Of a DNA stretch of 61,833 nucleotides, positions 1 to 61,833 are shown one piece after another. A program made the position numbers and the translations under genes. Numbering within the stretch: position 1 is the first letter of the stretch; each line of letters begins with the position of its first letter. The stretch is from Catajapyx aquilonaris. Its lineage: Eukaryota. The notes beneath the pieces are model-generated. The model did no database searches. It saw only the letters and a list, made by a program, of their open reading frames with translations, and was not told the origin of the DNA. The DNA lies in the NCBI GenBank assembly GCA_000934665.2, contig KZ538560.1:1-61833 (forward strand), written 5' to 3'.

Positions 1-54
1 GGGGGGAACTCCAGGTCAAACTTTCATCATGATATTCCACAAAAGTCATCTCAC

Positions 55-117
55 CTGATTGTTGGATGCAAGGACCACCAGACAGAAGCTGAAGATGAAT
101 ATAAAGGATGACAGCAT
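55..117 (-). CDS. Exon 1 (signal peptide) of a third divergent ionotropic receptor paralog; rest of gene runs off the window start
   Basis: Reverse strand reads MLSSFIFIFSFCLVVLASNNQ|GTGAGA, nearly identical to exon 1 at 1561-1623. Intron sequence 1-54 matches 1624-1686 in inverted orientation. Confidence 0.8.
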
Positions 118-949
118 GAGGATGTACTGTACGTCTACTTTCCGATGACGACGAAACTCTATACTGACGCCGTATACTCACTTCACACCTTCAGGAACAC
201 GTCAGCACAATTTGGGGCACTTAGGTCATTTATTGAAAACTATAGTGGCCACCTAAAACGCTTTCGGAAAACTACATTAGACCTTATGAATATTTAATTA
301 TTTTCGCCTAGCTCTAGCGAGCGTTGGAGTCCACGTGCACTTAGGAGATAAGCACCTTGTGGGGATCATAATTAATTTATCAAATCGAAGCCCTCACTAT
401 ATAGTGTCTCGATTGATTACGGAACGACCACCATGAAGTGAGACATTAAATATTTTTGTATTCGTGGGGGCGGGCAGCGGAATTTTACAAGAGGACTCTA
501 CATGTTAGTGGTTTACCTTACCGGGGGGNNNNNNNNGGGGGGGGGCATGCTACGAATTGTTGTTGGATGGACATAATTTACAATAAGGTCTACACCTCAG
601 ACAGCAGGCCCAGAAAAAAAGCGAGCGAAGCGAGTTTTTTCTTCGTAAGCAAATAATGCTACAATCTTAATATTCAGCAGGAATTCGTTACATCAGTTAT
701 GTTGCTCTCAAATCAGAGCATTTTTTACGAGAATAAAATACAGCAGACGTTATGAACAGGCGCGTTTACATATTGAAACTCAATCTCATCATGTAATTGT
801 CTGGTTAGATTTGTACTCAAAGATAAGGACCATTATATGCTGGAAAGCGTCACTTCACTCCTTCAGTGTCACTTCACTTCTTCAAGAACACGTCAGCTCA
901 ACTATAGGGGCGTTCCAGAGGCGAAAAAATAAGGCTATTATTATAGGGG

Positions 950-1150
950 GATGTTGTTGCAATTGGTTCTATGTCAGAGGTAGTATGCCAACATTGTCAG
1001 GCAAAGAAGTGGAAGTAGGGTGAAACAAAATCGATCCGTTGCTCCGGTTGCTCCAATGGAAAGGTTAGCCTTCTTCTCCTTGCTGAGCCTCCACAGCTAC
1101 TTAAAATGCTCCTGTCAGGTACATCACCTGATTCAAAACATTTCCTGACA
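950..1150 (+). mobile_element. Decayed Helitron Rep/helicase N-terminal Zn-finger fragment
   Basis: Frame from 962 reads IGSMSEVVCQHCQAKKWK*GETKSIRCSGCSNGKVSLLLLAEPPQLLKMLLSGTSPDSKHFLT. This fits the recalled Helitron RepHel pattern IGxMxxxCxxCxAxKW..E....CC..GKV.L......P..L..LL.G.....KHFL. One internal stop at 1016-1018. Confidence 0.75.
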
Positions 1151-1560
1151 AGCAAAGGACTTTTATGGAGAGCGTACATTGACACCTTGCTCTAGTCTAA
1201 TGCGACGTTTCACTTCATTCCTTCTAGAACACGTCAGCTCAACTAGGGGCACCTACGGGGGTAATATTTTCAGGCTTGATTCTAGATCTATAGTGGCCAC
1301 TGGAAGAGCTTTCCGAGAAATACATGAGACCTTATAAGTATTAAATTTCGCCTGACTCTTAGCGAGCGTTGGAGCTTTGAGTCCAGGATTACTTCTTAAG
1401 ATACGCGCCACACTTGGCTGCCGAATGCTTTTGTGAATATTACAGTATAATTCCTAGTTTTTCTCAGTGCTGACGTGTTCCTAAAGGTTACGTAACACGT
1501 CGCACTAGAGTACGACGTCAGTAGAGATTCGTCGTCATTGGAAAGTAGACGTGCATCATC

Positions 1561-3641
1561 ATGCTGTCATCCTGCATATTCATCTTCAGCTTCTGCCTGG
1601 TGGTCCTTGGATCCAACAATCAGGTGAGATTACTTTTATGCAATATCATGATGGAGGTTTGACTTGGAGTGTTCCCCTCCCCCCAGGTACATTCAGGGAA
1701 TGTCACCTTGACCGCTGACCATGACGAGAACGCCTTGATCTCCAACCTGGTCTCTCACATTCTGGACACCCTCTTCCCGGACTGCTTTCTGAGCGTGGAC
1801 ACTGACTCGACGGGACGGTTTGGCTTGGCCGTCCAGGGCGTGTCCCTGCACCAGTCCAGCAGGTACCGGCCGGTGGTCACTGGTCGGATGGATCCCGAGA
1901 CCTTCCGGGTGAATGTGGAGGACCACAGGGTCATCTGGAAGGAGGAGCAGCTCTACTCATTCAGGTCCATGCCCCCTGACCTCTTCTCCCAGACGTGGAA
2001 CGGAGGGAAATGCTCCTTCAACCTCCTCCTCTCCACCTACCCGCAGCATTTCCCGAACCTTGTCTTGCACGCCGTCAGCACCTTCAGATTCAGAAACCAG
2101 CACGATCCAGTCCTGATCCACGCCTCGGGTCAGATCGATCCGGATCGAATCCTCTTGACAGACCCCGCCAGAGGAATCTTCCTCAAGCTCCTCTCCCAAT
2201 ACCATCCAGACAAGAAGGAGCTGGTCCTGCACAACGTCTGCTACTTTTGCTTCAGTCCCGTGCACAGGGTCAATCCACCCATCCCTCAATCACTCCACAA
2301 GTTATTGGCACGAGACCATCTCTTTTCTGTACCGGCTGGTACGAACAGATGGGGCATGAATTACCCATTAGTTCACTATGAAGAGATTGATATGGCAGGT
2401 GCCAGAGATAGGATCAAGGATCCGGATTATAATCCGACAGTGCCTGAACGCGTAATATCCGACATAGAAAAGAGGTGGAATGTGACAATTCAAACTGCGG
2501 TTCCACATTTCACTTTTGACGATTATTATCCTAATGGCAGTTACACCGGATTTGTCGCACCAGTAGTTTACGGTAGGGCTGACGGAGCACTGGTCCAGAT
2601 ATACTCTGAGGTTTCTATCAGGGCTACTGCAGTAGCGATACCCCTTTTCTTTTTCCATGTGTCGTTCCTTCGAAGGCACGCAGGACCAGACATAAAGTGG
2701 TACCTCATTGCCCAACCATACACAGGTACAAGCTGGCTAGTTATGCTTGTCACCGTGTGCATGTCGTCTGCTGTGCTTTATCTGCTAGAGAGAAGCGAAA
2801 TGCAGCACGTTAGGCGCTGGTTGAGTGGTCAAACCAAGACCACCAAGTCTCTCTGGCATAATATGCAAGTAATAATGCGCGAGATGCTAGAGCAAGCAGT
2901 TTCACAGCCGACGTACCCTTCGATACGGGCGTTTTATTCCTATACGTGCTGGTCTTTTCATTGGTGTTAGGCTGTCTGTACAAGGCAAGAATATTCGCTC
3001 TTCTGGCCGTCCCAGAGACACTTCCCAACAGTTTCAGGGAATTGTTCACCTCCAAATTTGCTTTGGGTACAGTCCTTCCGCTTTACGTTCTCATCGGGTG
3101 GGGTGTAAAGAAAACTAACCTGACATTTGTTATCGAATTGTACGAGAAGTTTGAGGTTGTGTCAAATGATCTCAAATGCTTTCAAAAAGCAATGCAGGAG
3201 GACTTTGCTTGCTTTCTCACAGATTACCATTACCGCAGGTCAGTCGTCCACTTCTTGAACCACAAGGGGGATCCTAAAGTTGTATGGGTCACAGAAAAAT
3301 ACCTTTCTTATTACACCGGACCCTCCTTTGCACGTGATGTGGTTGACTTGCCAAAGATTTTGAGACAAACAGTTGTTTTGTTCGAAGGAGGACTGATTAA
3401 TCACAGGGAAGAGACCTATAACTACAGGAACTTCCTGCGATCGTACATGACAGCTCGCAAGTTAGCCTTTGAAGACGGGTCTGTACTACAAGATGGCCGG
3501 GTCTTCACCATGTACAAAGTGTCACCTATACTGTATGTCTGGTTGTTTGGTCTTGTATTGTCCATATTGGTATTCTCAGTCGAATTGGCTGCTAGAAAGG
3601 TGCTGCCAAAAGGCAATATTGTTCGGGTGCAAACAAAGTAA
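1561..3641 (+). pseudogene. Divergent ionotropic receptor (variant iGluR), copy A; one 2-nt frameshift (pseudogene or assembly error)
   Basis: Exon 1 1561-1623 (signal peptide), phase-0 GT-AG intron, exon 2 1687-3641. S1 motif NGSYTGFVAPVVYGRADG, M1 QPYTGTSWLVMLV, pore/M3 EQAVSQPTYPSIRAF...LYKARIFALLAVP, S2, final TM. An extra TA at about 2941-2944 (TCCTATACGTG vs TCCTACGTG in copy B) splits it into ORFs 1669-2970 and 2946-3641. About 670 aa when repaired. Confidence 0.8.
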
Positions 3642-4432
3642 ATTATTTACTGAAAACTCTCTAGTTCCCTGTGTTAATATTTTCCGTTGTCGTTAAGGTT
3701 GATGATGTACATAATTAGTTAATAACTGTCTTAATATTAAATTATTGTTGTATTACTTTATTTGCATATGTAAAATATAATTTGACATTCTTCACTACAT
3801 GTAAGCTACTGCAATTTATTCCGCACGCGTATTCCCTCTACATGGATTTTTAAATAATTATTCACAAAAGATTACGTAGAGTAACTCTTACTTGTAGCAA
3901 AATACACGGTAAACTGACCGGTGATTCCGCATGCCGCATTATTTGCCACCATTAGAATAATAATTATTGTGGATTTTTATTGTGTCGTATTGTACGTGTT
4001 CTTGTCTGTAACAGTGTAACTACGCAATAAAGAGGTAAAAAACGACCCTGCGAGAAGCATCATGAACCTTGAAATGCATGTAGCCTCTGCAGAACAGTCA
4101 TGATATATGGGCAACAATATCACGGACGAAATTAAACAATTCACGGCCTTTGATAGCAGTGTTATTTGCTACAGTAGGCTACAAGTAAGGCCTATATCCG
4201 GTAGATATTATCTGATGGCAGCAATGAAAGGTTATTCTTTCCAAACAGCTTTTATACTGCACACATCCCAACTCCACAACAGTCAGCACAGCAGTAAACT
4301 CTCACACGACTGAGGAAAATGAAAGAAGAGAACATTACATATTTCACAATGAAGATGGCCACTCTTGTCCATAATATTCAGCGGTAAACTCTCACGTCAT
4401 TCGTGGTATCTTCGACGGTCACCAGTCTGATT

Positions 4433-4735
4433 ATGCTCTCTGATTGGTCAGCCACTGTTGCTACCACGGCTTCCAATCGGTCCCAATTAATCGTTACCTC
4501 GACATATAGTGTTACCACCACCTTTTCTATTAGCCCCCGTTTCGCGCCTGCGCAATAGGGGTGGCAACTCTCCATTTCCGTGCTGACTGCCAGCGAGTTC
4601 ACATATCGTGCGGCGTCTCTCCCGTCACCTTAACCCCTCCTCGACCCACCCACCCTTTAAACAATAAACGAATGCCAAATCAGCCAATAGGAAGCAGTTG
4701 TGACATCAATAAGTGGCTGACCAATCAGATGGCAT
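4433..4735. repeat. Inverted-repeat element (MITE-like) at the junction between IR duplication units
   Basis: TCTGATTGGTCAGCCACT (4439-4456) is the exact reverse complement of AGTGGCTGACCAATCAGA (4712-4729), with imperfect extension on both sides. Confidence 0.5.
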
Positions 4736-5108
4736 ATTCAAAGCATGTAGGATTTTAATATTATATGCATAGGGGCCACAGAAAGCGTATTCCGAGAAAG
4801 ATAATAATTTGGTCTGATCATAATATTATTATTTAAATATTTTCGCCTGGCACTGGCGAGTGTTGTAGCTTTGAGTCCAGGTTCACTTTGCAGATTATAG
4901 CGCCACACATGGCTGCGTAATGCTTTTGTGAATATTACAGTAACTATATACCTAGTTGAGTAACTCCTAGAGACATAGACTGTGTGATAATGACCGGCCT
5001 AACTTCCCCAAATTGTGCTGACGTGTTCCTAAAGGTTCCGTAACACGTCGCACTAGAGTACGGCGTCAGTAGAGCTTCGTCGTCGTTGGAAATTAGACGT
5101 GCATCATC

Positions 5109-7841
5109 ATGCTGTCATCCTTCTTATTCATCGTCAGCTTCTGTCTGGTGGTGCCAATCCAACAATCAGGTGAGATATCTTTTATGGAATATCATGATGG
5201 AAGTTTGACCTGGAGTATTCCCCCCAGGTATATTCAGGGAATGTCACCTTGACCGCTGACCATGACGAGGACACCTTGATCTCCAACCTGGTCTCTCACA
5301 TCCTGGACACCCTCTTCCCGGACTGCTTTCTGAGCGTGGACACTGACTCGACGGGACGGTTTGGCTTTGCGGTCCAGGGCGTGTCCCTGCACCAGTCCAG
5401 CTGGTACCGGCCGGTGGTCACTGGTCGGATGGATCCCGAGACCTTCCGGGTGAATATGGAGGACCACAGGGTCATCTGGAAGGAGGAGCAGCTCTACTCA
5501 TTCAGGTCTATGCCCCCTGACCTCTTCTCCCAGACGTGGAAAGGAGGGAAATGCTCCTTCAACCTCCTCCTCTCCACCTACCCGCAGCATTTCCCGAACC
5601 TTGTCTTGCACGCCGTCAGCACCTTCAGATTCAGAAACCAGCACGATCCAGTCCTGATCCACGCCTCGGGTCAGGTCGATCCGGATCGAATCCTCTTGAC
5701 AGACCCCGCCAGAGGAATCTTCCTCAAGCTCCTCTCGCAATACCATCCAGACAAGAAGGAGCTGGTCCTGCACAACGTCTGCTACTTTTGCTTCAGTCCC
5801 GTGCACAGGGTCAATCCACCCATCCCTCAGTCACTCCACAAGCTATTGGCACGAGACCATCTCTTTTCTATACCGGCTGGTAGGAACAGATGGGGATTGA
5901 ATTTCACAGTCCTTCATTTTGAAGAGATTGATATGGTAGGTGCCAGAGATAGGATCAAGGATCCGGATTATAATCCGACATTGCCTGAACGCGTAATATC
6001 CGACATAGAAAAGAGGTGGAATGTGACAATTCAAATTGCGGTTCCACATTTGAGTTTTGACGATTATTACCCAAATGGCAGTTACACCGGATTTTCCGCA
6101 CCCGTAGCCTACGGTAAAGCTGACGGAGCACTGCTCCAGATATACTCTGATGTTTCTATCAGGGCTAATGCAGTAGCGATGCCCCTTTTCTTTTTCCATG
6201 TGTCGTTCCTTCGAAGGCACGCAAGACCATAAAGTGGTACCTCACTGCCCAACCGTACACAGGTACGAGCTGGCTCGTTATGCTTGTCACCGTGTGCATG
6301 TCGTCTGCTGTGCTTTACCTGCTAGAGAGAAGCGAAATGCACGTTAGGCGCTGGTTGAGTGGTCAAACCAAGACCACCAAGTCTCTCTTGCATAATATGC
6401 GAGTAATAATTCGCGAGATGCTAGAGCAAGCCGTTTCACAGCCGACGTACCCTTCAATACGAGCGTTTTATTCCTACGTGCTGGTCTTTTCATTAGTGTT
6501 AGGCTGTCTGTACAAGGCAAGGATATTCGCTCTTCTGGCCGTTCCAGAGACAGAGATACTTCCAAACCATTGGAGGGACGTGCACGCCTCCAAAGGACCT
6601 GTTCAAGTAGCCCCGCTACCTAAGCGGCAACCATCTTGCGCATCTTGTAGTGTATAATCTATGCACCTAGTTTTCCGCTAAAGGCCGCTGTGTTCGCCAC
6701 TGACTGTATCTTTGATGTGGTAGGGGTTGCTACCTAGCGGCCTTGGTAGGATTCAAAACATGTTGTCACGTGGTGAACTGTTTTATTAATTGATTTAGAG
6801 GCAGGAAAACTCGTGTGGTTTTTACCCCGTAAAAATGTTGTAAGAATATTCGTGTGAGACAAATGCCGCCTCAGGGAACCGATATGCGAAATGCAAGCCC
6901 CATCGAGATATCACGCGTTTGCCCAATCGCGTATCTCTCCATCTCTCCCTCTCCTCTCTCTCACTCTCTCCTAAAAGAGAGAGAGGTGAAAGAGGGGCGG
7001 ACTCGCCGGACTCAAGATGGGGTTCGTTGGCAAATCAAGGCCGAACTCTTTCTCCAAACTGATGAAGGTCACCCGAGGTCACCCTTTAGAAGCATTCTTC
7101 CATTGAATGACATATATTAGAGTGGCTGGACAGCAACATTTTGATCCAACTCCCCTGCGTTGCCAAGTTTCCGGCAATGATCTGCTCCAATCTAATTGAC
7201 ACGAATCATTGAGCCATGTGGGTGGCCTTTCTTTGCCAGGATAACTTTGAATAGGTCCTTTGCTTGGGGTACAGTCTTTCAGCTTCACGTTGTCATTGGG
7301 TATGCTGTACGGAAAATGAACCTGAAATTGGTGATCGAAATGTACGAGAAGTTTGAGGTTCTCTCGAATGATCTCAAATGCTTTGAAAAAGCAATTCAGG
7401 AGGACTTTGCTTGCGTTCTCTCAGATTACCATTACCGCAGGACAGTCGCCCACTTCTTGGACCACAAGGGGGATCCATAAGTTGTGTGGATCCCAGAACA
7501 ATACTTCTCTTATTACACCGGACCCTCCTTTGCACGTGACATGGTTGACTTGCCAAAGTTGATGAGAGAAACAATAGGTTTGTTCGAAGGAGGGCTGATT
7601 AGTCACGGTGAAGAGAAGTACAACTACAGGAACTTCCTGCGTTCGTACATGAGAGCTCGCAAGTTGGCCTTTGAAGACGGATCTGTACTAGAAGATGACC
7701 GGTCTTCACCATGTACAAAGTGTCACCGATCCTGTATGTGTGGTTGTTTGGTATTGCATTGTCCACCTTGGTATTCTCCGTCGAATTTGCTTCTAGAAAT
7801 ATGTTGCTAAAAGGCAATATTGTTAGGGTGCCACCAAAGTA
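5109..7841 (+). pseudogene. Divergent ionotropic receptor, copy B (pseudogene)
   Basis: Tandem paralog of copy A. Exon 1 5109-5169 is 61 nt instead of 63 (frameshift). Also a 4-nt deletion near 6229, a 664-bp insertion at 6595-7258, an in-frame TAA at 7478-7480 and a 1-nt deletion near 7700. Confidence 0.88.
6595..7258. mobile_element. Non-autonomous TIR element, Spy-type (inserted between AAA and TTT, no TSD)
   Basis: Termini GGACCTGTTCAA...TTGAATAGGTCC form an 11/12 inverted match. The empty site in copy A is TCCAAA|TTTGCT; copy B is TCCAAA-element-TTTGCT with no duplication. Confidence 0.8.
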
Positions 7842-8926
7842 AATTGTTTGCTGAAAACTCTCAAGTTCCACGTGTTAATATTTTCCATTGGGGTTAACGT
7901 TGATGCTGTACATAATTAGTGTCTGTAATTTTTCTCCATTTCTATTATCTGAATGCATTGAATACAATATATTTTCCAACCAGCTTTTATACTGATGCAG
8001 ATGGTCCAACTCCACAAAAGTCATCTGTAAACTGTCGCACGAGGAAAATGTAAGAAAATAATATTATACACATCACAATATATTATTAAGATGGTCACGT
8101 TTGTCCATAATATTCAGCAGTCCACTGTCACATCACTCGTGGTATATTCGCCCATCAGGAGTCCGTCTGTAACTGGTCCGGGGAGGGAAACGGGACAAAC
8201 CGACAAACTTTCCCTTCTATACTATATGCAAAGGCTGATATATTAATATCTTTCCATGTCTGAATGTTCGTTTTGCAAAAAAAAAAACAAATGTTGATCC
8301 ATCCTGCTTGTTGCAACGGTCAAAAAGGATCGTAATTTTTAAGCAAGGCCCAGCACAAGGAAATAAGTCCAACTTTTCTATTTTTATTGGCCCATAGCAA
8401 ACGTCAGAAAACCAATGTGGCGAAAGATCCGTCTTGTATATTTACTCCAGTAAGTCTTATTGTAAAACTAAAATAATAATGCATATAAGTATCCAGTCAT
8501 CATCGGGCATGTCATATTATTAAAATATTGTAATAAATTAATTGCACAGCGTATCATTTTTATCTTTAATCGAATCTGAAGCAAGATTATCACACCTTTG
8601 CTGATCTTTAGCTTTCAATGCATAGGCAACTTGACATTTCTCGTATACATGCCGTTTATACGTTTACCTGACCGTTACTTATATAGGTTTACATAATACT
8701 GTGACGTAAGCAGCATGTAAGAATTTGCATTGCAATGGAAGAGCATACTAATATAAGTCCCTTTTTCGCTTCATATCGTCTGACTCAATGAGTCTTTAGA
8801 CTAGTGCAACTTGGGACTTCACACTGGTAAGAATATGGGTTTTTGAGGTGGTAATTTTTTTATATCATTTAATCTATAACGTTACTGTGGGCCTCAGAAT
8901 TGAGCTCACATCCATATCGGTTCAAA

Positions 8927-9047
8927 TGTTAATATGTTTAAATATTGTCAAAGTTTGCAGAATGCGGTATTGATATTAAAGCCCGCTGATTCTAATATCA
9001 AATAAACTGCATTCTGCAAACTTTGTCAATTTTTAAACATATTAACA
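8927..9047. repeat. Fold-back hairpin (about 50-bp arms) in the probable 5'UTR intron of the FPPS-like gene
   Basis: TGTTAATATGTTTAAATATTGTCAAAGTTTGCAGAATGC pairs with GCATTCTGCAAACTTTGTCAATTTTTAAACATATTAACA. It lies between a GTAAGA donor (8827) and the TTCCAG acceptor (9305) just before the ATG. Confidence 0.75.
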
Positions 9048-9312
9048 CCTGGAGTACTTCGATCGTAACAGGTGTTGGAAAAATTCAGATTAATATTTTA
9101 TACCTACTTCACTTACCTCCTGACCACCGTTGAATTTTGCAAAATTTAAGGGTTTGCAGTATCTTTTCTCCTGCCCTTCAGTTGCAATATATTCTATAGA
9201 TTAACTTGTCTCATTCACACTATTATTACGCACCATTCTCGTATAGCTAAAAAAAAGGCATCACACAATTAAGCATCATCCGCAAGCCATTGTACTTCAT
9301 TCCAGGTTCAAA

Positions 9313-11081
9313 ATGGCAGAAAAAGTAGTGCAAGAGGAAATAGCCAAGTTGTTCGCGTAAGTTTATGAGAAACTATTGATGTGACAAAAATGTGTGAAAA
9401 TTTTAGCACATTTTTTTTATATATACAGAAGCAGCGACGTGGTGAAAAATCCAATGATGAACGAACGCATTAAGTTTTTGGAGGTGTTTCCCGAAGTGGT
9501 TAGGGATCTGACGGAAGTAGTTGACGATCCGGAAGTCAAAGATGCGACCGAAAGGTTCCAACAAGTGCTGCTGTACAATGTAGTGGGAGGAAAGCTAACT
9601 AGAGCACTTACGTTCATAAAGGCTTGCAGGAATCTGACTGAAGGCGGTTTAAATGCAACCGACGTGAAGCTGATGTACATCATGGCATGGTGCATTGAAC
9701 TAGTAAGCATTTTTTTAAATGTATGGTTAATTTCTGATATAGCCTTTAAAAAGTAGAAGGATTCGTCTCATAATCAGTATTTGATGCAAAAAAATGTGAA
9801 CCTAATTTTACTGGCTTCCATTTTTTAAACTTTTTAAAATCTTCTTGCATGAAGCTCCAGGCGTGTATTTTGGTGGCTGACGACATAATGGACAAATCTG
9901 AGACACGTAGAGGACGATTGTGTTGGTACAAACACAGCCACGTGGGACTTATGGCTGTTAACGACTCATTGATGCTGCAGTCTGCTGTCTTTTCACTATT
10001 GAAGAAGCACCACAAGAGGCAGCCATACTACGTCGACTGCTTCGAAGTATTTAACAATGCAAGTTCTGCTCTAATTTTGTGTTAATTTCTAAGAGATTAG
10101 GAGGCAAACGTTTGAAGAGCAAGTGCCAAAAAATTAATAATGTCCCTAATTGTTGCAATATTTTCGGCTTGTCTTTTACAGACACATTTCATGACGAATT
10201 TGGGCCAAACAATTGATAGCCTGACCCTGAGCACAGTTAAGGATCCTCAGCTTCATATGTTCAATGAGACTAGGTACGAACTGATGTGTAAGTACAAAAC
10301 CATGTACTATTCTTACATCCTGCCGTTGTCATTGGCCATGCACGTGGTTGGAATGAGCGACGAGAAGCTTCATCGTCGAATGGAAGAGGTGCTAACAAAG
10401 GCCGGAGTTAAATTCCAGGCAGAGAATGACTTCCTGGATGTGTACGGTGATCCGAATGTCACTGGAAAGGTTGGAACTGACATAGAAGAAGGGAAATGCA
10501 CTTGGCTTGTAGTCACAGCTCTGAAGATTGCCAATGAGAAGCAAATCCAAGTGCTCCAGGTCAGTTTCATATACTTCTTACGTGTACATGACTCATGTTA
10601 TTTCAGCAATTTTTGGATAATCAGTTACGTTTGCGCAGTTCTTATGAAACACTTATGCAATTATCATTATATCAGTGATTAATGTTTGTGTTGAAATTCA
10701 CATCATGTTGACATATTAGGAAATAGTTACGCAAATCCATTTGTCTAACTTATTGCACATGCTTTGATAAGTTGACATGCACTGCATTGCATTGCCTGAT
10801 CTAATTTACTAATAATAATTATGGCCTTTTTCTTATAGGAATGTTATGGAAGCTATGATCCGGCGCATGTGGAGAAAGTGAAGAGTCTGTACAATGAGTT
10901 GAATCTTCCACGATTGTATCTCAAATATGAAGAGGATTTGCATTCTTCTTTGCTTGCAGATATCGACACCTTGCCTTCTAAGAAACTTCAGGCTTTGTGC
11001 AAAAGTGTTGTTGATGATGTGTACATTAGAAATACTGATTACACTAAGAAAGTTATTTTCAAGCACTGCAATTATATTTAG
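9313..11081 (+). CDS. FPPS: Farnesyl diphosphate synthase-like trans-prenyltransferase (divergent; possible IDS-type terpene synthase), about 380 aa
   Basis: Exons 9313-9356, 9429-9702, 9855-10058, 10182-10559, 10839-11081, frame-consistent; intron 3 is GC-AG. Motifs GGKLTR, DDIMD..TRRG, GQxxD, KT, FQAENDFLD, GKVGTDIEEGKCTW. Confidence 0.92.
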
Positions 11082-11633
11082 TAGAATAATTATTACGGGC
11101 TGGGTCAAAAAAGTGCAAAATATTTTAGTCGTAAATGATTTTATCGTTTAGCAAATCAGAGCAATTTATATGCAGCACATTTTATGTTCCATATTTTTCT
11201 CCTATAGGATTTGACTGATTCATATCTTCAGTCATGTAATAGTAAAGGTGTCGTTATTAAACTGCCTTGCTAAATTCCATTTTGTAACTCATTTCACAAT
11301 CACGAAATATGCTCAAATGCTTTTCGCTTTTTTTCATTGAAGTTCTTAATATGGTTACGAGACTGGCAGTAACATTACGTGACAGCTCATTGTCTTGTAA
11401 TGCTTTGCAGATGAGCGCAACAGCAGCACCTATAATAGGGGGGGAAAATACGTCAGAATCTGATGGCATAATTATTATGATTATATTGTAGAACCGACAA
11501 CTAATCTGTCATATTTGTTGTCTGTTCTACAATAATCATATGTCTTCTCTCTTTATTATATCATATACATACCAGAGGTGAATGGACCATTCATGGTAAC
11601 CTACAACAGGTGAAAAACTTCCATTGATCTTTA

Positions 11634-13338
11634 TCACCTGCAAGTTCTTCCTTGAAAGGCCTTGTAGAATAACACAAAAGCTTCTCGATATGCAGATATT
11701 CTGAAAACACATAATTATATAGGCTGTAGAGGTATGATTCGATCCCAAATCGGATGTACAAACCGGATGATGTAAAAGATGAAATTGCTGGGAAAATAAA
11801 TAGTCGTGATGAACGTGACGTAGACGTAAGGCTGCTTCCACGGTCCGCCTTTGGTGAAATAAAGAAACACGTTGGGAGTGAAAGTGAGCAAGTAAGTTGA
11901 GGATAAAATGACTAGCAAAGTAGCTATTTTCTTTTCTCTTTCCTTCAGTTTATGCAGTGTCACAGGGCTCATCGATCTGCAAATTAAGATTTTAATAAAC
12001 TATATATTACCCTCACTTACAGGAGATTTAAAATAAAGAACTTACTTGTATCTCCGTATGCGGCTCCAGTTAATCCTGAGTTTTATCGCGATTAAAAGTA
12101 GGCATATTAGTAATATTACTGAAGGCACAAGAGCTAAAACTCCGGCCAGAACATTCAATTCCGGATGATTGTAAAGCTGAGCCATGCATTTTCCAGCTGA
12201 TCGGCTGAATCCGAATACATTTTCCACCTTTAAGAAAAATGATTGGTACGCAATCATACTCATGTTCAGCATTGATTATGTAACCAGGGAGCATATGTAC
12301 ATAAGAGGCGAAAACATTCGATTTCCGCGTCTCTCTGGGGCGTTGCCAAGGCTAGCGGCCAAGTGGGGGCAACGCCAACGAGGTATAAATAGGGTACATG
12401 CAAAATAGGGTCCGCCATCTTTGATTCGCGCGTGTTCTTGCCGTGTAGTTGCCAAGGCCCCCAAAACCATCAAAGATGGCGGACCATATTTTTGCCTGTA
12501 CCCTATTTATACCTCGTTGGCGTTGCCCCCACTTCAAAATGGCCGCCAGCCTTGGCAACGGCTCCAAACAGAGAGACGCGGAAATCAATGGCGCTGACCG
12601 AAGTTTGCGCATCTTATGTAGTATATGCTCCCTGATGTAACAATGTGTACTCACAAAAATCATTCCTGGCGTAATTGCAGGATATAACCACATGAGAATG
12701 AGCGACAAAAATCCATGATTTTTAAAAATGAATTTGCATATCTGTGGGCACCATAATGCCATTGCTCTGAAACATTAATATTACATTACAAAGTATATAG
12801 GCAAGTCAAAGTGCAAGGTAATATTAAATAAAACACTTACCTGTACAGTGTTGTCACAGACAGTATGAAGCGTGATGAGTATCCGATGAAATACGTGACA
12901 AATCCAAAATATCTGCAGAATCTAGGCCCAAAAGACCAACCTCCATTGATGACATTGATGACATCGATTGGTTGTATTATTGCGCAGAACACGAAATCAG
13001 AGAAGCTAAGATGCAGCAACAATATTGTCACAAAATTCCGGAGCGGACTGTGGGGAACATTGTCAAATAGTGTGATGTAATAAACAATAATATTAATTGC
13101 GTTAGTACCTTAAAGGATCATTGCATTTCTGTCGTGCGTATGGCAGTGCAATGAGTGTGATCATGTTTCCAATGCCGCCAACCACTATAGTAATTATGCA
13201 GTAAGCGATGTAAACAGAGATAAATGAAGGGGGCCAATCAGGAAAGCAGCAACTAGGAGCACCTGAATTCATGCAAACTTCTGAAGTTTCCAGGTCACTT
13301 CCATTGCAGAAAGTAGAGTTCACGTTGTATGAAGTCAT
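11634..13338 (-). CDS. Class A GPCR, Tre1/Moody (GPR84)-like, about 336 aa
   Basis: Exons 13338-13109, 13047-12841, 12766-12655, 12227-12046, 11976-11764, 11700-11634, frame-consistent GT-AG. TM1 GNMITLIALPYAR, TM2 LHLSFSD, ECL1 WSFGPRFC, TLYRA (DRY variant), TM6 TFTP, SNFIFY (NPxxY variant), helix 8 YREAF. Confidence 0.82.
12285..12634. mobile_element. Palindromic MITE (350 bp) with 7-bp TSD, in GPCR intron 3
   Basis: TIR CAGGGAGCATAT...ATATGCTCCCTG, flanked on both sides by ATGTAAC, with long internal inverted arms. Second copy at 18061. Confidence 0.88.
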
Positions 13339-15439
13339 GTTGTACACGAGTGTTTTCCCCAAATACTGAGTCACGAACTGTCCCTATCTGACGTAAATAC
13401 CAGCAAATTGTATTCAAATCAGGCCATTATACCAGGAGGTGCTAACACTTTGACGTTGGTATAATAATTATCATAGTGGGGTTTTTTTCATGAGGAAGTA
13501 CGTAAACAAATACAGCATATACAGTAGGTGCATCATATTTTGGATAGTCAAATGAATCTGGTAGAGTTAAAATTTTACTTCAGTATGTAATATGGATAAT
13601 AACACAATGGTATACCATAGATTTGTTTGTGAATGCTCTTAGTGTTATCAGGTTTTATATCACACAATATAATTGAAGATTAAAAAGTAAGAAGCGAAAC
13701 TGATTGAAAATGATTTTTGGACAATCAGCGGAAAGCGGCCTACCACACTCTAAAAAAACTTTGAGGGAAAATCTCACTCAAAAAATTACAACGTTCTCAA
13801 AATGCACTTTTTTACTCCGCAGAGTTACTTTAACACAAACCGAGTGAAAAATTACTCTAAAGAAGAGTGAAAATGAGAGGGTAAACTGCTATTTCAGTGA
13901 GTGATACCCATTTCACTCAATTTGAGTGGTTTTTCGCTTAGTCTGAGTGAAAATCACTTTTGAAATATTTTCCTGCATGAACACGACTCGCTTTGCGAGG
14001 CAATATACCTGATAATTATATATGCCCGATTTTTCTGAAGATAAGTCTTGACATGCTCATTTCACTGGAATTAATGGTGTATGGCTGAGTATTGTATTCG
14101 AATTGCATGAGAGTCAGACAAAAAAACATGCCAATGATAAGCTATAGCTTCAAGTCAAATCTGGGTCAATGTCCCGAAAACAATAAGGAGTAAGAAAGGT
14201 TTTTTAATAGCATACACTTATTTGTACTTAATCCTCCATTCTCCCGGATCAGATCAGACATTAATAAATGTGACCAAAAATATTTCATAGTGACAAACAA
14301 TGGCATTGTTTGCAATTATATATGATAGACTATAACTAGCCAAGATACCAGATAAACGTGTAGGCCTATGACATTAAATTATTTCCTATTCAAAGACTTC
14401 ACAATAAATCTTATGTGATAACATATATTCTACATACCCGTAATCAGCTTTCTCATCTAACCCCATCGCTGGAAAATATGAGACGAATATTCAAAAACCC
14501 GTGTTGCTTAATGAGGCCAAGGCAATACTGTTCAAATATTGGACATTGTGTCCACGTTACATAATAATAATTGTGTCCTGAATTCGTTATATTATGCTGC
14601 TCACTTCTGAGGTTGTCAACTCATGTTGTCATCTGGGTATAAGACTGCATAGATTAGTTGCCATAGATCAACTCATGGCACTGACAATTCCCTACTTACC
14701 ATGCATTAAATCAGTTATCGTACGTAACAAGCCGGAAATATAAATACGCATCACTATAATATTCATTATTTACTGCCGACAGATGGAGTAAAATGAAGAG
14801 AACGATCCCCCATCAGCCGTTCTCATGCTGCCATCTGTTTATTCAGTATGGAATTAAGCCTTGAATGAAGCTTATCCTTAACGCCATGCATCCCCCACTG
14901 CTTGGAAACCTTCAATGTCCTCAAAGCAACGCATATTCGCTTATTACTGAGCTACGTCATGTACGAGCGTATGCTTAAAAATAATAGATAAGTTATTGGC
15001 ATCAGTTGTGGTGAATTTAATCAACTGCGTAATTTCATTAATTATTATGTTTGTAGTCCTATACGTATATGATACTCTGTGTGCATGATACTCTACTGGA
15101 TGCGGCAGACTTAAAGTAACTTTGTACAATTCAATTGCACAATAATTATTCACAAAGTCATTATAATTAAGAAAATGCCAACAATCGACACACTGCCGCA
15201 GGTGAGTAGCCTCACAATGTTCCACCTCATGAGTTACCATTGCCCTGCATAAGTTATGGATGTATGTTGTAATATAATCAAAAAAATTGTTTTTTAAACA
15301 ATAATAAAATAATAATCAAGTCAAAATACTTTCGAATGAAATGTTAGTTCAGTCACAATATCTGACAATATGTTACTGTTTTATTCACTGTCACATTCAA
15401 GTATTCAACCGAGTTCGGGTAAGAAGCCAATATTGTTAT

Positions 15440-15860
15440 TTTATGTATCATTATTATTATCATCATTCTTTGTAAGTATTATTATTATTCATACTAATTT
15501 ATAATTATTATTAGTTATTTATTGCACTAATTTATAATCATTATTTATTAGTTACGGTATTTATTATACTAATTTATAATAATTATTTATTAGGTATTTA
15601 CTGTACTAATTAATAATTATTTATTAGTTATTTATTGTACTAATTAATAATTATTCTTTATTAGTTATAAGAATAATTTATTAGTTATAATAATTATTTA
15701 TTAGTCATTTACTAGTATAATTATTTTTCAGTCATTTACTAGTGTAATTATTTATCAGTCATTTACTAGTATAATTATTTATTAGTCATTTACTAGATAT
15801 AATTATTATAAATTAGTTATAATTATACATAAATAGTATAATATTTTATGTATAATAAAG
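15440..15860. repeat. AT-rich low-complexity tandem repeat
   Basis: Reiterated TTATTAGTCATTTACTAGTATAATTA-like and TACTAATTTATAATTATT units. Confidence 0.75.
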
Positions 15861-17375
15861 TCTAATACTATATAATGGGATCCTAGCATACATTTTTGCC
15901 AACCAATGTAAAAAATCGTCCTTATTTTTAAATGAATTTTGTTGTTTTTCGTTTGAAGAAATAAATATTCGTATTCGAGCTATGATCGATCCAAGATCAT
16001 AATAATTCTAAGGTATTGTATTGGCCTCTGACGTCACTGTTGTAAAAAATAAAACATGCAGGGTTGCCCAAAGAGTTCTGCTATACACTATAATAATAAT
16101 ATGTAAATAATATAATATAGCCTCAGAGAGAGAGACTGAGCCCTCGGGGTGAAATGTGAGGCAGGCTAACAATATTACCTTTGAAGACAATCGAATTACA
16201 GCAAGTAAAGCCGCGAGGCAAAGGCCTGCTGACGTCACTGTTGTCCGAGGCCACGCCCCCGTTTTTCCCGCCAAATTTTCGAGTGACTTTTAAACCACCG
16301 ATACTTTATCGAGGAATGACATTTTGGTGCCGAAAAGTCGCAGAATGCGCGTTTATATGTTTCGTTGAGCTATTCGTGTGTACAAATATTACTCAAATCC
16401 CAGGCCATGGCTATAGGACCCCATTCAATTCAACTTATGTAAGAGAAATGGGCATATTAAGGCATATTAATTTATACCACTTTTTTTTAATGCGGCCACC
16501 AACCTTTTTTTTTACACACACATTGTTACATACCTGGTCAGCACTTGCGAATTAAATAAATCTCGAGCAAATTACTTCCAGGATCAAACCCATTAACATT
16601 GGTTCAAAACGACATTAACTTTGTTCCCCTCGTCTTATTATATTATCTCTGTTTCTCTGTCCATTGTCAGCTTCATCAATCACACATATTGTGGTAATTG
16701 GTAAAAATTGCGCACTGATATTTCTGTGGCTATAGTTGAAGACACTATTGCATGAGAGGTTATGTTGGCATTCCTGCAGGACACGCAGCCAATCAGGATT
16801 GGCTGACTAGTATCATGTGAACTGTATAGATGGAATGTCAGTTCTCAAGTAAAATTGCCTTCAACTGCAGCAAAGTGTGCTCCATTTGAAATCTCCGTTT
16901 AGTCATCAGCTGCTTCAATTATAAATTCAAAACATGTGCATTTAAAATAATATTTTTAGCAATTGTTCGAGAATAATTAGCTTAATAATATTATGATTTT
17001 TTACGAGAGCAACCGAGTACGCATCCACACTCGCGCAGCTCCAATTTTCTGACAAAGTTGCCAGATTTACTTCACAGGGCCCATTGTCTCTGAGGTTCGT
17101 TCCAGAACCTTGGCAGCGTCTCAAACGTCGGTCATATCGTAGCGTTGGAAATAAGTGCTGCACAGTACACACACTATGCATTGATAATTCCAACAATGTC
17201 AGCTGCGCGAACTACTGTGCGCACTCGGTTGCGTTAGTTTTTTTTAAATCATTTATAGCATGTTATGGTCAAATTCAACGGACATTTCAGTTGGAACACC
17301 CTGTACACATCCATCAGGAACTTTTAAACACATTCGTTGAGATACATCTTCCAATCAATATACGACTCAGCATCA

Positions 17376-20300
17376 CTACTCCTCTTTTTGTGTGTTGTTG
17401 TTGATCTGAAGCACGTCCAGATGCTCCTTGGGCATGTCCTTGTCTCCCCAACCCCAGATGGGATGACTTCCATCCCCTGACCTCATGGCCCTCCGTCTGA
17501 TCATGTCAGAACCAACAGTCTTTAGGTCGTAGGCCCAACCCAGCATGGCGAAAAAGTCTATAAATCCGGTGGTCAAATTCCATCTGTAAAAGGGCAGCTC
17601 TGATGTCTTGTAATCCCAAGGGAAAGAATGGTGATAGTTGTGCCAGCCTTCTCCGTAAGCGAAGAAGGAAACTACTATGTTTTCAGCTGGCCGGATTGAC
17701 CTGAAGTCAAAAAGTTCACATAATTATGTAAGTGACAATATATTTAAGTTTTGGCTGTAAAATAGTCGGAATGACAAAACATACTTGTCGTATGGCCTGT
17801 ATCCCCACATGTGAGCAGCGCTGTTGACCAACCACGTGCTGTGCAGAGTGTATACGTAACGAAGGAAGAACCCAACGAACACTGATGCCTTCCAGGTCTC
17901 TCCAAGTCCATAATGAACCACAAGGATAGGGAGTATTATGCTGCACACCAAAATTACTTTCAGGTAATGCCTGGAATAAAACAACACAATATTAATATTG
18001 CTTGGAAATAACCCAAGTCAAAACCTGGCAACACTGCTCCCTCAACTCTGAACGTAGTACCAGGGAGCATATACTAGAGAGGCGCAAGCATTCGATTTCC
18101 GCGTCTCTCTGCTTGGGGCGTTGCCCAGGCTGGCGGCCATTTTGAAGTGGGGGCAACGCCAACGAGGTATAAATAGGGTACAGGCAAAAATAGGGTCCGC
18201 CATCTTTGATTCGCGCGTGTTCGTGCCATGTAGTTGCCATGGCCGCCAAAACCATCAAAGATGGCGGACCCTATTTTTGCCTGTACCCTATTTATACCTC
18301 GTTGGCGTTGCCCCCACTTCAAAATGGCAGCCAGCCTTGGCAATGGCCCCAAACAGAGAGACGCAGAAATCAATGGCTCTGACCGAAGTTTGCGCCTAAC
18401 CCTGGCATATATGGCGCCTACTGCCACTCTCAGGGTCGTTACGTGGACAATCTCAGACAAACCAAATATATCTTTCGCAGTCATCTTTTTACATACCCTG
18501 TCGGCATAAATTCCACGCATGCGTCGACATCACACTAATCGAGGCGTGATTGGCCACCTCAGAATGATGAGGTAATGATAAATTTTGGCTTATTGTTTTC
18601 TATTACTTAGCAACGTAAGGTCAGTTTTCCCAAATAGAGGCGTGATTGGCCATCTCAGATGAGGTGATGATAAACTTATTGTTGGCAATTACCACGCAAT
18701 AACATATATAAGGTCAGTTTTTCCTCAACCGGGCGTGATTGGCCACATCAGATGAGATAATTGTGTACAGTATGTTAGGTGGAAAGGTTTCTCCAGAATT
18801 TGTGAGGTAAAGAGACCTGTGTTGAAACATGACGATTGGATCCTCCTTTAGGTCCGTGAGGTCCACAATTTTTCCTTTCTCCTTGACATCCGGATGCTTC
18901 TTGCACATGAGCCATCCCATGTGAGCGAAGAAGAATCCTCTCCTGGAATTGTGAGGATCTCCGTCCGTCTCCGTGAACTTGTGGTGCACCCTGTGGTCTC
19001 GGCACCATTCCAGTATCGAGTTCTGAAACATCATGTAACAAAAATAAGAAACATATCATGTGTGTACCTTGGTATGAGTAAAATGCTAATCAGATAGTAA
19101 GATTGGAGTGTTAAGGCCAAGTTACGGTGGCAGTGATTCAGCCCCTAATTATTATTTAACAATTTGCGTCAATGGCATGCTCCATCATACCATTCCATAA
19201 CATGTTACACCTACCATGCATGTGTTTTCCCCCATCTGAAGGTCACCTCAAGTCCAGACAACCTTGGGGAAAAATTGCGCTACTTTTTCCAAAATAATTA
19301 ACCTATCTTCTTCATCATAATTATACCTGGAATTATTACCTGGAATGCAACAGAGTCTAAGAAGATGAGAAGGAGCCTTAGAGGTGTCTTGGCCTTGTAT
19401 GACCTATGACACCAATAGCGATGGGCACCTGCTGTTACACCGTATCCGCTTGCTCCAGCGATTATGTAGGCTGAAATTGAATCGTGAAGAGAAAATTAGT
19501 ACTTCAATTAATTATATATAGGATGGGATTTTCCTGACTATTTTGTCTGGAAAATACCAAGCACAACTATATGGACATCCTGGACAGTAATTAATATGTT
19601 CCCTTACGATTTAGACAACCTCATTTTCTATTCCGGATCCGTGTCAATGTAAACAAGAAGCTTAACCGCACACGAAACATGTACAAACTGACCTATGTTT
19701 AAAAAACAATAGTGTGAAAAGAGTGAAAGAAAGTGTCGTTATTTTCTCTGCCGTTGCAACAATTTCGTGAAAATTACATCCGCTCACGCACTTTACTTAA
19801 AAAATGTTATTATCGAATGAAAGTTTGACCGCATCTTGATTTTATTAATGCGCTTCCAATGTTGTATGTTAATTAACATATTGACACATTCAAATTGTGT
19901 CTGATTGTTACCCAATTGAGATCATTTATGTCCACTCTCGTTACCTTATCACATGAAAGCGGATGTAGCCTATTATCAAATTATCAACTGAAAACGCAAT
20001 TGTGACACCTCATTTCTGAGATAATTAGGTAAGCTGCCACGATATAATAAAAACCTGTTTTAATCTCATTAGCAGCAAACTAAAACTGCGCAGGTAAAAA
20101 TGACACAATCTGCATAGGAAAATCCCATTTGTGTTCATAAATAAATTGTGTGGGAATCATATATGACAAAGCATCTTATATAAAAAAAACAATACCTATC
20201 GTATAGTAGACAAAAGAATTTGAACGCATTTTCTCTTGCGGGAGTTTAATGCTGTCAAATAATAATGCGACATTCACATAATATGTGGCCTACTTTACAT

Positions 20301-23300
20301 AGTTATCTTGATCAAAACGTGATTGTGAATATTTAACAAAGGGTGACGTTGATTAACTGTGGGAAAGTTTTAATGCGGGTATTCATGTGCGTATGAGAAT
20401 GATCCTTTTACGCGCAAGTTCTAATTGCAGAACCGCAAAAGCACAGTTGTAGTTGTCATATAGTATAGTATATCTCCTACATTATTCTAAGACAAGAACA
20501 ATAATCTTTAAAGTACAAAGGTGCAACCGGTAGAAAAATAAAGTTCCGGTACGAATATTGGCATAATTAGCATGCAAGCCTAATATATTGTACAAGGTGT
20601 TCTGACCTTCAATTTGCACATTGTGAAACACCTGATCAGTAAGAATAATAATTTTCAATGTACTGAAGAAACCATCCAGAATATTTAGCAAAAAGATATG
20701 ATTCGTAACTTGTTCTGAAAAAGAATTCAATGCGATTTATTTTCTCGAGTATTTTTTTATTTTATTTTTTATTTGCATTTACCCATTATGGGAGTCATGA
20801 GGCCCTTTGGGGGAGGGGGGGGGGGGACTTTTCTCGAGTATTATTTCATCATCAAAAGTGTGTGGGAATTATATTCCAGGATAAATATTGCACAAATCTT
20901 TCTAAGAAAAAGCCCGCCTATATGCCACAAAAAGTGACCATGAAATGACTTTGCCAAATAAGTATCATAACACTTGAAACTCTATAGATTGTTCTCTCCA
21001 GCAACCAGGTTAAAAATTAGATCACATACCCAAATTTTTGTCATAAAATGTAACAAATTTGAACATGTTTATTGTCTGGTGGATCATTTAAAAAAATCGC
21101 GAGTACATTAAGTAGTGAATTTCCTGCATTGCATTGCACGTAACTTCGCAACAATATTATCCCACGCAAACTTTCGACTTTACCCAGTAACCTTACAATT
21201 ATTTTAAGTCACCATCAGTTTTGTTTCAGAGTCTAATGAGACGTGCGAATATTGCTGGAAGGCAAAAGAATCGCTGCCGGACACAACAGGTTTTCTATAC
21301 ACACACGCAAAAGATTGTTTGGCGGAAACAACTTTTTGTTCCGATCATCACCTTATTATTATTCCGACTACTTTTGCAAGCCTCGCAAAAATCATGCGAA
21401 CTTTATCCACCTCCACAACACAGCATTATTGCAATACTGGATAACCAGGTCGCCTTGTTTTCTCCTCTAAAGTGGGCAATATTTCTTTGAACCAACCAAA
21501 AACGTGTCAGAAAATTTGAGTACAAACATTTGCTTTCTTGTGCATGTAATCCATAACTTCACTCCGTTTCCTTTTTAGGCAATGCACCACCCTGTGCAGA
21601 TCATGCAATTTTATTTTTTTTGCACACGTTAATTTCACTTGGTGATGACACAGGATTTCCTTGCACTCGACATGTTGTTGTCACACTTTTTCCTCATCGA
21701 TCAGGATGACTGACCTATCTCAATTTTTGATATATAAAAAAACAGCAGTGAGACATAACATTTTTTTATGTGTGTCAAATCGAGGTTACTAACGGCAGGA
21801 CTAGTAGTTAGTAGTTCCAAGAACAGGAACTATTGGAGACGAGTTCATCGACTTTGTCTTCTTCCATGTCCTCGATGAATCGCGGACAACTTTGTTCAAG
21901 GTGAAATCTAGGTGGAATCTTTTACGTGTAAAGCAAACGGGAATTACTTGGTTTTTCTTAAGCCAATTTGTCGCCCAAGTTCATGACTCTGCAATTATAA
22001 ATCAAGGTCACAAGCAATATTTGCTCGGACACAGTTATTTGGGCAGGAAATCAGATTTATTACTTTGATATATGACTCAGAATAACTGTGAATTGCTGTG
22101 TATGCGCCTCATTTCTCTTTTTAAATATGAAGCCCCCATTTTTTTTTCTCTCTCTCTCTCTAGCAATTATTCGAGCCGGTTTAATGCATATCTGATTAGT
22201 TTCAGACCAGTGGAGCAACTTCCGGGCGTGCACATATGACCTGCCTTTTGGAGCATACGCACTTACCTTGATCAAAGAAGATTACAGTAGGGTTACACAC
22301 ACTATGAGCACAGTGACCTAGTTCGATTTTTGCCTATATATGTTGTTGCCTCTTTTTGAAATCACATTGTTCCATTATGTATCATGTGAGGATCGGATAT
22401 TGCCCAAAGAGAGTTACAGTGTTAATGTCATTTCTGCTGAGTCACTAATAATTATTATTAGTAGGCCTAACTGAGAAGAAATTACTTGTTTTACATTTAG
22501 TAACAAAAGGTACATTGCAATTATTATTATTTTACGTAAACCATTATATTCGAGTGATTTGTCTTTCGATTGACTCAGCAAAGCACAAAAAAAATAAATT
22601 GAAAAATTGTTTAAAAATTTGATGAAATTATTGATGAGACAAGTTTCACAGTAAGTTTCAACTGAAAAAATAGTAGTTACAGGTATTTCGAGTGTGGCAA
22701 AAAAAAATTGAGAAGAAAATAACATAAGAGACCAGTTACTTCTTTTTGACTAGTAGTTAATCGCATTTTTTATAATATTATTCATGTCTTCAACGCTACG
22801 CTCAATAGCGAATTTATGGATTTCTGTGATATAGATACTGCGCAGAAAGAATGTGAGGTAAATCTTCTTATTAGATCAGGGAAGTTGGCCTATAATGTGA
22901 ATTCCTTATTAGTACGACGTTATACAGGCGCAAAAAAAATTGCAATATCTTTCCATCATTTTTAAGCTTCGCAGCACATCAGGATACGTTTGAGCATCAA
23001 CAGTTTAACATGATTACTCATCAGGGGAAATTCCATCCATTTCATTTTCTCTTCTTCCTTTGATATGAAACATGACCTGTGTTCATAAACGCAAATGTTC
23101 TCTTCCTACACTCATTATTTTTGGTGAAGGTGGTCTCATTTTTCTGAATATGGTCTTACCTCGTGCTGTACCTGACACGCATTAGTGAACAGGATAAGAC
23201 ACCCAGCATGGCAAGTGGCGTTTAGCCTCTTTCTAGTAACAAGGAGGGGAAATTGCGAAAAACTGGTTTCGCAAAAAAAAAAAACTAGCTTCTCTTAATC

Positions 23301-24426
23301 TTAAGGTGCGTCGTGATGTATCGTGCATCGTGTTGCAGCTCCGTTATTTCTGTAACTACCGATATGTAAAACCTACGGTACTTGGTACACCATTGAGGTA
23401 CCTCCCATACTGTTTAGGAGAAAACGAACAATGCAAATTCTTTAATAATTTCTGCAATTATTTTATTGGAACCTGTATTAGCCAATCATTGCAGGATATT
23501 GCTCAGTTAGAATGTATGTGATTTAAGAAATATATTTCCTTTCATAAATGACCATGTAATTATTTTATTAAGTTTCAATGTTCATGTACCATTTTGTATT
23601 ATTATACCTTGTACTATTTCCAAATGTTATTTAAATTAAATGCGAGCCACTCTGTACCAATTTGAAGGCAACAATTTTAATTTTTAACAACATTTTGATT
23701 TAAGTTAATTAATTACAGTTTAACCTCCCTTCCCCTTGGTAGTATAGGTATTATTGTTCATTTGCTAATTGTTAATAGTTTGTTTAATGATGTTGATCAA
23801 GCCACACATTTATGAGGTTTGTGGTGAACTCCTTTTACTTACCGGTACTGTACTTATACTGGTACTTCCGCAATATAACAAGGTAGAATGTGATCGAGGT
23901 CGGAAAATGTGTGTTTCGTGACCAAAAATCTTCATACCCTAACATTATCACTCTTTCAACTCGGACAATTTGATCACGTGTGACCGCAATGTTTGCACTT
24001 GTAATAACATACAGTAAGGAATAAATATGATGTGTTAAATGACTCGTACTTACAAACAACTACCGTAATAAGCTTGACCTCTCCGATGAAGCACATGTAC
24101 ACTCCATAAAAGGCCAAAAAATGAAATATGAGGAATATTATGACATTAAGCCACACAGTTGGTGTTTCTACTTTGGCTTCATCTGGTTTCTCTCTCCCTG
24201 TGTAGATATCATCCCTGCAAAATAATTAAATGAATAATGCATTTCGCAAGTCCATTCAATCCAGCAGATTAGGATCAATGCTAACAGGTCATCTTCACCC
24301 TGTTAGCAAGCTCATTTTCTCACGTTATTGCTGAATTATTAACACTAGAGTGTTGACGTATGCGAATATTCGCACTTACTTTGATGACGAACGGTTAATG
24401 CGAAATCGGATGGACCATCCCTTCAT
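17376..24426 (-). CDS. SCD: Acyl-CoA Delta-9-type fatty acid desaturase, about 351 aa
   Basis: Exons 24426-24380, 24214-24054, 19470-19340, 19022-18817, 17970-17785, 17700-17376, frame-consistent. Three His boxes HRYWCH, HRVHH, HNYHH; DPHNSRRGFFFAHMGW; C-terminal GDGSH..WGWGDKD. First coding exon less certain. Confidence 0.93.
18061..18395. mobile_element. Second copy of the palindromic MITE, right end truncated, in a desaturase intron
   Basis: Starts CAGGGAGCATAT and aligns with 12285-12610. Right TIR and TSD not recognisable. Confidence 0.85.
18540..18755. repeat. Three dispersed direct repeats in a desaturase intron
   Basis: GGCGTGATTGGCCA(C/T)..CAGA at about 18543, 18639 and 18732, with shared AAGGTCAGTTTT segments. 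Confidence 0.65.
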
Positions 24427-27400
24427 TATTCCAGGATTGTCGCTGTGGGAGAAAGGAAAAGAAATAAATAAAAAAAATTAAAAGGACTTGTGCAGTCGAG
24501 CGTTTACCACTTTCGTAATATCAAAATAACAATGGTTTCTGACGACTGAATGAACACAATGTCGTCTACGTAACCGATTATTATTTAAAGCTTGAAATTC
24601 TGAATATTTACTATTAGATATAAATTCGCTGGTTTTGCTGAAATTATTCGTAATACGTAATGTGTGCAATGTTTCGTAAATTGGTAAAATTTACGATGAA
24701 ATTTGAAGGAATAAAAAAAATGTCGGAAATAAATTATTGTTGGAAAATAACTTTTCGTAACATGGACTCAGCATATTAATCTATTTATTAAAAATATTAA
24801 TAATAATTACTTCAACCGAATATTGACCCAAATGTATGCAACATCCTTTAGTATACCAAAAAAAGGTTACATTTTGTAATATTGTAATGAATCAGTCAGC
24901 ATATTTTAGAAACGCGGCTTATGGACTGAGATGCACCTGACATTGTGTCATAAATTACTGTCATTGTTGTAATTGGTGTAGCCGCAGCAAGCCCAGATAG
25001 GGTGGTACCGTAATATCAAGTTTTTCCATGCATGTAATGAGCAGATGAAGAAAAAAAAACTCAGATTAATCCTTTCCTAAATCCGTTGCCGTCAATATGA
25101 CAAGTTTTTCAAATTAAATGAGCACAGCACGATGAATCGGTTACGGTAACTTTTCTAATATATATTGAGCATATAAATGCATTGTTATTGTCAGTTTGTG
25201 AGCGCAAATAAAATTCGTGATATATGCCTATGCCTAAAGGAGTGAGTAATGCATACCTTTGGAAGTAATGAGAGTTAAAATTACAGTCATTAAACGGCAT
25301 TATTATTGCCGTCCGGATTGTTGTTACGAACCTCTGCAAACGTCATCAAAACTGAATTGCAATGCTATGGTTCACTCACTGTAATTATCACAGACTAGAT
25401 ATGACGCACACAAACACTCATTTTTCTACTACATCTCTTTTTCTTTTAAAAACAAAGTATTTTTTTCATATGCAATTTTAGTGGTTGCGCATTTAATTAC
25501 TTCTTAGCCATGGTGATAATATAATTAAAAAACCTTATTAACCTTTACCAGTGTCATGCACCGACGCTGGTGTAGGCCTATGCAAAATATTATAATACAC
25601 TAATTTATTTATCCAGAGCATGGAAAGTTTGCAAAACATACTTTTTAGCACTTTGTATTTTTTGGACTGTATAACTGGACCAGATTTTTTTCGGGGGGGG
25701 GGGGGGGGGGNTGGTCCATCTAAATTTGTTCAGTTTGACTGAAACGTGGCAACCGACATGCTCGACTTGTCATCCCCCCCCCCCTCCAAAAAAAAAGGGA
25801 CACAGCAGATGCCTCAGTTTGTCCGAAAAAGTTAATCAGCCTCATCCTATTCATCTGACAGTGAGTGTGACTTTGCATGCGAAAATGTGTGCAAAAAAAA
25901 TCCAACGGTGTTACTAAAGCTGTTCAACAGACTTTATGACTTGGCAAGTACTTGCCTAAGTCACGAAGTGTTAATAAACCTGACTAGTCACAGTTCATTA
26001 TGCTCATGCGCATTCAATTAATTAATTTTCAAATGTTGCCATATATTTGTTTAAAATTTTTTCAAGGAGTGGTTTTGGCATACGCGAAACATGTGCCAAA
26101 TTAAGTAGCTCATGACCCGGTATTTTCCCTAAAAACCGTCATGTACTACACTAGTTACATCCCATGAATAAAACAGTGGACAACTTTCACATTATTTTAG
26201 TTTTTTTTTAATCCTTAAAAGCTGGGTTAAAAAAATACATTACAAAATAATGAATTAATATTTCCGGAAGTTTGTCCTCACCTACCACAAAAAAAAACTC
26301 GATCAAAATCCAAAGCACCTCACCACACTAAGACGATCCACAACTGATTAAAAGGTTTGCGAATTGCGAACTAGTTTCAACGTCTGTCTAAGCCAGACCG
26401 CTCTTCCTATTGGTGGAAAAGTTTCTCCCAAGGAAAAAAAAAACCGCAACGTTAGCCAATAGCAAGAAAGCGCGAAAAAAAAATCCCTCATTTAAAAATC
26501 TTGGAAATGAAAAAAAAAGCATACAACTTTCTCACATTAATTTTTGTAATAAATTGTATTGTCATTATTGGCAGAGATATAGGACGCGAATTATTTTGAG
26601 ATGCAGTTTTAATTGCGTTTAACAACAATGAACGACAGGTATCGTTTGCTTCAGGGGGGGAATAACGTGTGTTCCACTTAATTGGGATTCGACCGGAAAA
26701 TATAATTATTAACGTCACGCGTGGTAAACTGTAAAATACCTGATTTGCACTGATGTTTTTTTTGAATGCCTATAATACATCAAGTGGTATTAAATGATGA
26801 TTACGTGATGTGCAGCGTCAGTTTAATGTCATGTTACGTTAGTAGTGGGTTTTTAAAATTTTCAACGGTAATTATTCTGCGAATGTGACGTGCGTAAAAC
26901 AGTAGACAGTGCGAATACTAATCAGGTCTGGTTTTATAAGGAAAAATATACCGTTGTTTATACGTCTACATAGTCAACATAAGTCATACAAGTACATAGT
27001 ATTACGTGAGATAAAACGACACATTTGACCAGTTGAAATCCAAGCAAGATTTACACGTTGTGTCACGAACACGTGTAAATTAGTAATTGTTATTGAAACG
27101 TTTGCATAATATTATTTAAATGTAGCATTTAGAAAAAATTAGGATAGGCTACAATAATTAAATTCTGCTGCTTGTTATTATACCATGTAATGAGAGTTGT
27201 GCGGTATGTTTTGTACCCGTGTTGTCAATATTTCGTTTGGAATAATTATTCTCAAATAAAATATATAAAGTAAATGTGCCCGGCAGGTTTTTAAAAAAAA
27301 TTTTTTTAGACAAATGATAAATTGCGCAAATAAAAGTTACATTATGCTTGACTTATAGGTTGGATTTAAAAAAAAATATGTTTGAATTAAATCCTACAAT

Positions 27401-29682
27401 AAAAAAAATTTAAATTATCCCATTTTTCGTTCCCATTTTCCCCACTTTCGTTTGCAATTTTTGCAACACTGTAAATGTGCCCGGATGTTTTTAAATAATT
27501 TTTTTTTGCAAAACATGATAAAATGTCTCAAAGTTTAAGAGTTACATTTAGGTTGGACCTAAAAACTAGATTTTAAATTTAAAAAATAAATTTAAATCAT
27601 GAAATAAATAATCACAATAAATTTCACAGTGCAATTTATATTAGCTGGTGGCCTAATTATAACTTACAATCCTGGTTTAATTCAAGCATAATCCGCCCCC
27701 CCCCTCAACGTTGCATTTTAAACATACTTGTTATATTTTGCGTAATTGCACAGATTTTTTTTTCGAAAAAAAGTTTCGGAATTGCCTGAGAAAACCACTT
27801 TTGCTCCACACATTGTCCTTTCAAGGTGAACTGTCTTGGATCGCTTGATACCTAAACAATGGCAAACAAAACTGCGTCAAAATCGTGGAAAACACCGTGT
27901 AGGCCTACTTCTAAATATTTTTTTAAAATATTAACAATATAAATAATCCAACCCTACAATTTATACAATGCAATAGTGAGGAGGTGTCGTCCAATGCACA
28001 TTGGTGTCAAGTTGTGAAAAAAAACGGCACTTTTTTTTCTCTCTCTCCTACTTTGTGACAAACCTCTTGCCATCCAAGTCCCATTCATCATGGAAATCAT
28101 ATTTATGTAATAATTCCTGACACGAATTTTACATCACATACAAAAAAAAAATGGAGAGAAAAAAATGCGGAATTTTTGTGCAGAAAAAAATAAAATTGAG
28201 TAAGTTCAGGTGAGATGAGCAAGCCGGATGAAAACGAAACTTTGGAGCGTGCCAAATTTTTTTTTATGAATGCATTTTTGACCTATACCTGTGTGAATAT
28301 TGCGTGGGTGGAAGGCAATAATTAAAAAGATGAGAACCATTGTTAAATTTTTTTTGCAACACTTTAGTACATGGGAAATTTGCACAGTGTCACAATCGGC
28401 ACATCGGGACTTGTTCAACAGCACTCCAACCTTTGCTATTCTCTTCCAATCTAGTACAGGGTGTGTCATAATCTTGGTCATAATTTATCCCAAAAACTTT
28501 TATCGTGAACTTCTTGCCTAATTGTTGGAAATGCCACTTTGAGCTCAATATTAAATCAAATCGACAGCGGATTAAAAAAAAGTATGGAATAATTGTCACC
28601 TTTCTGCATGTGAGCTCATCCTATATAAAGTTTTTAGGAAAGTCATTATGCTACACACTGTAACTATACAATAATAATTGGTGCGGATACACGAACATCC
28701 TGTTCATTATATCCAACAAAAGTATGACCCAGTGGACAATACAGTACTTACAGTTCATTGCTCCTTGTGCGTGATGTACGCACATACTCGCAATACCTTC
28801 GGCAACTGAACTTCTCACAGTTGTGTTTGTGACGACTTTGTTCACGTCTTTAAAAAAAAAAAATATTTGGAACACGAGAAGGGGTTTTGATCCGAGGAGA
28901 ATGGAGAACGAAGGATAAATTTAGATACAAGTGATGAGCAAAAACGAGGCCATCTTTGGACTCACGAGAAGGTAAAAGAGGATAATGAAGAAAGAGGTGT
29001 AACAACTCAAGCGCTTCAATTGTTGTCGCCGATCCTTTTTCCATTAACCCTTGGGCGTAATTAATTTGTGTTTAAAAAATTTTCGCCATGACCAATGTCT
29101 TATTCAGCAGAGAGCACGAGAGAAGAAAATTCCCAATCCCTTCAAAAAATTCACATCAAAAAGTACGAGAACAAAATAATCAAACAAGCAATTTAAATAT
29201 CGAGCAACACATTTCACCGATGTGAATTTCACACCAATAATAATTATTGCATGACCTGCATGTTGATTTTTTTTTAAACTTGCAGTAATTGAAGTGTTTG
29301 GAAAGAAAAAAAAAATCACGAGCAGAACTCTGAGAGAAAATATTTAGAAAATTGTTGTTTGTGATCAGGTAGAAAATGTAACGGGATTTTTTTTAATGAG
29401 GAAAAAAAATGATCTACATTAAAGACGTGCTTCACGGGTCGCAAAAAAATGTGTGAAAAAATTATTAGAAAATAATGAGCCACAGGAAAATTGCGATTTT
29501 GAGTTGCAACTCGTTCAGTTATTGTTGGAATAAAATTATCGTAAGAAAGAATATTTATCAAATTATTTTTTGTGTGTGGATGTATAGGACATGCATAGCA
29601 AAAAGTACACCACAGACAAAATATGTTTGAGCGTAAATGTGCAGAAAAATTGCACAATTATTGTGCGATTTTCAATATTCAA

Positions 29683-29869
29683 TGTCAATAATCACTCACA
29701 AGTTGCAACGAAATTTTAGAATATTTTCTTGGCCATTGAAGCTCTTCATTTTATTTCCAAAAATTACTCATTAATTATTAATTACTAATTTTTGAAATTA
29801 AAATTAAGAGCTTGAATGGCCAAGAAAATATTCTAATATTTCGTTGCAACTTGTGAGTGATTATTGACA
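29683..29869. repeat. Near-perfect 187-bp palindrome (about 84-bp arms)
   Basis: TGTCAATAATCACTCACAAGTTGCAACGAAAT...AAAAATTA pairs with TAATTTTT...ATTTCGTTGCAACTTGTGAGTGATTATTGACA, with few mismatches and an AT-rich loop. Confidence 0.9.
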
Positions 29870-32127
29870 CAAAATTAATAACATATAATTTTTGTCTCTG
29901 TGTGTGTGTGTGGTCATATAGGACAAGCTTCGCAGTACAACAGAAAAAAATAATTTTGTGCCAAAATGTGCAAGAAAATTGCACAATTAATTAGCATAAT
30001 TATTTGAAATAAAATTATGAAGAAATTAATTACAATTTTCTGTCTGCATGCATGTCGTCTGTCAAATCTATTCAATTTAAATGTTGCGAAACTTTTTTTT
30101 TTGCAATTACACAGGAAAATATTTTGGAGTGAAAATATTGCGCCAATTGAAATTGTTGCAATCAAATTACAAAGTGATTCTTTTTTTGTACGAGTGCATG
30201 TCTTTTGTCAAATAATTCAATTTAAATGTTGCGAAACTTTGTCTCTTTTTTTTTTGCAATATTATAAATTGTATCACATTCTGGGTCACTCTTGGTGTCA
30301 CTTCACATATATAGTTAAGACTTGACTAGGTTATGGGCTTATAACATGTCCTGTTTGACCACATGGTTTTTGTCTGGGGTTCAACCAGATTTTTCAGGGA
30401 CTGCGCTGATGGCATAACGGGGCAATGAATGTCATGGCCAACCAGTTTTTCTTCTCAACAGCTTTCCAGTGTTGGATTATATGGACACTTTTTGTGAAAC
30501 GGTAGGTCAGTCGTCGCATTCTTGCTTCTTTTGTTGCACTTGGAAGGAGAAGAAAGAAAAGTTTCCATTGTTATATGTCTCATAGCATGTCTGGGTGGAT
30601 AACACTTTTGACAGTACGAGGAAAGATGAGTGTCAACTTTCTAGTGCGTCGTAGCATGATATGTGTAGCCTACATTTTTTGACGCTATGAACTTGCCCAA
30701 TTATGCAAAAAGCGCAGCGTAAGTATTCAAAACACATAACCACAACATGTCGCAACATTACCCTCCTGGCCGTTTGTATCGACTTAAAACGGCCAGGAGC
30801 GAAATGTGTCACGGCAAATAACAATTGCAGAACAATGACGGTAATTCCAACAAGGTGGCAATGACACTGTCCTTGAAAAAAGAAGATCAGCTGACTTAAA
30901 AGCAATAAAAAAATATGTAAATTAGGATTACAACAGTCCATCTTTCCCTTGACGACTATTCACAGGTCGGGTGTGACTAACAATGGAGGGAAAGGCCCAG
31001 CTTGTTTCCCACAGGTCTTTTTGTCGTCTTTTTAATGCATGTCATACGAAGCCTCAAGTGCAACAATTTAAATGTTGCTTCACAATCATTATGATGTGTG
31101 TCAAGGATGATCGAACATTGCCGTGTCCTAAATGTATGTATACCGTGACAAGTCGAAGCTTGAAGAAGCTCTTGATGTCGTAGGTCTATGAAACTAACAT
31201 TTTAAAAATACGGAAAACCATTTGCAATGAGTCGACGGGTTAAAATAAACAGCAAAATAAAAATATGAAAACTTTATCACTCCCCAATCATACATCCCCA
31301 ATCATTCCTGTACAACACAATAATTGACTTCTTATTAAAAATACGAACAAGTTCTGTGGAGTCAACTTAATGTGAATGTTTCAATCGGGAGAGATGATCA
31401 AGTGATTCAGTTTGCATATTTTTTTTTACACTTACAAAAAATTTTAAAAATGTGCAAACTTTATCCATCATTATCTACCCCAATTGCAGCTGGGCAAAAA
31501 GTTGATTCCTTTGCAATCTTTAACTGTTTGCTCAGATTGCAAAGTCTTTTGCTATTTACAAACTAGACAATAAGAACTCATTCCAAATTACACATGGCAC
31601 ATAATATTGTACAGCACATTGTTGATGCGCCGAACTATAAGATTTGTTGGAGAAGAAAAAAAAACACTGCATATCACATTTACATAGCTCCTCCGTAAGA
31701 CAAATTTGCATAAAATGAGAGGAGGGAATGCTTTTTTTTTAAAAAAAGAATTTAAACGAGCTTTTTTTAAAAAGAACAGTCCAGACAATCTTCCACATCA
31801 CAAATGGGCGAATTAAAACGCAACAGAGTCGCAGCATTCAAATCGGCATCCAACAATAAATATGGGGATCAGCCAGCCGCTGCTCACAAAATCCCCAAAA
31901 AATGCATTCAGCGTCACAAAAAAAAATTGGCAGTAATTATTGGCAGTGTCCGTCGACGTACTGAAGCTTTTGAACACATCCTCTCATGGCAGTTGAATGA
32001 AGCAGTCTTTGGTCTACTGCTCTGACAAATCCTACGTAAAATCTGGAAGGAAAAAAAAATTGTTATTCGTACATTTCCTAGATGGTTAAGCTTGTGTTGT
32101 TCTTTAAGGAGGAAGCGTCACCTTTGG

Positions 32128-33297
32128 TCAGAGGAGCCGCCTTAGATTCTTTCTACTTCGCTGACTTCCCACCAAGCCTTGTGCTCCGGTCCGTCTTCCT
32201 CCGCTTCCGCCAGTCGGAGTGACCATTCCGACGGCCACGCTGGCACCAGATATTTCCTTGCATGGCGTCCCCTGCGGATGACCTCCCCTGCACCTGGCGC
32301 AAAACTCTTTGCTGCATCCTCTCCGTCCGCACCTGGCTCTCGCCTCTCCCGGAAGTAAGGCACACGGGGACGAACAGATGGGACACTTGCAGAGATGCCC
32401 GCCTTCCGGGAGATCACGAGCAGCCTCATCAAAAAGGTCCTTCATGGACGTACTTCGCCTCAAAATGCTGTGGTCAGGTTGCAGTTCTGCACGAAACATC
32501 TGTAAAAACAAATTGGTAAGTTGCAAAATTCAATGTTGTACTGTAAATCGAACCTACCTGTATTTCAGATAAGGAGCGGCGTGGACCCAACTGGTACGGA
32601 TGTGGCACAGCCGGAGATGCAGGACTGTTCGCATCCTTGAGCGACCTTAAAAAGCTACGGGGCCTAAGATTCTCCTTGCATTTCCGTCGCTTGGCTTTAA
32701 AGGCGCAGAGCCGCCTATGAGCGTGCTCATCCTCGTTACAGATCCTCCGCCACGCCCGGCATGCGCACGACACATTCAATAGATCTTGGCTGCTAAGGTG
32801 CGACAACACGGAGGAAACAGCGCCGTGAATGTTGCGCCTCACGTACAACTCCGTCAGGAAATCAACCTGGAATTGACAAATTGCATTAGCGTCACACTAT
32901 CATGAAATCAGATTTTAAAATGCTATCAACTGACCTGCTCTCTTCCGATAAGACAGACGGATGTGTAGGGCGAACTGTGCATCAGAGGAGTGGAAGGCAA
33001 AGAGCCAGTGGACCTCAGCAACATTCCTGCAGATGAACGCCTGGCGCCCTCTCGTATCGGCGAGAGTGCTTGGCAAAATGGGCGATTAACCAGACGATGG
33101 GGGCTTAACAGCAAGGCGGGAGACGGTGCAAGCGACGATATCCGCAGATTCCCCATGGGTGACACCAGGTGGGACAGCACGGAAGGCGAAGAAGAGCAGC
33201 TGAGCCCAACTGAGGCGTAACCACTCTCAGGAGATTGACCCGAAGATGGACCTTCATCGTGGGTCGAATCCTCCTCCAAGCTGACTGACAGTTCACG
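32128..33297 (-). CDS. FBXO5: Emi1/Rca1 (F-box only protein 5/43)-like APC/C inhibitor; start exon not located
   Basis: Exons 33297-32935, 32866-32558, 32499-32128 (phase 0). ESGYAS degron-like motif, F-box (VLSHLSSQDLLNVSCACRAWRRIC), RxxL, ZBR CPICSSPC...C..GC..EFC..C...H, C-terminal RL tail SRKNLRRLL. Confidence 0.88.
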
Positions 33298-33699
33298 CTG
33301 TAAACAACTCAGTGTTATGATATCATACTTTTTTTTAAAAAAACATCAAAAGGTAAACTGATATGAGCCACTACGTTACGCCACATTAAAAGTACCTGAC
33401 GTCACTTTGCACAAGGTTTTACCCCAACTATAAAAAGATACTACAAGGCAATAAAGATGACGTTATAGTCCGGCCACATATGAACTCCTCCAATTGTTCT
33501 CGAGCTAGATGCCTTTAGCTCAACTAAAAGGTAAGACGCAGGCATTAGCCATCTCATAATTTCACGCGCGCGAACATTCTATCGCAAGTTCTCAAATTAT
33601 AATCTGCCTATAAATGTGTCGTGTTCTGAAAGCAAGTGCAGCAGACAATCTTCGAACTGTGGGCCTAAACACAGTGCAATCACAAATTATCCCATCGAC

Positions 33700-34320
33700 A
33701 TGGCTAAAACATGTATCGAAAGAACTAAAAACATGTACGGCAAGTATGGTACGTTCTAAAACATACGATACCTACTTTGTACTCTACACATAAATAAATT
33801 GCAATAAGAAATTATCTCATTAATACAGCTATAACATTTAAAGCATATAAAACATGTATGACAAGTACCGTACATTCAAAGACATGTACGGCAGATGTAC
33901 TCGCTTTAAACTCTATGCCTAAATAAATTGCAATTAGAAATTATCTCATTAATATTGCTGTAACATTTAAATCATTAAGAACATGTACGACAAGTACGGT
34001 ACATGACATGTACGGCAGACGTACTCGCTTTAAACTGTACGCCTAAATAAATTGCAATTAGAAATTATCTCATAAATATTGCTGTAACATTTAAAGCATT
34101 AAAAACATGCATGACAAGTACGGTATGTTCGAAAAATGTGCATGACAAGTACAGTCCATTCAAAGACATGTACAGCAGACGTACTCGCCTAAATAAATTT
34201 CAATTAAAAATTCTCATAAACATGGCTAAAACATCTGAAGCATTTTAAAAACGTACAAAGGAACTAAAAACATGTACAGCAAGTACAGTACGTTCTAAAA
34301 CATGTACGACAGACGGTACT
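33700..34320. repeat. Degenerate tandem repeat (about 120-bp unit, about 5 copies) upstream of the Emi1 coding exons
   Basis: Repeated ACATGTACG(A/G)CAAGTACGGTAC and CCTAAATAAATTGCAATTAGAAATTATCTCAT blocks. Confidence 0.8.
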
Positions 34321-34745
34321 CACTTTGAATAAATGTCCAGTTTGGACCGCCAGTAAAGCGAATATGGCCACTGAACAAATAATGAGCCTTGTTCAATTGT
34401 AGTGCACGTAACACCCTGTTCACGCTCATACATTACGTGCGTACTAGCCCTAGTCTAATTACATCAAGCGCTCGGTACATACAAGTACCAATTTTCCATA
34501 AGCGTACTTCACATGCGATTACCAATATGTACCAGCCTTACCCAACACCCCAACCCAGTTGGCCCCGGGGCCGCCCCTACCCCATATCCTGCCCCATCCA
34601 AAAACCAATTTTCCAACATGCCAAAATCTCCTCACCTGTTCGACACCACCTTCAACCCCGGGGCCGCCCTCCATATTTCCCTCTTCCAAACCCTTGGTAC
34701 TTCTCCGACCCAGTACCGGTCCCAGAGTGCGGCGGGTAATGTACC

Positions 34746-34906
34746 CGCGGGAAAACGGGGGAGTCCTGTGGGAAGAAAGTGGAGGGAAAAACCGGGAGGT
34801 GGGAAAAATGGGAATGAAAAGGGAAGAAGAAAAAGAAAAAAAAAAAAAATTGCGCGGGACTAACCGACGCGGGTTCGAATTTTGCCTCCAATTCGAACCA
34901 GCCAAT
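34746..34906 (-). promoter_or_regulatory. Candidate cell-cycle promoter of Emi1-like gene (E2F, CHR-like and CCAAT motifs)
   Basis: TTTTCCCGCG on the minus strand (34746-34755), GCGCGGGA at about 34852, two TTCGAA (34874-34879, 34892-34897), CCAAT at 34902-34906, in a GC-rich island upstream of the gene. Confidence 0.45.
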
Positions 34907-35519
34907 CAGAGACAAGGAGACGCTGCTGCCTCTACCGCCCACTGTTGAAACTACAGTGGCTGTGTCTCAAAAATTTAGAACAATTGACCGCACGGAGATG
35001 TTTGCAGTCGCAAAATAATTACTCATTACAGTAATTAGTACGCAAATTGGAGTGCAAACAATGCAGTACATACTACCCAACAATTACAACCGGCAATATC
35101 CACATTTAACACTATTAAACCGGATATACAAGCTCAAACAACAATCAATATGCAACAATTCCGAACAATTCCGTGTAATGTTAACAAAATAATTGCAATC
35201 TAATGCATGTTATGTTCAGCCCCATTATTGCGACTCTCTTTACAGTTTGAATGGCCTGTTTGGGACCGGACCATTTGGGTGACGTGCATTTTTGGCACGT
35301 AGGCTTTCCCTCTCACTTTACTGTCGTTGCGACACAGCCAAACGGCTCGTTCGGTATCAAAACAATGGGATTTAAATTCGAATCCCGGCTTGTTAATGAC
35401 ACCATATTTACATGAATTAGGACGTTCATATCCGGTTAAAAATTGTGAGAAAAATATTGAATGGAATGAAGATTTAAAATTTAATGTTAAATCCGAATAT
35501 TTTGATATGGATTTAGATG

Positions 35520-35713
35520 TATCGATACGGGGCTGCACGTCCGTTATGACCTAGTTTCACGTTGGGATGACTTGTTCTGTACCGAGCGTATGTACACAGT
35601 ACGGCGGTACATACCGGACGTATCTGGCATCCATTATGCATGAGTTCAGCCCCGTACTGAACGTAAAAAGCGGCTGGATTCAGACTTCAGAGTATCGATA
35701 AAAAGTATCGATA
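35520..35713. promoter_or_regulatory. Three DRE (TATCGATA) motifs in the divergent Emi1/SMPD1 intergenic region
   Basis: TATCGATA at 35520-35527, 35693-35700 and 35706-35713. Confidence 0.45.
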
Positions 35714-36599
35714 CTCTAACCGCTACGTCTGGAGATGACGATCAGAACAGCTATTTAATAACGCAGCTACTAGCAGCCGCGACTTGCTGGAAATATTAAC
35801 GAGGATAATCAGTTCCCGGATAATTGGGTAGTACGCTGTAATTCCGAAAACATAACGTACATTAATATCTGTTTAATTGTATAAGTCAAATGCGATAACT
35901 GATTAAATCCTGCGATCCAATATTTGAATAGCGGGTAAGAGCCCGTTCCTGCGATCGTCCTTAAGTAGCGGCTACTCTATTTTCAATGGAAATTTGTCTG
36001 GCTACGCCCCTCATGTCACGTAACACGCAAATCTGCGTGTGAATTTTTTTTTTTCTTTTTCTTCTGTTTGCGAAAATTTTTTAATGGCGAAATCTTGATT
36101 AGGATGGAGTTAAGGAATGTTGTGGTGTCCGGAGTCCAGGCATCATCATCGCCAGGCCAACAGGAGATCCGGAGAGATCATGTCGCACTTGGTATGACCC
36201 CCCCTGTATAGTAGTGTACACATACATAACTGTGCATTTTTGTGGGTATGGAACATTCTTTTTTTTTAAGATGTGAAGGGGAAGTACGTGTTGGGTTGTG
36301 CATAAATATTTGGTGTGAGATAATAATTATTTAAGAGGGTTTGCTTCGGGGAGGGAACACTTTTGTCGGGTACGGAAGGTCTGCTGCGGCACGGAACATC
36401 TCAGTTGACCGGTGGGGGGGTCAGTTTCATGTCAAAAGGTCAAGGGGGCAGGTTGCATATCGTACACATGGTAAAGTCCGGTCTGAGTACGTTTTGTTAA
36501 GTAATCCACGATAATGACGACAATTTTCAGTAAATTCCATACGGATTTGTTCCGCTCGGATTAACGTTAGGTCGTTTGCTAATTAACCAGGTTCATTAA

Positions 36600-37480
36600 C
36601 GACAGCTAGCCAACAAAAAAAATGACAATAACTAACCAACCAGTAATAACGACAACCAACAAGTAACAACGACAATTATTAACGAACAAGTAACAATGAC
36701 AATTAGCCAACAAGTAACTGACAATTATTAACGAACAAGTAACAATGACAATTAGCCAACAAGTAACTGACAATTATTAACGAACAAGTAACAATGACAA
36801 TTAGCCAACAAGTAACTGACAATTATTAACGAACAAGTAACAATGACAATTAGCCAACAAGTAACGATGACAATCAACCAACACGTAACAATGACAATTA
36901 ATGAACAAGTAACAATGACAATTAGCCAACAAGTAACGATGACAATTAGCCAACACGTAACAATGACAATTAGCCAACAAGCAATGATGACAATCAACCA
37001 ACGAGTAACAATGACAATAATTAACCGAAATTTAATTCGGGAACAAACAAGAAATGACGACAATTGATAACGAACGGGGAAACGGCGACAGTTAAACTAA
37101 TAATAACAATGAATTAGCCGACAAGTATCGACTGCAATGAATTAACCGACAATGAATTAGTCGACGAATAATAACGGCAATGAATTGGCCGTGAAATCTT
37201 AAGTGACAACGAGTTGGCCGACAAAATCGTAATGACAATGAATTAACAGAAATGGCAACAGTTAACCAACAAGTAAATTAAAAGACAGTTAACCAACAAG
37301 TAATAATGACAGTTAACGAAGAAGAAGTGATGATATTTTAACCAACAAGTAATGAAGAGGCAAAATTATTAACGAAGTAGTAGTTAACCGACAAGTAAGG
37401 CGACAATTAGCCATCAAGTAAAAGCTAAAAAAAAATTATTAACAATGATGACCAGCAATCTACGAGTAGTGACAACAATT
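36600..37480. repeat. Minisatellite (about 21-24-bp unit AACAAGTAACAATGACAATTAGCC), degenerating rightwards
   Basis: Direct tandem copies are visible; they generate the spurious repetitive ORFs at 36752-37067. Confidence 0.9.
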
Positions 37481-38892
37481 AGCAGCGAATTAGTAATGCA
37501 CTGCAGTTTTTTTACTGTGTTGTTATTAATACAAGTGTGCGAATTGCGGTTCGACACGGTTCGACGGTTGCAAGAGTTTTTACTCTATGAATATCTGGGG
37601 TGATATGTAAATATCTTGTTGACGACCACAGTCCAGAATGGGCATATATTTTTGTGGGTGGATCTGATATGGTTACGCATATGCAAGAAAACCTTGCATA
37701 AGTTAGCATTGTTTTCGCGGAGGGGGTGGGGTTGTAGGGCAGATTTTCTTTTGCGAAAGAATATGTTGCAACTGGATGTTTGTGTGTGATTATGCAAAAG
37801 CGAATGGCCTGCGCTTGTTTCTTTGTGCTGTTGAACTCACTGCAAAAAGTCTTTCACCGATGATCCAAGGCTACGAACTTTAACCCTGTTTATCATGAAG
37901 TCCACGAACATCGTAACAGAACTTTTTCTCTGGTCATTCATACTTGTTGATTATTCGTCTGACTAAAAAAAAGAGCAGATCACGAGTAAAAAAGGGCTGA
38001 TATTTTGAAGGTCAATCCTTTACAAACAGTACATTAAATTAACCATGAATTGATGCTTCATACCATTTCGTGTCAATTGCGATTAATTAAACGGCCTCGT
38101 GTTACAATAGCTCAATAGATGAATTGCCAAGGACATGAGTTATGTAAGGTGTTATGAAAGTGAAAACTTTTGCATGTTGTGCTGTTGATCTGATTTTTAT
38201 TTCGTGTGTCTAGCGTACAGGTGAAAGCAGGAAGGAAGCTTTGCCGCACATGCCTTAAAGGCCACTCATTTTTTAAACGAAAAACAAGTCGCAAGTTTCA
38301 CCACAAAATAATCGCATAATTTGACTGGAATGTCTAGTCCGAACAATTTGGAAGTCGTCGTCCTGATTAGTCACAGTTTTTATCTTCCTTGCCGACTGAC
38401 TCATTGTTTGGGATATGACGACCTGTGGTAATACATTTCTCGTTGTCTCTCTCTCGCTATGTAACACATCCTGATCAGCACAAAGTTCAGGTGCATAGTA
38501 CAAGGTACCTCCGGTTCAAACGGAGTGGATAAAAATGTGCCTGAAGTTTACCCGTCGGTTTTTATTCCATTGTGTCGAGTCGCACAATTTGGTACGTATA
38601 ATTTTCCGGGCGTCGCATTCCGACTGTAAACAAAAAAGAATTACGAGAATGTTATCTCGCAAGCATTGATCTTGTCCTATTTTTATAACAAGCTTCGATT
38701 CATAAGCATATCGTCCATGTCAGCAAAAAGTTTATCAGGGAAAATCCACCTCACTGCATCTGTAATTTTTGTATTGTTCACATCCTTTTTATTGTTTGTT
38801 GCAGTCCAGACCACCAGCTGGTGAGTGGTGACGTTATTCTCATGTGATACGCCAAACGACAAGGCAGCAGTGTCAATTGGAGGAGTGTCGCT

Positions 38893-41577
38893 ATGTCTTT
38901 TCCGTGCTTGAGCTGCATTTTTCTGCTTCTGATAATCAATTCGATCCAAGGCAAGTTTGATTAATTGCTTCCGTAGCATGTGCGGTAATTGACTGTTTAA
39001 TTGTAGGATTACCGCTGTCGTCTCCGACTGTAACGCTCAAGATTATAACCGATGGGAATTCAACATGGGACGGACCTGTATGGCTGAAGCGCAACAGCTC
39101 ACAGGACCTCCCGATAGTACTTACACGACTGAAAGGCAATTTAGATTCGATTGCGATACCACCAGAATGCGTCGGAGAAAATTGCATGGAGCCAGAAATG
39201 GACGATGAGCTGGAAAGCATCAACATATTTCCAGGCGACAACTCGCTGACGGAAGACGCTTTACCGAGCTCCTCCCTGAGCAATTCCAATCTCATCTTCA
39301 GCCAGTACGAACTCCAAGAAGTGCTGGAGGATGCGAACATTAACAGCACCAGAGAAGGACGAGCCATCGGAGGGTTGTTGCGACATGCGTTTTCATTCAT
39401 GGAGTTGAAGCAGGTCATAAGCGAACTGGAGACGTCCGTAATGACGTCGGTGTCATGCACCGCTTGCAAAGCAGGTTAGATTTTACTTGGGTGTTTTGCG
39501 TTCGGATAATTACAGCCGATTGCGTTTCAGGGGTCGGCTTGTTGCAGCACTACATTGCAACCAAACGATCGGTGAAGGACATAACATTAGCCGCAATCAA
39601 AGTGTGCATCAGTCTGAAGATCGAAACGCCTCGAGTGTGCCAGGGAATCATCTCGGAAATGGCCGTGAGTATTCCTGATCCCGCGACGAATGTTGCGATT
39701 AACGTGAAGGGATTAATGAGTTTTTCAATTACAGGGTGAGGTTGTGTACGTTCTGCAGGACGTCGCTTTAAGTCCGGACGAAGTGTGCGGCTTACTGTTG
39801 GGTGACACCTGCGCTCATCCTGTAAATCCGTACCACAACTGGCTCGTCCAACTTCCTCCCGTCCCAAAACCAGCTCCGTCGCCACCTCCGCCGCAACCAA
39901 AACCCAGCCAGCCTGTAATTAAAGTCCTGCATCTCTCGGACACCCATTTTGACCCGCACTACCAGCCAGGAACGAACGCCCAGTGTGGTGAGCCCCTCTG
40001 TTGCCGGGCCAGCAGCGGAGTTCCCACAGGACCAGGAAGGGAAGCCGGGAAATGGGGAGACTACAGGAAGTGCGACACACCGCTCCGGACCATCGAAAGC
40101 ATGCTGGATCATATAAAGCAGGAGCATCCGGTAAATATGACATTGTACACGACGAGCGGTTAGTCACTTACACGGACTTCGGTTGGACTTCATTCTCGGT
40201 GTACTTCGTAAGCGACTGATTTTAACAGAATGCATCTTCCGTAGGATTTGAGCTACATCATCTGGACCGGCGACCTTCCGCCTCATGACGTGTGGAACCA
40301 GAGCAAGAGTTACAACCTGGGCATCATCCGAGAGACTGTGGAGCAGCTGGTCTCCCGCTTTCCGAACACTCCGATCTACCCAGCTTTGGGTAACCACGAG
40401 AGCGTACCGGTCAACAGTTTTCCGCCGCCGTTCACGCCTGAGAAATACTCGATCGACTGGCTGTACGAAGAGCTGAACAGGCAGTGGGGCCGATGGCTTC
40501 CGCTGTCCACGGCGCCGACCATACGACGAGGCGCTTTTTACTCCGTGTTAGTCAAGCCGGGATTCCGAATAATCTCGGTTAATACCAACTACTGCAATAA
40601 TAAGAACTGGTGGTTGTTGGTCAACAGTACTGATCCTGCGTCGGAACTACAGTGGCTTGTGTATGAGCTCCAAGCGGCCGAGTTCAACCAAGAGAAGGTG
40701 CACATAATAGGTCACATACCGCCGGGGTACGCGGATTGTCTGCGAGTATGGAGCTACAACTACTACCGAATTATTAACAGGTACTTGACTTTTGCGCCAC
40801 GTTATTCAGTTGTGTACGTTTGAATGTACGACACTAGGTATGAGTCGACCATCGCAGCGCAGTTCTTCGGGCATACACATTACGACGAGTTTGAGCTGTT
40901 CTACGATATGGACAACCCGGCTCGTCCTGTCAGCATCGCCTACATCGGTCCGTCCGTTACGCCATACTACGGACTGAACCCAGGGTATCGAATCTACCAA
41001 GTAGCTGGCGATTATCCAGGCTCGTCGAAGGTACAACTCGCAAACTGTAAAATCACTCGTTATTAACACACATCTTTGCAGATGGTTCTAGACCATGAAA
41101 CGTGGGTGATGGATCTGGCCGCTGCCAACAAGCACGACTTTCCCGAGTGGTACAGACTGTACTCGGCACGATCTCAGTACAGTATGCCCTCGCTCAATCC
41201 GGAAGACTGGGACGCACTTGTACGAAGCATGGTCGTCGACGACAACCTATTTTATGCCTACTACAGGTGCGTACTTATCGGTAGAAAAACCGGGTTACTA
41301 CATAACTATTACTTGTAGGTTGTACTGGAAGAACTCGCCAGCACGTGAGCCATGCGGAGATCAATGCAAAGCGAGGCTTCTGTGCAACCTCGTCTCTGGC
41401 AGATCGCACGACAGGAAAGCGACTTGCGAGCGTCTCAACCGTATGGATCCGCAGGGCGCCAACAGACGCAGCTGGACGTCCGTTCTGTTCAACGGACTGG
41501 CCACAGTGTACGTTGCCAACTTTGTGTCTGGCTTCTCCTGGCTCGGGTCCATTTCTGGTGACGTCCTTAGCGGCTGA
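38893..41577 (+). CDS. SMPD1: Acid sphingomyelinase (sphingomyelin phosphodiesterase), about 742 aa
   Basis: Exons 38893-38950 (signal peptide [22 protein letters not shown] donor), 39007-39474, 39531-39664, 39735-40130, 40245-40780, 40838-41030, 41082-41266, 41319-41577. Saposin-B domain, Pro-rich linker, metallophosphoesterase motifs DTHFD, TGDLPPH, GNHE, GHIPPG, GHTH. Confidence 0.95.
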
Positions 41578-43246
41578 TCCACTCGGAAAAAAAAAAGGGA
41601 CGGTTGCACTGGTGCTTTTTGTTTTAAATGGTATCTACGCAAGAAATTTTCTGGTGATTTGTATGGCTTGTGACTATTTTTTTGGGGTACTTTTTTTCTC
41701 CACAATGAACTTATGCAGTGTACATAGCTTAATACTCTGTACGTTGCGCATGGAAAACCCGGTACGTACATTACGTACCAAGTCGATAAGTACCAGGTTT
41801 TACATGTGCGGCACAATGTAGCTTTAAGGAAAATGGGCGGTTTCAATTGTGATAATGGTGCTTTACTGGAAAATCGCTAAACTTTTACAATTCGCTGGAC
41901 GGTCCGAACGTAATTGTGCAAATTATTGCGGACGTTGAATTGTGAAAGTTTGCGCTCGTCTAATTTCCATCAACAGGAGTGTGCGATTTATGCAATGTAC
42001 ATAGCTTCTGGTTCGATGCAAAGGTATGTTTAACTCAGATTATTTAGCACGCTTTCTAGTGACGTCGGTGCTACGATTTACTGTTGCAAGTGCAGATTTT
42101 AGTCAAATACTGTTCAACGACAAATGCGGCTCGAATATCTCCAACTCATAATATCCTGTCAAACTATTGCATTTCCTTCAATAATTTGTATTGAACTGTT
42201 ATTAATTTTTGGCAGCTTATAAGTTGGAGAAAAACCTGCCGAGCCTAGTCGTAGTCTAATAACGTTTCTCTAAGTCACTGATGTGACGTACAGTAGCGAT
42301 GCCAAAGTGATACGATTATGCAAGACATTTAATATTATGCTACACAACTTAATGCATTTTATTCAACTTATTACTACCAACATATGCATTTTCTTTTATA
42401 TTATATATTAATTATCTACGTATGTCATTCTGTATGGTCACAAATGGCTTGGTGCTTTTCTTACCCTCTTTTTTTTTAAATACAAGTTTTCATCTTCTTG
42501 CTTTCCATTTTCTGTTTTTATGCTTTCACTTTTATTGTGCCAATACATTTTTTATGTTTGACATTTTATTTTATTAATTTTTTTCCATACTTTTTAGCAG
42601 AGTGTCTGACCCGATTTGTTTTTTTTTTCCCTCCACATAGGCTGTCATTGCTGGTGGCAATACCCGCAATAGGCTACGTCTTTCCGCAGATCTTCCCAAA
42701 CATCGGCTAAGAAAATTAACGCAAAAAAAAATCCGCAAAGAAAATCACGCAAAAAAAAAAAATCAATTGTCATATTACGGAAAGGAAAAAAATTAATTTA
42801 AATGTACCTTCCTACATTTCCCCGGAAAGGAAGTCAAACTCATCCAGTGCCATTTTTTTCTTAATTAAAAAAAAGAAGTGTTTTTAAAAAAATCATACGG
42901 GTCGCCTGTACATACATTTTTTTGTTTTGTTTTTTTACTTGAACATATTTAATTTATTATACGCTTAAGTCCGTGGGGCTGACCCTCACCCGAATTATTT
43001 TAAAAAATAATAATTTTAGAACAACCCATAAGTTCAGACTGCAATAAATAAAATGTAACTTATGACTTAACTGTTGTTGTTGTTTTTATTTAAATTTTAA
43101 AATCAAAAATAGCGGATATTTATTTTAACAGCGAACTAGCGGCTACTTATTTTGAACAGCGAAATAGCGGTTATTCGTAGCCGTGACCGGATAAAGCAGC
43201 GATTGTGTAGCTGTTGGGCGATATTCGGCTTGCATAAAAATCCAAG

Positions 43247-46200
43247 ATGGCGGCGTCTAAGAAGAAAAAGAATTTCGAACACTTCGATTCTAAAGGTTTG
43301 TTCTAAGAAATGAGGTTGTTCGACATGTTGTAACCAGTTCTAATAGTTGAGTCATGTCATAATTAATCTGGAAAAGCATTAATTGCATGTTGCAAGTGTA
43401 ATAGTTGATGAGATAATTTGCTTTGATAATAGTCAGGCCTTGTTCATGTCTGATTTTTTATTTTTATTTTAATATTAATTTTTTTATAAGTACAGTTAGG
43501 CCCCTGTTTTTTAAATGATATATATTTTTTAAAACAATTTGTGGTGCATTGTGCACGGTTACATTATTATTCAGAACAATAAGTACAGTAATGTTTTCAG
43601 GTAAATGTTTTCTTTTACAGCCAAGGCTGCGTGTGAAATGAAAGCGACGCCGTGAATTGTTAAAAAGTGCGCATCGTTCTGAATATTTCAATTACATGCA
43701 TTGCCGCAATGAGCCCTAAGCGAAGTACGTCGGTTCCGGGGAGATCCAAAAAAGAGCGTAAGACGGTAACGATCGAGAAGAAAATGGAGGTGATTCGCCG
43801 TATGGAATCGGGCGGACGTCGTTCTGACGTATGCAAAGAGCTGAATTTAGCTCCGTCCACGGTATCCACGATTATGAGCAATGTCCACAAAATAAAACGG
43901 ACGTACCAAGGAATAACGGTGCAGTCATCCAACGTAACTTACTCCCGAAGCGAATCCATGGAACGAATGGAGAACATGTTGGTCGTCTGGGTTGAGCATA
44001 TGAACCAAATTAACATGCCGATCACCCAAGCGTTAATTCAAGACAAGGCGAAATCGCTGTTTGACGAAATACGCGAGGAGACTGGAAGCACCGAAACATT
44101 TACGGCCAGCAAAGGTTGGTTCCATCGGTTTAAAAACCGGACTGAAATACATCGGGGGAAACAAGTTCCGCAGGAATGTCCATCCCATTTTAAGATGTTA
44201 ATCGGCAAACGCAATTACCATCCGGACTTAGTTTTTAACGTGGACGAAACCGGGCTGTACTGGAAAAAGCTGCCGAGCGCCTGCGAGGAAAGTTTAGCCG
44301 CAAATGATCGTCTGACGTTACTTCTCGGCGGAAACGCTTCGGGGACAATGAAGCTGAAACCGATGCTGGTGTACCACACGGAGACGCCTTCCATAATGAC
44401 AGGAATGGTTAAGACGCGACTTCCCGTTCTCTGGCGATCCAGCAAAAATGCGAACGTAACTCAAACCATATTTAGCGAGTGGTACACCTCGTATTTTTGT
44501 CCAGAGGTTGCGAAGTTTTGTGCCGATAATGGATTGCCTCCGAATGTAATGCTGGTGCTGGATGATTCTCCGGGACATCCGGACAACTTACATGAAATCC
44601 ACAGTGGCAATTTGGATGTTGAGATCGTGTGTTTGCCCGATACGCAACGACAACCTATGGACCTGGGTGTGATTGCGATGTTTAAAGCGTACTACTTGCG
44701 AGAGACATTCAAGGCGATTGTCGAGGCAGTGCAGTCCGATATGACCGTACAGGAGTACTGGAGGTCGTATGATATACTGAAAGCGATTACCAACATTGAT
44801 TCGGCTTGGACGGACATATCGCAGGCTTGTATGAATAGCGTTTGGAGTCAACTGTGGCCTGAAGCTGCCGACTCGGTTTCAGAGACGGTTGCGGATGTGG
44901 TTGAGGATGTCTGTCAGATGGCTAAGGTCGTTGCGATCGACATCGATCCGCCCGATGTTGAACAGCTGCTGGAGAGCCATAGTGAGCCGCTAGTGAAGGA
45001 AGAACCGTCCGCACAACATGAGGACACACCTGACGTTCAAATACGGACATTACAAACCGAGCATATCAAAAGTGCGCTTGCTAAAATCCGTAGCGCTTTC
45101 GACGAACTGTGCGACAACGATCCTGATTGGGAACGGAGCCATGGCGTCCGACGAGGCGTAAACACGATGCTGAAGCCGTACTACAACATCTTGGAGGAGC
45201 GAAGTCGAAAGTCACTCTTGCAGTACGTAACTGTACGAGAACCTGACGACTCCCAACCTGGAACCTCCCATTAAAAATGTGTGTATGTTTCAATTACAAT
45301 TTCGATAACTTACAACTTATCATTTTACAAACGGGGGCCTACCTGTACATTTTATGCGATAAATAAGCCGTATTTGTTTATTAATATTTGTGCACTAATT
45401 TCAGATGAGCGGATATGGGCTGCGGTTGGATTCGCAGTGGTGCTGCTTGGAGTCGGTCTTCCGCTTTGGTGGAAGACGACTGAGGTGGAGCGAGTCCCGC
45501 TTCCGAGTGAACGGATGGAAGATGCGGCCAGACAAATAGTCCGGTTTCCAGTCCGAGTCGAGATAGTCGCGAAGGACCTGAGCGGAAAGGAGATAGAAGC
45601 GGACAGAGCGGCCATCCAGGAGTTTGGCGACGGCTTGTTCCAGTTGCGGCTCAAGTTGCGAAATCCGAGCGAGAAGGAAGTGAAGACCATTAAAGCAGCT
45701 GTTGATTTGGAACAACTGGAGGAATCTGATGTTGCGGATGGAGTTTCGGAAGGTTCATTCCGGTTCGTGCAGGTCGAGCGGAAATTGGTGGCGGACAAGT
45801 TGATAATCGGACGACGCAGGACGGCCTATTTTGCTGGCGACACAGGTTGGTTTGTTGCGTAAATATCGGACAGCTACTTATGAACGTACATTTCAGATAT
45901 CGCCATGTTGCTGTCGACTCTACGTAAGGAGATACTTCGCGAGTCGTCCTTCCCGTACGCACGCAACCTGTCCCTTCCATGCTCGCTCTCGGCTGACACC
46001 AAATCCAAGCTGTTCCAAGTTCCGCCCGCCGCATCGTACGACCTCCTATTCACCCTGGCCGTACCCGACCCTGCGTCTGCCCCGGTTCTATGGGACCTAC
46101 CGCAAACTCTAACTCGATATGTCTCGCCACTTTTAGCGACGCTGGAACCTTGGGCCCATTTCCGTGCTCGATCGCAAGTGTTGTATCTGACTACGTTGGG

Positions 46201-46987
46201 AGGAGAATCGCATTGGAGGGACGATCTGGGCGCACACGTTTTGCCATGGGAGCAGCTGCCTTTACTAGCGACTCCGCTTGAGGCTCGGCTTGCTTCACAT
46301 GTTCATGCGCATCCGCGGTTGAACTTTGTGGTGTGCGTCGCGCCTTGTGAGCGTTCGCCGATGGTCATACTAGACAAGAACGGGAAGCCGGTGGAGACAA
46401 ACGCTTTTGTGCTGCCGCAATGGGGCGGAGTTCAGGTCATCAACATCGGCTGCGGTGACAACTCAACTATGACTGTCGACACCACAATGGCCGTTATGCT
46501 CCAACATTTGCGACTCCTCCTTGGATTGGACTCCACGCCGGGCATGTTGGAGTTGAGCAAGTCGGCCATTCGGGACTGGGAGCGTGACTACCTGTTGCGA
46601 TTACGGGCCGCTCAGAACCTGTGCTCGGTTGGGATCAGTCTGAAGTCATTAGCTCAGCTGCTGGGCGAGATCAGCGGGATCGTTATTAACGAGGAAGTCG
46701 GCAGCCGTGTTCATCGCGCTTTAGACCAGTCTGATCTGGCACGGCAAAATTTAGCTGCGGCTCGACTTAGCGAGGGGCAGGAAGCGTCGAGGGAAGCGTT
46801 TGTGGCTGCCGAAGGTGCTTTCCATGATCCGTCATTGCTGGCATTGCTGTACTTTCCGGAAGATCAAAAGTACGCAATATACATTCCGCTCTTTTTGCCG
46901 GTTGGAATACCCGTGGCATTGTCGCTTCAGAGCATCTTGACGTGGATCAGTCGGAAGTGGAGAGGCGTTAAGGCCAAGACGGACTAG
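43247..46987 (+). CDS. PIGS: GPI transamidase component PIG-S, about 526 aa
   Basis: Exons 43247-43295, 45405-45845, 45897-46987, frame-consistent. N-terminal TM GLPLWWKTTE, NAFVLPQWGGV, C-terminal FHDPSLLALLYFPEDQKYAIYIPLFLP. Confidence 0.95.
43493..45345 (+). mobile_element. Full-length pogo/Tigger DNA transposon in PIG-S intron 1
   Basis: TA on both flanks (43491-43492, 45346-45347). 28-bp TIRs CAGTTAGGCCCCTGTTTTTTAAATGATA and the reverse complement of 45318-45345 match at 24/28. Confidence 0.88.
43709..45274 (+). CDS. Tigger/CENP-B-family transposase (intact single-exon ORF, 521 aa)
   Basis: MSPKR start, CENP-B N-terminal HTH, second HTH (FTASKGWFHRFKNR), DDE_1 domain with FNVDETGLYWK, LVLDDSPGH and QPMDLGVI (DD32D spacing). 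Confidence 0.92.
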   Translation: MSPKRSTSVPGRSKKERKTVTIEKKMEVIRRMESGGRRSDVCKELNLAPSTVSTIMSNVHKIKRTYQGITVQSSNVTYSRSESMERMENMLVVWVEHMNQINMPITQALIQDKAKSLFDEIREETGSTETFTASKGWFHRFKNRTEIHRGKQVPQECPSHFKMLIGKRNYHPDLVFNVDETGLYWKKLPSACEESLAANDRLTLLLGGNASGTMKLKPMLVYHTETPSIMTGMVKTRLPVLWRSSKNANVTQTIFSEWYTSYFCPEVAKFCADNGLPPNVMLVLDDSPGHPDNLHEIHSGNLDVEIVCLPDTQRQPMDLGVIAMFKAYYLRETFKAIVEAVQSDMTVQEYWRSYDILKAITNIDSAWTDISQACMNSVWSQLWPEAADSVSETVADVVEDVCQMAKVVAIDIDPPDVEQLLESHSEPLVKEEPSAQHEDTPDVQIRTLQTEHIKSALAKIRSAFDELCDNDPDWERSHGVRRGVNTMLKPYYNILEERSRKSLLQYVTVREPDDSQPGTSH

Positions 46988-47434
46988 TCAAGTGTGATAG
47001 TGATTGATTGCGGCAAGCGTGATTCTTGCGATTTATAATGACCATATTGATATGTACACACATTTTAATTGATCTCCCTTTTTGGCACATGTCGACTAAT
47101 CTTCTCCCATGCGACACATTGCTGGTTTCATTCCAATAATTAATGTTTCGCTGCTTGAAGCAAAAAGTATTTTCTCAACTGCGATGAATGTCTTCGAGTA
47201 ATTGACGGCCAGTTGTGAATAAATTGTCTGTTGTTCATAATTAGAAATTTTCTTCCTACAAGCAAACCAAATTACACATTTCTCTAATTCAGTGCACCAT
47301 TTTATTAGCAGCTTATTATGTAAATTATAATAAGATTTTTGCACTCGTTATCACGAATAACGTGAAGCGTTGGGACTGTACGGCTTCAGAGCGAATCGGT
47401 CAATTACAATATGTCTTGACACGTAGCCAACGTA

Positions 47435-47761
47435 TTAGCAGTACGGATAAGCAGGGCATTGAGCCGGGTCAACTCCGGCCGGATAGGCCAAGCTTCTCGC
47501 CACAGGCAAATGAGCCGAGACAGTCGCACAGTACGGGTATCCCGGACACAACGCAGGGTTCACGTCAGCAGGGTAACCGACTGGACTATGTGCGGACAAT
47601 GTTGAGCAGAACGGGTACGCCGGACACAATGCAGGGTCGACACCGGCTGGATACTGGCACAGCGCCGGAGCCAGAAGCAGCATGATCTGCAATTGAAGCC
47701 ATGTAATTACTCGGAAACATATACTCGTAGCCATACAAACCGTGATTGTCGTCTTCAGCAT
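47435..47761 (-). CDS. CPCFC: CPCFC-family cuticular protein (three C-x5-C repeats), about 90 aa
   Basis: Exons 47761-47741 and 47686-47435 give signal peptide MLKTTITIMLLLAPALC, then YPAGVDPALCPAYPFC, YPADVNPALCPGYPYC, YPAGVDPAQCPAYPYC. TATAAA at 47802-47807 on the minus strand. Confidence 0.9.
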   Translation of the reverse strand: MLKTTITVCMATSICFRVITWLQLQIMLLLAPALCQYPAGVDPALCPAYPFCSTLSAHSPVGYPADVNPALCPGYPYCATVSAHLPVARSLAYPAGVDPAQCPAYPYC

Positions 47762-48268
47762 GGTTTCCGTCATGATGCGAATGACACTCGGATATGCCGG
47801 GTTTATAAGGCAAACGTATCAATGCCATTGACCACACCCAATCAAAACATCCAAACCAGTTCAAGCACAAATGATTATGAGATTCTCAAGGCCGACTAGA
47901 TCTTCACGAGGTTGCTCGACTAACGGTTCATCTACATTATTCATGGAATGTAAACACACGGACTAGTGTAATAATTTGTATGTAGCAATCTGATACTTTT
48001 TTTCATTGTCGCAATACCTTTTTTTTGTAATTATTCGACCCATAAAATTGCTAGGAAACAAGTGTTTACTTTTAAAGTTAACTGACACACGGGCATTGGG
48101 TCGACAGCAAAATTCGGGCCCATCCATGTGTCCGTGTGCGCAAGTGTAAGTTTATTCAATGGATCGCAATGATACGTACTAATTGTTTCTTCCGTGCAGC
48201 CAATCCTGATCGCTGCACCCTGATTCCTTCCATGCCGATTAGGTCATAAATTTTGTTAATCCGCAAGC

Positions 48269-48814
48269 ATGGCAACCAGCCGCTTGTTGACCGAAATGGA
48301 AGGGCATCACATACGGGAGGTGCAGGCCTGGCTTAAATCAATGTCCATCGAGCATAACCAGAGCGCAATCGCAGTGTTTTCTGACGGTGGTAATTATGCT
48401 GTATATATTCTTCTAAAGTAGTCATGCGTCAAAGTCCATTTTCCGACAGTTGCATGTGCCAAGATTGTCCACTCGCACTTTCCGAAGCTGTTGAACCCGG
48501 CTGATTACAGGCCCTCGATAGACATGGTGTCCAAACGAGGGAACTGGGCACGCCTGAACACGCAGGTCCTGAGGCACCTCAGGTTCTCCATCACGGGCAT
48601 CACCATTTCTCACCTGATGCAGGGAAACGAGAGGGTCACGTACGATTTCCTTAAGAGGCTGAAAGATAAGCTGAACAAATTCGTCTACAAACCGGTGGAC
48701 GCAGGGAAAGGCGAAAACACAATAAGCGATGCTCGGAAGGACGAGGGTGATGACTGCTATGCTCTGATACGCAATCCTCGCGTTAAGAAGCAGGTCATGG
48801 ACATCGTAGGCAAG
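48269..48814 (+). CDS. SPEF1: Sperm flagellar protein 1-like calponin-homology protein; 3' end uncertain
   Basis: Exons 48269-48389 and 48450-48814 (or read through to the stop at 48838): WLKSM...FSDGVACAKIVHSHFPKL..DY.P....K.GNW..LN..VL..L, the recalled SPEF1 CH2 pattern. Divergent. Confidence 0.7.
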
Positions 48815-49064
48815 GTTTGTAATATGTTCTGTAATTAAATAACTAATTAGTTCATTAGTTAATACACATGCTAAAATATACATTATGAAATAATAAAATG
48901 TACCACTCATAATAACAGAACAGAACAATTAATAAAATGTATATAATAAAGAAATGTACACACATATTAAGTAATAAATATGCAATATTAATAAAATATA
49001 CATGTTTAAAAAATAATAAGCAACAAAAATAAGTGAATTGTACAAGATTAATGATGAATGAAAT

Positions 49065-49700
49065 ACACAAATAAAAATAAATTTTGAAATTCATGAATTA
49101 ACTATACAAATAAAAATAAATTTTGAAATTCATGAATTAACTATACAAATAAATTTTGAAATTCATGAATAAGTTATACAAATAAATTTTGAAATTCATG
49201 AATTAACTATACAAATAAATTTTGAAATTCATGAATAAGTTATACAAATAAATTTTGAAATTCATGAATTAACTATACAAATAAATTTTGAAATTCATGA
49301 ATAAGTTATACAAATAAATTTTGAAATTCATGAATTAACTATACAAATAAATTTCGAAATTCATGAATTAACTATACTAATAAATTTTGAAATTCATGAA
49401 TTTACTACACAAATAAATTTTGAAATTCATGAATTTACTATACATATAATTTTTGAAATTCATGAATTAACTATACAAATAAATTTTGAAATTCATGAAT
49501 TTACTATACAAATAATTTTTGAAATTCATGAATTAACTATACAAATAAATTTTGAAATTCATGAATTTACTGTACAAATAATTTTTGAAATTCATGAATT
49601 AACTACACAAATAAATTTCGAAATTCATGAATTAACTATACAAATAAATTTTGAAATTCATGAATTAACTATTACAAATAAATTTTGAAATTCATGAATA
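49065..49700. repeat. 33-bp AT-rich minisatellite, about 19 copies
   Basis: Unit AAATAAATTTTGAAATTCATGAATTAACTATAC, containing the palindrome AATTCATGAATT. Confidence 0.95.
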
Positions 49701-50055
49701 ATAAAATGTAAAAAATTAATGAATAATAAAATGTACAAAAATAGTGAATAATAAAATGTACAAAATTAATAAATACCAAAATGATTTGTTACTGATTGTA
49801 ACAATGATGAGTACGTTGCCAGCGCTGTCAGCATTGCTGAGCTCTCCTGTTGGTTACTTACTGTTATTTTATTGTTACTGGTATACTTCGCTGCGGCAGC
49901 CGCTGAGTTATTGAGCAGCGTACTGGAAGGCAATTCATTGCAATGCTGCTGATAATAATGATTAATCAGTGAGCTAGTTGTAAGAGTACCGAAGAGTAGT
50001 TTAAAAATGTGTCGATACATGTCGCAATTGAAACCAATTATTCCCCCCCCCCCCC

Positions 50056-50263
50056 NNNNNNNNNNNNNNNNNNNNNNNNNNNNNNNNNNNNNNNNNNNNN
50101 NNNNNNNNNNNNNNNNNNNNNNNNNNNNNNNNNNNNNNNNNNNNNNNNNNNNNNNNNNNNNNNNNNNNNNNNNNNNNNNNNNNNNNNNNNNNNNNNNNNN
50201 NNNNNNNNNNNNNNNNNNNNNNNNNNNNNNNNNNNNNNNNNNNNNNNNNNNNNNNNNNNNNNN
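50056..50263. other. Assembly gap flanked by poly-C and poly-T
   Basis: N run. Smaller Ns at 529-536 and 25711 also sit in or beside poly-G. Confidence 0.99.
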
Positions 50264-50705
50264 TTTTTTTTTTTTTTTTTTTCAATTTTCCCGGGCAGCG
50301 TTCCGTTCCTCCGATTCCAGATCGACGCGCGCATGTCAGATGGTGGGGAGGGAACGGGGGCCGTTCCCTAACAATGCGACCTTGTGGACCAGAGAGAAAG
50401 AAGAAGAAGGAACGGTGTGGGACTAGGGCCGGTGGGTCGAACGTGTGTTGCGTTCCATACGTTGTTGCGACAACGACACTTTTTGCGGGGGTTCGGTACC
50501 GCGGGTACGGCAGGGCAAATAGGACGATGGTCAGTTGACTCGGTTGGTTGGGGCAACTGGGCGGCGACGGGGAAGGGAAGACGAATGGAAGGGACGGAGA
50601 AGGAGGAGAGGTAGCCGCACGCCTGCCGCGTTGGGGAGAGCCGGAATAATACCCCGTTCGATATCCAAAAAGGAAAGGGGGCGGCCCAGGGGCGGATTAG
50701 AAACC

Positions 50706-51322
50706 ATGGACGAAGGGGTGCTGAGGGATCTCAAGACGCAGACGGACGTGGCGGCGCAGACAAGGGTAAGCATCGTTATAGGGAAAGGAAAATTTTTAAA
50801 AAAGGTATCTAGAGGGGGGTGACCTCCCGTCAGGTCATGTCGTGACCCCAAAATGTGCTGCAAGGTCATTCTTTGAATTTAAAAAAAAAAAAAGAAGAGA
50901 GACAGCTCTGGAATGAATGTACCGGAAATAAAAAAGCTGCAAAATAGCCTACTAAATCTAATTATTATTATGGAAATAAAGTAGCCTACTGAAACTGGTA
51001 ATTATTATTATTAATATAAAATAGCCTGTTAATCTAATAATTATTATTGATATGAAATAGGCTATTAATCTCATAATTATTATTATTATTATTCATATGA
51101 AATAGCCTACTGAATCTAATTATTAATATAAAATAGCCTACTGAAACTAGTAATTATTATTATTAATATAAAATAGTATATTAATCTAATTATTATTAAT
51201 AATATAAAATAGTCTATTAATCTCATAATTATTATTGATATGAAATAGCCTACTGGATCTAATTATGAATATAAAATAGCATACTAAATATCATGATTAT
51301 TATTGATATGATAATTATTATT

Positions 51323-51370
<48 letters not shown>

Positions 51371-54300
51371 TTTGTGTATAATCCCATGTGGGATGGTGTT
51401 TGAATTCATTTAAATGTATTAAGTGTGTATCAATGAAATATGAATTATTATTAATATTAGTAGTATGAAGTAGTATAAAAATAAGAATGGCCAAATAATA
51501 GCAATAATTTTGTAATTATTATGCGAACAAAAATAAATATTAGTATTAATTGTTATGGAAAATTATGAGAATAAGTGTTTATTAATAAAAACACATTATT
51601 ATTATTAGTAGTAGTACGGTAGTAGTATGAAAATAAAAAATAGCCTAATAAATCAGTAATTATCGTGAGAATAAATTAATAAAAATTGTGCAATAATAAT
51701 GTTTAATTATGATAATGCGTGAACAGAATCTGTCGTAAAGGTGAAATTGAAGACTAAGTTTTGTTTTTTTTAATTGGCTCAAAATTCATCCGGAATACTT
51801 CTGAAAGATTGCAGTTATTGCATAATTACAGTGATGCGCAATTAACTAGCCTGCCTGTAATATTTTATTCGCGGAGGACAGGACGGTGTTGGGCAATTCA
51901 GCATGAATCATTTTTGCGGCGATAAGCATATCTTATCAAGTCGCTCGCAAATTGGATTCTGAAGCTTGCATGTTAGAGGATGCGAATCTATTTGCATTCA
52001 TTACGCAATAATTATTTGGCTATTTTTATACATATGTAACGATGCTGGTTCTTCGCTGAAACAACATGTCAGCATTGCAATAATATTGTTACGTTATTGT
52101 TGCGAAACATTTCAACACATGATGAATTATTGCATCACTCATTCACTTTCAGCATCTTTTACAATTTATGGTTTATTTATGCAATTTTTAAAACTCAGCA
52201 AGGTCAATCTCACGTGGAAATATTGAACTAATGACACGTTATGTGCAGGTCCTGGAGTACTTCGAGCACCTGAAGTCCTCCGAGGATGGCTGGCAACTAT
52301 GCATGCGGACACTTACATCCGGATCGCCTCTGGATTCCCACGTGAAATTCTTTTGCTTTCAGGTACGCTTTCTTTAAATGTACATCTGGTCACACTCTTC
52401 TCACATGTTCCGATGTTTCCAGGTGATAGAGTTCTTCGTAAAGAAGTCCTACCCGTCGGCGACCCCTCACGACCAGCAGGTGATGCGCTCCTTCCTAAGC
52501 CAGTGGATCCAGATGCAGTGCATGCAGCAATCGGCCGGGGAGCAGTCCTTCATCCTGAACAAGGCGGCACAGATCTTCTGCCTCGTGTTCCTTCACGACT
52601 TTCCGCAGCGATGGCCCTCTTACTTCACGGATCTCCTGCAGACCCTCAGCATGGGAACGCCTGCGGTCGACATGTACCTCCGAATACTAAGGGCCATCGA
52701 CTGCGAGGTGGCAGACAGGGAGTTTCTACGGTCGCAGAAAGAGCTGGCGAGGAACACCCGAATTAAGGACACAATCCGAGAGCAGTCCGTGCAGCCGATG
52801 GTCGAGTCGTGGTACCACATTTTGGTAAGTTCGGATCAGCTTGTGTCATATTTCGTACTTATGATCACAATTGCAGACAACGTACGAGACTAGCCACCCG
52901 GATTTGGTGTGCCAGTGTTTGAAGGTGATCGGCGCATTCGTGTCCTGGATCGACATCAACCTGGTTGCCAACGAGAGGTTCGTTCCTGTCCTGGTCCGTC
53001 TTTTGTCCCAGCAGCAGACCAGGGAGGCTTCAGCCGATTGTATCCATGACGTTCTGGCGAAGGGGATGGATCCGCTGGCTAAAACGAAGCTGGTGGAGTC
53101 CTTCTCCGCAATACTGGAAGGCGCGGGGTTGCTCAAGCTGGTGGAGGATGACGACACCGAGTTTATGGTCAAACTATCGAAGCTCATTAACGGAATGGGG
53201 ATTAATCTCATCGACAGTTATCAGAAGTACGTACTTCGTGACGCCTGCGAAATCTAGCCATAATTGTGCTTTTATCGGCAGGACGTTAAAATCCGGAAGC
53301 AAGGATGATGCAGCCGCAATATACGAAGCTGTAGTCCGCAAGGTCCCGTTGATGATGGAGTTTTTAAGCAGCGATTACGACGATGTGTCCGCCTCTGTAC
53401 TTGACTTTGCGAAGGACTACATACATGTAAGTAGGCCCGTAAAATGTCGCATTTTCATGCTAACACGATCTTTCAGTTGCTGAAGGGCAAGACGTTCCTG
53501 AGCCCTGTTCAGAAGCAGCATCTGGAAGGAATCCTGTTCATTTTGATCAAGAAGGTTAAGTACGACGAGTCGTACAATTTTGAGCATGAAGGCGAGGACG
53601 AAGCACTGTTTATGGAGTATCGTAAGCAGCTGAAAGTGCTGTTCGACAACGTGGCCGCTGTCGACAAAGCGCTTGTGGTGCAACAAGTGCAGCAGTTTAT
53701 CACTGCGACGTTGCAGCAATGGCAAGGGATGGCTTTTCAGGTAATTATTGTTGCCATAATGGTTTGGCGTACTTATTACATCGGTTTTGTTGCAGGATGT
53801 GGAAGCGGCTATAACCTTCCTGTATCTTCTTGGTGAGGTTGTTCCGTCGAGCGAAGGCAACCAGGCTATGATGCGCCTACTGGTTACAAGCGGCGTTTCA
53901 GGCCATGGGCATCCCGCGGTTTCTATGCAGTTCTTCCGTACCGCGACACGATACGATAAGATATTCAATCGGGAGCCAGACCTTATTGCGAGCGTACTCG
54001 TCGCATTTTTAGACGTCAGAGGAATGCGACATCCGAGTCCGGCAGTGAGAGGCAGCTGCGTGTACCATTTCTGCCGGTTCGTCAAGAGTGTGCGGTCGCA
54101 CATGCAGCCGTACATTGAAGACGTGCTTAGACGGCTGCAGGATCTGTTAGTTCCGCTACCGCCTGCAGCAGGAGGCAGCGGGGACGACGGAGCATCCCAG
54201 CCGCTACTCACACCGGACGATCAGAATTTCCTGTACGAAGCGGCCGGAATACTCATTATATCGGGCTCCTTTGAAGCTCAGGTACGTCCTCGCTCGTAAA

Positions 54301-55651
54301 AATGTGGGCAAATTTCTGATTGCATTTTGCGCAGAGGAAGGAAGCCCTGATGCGCAACCTGCTTGCACCGTTGCTGACCCGGTTCGAACCAGTGACCCTC
54401 CAAATGGTGTCCGAACCCGACCCAGTGAAGCAAGAGCAACTGGCCCAATCGCTGAGCCAGGCCATGTCGTTCACCAGCCGCACCAGCAAGGCCTTCAGCA
54501 ACCAGCAGACCATGAAGGCCTGCAACTGCGTCCAGCTCTACCTGGAGGCTCTCCAGGTCTTCATCCGCTCCCTGCAGCTGTCCAGACACAACCCCACGTT
54601 GCAAGCAGGGGTCAGGCAGTACCTCCATCGGATGGTTGTGTGTCTGGAGGAGGAGCTGCTGCCGTACATTCCGCCGGTGTCGGAGTCGCTTCTGCAGACG
54701 TCGGACACTCGGAGCATACAGGAGTACATTCCGCTCATCAACCAGATCATCGGGAAGTTCAAGGTAAAGATTTGGATAATTTTTGTCGTTCCCAGGCTCA
54801 ACTTTGCGGCTCCCTCCGTTACTAACATGTGCGGGGATTCCGTGAACATTTGAGTAATCGTATCTCAGCTCTCTTGGCTGTTCCAGAAAGAGGTGGTGCC
54901 GTTCCTGCAGCGTGTTTTCGTTCCGATGGCCACCAGGATAGCCGCGGCTCTTGCAGTTCCATGCGAGGAAAACGACGAGGAAGCCAGGCACGAGAAGCAG
55001 GCGTTGCAGCGCAGCTACTACCAGTTCGTGGGAGCCATTGTTGGGAACGGGATCTCCGAGGTGCTCACAGCGCAAGACTCGCATGCACTAGAGCAGATCC
55101 TGTTCTCGGTCGTCCAAGGCGCCGTGGAATTTCAAGACCCAACAGTAGGCACCACACTCACATACTGTCGCGATTTCTAATTTTAATTAATGTTAATGTT
55201 CCCACAGTCGCAAAAGAACTGCTTCGGTATCCTTAAGAAGCTTGTGGAGATGTGGGGCGGCCAGGAGGGACCTGCAGGCTTCCACGACTTTATGTACAAG
55301 CATATTGTTCCCGCCTGCTTCATTGCGCCGATGAAGCCGACGTTCGACCTCTCCGATGCTCAGACGCTCCTGGCTCTTACGGAAAGCGGATTCTGCATTC
55401 GGACTGTGTACGAGAAGAGAGGGGACGAACTGGTGGCTTTCCTTCACGCCCAGTACCTCCCAACATTAGACCTGGCTCCCGCAGTGATCGAGGAGTACTG
55501 CCAGGCGCTCAGGTCGGATTCGAGGCTGTTCAAGACATACCTTAAGGTGAGTAACGCACATAAGTGACAGCGATTGCAAATAGGAATGTACTGTTATTTA
55601 CTCTAATGTTGAGAACTTCTCCAGTTATTTTTCCAGAAGGCCAAATCGTGA
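50706..55651 (+). CDS. XPOT: Exportin-T (tRNA exportin), about 957 aa
   Basis: 11 frame-consistent exons: 50706-50765, 52249-52362, 52423-52824, 52877-53226, 53282-53426, 53477-53740, 53796-54281, 54335-54763, 54887-55144, 55208-55546, 55625-55651. Motifs HVKFFCFQV, RNTRIKDTIRE, SWIDINLVAN, YLHRMVVCL, FDLSDAQT, end LFFQKAKS. Confidence 0.96.
50935..51370. repeat. AT-rich tandem repeat plus (AAT)n microsatellite in XPOT intron 1
   Basis: Repeated AAATAGCCTACT..ATCTAATAATTATT units, then (AAT)n at about 51325-51370. Confidence 0.85.
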
Positions 55652-55817
55652 GTTCGTGAACAGAACAATGACTGGAAAACAAATTTGTACATATTGCAGT
55701 ATCAGTACTGCTAGTTGGCATGTGAATCATGGGTTACGTGCGTGTTATAAAAAGTATCCACAAGAATGTACTTTGCATCGCCTGAAATAAATTATGGGTT
55801 AAAAAAAATTTAAATCA

Positions 55818-58401
55818 TCACGACTTCGACTTGACTTCCATTAATGAGTGGTCTCGAATGGGCTTGAATTTGAGCAATTTTGAGTATGAAATCATGAGCT
55901 CCTTCCAGTAGCACTCGACATCTTCCATCCGCAAGTGTGACCGGATGAACTTGGATCCTCGATCCGCTATCGCTTGGGCAATGTTGTCATGTTCCTTAGC
56001 GAATTCAATCAGTTCTCTGTAAATGGACAGAATATGTTTTTTGTATACTATTGTTACGACTTGTCTTGTTGCAAACTGTTGTACTGCACAGCACCATACT
56101 TTACCTAACCTCTACTAAGCTAACCTCTGCTAACTGAACCACTACTAAGCTAACCTCTGCTAACTTCCACTAACCTCTGCTAACTTAAACACTACTAAGC
56201 TAACCTCTGCTAACTTAACCACTACTAAGCTAACTTCCACTAACCTCTGCTAACTTAAACACTACTAAGCTAACTTTACCACTACTAACTTCCACGCTAC
56301 TAAGCTAACCTCTGCTAACTTCCACTAACCTCTGCTAACTTAACCACTACTAACTTAAACACTACTAAGCTAACCTAAGCTAACTTTCACTATGCTCTGT
56401 TAACTTAACCACTGCTAACTTCCACTAACCTCAGCTAACTTCCACTAACCTCTGCTAACTTAACCACTACTAACTTAAACACTACTAAGCTAACCTCTGC
56501 TAACTTAACCACTACTAAGCTAACTTCCACTAACCTCTGCTAACTTAAACACTACTAAGCTAACCTTCACTATGCTCTGTTAACTTAACCACTACTAACT
56601 TAAACACTACTAAGCTAACCTCTGCTAACTTAACCACTACTAACTTCAAACTTAACCGCTACTAACTTCCACACTACTAAGCAAACCTCCACCAACTTAA
56701 CCACTACTAAGGTAACCTAACTTGTATGTACCTGATCTGATCCTTCGAAGCGTCACCTGGAACCGGAATGTAGTGTACCCAAGGCTTAAGCGCCGGGTAG
56801 AAGAACTCGCTCCATTCGCTACCGACATGGAAAACTAGCGAGCCGCAGAGGAACAAGTGCTTGAGCCTGAAGCTGGCTGCCACGCCTCGGTAGTTGAACA
56901 AGTACTTGAACTTGCAGTGGTCCTCGAACTTCACCTCCGTAGCAGGCGGTGCATTCAGAGTGTCAGCGTCCGATTTCCACGCCTGATTCTTGGTGTACTG
57001 TGCATCTACCATGTCGGGCATCTCTCTGCAAATAATTACCGTTATTAATCCCATTAGTCTGCTAGTTATTAACAGACTGACCTGGACAAAAGCACGATTG
57101 GATCTCGTTCCGGGCTGGTCCGCGACCCTCTGAAGAAAGCTCGTTGCAGCTTCTTGTCCCACGGCCACTTCCCAGCTGCCTTTGGGATAGCCTCGAGATG
57201 CTGGTCCCACCTCCCGAGGCCTCGAGGGTACAGGGTGATTGCTGGCCCCCCCTCCCAGAAGGACCAAGCTGGATAGGTGATGTCGTAGTAGTCTGGCGTC
57301 TTGCTAAAAGACAACACCGGAGCCGGGTTGGACCACTGGCGCTGTATCTGCGGCCAGTCACGCGTGTTCAGGACAAACTCCATGTCCGGGAGGTCGGGCA
57401 GGAGAGGCAGCAGGAAATGCTCCACTCCGGTGCATCGGAAAGGAAACATCACTTCCTTGCTGCGGTACAGGCGGTGGTTTATCACTTGGTATCTGGTCCC
57501 CCTGTCAAATATACAGCACTTATTGTGGGTTTGTCTTCTGCCCAACAATACTGTCAGTCTTGTCCTGCCCCAGACCAACGAACATTATTGTGGCTTTGCC
57601 AAGCAGTAGCTCTTCATTTATTTTCCTTAGTTGTGTCACAGGCCAACGAATGTTATTGTGGCTTTGCCAATCAGCATGTTTTTATTTATTTTCTTTAGTT
57701 ATGTGACAGGGGCCAAATAATGTTATTGTGGCTTTGCCATGCAATGTGTCTTTATTATTTTATTGTTTTTAATTGTGTCGTAGCCAAAGAACGTTATTGT
57801 GGCTTTGCCAGTGTCGCTCGGAGGCTTCGCAACTTACTTGTCCGCCACCTGCTGAATCATCTCTTGAGTAATCCCGCTGTCGAACGGCCGCAAGTCCTGT
57901 CGTATGAGCTGGGTGTAGCAACTGCAATCGCTTCCATTGAACGCCACGTACTCCGCCATTGCAGCTTCGACCAACGGCATGAACTTCCCATCCCGTCTGC
58001 TTGAATCTAATCGGATCGAACGATAATTATTAACAAAACGTATGGCCAAAGGACACAAGGCTACTTATGATCTACTTATACAAAACAGCAAAGTTTCTTT
58101 GTTTGTCCCAATTTGTGCATGGCAACGGGTTAACATGGAGTAGGTCATACTCATAAATTATTAAAACATCATTAAAGTATAGTAATGAGAAAATTTAAAA
58201 GGGTGGATGCGACATGCCTCCAGTGTACTTCCCAGCGCCGTCCTCCTCCGCACCCGAACATGTGTCCTCCTTCCTGTCGACGCCGCACTGTCCGCCTTCC
58301 CCTGCGCCATGAGCCATGATCCCGAACAGAGCCAGAAGCACCAGAGGCGCCAGAGAAGTCCAGAGGAACCAGAAATTCCAACATCTTCTGGACGCCGCCA
58401 T
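55818..58401 (-). CDS. POGLUT1: Protein O-glucosyltransferase 1 (rumi, CAP10/GT90), about 421 aa
   Basis: Exons 58401-58218 (signal peptide; probable GC donor), 58006-57838, 57501-57082, 57025-56732, 56016-55818. Motifs [60 protein letters not shown]. Confidence 0.95.
56100..56720. repeat. Compound CTAAC/TAACC-rich minisatellite in the last rumi intron
   Basis: Shuffled modules ACTACTAAGCTAACCTCTGCTAACTTAACC and TAACTTCCAC. Confidence 0.9.
57575..57812. repeat. Four degenerate direct repeats (about 65-70 bp) in rumi intron 2
   Basis: Core TTATTGTGGCTTTGCCA repeated four times. Confidence 0.85.
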
Positions 58402-60255
58402 TTAAAAAAAAATAATAATATGGCGATACCATCGATCCAAAGTGCACCAGCATCGTCAAGGCAGCCAGTGATGGACGATATCAAGTAGTAGAAGCAAAAT
58501 CGATTCGCCGCCATATTTAAACAAAAAACAAACAAAAAAACATCAAAATTAAAATAATAAAAAAATATGCTCACGAAAAACTTGTTAAGACTTTTTCGTG
58601 AGCGTGTCGAGCTGGATTGGTGACAAGCCACACCGCCAGCGACAAGGCTCCAACTCATGGTGCGGGACGCTTTTCCTGCTTTTTTTAAAAAAAAAATCTT
58701 TACTCAAAAATCAAAGTAGTTTAAGCAATAATTATTATTATTGAACGAAATTTTGGAATGTTGGCTTCAAGTGAATGTTACTTAGCAGGAAAAATGCCGT
58801 GCCATCCAGCCCCTCGAGGGACATATAGCACGCTAACTACACAAAGTATATATACAACAATGCAAAATCGCAAACAAGTTGTGCAATGATTATATGTCAT
58901 AATGGATACAATATACTTGCCAGGAAAATACCTGAGTTTTCTGCGTCTCCTGTATGTCTGTAGCATATACGTTGTTCTTGGTAGTACCTTTATAGTGCCA
59001 TTATGGGAGTACGATAATGTAATGGCGGAAGGGGGACAGAGGTCACAAACAGCACTGATGTACTACAAACCGGCATCGTAGTACATCACATGCCATTACA
59101 CTATAAATAGTCGAATCATATCCGAAATACCAATAACACATAACCATATTATTTTAGTACCACATCACTGTTTACCTTAAAACAAATGCAATATACAGTG
59201 GGGGGTGCTACAAAGTACACAAAACATTTCTTCAACGATTATGCCTCATTGTTGAGACATAAATTATGCAAAGGGCTGGTGGTACGTTATTACATTAGGG
59301 ATTGGTATAATAAGGTTCCGACGTACTCCCACTGATAAATGGCCGGTACCTCTTCTGACTTCTGCCGAATGACACTAAAGAGGCCCATTACTACGGTTAA
59401 ATGAAAATGGCCTTATGCCCACACCGGCGGGGGTGACCTGACACGTAGGTCTAATGGGCGAGCAAACGGTGACTCTACGAGGTCAGTTACGCAGTGACCT
59501 CTGACCACTGAGCTATATTCATACCGGTATACATATTGGACGGGCCAACAGGTGACACTCTGTTCGTCCAACATCCGTCTGTTGCTGTGGGCATACGACC
59601 ACTATTGGGCCCACAAGTGACGGAATATACGGACAGAATATAATAATAATTCTCGGTTGATTGCAGACAATCCTGAAAACGCGACCTGACTTTGCCTGAT
59701 CTACTGCATGAAAAAGATTTCGATCCTACGCGTATAACCTCAGGTGGTGCTGAAGGAGAAACGGTTCTATAACCTGACTCAGCCTGCTCTATCTATACAA
59801 TAATCGGATTTAGATCCGACGCGGATATATTCTGCTTCATCTGCACGTCTATATGGCTTCATAGCGACGCAAAGAGAGCCATATACCACAACCCAAAACA
59901 ATACGACAAACGAGGGTGTTGGACTGTTGGCTGAAAATAAGACATGTCTGGGGGAAAAAAACGACGTAGCTAGTTCAGACTATATCTGAACCAATAGGGT
60001 ATATAATGTAGATCGGGTCAGCACCGTATGCCAACATACAGGTATTACCCATACTGTACCATACATACACCATACTTTTTGAACAGTCACTACATAATAT
60101 ATTACCAAGACCGTGATCATAATACCCGTGCTGGAATAAGCTTTCCACATAATTATATAGGCTATACACCCTCACACCTCATATTGCACTGTGCTCAATT
60201 TCCTACGCATTATGCTCTGTACTTGCCCAGAATCAGATTACCTTTTTCTAAAAGC

Positions 60256-60515
60256 GTGATAGTGACAAAATAACTGTTTTTGCGCCCCCTACCTCTGCAT
60301 GAGATAGGTTACACGCTCTTTAATTGCGCCCCCTACCTCTACATGAGATAGGTTACACGCTCTTTAATTGCGCCCCCTACCTCTACATGAGATAGGTTAC
60401 ACGCTCTTTACTTGCGCCCCCTACCTCTACATGAGATAGGTTACACGCTCTTTAATTGCGCCCCCTACCTCTACATGAGATAGGCTACACGCTCTACTTA
60501 TTTTGTCACAATCAC
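60256..60515. mobile_element. Inverted-repeat-bounded 44-bp tandem array (MITE/HINE-like)
   Basis: About five copies of TTGCGCCCCCTACCTCTACATGAGATAGGTTACACGCTCTTTAA between GTGATAGTGACAAAATAA (60256-60273) and TTATTTTGTCACAATCAC (60498-60515), a 17/18 inverted match. Confidence 0.65.
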
Positions 60516-61809
60516 ACCATGGCACTACTTGAGCACATGTGACATACCTTGAGTTGTTGAACTGGAATTAAACAAGATTAAAACACATGCAATGAAATGT
60601 ACACTTGCAATCGACCTGAAATTCCTCCAGGTCACGCGCCTCTCTCCTAAAACATTGTCTACACTCTTTCGGTGCCAACTTGAAAGATATTATGATTTTT
60701 ACTAATAATATTTCTCATCAGTTTCGAGTATGTGAAGACTGTAAAAATGTTGGCTAGTTACATCCAAAGTAATGTTTTTGATGGGATTCCTAACATCATT
60801 TGACTATACGCTATAATGTTTCAATAAGTCCTTCTGATTTTCTTTACTGCCTCGCAGTAGCAGTTAGTATACGAATCTGACGGAGTAAAAATAACACCGG
60901 CCTAACTCACGCGGTTATTGCTTTTTCGATATCATCGGTAGAATAAGCTCAAGTGGTCCACAAAGTTCGGGTTGAAAAAGGCAACCTGGGCAACAATGTT
61001 CGGGGTCATCGTACAGCACACTTTGAATCCACCCTCGCACTGCCACCGTATATCCGGATGCTTTTTCAGGGCCCTTCTCACCTTTTGACCTTCGAAGCAT
61101 CGATAATCATGCAGCACGATGATGTGACCATGTGGCTTAATGGCACGTGAGGTGTATAACCGTACGTGACACTGTACAAGCCGTCACAAAATCATGACCA
61201 CATGATTAGAGTAATGGAGTCTTCTGTCCAGCGGTGGTAGTGCGGTACAGGGTGCGCCTAATTAGGATCCGGTCAAAGCTATCCCAATGAGAAGTCAAAA
61301 ACACTAGTTTTGAAAACCCATACAAGACGACTTCCACGGTCCTTTTCGGCACACCCTGTGCACTGGTGCCCTCGATGATTATGATCGTCAGGTTTGGTTT
61401 TGGCAGCCAGAGATCTCCAGCCACGAATGAAGCACTGCACTGACTCTACATCTACATGGGTCAACATGAGTTACATGACCCCGGGGCAGAAAGGCCCCGA
61501 CAAAAAAGCAACACTGACTCGACTGACACCGTCTGGAAGTGTCTGCAAATTTTGTATAGTCCAGCGTCGTTCAGGAGAGGAAGGGAAATGCTTGTATCCA
61601 ATAATAAACTTGTTTCAAATGAGTTCAATGAAATTCCCTGCCAAATATTAATGACAATACTATGAGGCTAACTGCTATAGGCATTGTTGATGAAAGAACA
61701 AAATGTGGTAAAAGAGCCCCGAGCTAAATAATTTAACACCTCTGTTTATATGAGCACTATCTTCTCACAAAGAAAATGCTTCAAAAGTTAGGTGAAACTA
61801 GCACTGAAG

Positions 61810-61833
61810 CAGTGCCGTATCCAGGGGGGGGGG
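61810..61833 (+). mobile_element. Probable left terminus of a hAT-type MITE at the contig end
   Basis: CAGTGCCGTATCCAGGGGGGG resembles recalled CAGTGGCG..CCAGGGGG MITE ends; only 24 nt visible. Confidence 0.35.

Follow-up and report, generated by a model that had tools for sequence, protein, structure and literature searches.

What kind of enzyme is encoded by an FPPS-like gene that departs from its family at the second metal-binding motif, in the product-length pocket and at the C-terminus? Insects owe the terpene pheromones and defences that they produce themselves to terpene synthases (TPSs) derived from isoprenyl diphosphate synthases (IDSs) and to product-shifted prenyltransferases. The characterised cases found in print, PMC10108439 and PMC6140472 included, are all insect enzymes, from beetles, bugs, butterflies, a sandfly and termites. 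The sequence-only reading of this locus had started from the same background, namely that insect TPSs arose from FPPS or IDS duplicates, and both sources bear it out. A literature search for crustacean isoprenyl diphosphate or terpene synthases gave no such enzyme in crustaceans among the matches listed. The gene described here, found in a window of 61,833 nucleotides (the whole stretch of DNA that was analysed), offers a clean candidate from an arthropod lineage that has been little sampled.

The gene, its transcripts and its surroundings

The FPPS-type gene occupies positions 9313-11081 of the forward strand and is modelled as five exons of 1143 nt in total, encoding 380 amino acids and a single terminal stop (Table 1). 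Contigs from run X5, which belongs to a different study from the probable source runs, has no recorded library kind and was judged RNA-like from its spliced contigs, cover 9514-9702, 9855-10058, 10312-10557 and 10837-11423 with 0 differing letters. Of the four introns, three are thereby confirmed, including a GC-AG intron: junctions 9702>9855 and 10559>10839 are each seen in an X5 contig, and at intron 3 the contig match stops at 10058 and is followed by 13 letters that agree with the sequence from 10182 on. No X5 contig reaches exon 1, which with its intron is predicted only. An in-frame Met in exon 2 offers an alternative start for the protein. The gene is real, spliced and transcribed, with an intact reading frame over five exons and good splice sites, and the earlier description of it as otherwise intact is upheld by the open frame and the spliced contigs alike. 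Since contigs from a separate study agree with 0 differences, an assembly error is excluded.

Table 1. Coordinates of the FPPS-like gene and the features that it carries
Feature	Position	Strand	Content
Exon 1	9313-9356	+	Predicted only; ATG at 9313, 14 codons and 2 bases; donor gtaagt at 9357
Exon 2	9429-9702	+	N-terminal helices and GGKLTR loop (9586-9603); acceptor ...atacag, donor gtaagc
Exon 3	9855-10058	+	Chain-length positions C110-I111 (9864-9869), DDIMD (9879-9893), RRG
Intron 3	10059-10181	+	GC-AG; donor gcaagt (non-GT)
Exon 4	10182-10559	+	GQTID, KYKT, FQAENDFLD (10413-10439; E255 codon 10422-10424, N256 codon 10425-10427), GKVGTD and KCTW motifs
Exon 5	10839-11081	+	C-terminal helices, DVYIRNT (11016-11036), 14-residue extension (11037-11078), stop (11079-11081)
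3' UTR	11082-11423	+	As far as an X5 RNA-like contig (record 3) reaches, 0 differences

Exons 3 and 4 match PF00348 (E 6.8e-17 and 5.1e-27), and exon 2 does so weakly, below the cut-off (E 0.0015). The solved-sequence matches of exon 4 and exon 3, 53 and 51 in number, are all of FPPS or IDS type; the best are the Phaedon IDS1 entry 8A7B for exon 4 (E 1.3e-33) and avian FPPS 1FPS for exon 3 (E 2.8e-21). With canonical type I FPPS (avian 1FPS, human 1ZW5) the protein shares the PF00348 signature, the first DDxxD (as DDIMD), the RRG and KT motifs, the GKxGTD loop with its lysine, most IPP contacts and collinearity without large insertions. By these matches it is a polyprenyl synthetase or trans-isoprenyl diphosphate synthase (PF00348) of the FPPS subfamily, and as such an FPPS homologue, not a member of the microbial and plant class I terpene synthase family.

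The neighbouring genes encode an F-box protein, a metallophosphoesterase (sphingomyelinase-like), PIG-S, exportin-T, a GT90 glycosyltransferase and a transposase; on the opposite strand, 6 kb downstream, there is also a fatty-acid desaturase gene. Given the nature of these genes, a biosynthetic gene cluster was considered and rejected. An Rfam scan of the window gave 0 matches. The word paralog in the sequence-only reading is an assumption: no second FPPS-type gene was found in the 61.8-kb window. That the gene is the only one of its type there favours the view that it is the sole housekeeping FPPS, still making (E,E)-FPP for ubiquinone, dolichol, prenylation and sesquiterpenoid hormone, with its quirks tolerated through compensating changes such as Q-to-E. 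FPPS is also treated as single-copy in twelve arthropods in PMC9409210. Overall we regard a plain housekeeping role as unlikely.

Altered active-site positions and retained IPP contacts

The protein was aligned with MAFFT and compared with 117 canonical animal FPPS, from sponges to vertebrates, and with 91 more divergent homologues; tails were compared in 163 homologues. The second Asp-rich motif is FQAENDFLD, with NDFLD lying exactly at 10425-10439, where the sequence-only reading had placed the motif. At motif-2 position 1, Asp is found in 117 of 117 canonical FPPS and Asn in none, with Asn in 7 of the 91 divergent homologues. The Glu that precedes this Asn occurs in 0/117 canonical and 0/91 divergent sequences, and the resulting E-N state of the motif is absent among these 208 homologues. 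The published motif-2 expression, which 113 of 117 canonical FPPS pass, fails at three positions of FQAENDFLD (A, E and N), and the first Asp-rich motif fits the published DD[ILMV][EFMQ]D. Aromatic residues at -5/-4 before motif 1 hold the product to C15, and one stands at -5 in 113 of 117 canonical FPPS. The C-I pair claimed in place of the aromatics was read directly before LVADDIMD and is seen in 0/117, leaving both -4 and -5 non-aromatic, as in the criterion for insect IDS-type TPSs. The C-terminus lies 3 residues past the K364 column in 116 of 117 canonical FPPS and 17 past it in the model. This tail is longer than that of any of the 163 homologues, the longest other being 11, and ends 14 residues beyond the usual point. 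The basic tail is indeed gone, as had been noticed; the end reads I-R-N-T followed by the extension, with K364I, R366N and K367T. Relative to canonical FPPS, the window protein differs by D257N, Q256E, F112C, F113I, the loss of the basic C-terminus and the 14-residue extension. Judged by this alignment, it is changed at the metal-binding motif, the product-length pocket and the closing tail, and the altered positions are invariant or nearly so in canonical FPPS.

The near-invariance of the motif-2 Asp, of the Gln before it and of a three-residue basic C-terminus in 117 canonical FPPS is hard to square with an ordinary housekeeping enzyme; in favour of that role, the exchange of Q-D for E-N keeps the local net charge. 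Conservation reaches 95% or more at 83 columns of the canonical set, and of these the model differs at 17 and keeps 66; canonical FPPS show a median of 1 difference and a maximum of 11, and one red-algal FPPS shows 10.

Might the protein have lost its activity? Asn at an otherwise invariant motif-2 Asp may disable condensation instead of adjusting it. A subunit with little or no catalytic activity, perhaps one that pairs with an active FPPS to regulate it, or a decaying gene would fit the 17 of 83 near-invariant columns changed, a twofold higher rate (described below), the lost C-terminal lid and a substitution at the sole motif-2 residue in direct contact with metal B (PMC10396970). Work on Phaedon cochleariae IDS1 (PcIDS1), a metal-switched GPP/FPP synthase (PDB 8A6U series), describes motif-2 position 1 as a holder of metal B and the C-terminus as closing over IPP (PMC10396970). 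Wild-type PcIDS1 has D at this position and a short C-terminus, its carboxylate sitting between R427 and K133, whereas the window protein runs 14 residues further. In the experiments reported there, however, only the D319A variant lost zoledronate stabilisation, and the Asn variant still responded to ligand. Entry 8A7B, crystallised with N, carries the same Asp-to-Asn exchange in FQIQ-DFLD. Asn at motif-2 position 1 therefore need not abolish ligand or metal binding. Against inactivity we also count the intact five-exon frame with its good splice sites and spliced transcripts, and the 66 of 83 near-invariant columns kept, which include nearly all catalytic and substrate-binding residues. We consider an inactive protein very unlikely.

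The product-length pocket has informative parallels. Avian FPPS with F112A/F113S (PDB 1UBV-1UBY), laboratory mutants that are smaller at the same two positions and are among the top exon 3 matches, reportedly make longer products. Cys-Ile is bulkier than Ala-Ser, and the effect on chain length is uncertain. In the harlequin bug, exchanging the two Phe of FPPS for Met-Ser turned it into an enzyme with GGPPS activity (PMC6140472). A different comparison is offered by MhTPS, the FPPS-derived sesquipiperitol synthase of the stink bug Murgantia histrionica, in which non-aromatic -4/-5 residues are needed for TPS activity and restored aromatics killed it (PMC6140472). Non-aromatic residues at these positions are common to insect IDS-type TPSs, and the same source also records substitutions in motif 2 of the Ips and Phyllotreta TPSs. 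These observations favour a second alternative, an IDS-derived TPS or bifunctional IDS/TPS that would ionise GPP, FPP or GGPP, release or cyclise the cation, and have arisen independently of the insect cases. The loss of the IPP lid (K364I, R366N, K367T, with the terminal carboxylate absent from its usual place) points the same way.

The IPP contacts tell against it. Scored on the list in Table 1 of PMC10108439 (IBM-1 to IBM-6 and motif 2, with positions 72 and 73 unscored), the model retains 15 of 17 contacts (88%): G70, K71, R74, E107, Q110, L114, R126, R127, T215, Y218, S219, F253, Q254, K271 and R365. Residues K70 and R73 of the model, in the GGKLTR loop, correspond to the IPP-diphosphate contacts K71 and R74. 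The two altered contacts are D257N and K367T; the published expression leaves position 72 free, and position 73 is T in the model and N in 112 of 117 canonical FPPS. In the same study (Rebholz et al. 2023) IPP-contact positions are 98% conserved in insect IDSs and 10% in characterised insect TPSs. K71, R74, Q110 and R127, replaced in beetle and bug TPSs, are all present here, and the GGKxxR loop shows neither an insertion nor an aromatic gain. MhTPS is the mirror image, with motif 2 unchanged and the KKxR IPP motif turned into SDAW (PMC6140472), where the window protein has motif 2 changed and K..R kept. Taken as whole expressions, IBM-3 and IBM-5 pass and IBM-1, IBM-2, IBM-4 and IBM-6 fail in the model, although of the 117 canonical controls 41 likewise fail IBM-2 and 47 fail IBM-6; insect TPSs are described as hit on average in four or more IBM motifs (PMC10108439). 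Keeping the contacts does not exclude TPS activity, because two insect TPS groups (Empoasca and Lepidoptera) keep most of these residues according to PMC10108439. Nor is specific purifying selection on the IPP site demonstrated, since the share of contacts changed (12%, 2/17) does not fall clearly below that of conserved columns as a whole (20%, 17/83). The earlier proposal had been that the protein is a TPS or an altered-chain-length prenyltransferase. The prenyltransferase half is now the stronger and the TPS half the weaker, because nearly all the IPP contacts that insect TPSs have lost remain, and the housekeeping alternative gains from the same 15 contacts and the intact motif 1.

Evolutionary rate, relatives and recurrence of the substitutions

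In Tajima relative-rate tests against the FPPS of roach, mayfly, sawfly, cricket or centipede, unique changes are about 2.1 times more numerous in the model. For the FPPS-like gene 25 of 25 tests reach p<0.01; for the linked PIGS gene, the sole control gene, none of 25 does so, and 5 of 25 reach p<0.05. The twofold acceleration thus seems specific to the FPPS-like gene when set against PIGS, and this again weighs against a housekeeping enzyme. With 17 of 83 conserved columns changed and a rate about 2.1 times that of arthropod FPPS, the divergence is, as far as these comparisons go, not ordinary drift. Full-length identity to any of the 91 homologues is at most 44.6%; canonical animal FPPS reach 53-68% when set against the myriapod-like P0011. 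A metagenome scan returned 31 loci, none close, the best at 46-49% over an exon and higher only on short conserved pieces.

A phylogeny with arthropod IDS and TPS proteins had been suggested in the sequence-only reading. An AU test does not reject placement of the window protein with arthropod FPPS (p 0.657), a result that the housekeeping alternative can also claim. In two free quick trees the protein falls in an 11-row clade (95, starred, in one and 91 in the other). In an atlas comparison the clusters nearest to P0028 are plant and fungal, the atlas otherwise giving generic polyprenyl-synthase clusters, and these neighbours suggest that long branches, rather than common descent, gather the clade; we give it no weight. 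Judged by the linked PIGS gene, the host seems to be a little-sampled pancrustacean without close relative in the databases searched, and is not shown to be an insect. In such an isolated lineage, lineage-specific oddities are possible even in a housekeeping FPPS.

Has the same combination of changes arisen elsewhere? All seven other homologues that bear N at motif-2 position 1 have a non-aromatic -5 residue, against 24 of 156 others (Fisher p 5e-6, kinship ignored). With relatedness allowed for there are 4 independent pairs and a median p of 0.25, so that the association, which would have favoured a TPS, is not significant and is suggestive only. All seven are divergent offshoots and none is canonical, which speaks against the housekeeping reading. 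In the homologue set, four of the five unnamed divergent beetle-clade sequences carry this N, a point in favour of the TPS alternative. P0149, which belongs to these sequences, agrees with the window protein in both C-I and NDFLD; it also has R127Y, and its GGKxxR loop is destroyed. Both of the latter traits are listed for beetle terpene synthases by Rebholz et al. 2023 (PMC10108439), and it is by traits given there that P0149, P0151, P0064 and P0095 are taken as putative TPSs. With these putative beetle IDS-type TPSs (Phyllotreta striolata type) the window protein shares the N in motif 2 and the non-aromatic -5 residue, but P0149 and P0151 lack K71/R74 and R127 (P0149 having R127Y), which the window protein keeps. 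In the quick tree the beetle N-bearing proteins join beetle FPPS in a starred clade (99) that excludes the window protein, and an independent origin of its changes follows from this.

Class I terpene synthases of microbes and plants carry a second metal motif, the NSE/DTE motif (N/D)D(L/I/V)x(S/T)xxxE. NDFLDVYGD matches it at N, at D and at the hydrophobic position, and has D in place of S/T and of E; the N-D-x-x-D-x-x-x-D pattern is in this respect a shift toward the class I N-D-x-x-S/T-x-x-x-E. To our knowledge no terpene chemistry has come from the host's group, which counts against a TPS. On balance we see TPS or bifunctional activity as a possibility to be reckoned with, if an unlikely one.

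A model for the enzyme and its implications

We propose, tentatively, that the protein is a fast-evolving type-I trans-prenyltransferase that still uses IPP, has altered product or metal behaviour and is no longer the standard housekeeping FPPS; of the explanations weighed here it is the one that we prefer. In this model the motif-1 Asp pair and the motif-2 Asn would hold three divalent metals, and the allylic diphosphate would be ionised. IPP, bound by K70, R73, Q108 and R125, would then attack the resulting cation. The exchange of Phe-Phe for Cys-Ile may lower the floor of the product pocket, so that the chain grows past C15 or a farnesyl tail folds into the cavity. With I-R-N-T and 14 further residues in place of the usual lid (K-R-x-K-COOH) at the C-terminus, the site would close differently over IPP, and it might change how far condensation prevails over quenching. 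The outcome would be an enzyme with a changed product length, metal preference or regulation, which would probably serve a specialised branch of isoprenoid metabolism alongside a presumed canonical FPPS elsewhere in the genome.

What would such an enzyme mean for the family? The gene is a natural experiment on whether Asn can stand in for the metal-B Asp, on what the C-terminal lid contributes, and on whether departures from FPPS can begin repeatedly with a small -5 residue and Asn. Were the gene the sole FPPS of the animal, residues regarded as invariant would prove dispensable. A further reading, which we hold to be unlikely, is that a non-insect pancrustacean independently turned an FPPS copy into a TPS or bifunctional IDS/TPS, through the same two changes as the beetle synthases but by another route, in which the C-terminal lid was disabled and the basic IPP loop left in place. 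Were this true, IDS-derived terpene synthesis in animals would extend beyond insects, hinting at unknown terpene signals in this group.

Gene model and transcript support

The FPPS-like gene is intact, as the sequence-only reading held: a single 380-residue frame (hereafter the window protein) runs over five exons to a terminal stop, and the spliced contigs of X5, a public sequencing run from a separate study, agree with it. Apart from GC-AG intron 3, its splice sites are standard. In a search of solved structures, exons 3 and 4 matched 51 and 53 distinct sequences, all FPPS or related short-chain synthases, with avian FPPS 1FPS (E 2.8e-21) and the leaf-beetle isoprenyl diphosphate synthase IDS1 entry 8A7B (E 1.3e-33) as the respective top matches. 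Five public runs contain the stretch, four of them possible sources of the assembly, and 46% of the sampled words are present in X5. Over 8900-11500, the two X5 contigs hold exonic sequence only. Missing from them are 9703-9854 and 10560-10838, two introns with GT..AG ends, and at intron 3 the match breaks off at 10058, the next 13 letters being the start of exon 4 (10182). There are no base differences across these contigs, so that RNA-like data of separate origin confirm the codons for C-I, E-N-D-F-L-D and the entire C-terminus. As the library type of X5 is not on record, we call the gene transcribed on the strength of this spliced form. One X5 contig extends to 11423, and we take the 3' UTR to reach at least that far; a DNA contig of another run, X1, passes over the gene without joints.

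Features of the window, with strand where assigned
Feature	Positions	Strand	Remarks
Long ORF, first copy	1663-3641		tandem pair, no Pfam family; 91% identity over 337 residues; C-terminal part looks hydrophobic, membrane-like; an initial receptor guess found no confirmation
Long ORF, second copy	5198-6657		apparently interrupted after ~344 residues, resumes in another frame
FPPS-like gene	9313-11081	+	1143 coding bases
Exon 1	9313-9356	+	predicted only, as is intron 1
Exon 2	9429-9702	+	weak polyprenyl synthetase match (Pfam E 0.0015, below cut-off)
Exon 3	9855-10058	+	Pfam polyprenyl synthetase, E 6.8e-17
C-I codons	9864-9869	+	
Intron 3	10059-10181	+	donor gcaagt
Exon 4	10182-10559	+	Pfam polyprenyl synthetase, E 5.1e-27
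NDFLD codons	10425-10439	+	
Exon 5	10839-11081	+	no notable Pfam family match
DVYIRNT codons	11016-11036	+	14 further residues follow
Peptide of ~50 residues	12352-12774; 18058-18529	both strands at 18058-18529	same peptide in open frames; probably short interspersed repeat copies
Fatty-acid desaturase exons	17376-19055	-	PF00487, histidine-box peptides; opposite in strand to the FPPS-like gene, 6 kb downstream; no evidence of a functional link between the two
Tandem repeat	36607-37025		24/49-bp unit
Pogo/Tigger-type transposase	43664-45274		intact 536-aa frame; CENP-B_N, HTH_Tnp_Tc5, DDE_1; directly upstream of first PIG-S coding block
PIG-S gene	45884-46987		
Tandem repeat	49071-49699		33-bp unit, 18.8 copies, 90% matches
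Tandem repeat	56106-56710		15-125-bp nested array
Tandem repeat	60280-60495		44-bp unit, 4.9 copies, 97% matches
N runs (assembly gaps)	529-536; 25711; 50056-50263		last is largest, bordered by poly-G/poly-T-like sequence

Altered residues and rate of change

The three changes on which the sequence-only reading built are all in place: motif 2 reads FQAENDFLD, C-I replaces the aromatic pair at the chain-length positions (-5/-4) before motif 1, and the tail is degenerate and extended. How unusual are they? Our canonical set comprised 117 FPPS of 330-480 residues, out of 119 matches (P0280-P0398; 120 listed) of a profile search, with sponges, cnidarians, molluscs, insects, a centipede and vertebrates among the named members. 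All 117 carry Asp at motif-2 position 1 and Gln before it, 113 are aromatic at -5 and none has C-I. The wider set, 91 sequences of 300-480 residues from the first 159 proteins returned, has as its main source an exhaustive scan that covered 1.84 billion cluster representatives, and is enriched in divergent offshoots; here seven have Asn at position 1 and none has Glu before it. Beyond the human K364 column, exactly three residues follow in 116/117 canonical FPPS versus 17 in the window protein, and the longest such tail among 163 compared sequences (the canonical 117 plus 46 selected from the wider set) is 11.

Ecker et al. 2023 (PMC10396970) describe motif-2 position 1 of leaf-beetle IDS1 as the ligand of metal B, a loss of zoledronate stabilisation in the Ala variant only, and a C-terminus that closes over IPP, where its terminal carboxylate sits between one Arg and the Lys of IPP-binding motif IBM-1. 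Because the Ala variant alone lost stabilisation and the deposited entry 8A7B itself has Asn at this position, the Asn could plausibly still let metal and ligand bind. With 14 residues added and K364, R366 and K367 lost, lid closure must be altered. An inactive or regulatory protein seems to us very improbable.

Word-indexed, exhaustive and metagenome-contig searches found no close relative. The most conserved exon reached 48% identity in the first (nine matches scored among 193 candidates) and 51% in the second, and metagenome contigs gave 46-49% over the whole exon. Among the 91 wider-set sequences the top full-length identity is 44.6%, to P0011, an ordinary FPPS that is itself 68% identical to its Strigamia counterpart and 53-60% to those from other phyla. 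In 83 columns the canonical set is conserved to 95% or more; the window protein deviates at 17 of these, canonical members at a median of 1 (95th percentile 3, maximum 11), Nematostella FPPS at 3 and red-algal FPPS at 10. The linked control gene PIG-S has copepod Tigriopus as its best named match (46%), followed by insects, molluscs and echinoderms (40-45%), and a quick tree attaches it by a long branch, with weak support (84), to copepods and a springtail. We accordingly take the host for a pancrustacean arthropod, not demonstrably an insect, that has no near kin in the databases. Its distance to five non-arthropod outgroups is 0.93, against 0.82-0.95 for five other arthropods; for FPPS the corresponding distances are 0.92 and 0.67-0.71. 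Tajima tests, which presuppose that the outgroups are more distant from the window protein than arthropod FPPS is, counted 62-82 unique changes versus 24-40 in the reference (25/25 at p<0.01), and for PIG-S 29-51 versus 25-48 (0/25 at p<0.01, 5/25 at p<0.05). We conclude, from a comparison with one control gene, that the FPPS-like gene has an acceleration of its own. That a protein so changed is the sole housekeeping FPPS of the animal we consider unlikely.

Free quick trees place the window protein among long-branch sequences, outside the canonical animal FPPS clade. This grouping is probably an artefact, because the nearest protein-atlas clusters of one of its members are plant and fungal and a tree that constrains the protein to join arthropod sequences (p-AU 0.657) beats the free quick tree by 8.2 log-likelihood units. 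An arthropod FPPS origin is one placement with which the trees are compatible.

Prenyltransferase or terpene synthase

According to Rebholz et al. 2023 (PMC10108439), the IPP-contact residues of solved FPPS are 98% conserved in insect IDS versus 10% in characterised insect terpene synthases (TPSs); K71/R74 and R127, or else Q110, are gone from the TPSs of beetles and bugs, and those of Empoasca and Lepidoptera retain most contacts. The window protein keeps 15 of 17 scored contacts (G70, K71, R74, E107, Q110, L114, R126, R127, T215, Y218, S219, F253, Q254, K271 and R365). The exceptions are D257, now N, and K367, now T and no longer terminal. It matches the whole regular expressions of motif 1 (DDIMD), IBM-3 and IBM-5 and fails those of motif 2, IBM-1, IBM-2, IBM-4 and IBM-6. 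Since canonical controls also fail IBM-2 (41/117) and IBM-6 (47/117), we give weight only to motif 2, IBM-1 and IBM-4, and the IBM-1 and IBM-4 mismatches fall outside the contact residues. Judged by the published conservation figures, the window protein resembles an IDS and not a beetle or bug TPS. This comes with two cautions: the TPSs of Empoasca and Lepidoptera also keep their contacts for the most part, and in the window protein the contacts are not altered significantly less (2/17) than the conserved columns overall (17/83).

Other observations favour an altered function. Lancaster et al. 2018 (PMC6140472) report replaced aromatic residues at -4/-5 in insect IDS-type TPSs and motif-2 substitutions in Ips and Phyllotreta enzymes; they also describe a bug FPPS that becomes a GGPP synthase when Phe-Phe is changed to Met-Ser. 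Position -5 is non-aromatic in 7/7 Asn-bearing homologues versus 24/156 without Asn, an association that is not significant once relatedness is taken into account. Four of the seven belong to a beetle clade, and what published beetle TPSs carry at motif 2 we infer from these sequences; one, P0149, shares exactly C-I and NDFLD with the window protein but differs in R127Y and a destroyed GGKxxR loop. A branch starred at 99 in the quick tree (99*) parts the window protein from this clade, which holds most other Asn-bearing proteins, so its Asn had an independent origin; on that tree the Asn state changes at least six times. Given the IPP contacts kept, we regard a terpene synthase or a bifunctional enzyme as rather unlikely. 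The substitutions behind the earlier proposal of a neofunctionalised TPS or an altered-chain-length prenyltransferase are confirmed, and the proposal itself finds partial support, weaker for its TPS half. We tentatively favour a prenyltransferase that works with IPP, its metal-B site remodelled, its product pocket deepened and its lid altered.

What might this mean for the family? Three of the seven Asn-bearing homologues, P0095, P0158 and P0047, come from two or more distinct regions of the tree and, like the window protein, combine the motif-2 Asn and a small -5 residue with intact K71/R74 and R126/R127, which may reflect an uncharacterised class of FPPS offshoots that recurs. On the reading we tentatively favour, the FPPS-like gene of Catajapyx would probably be a specialised paralogue, altered in the length of its product, in the metal it prefers or in its regulation.
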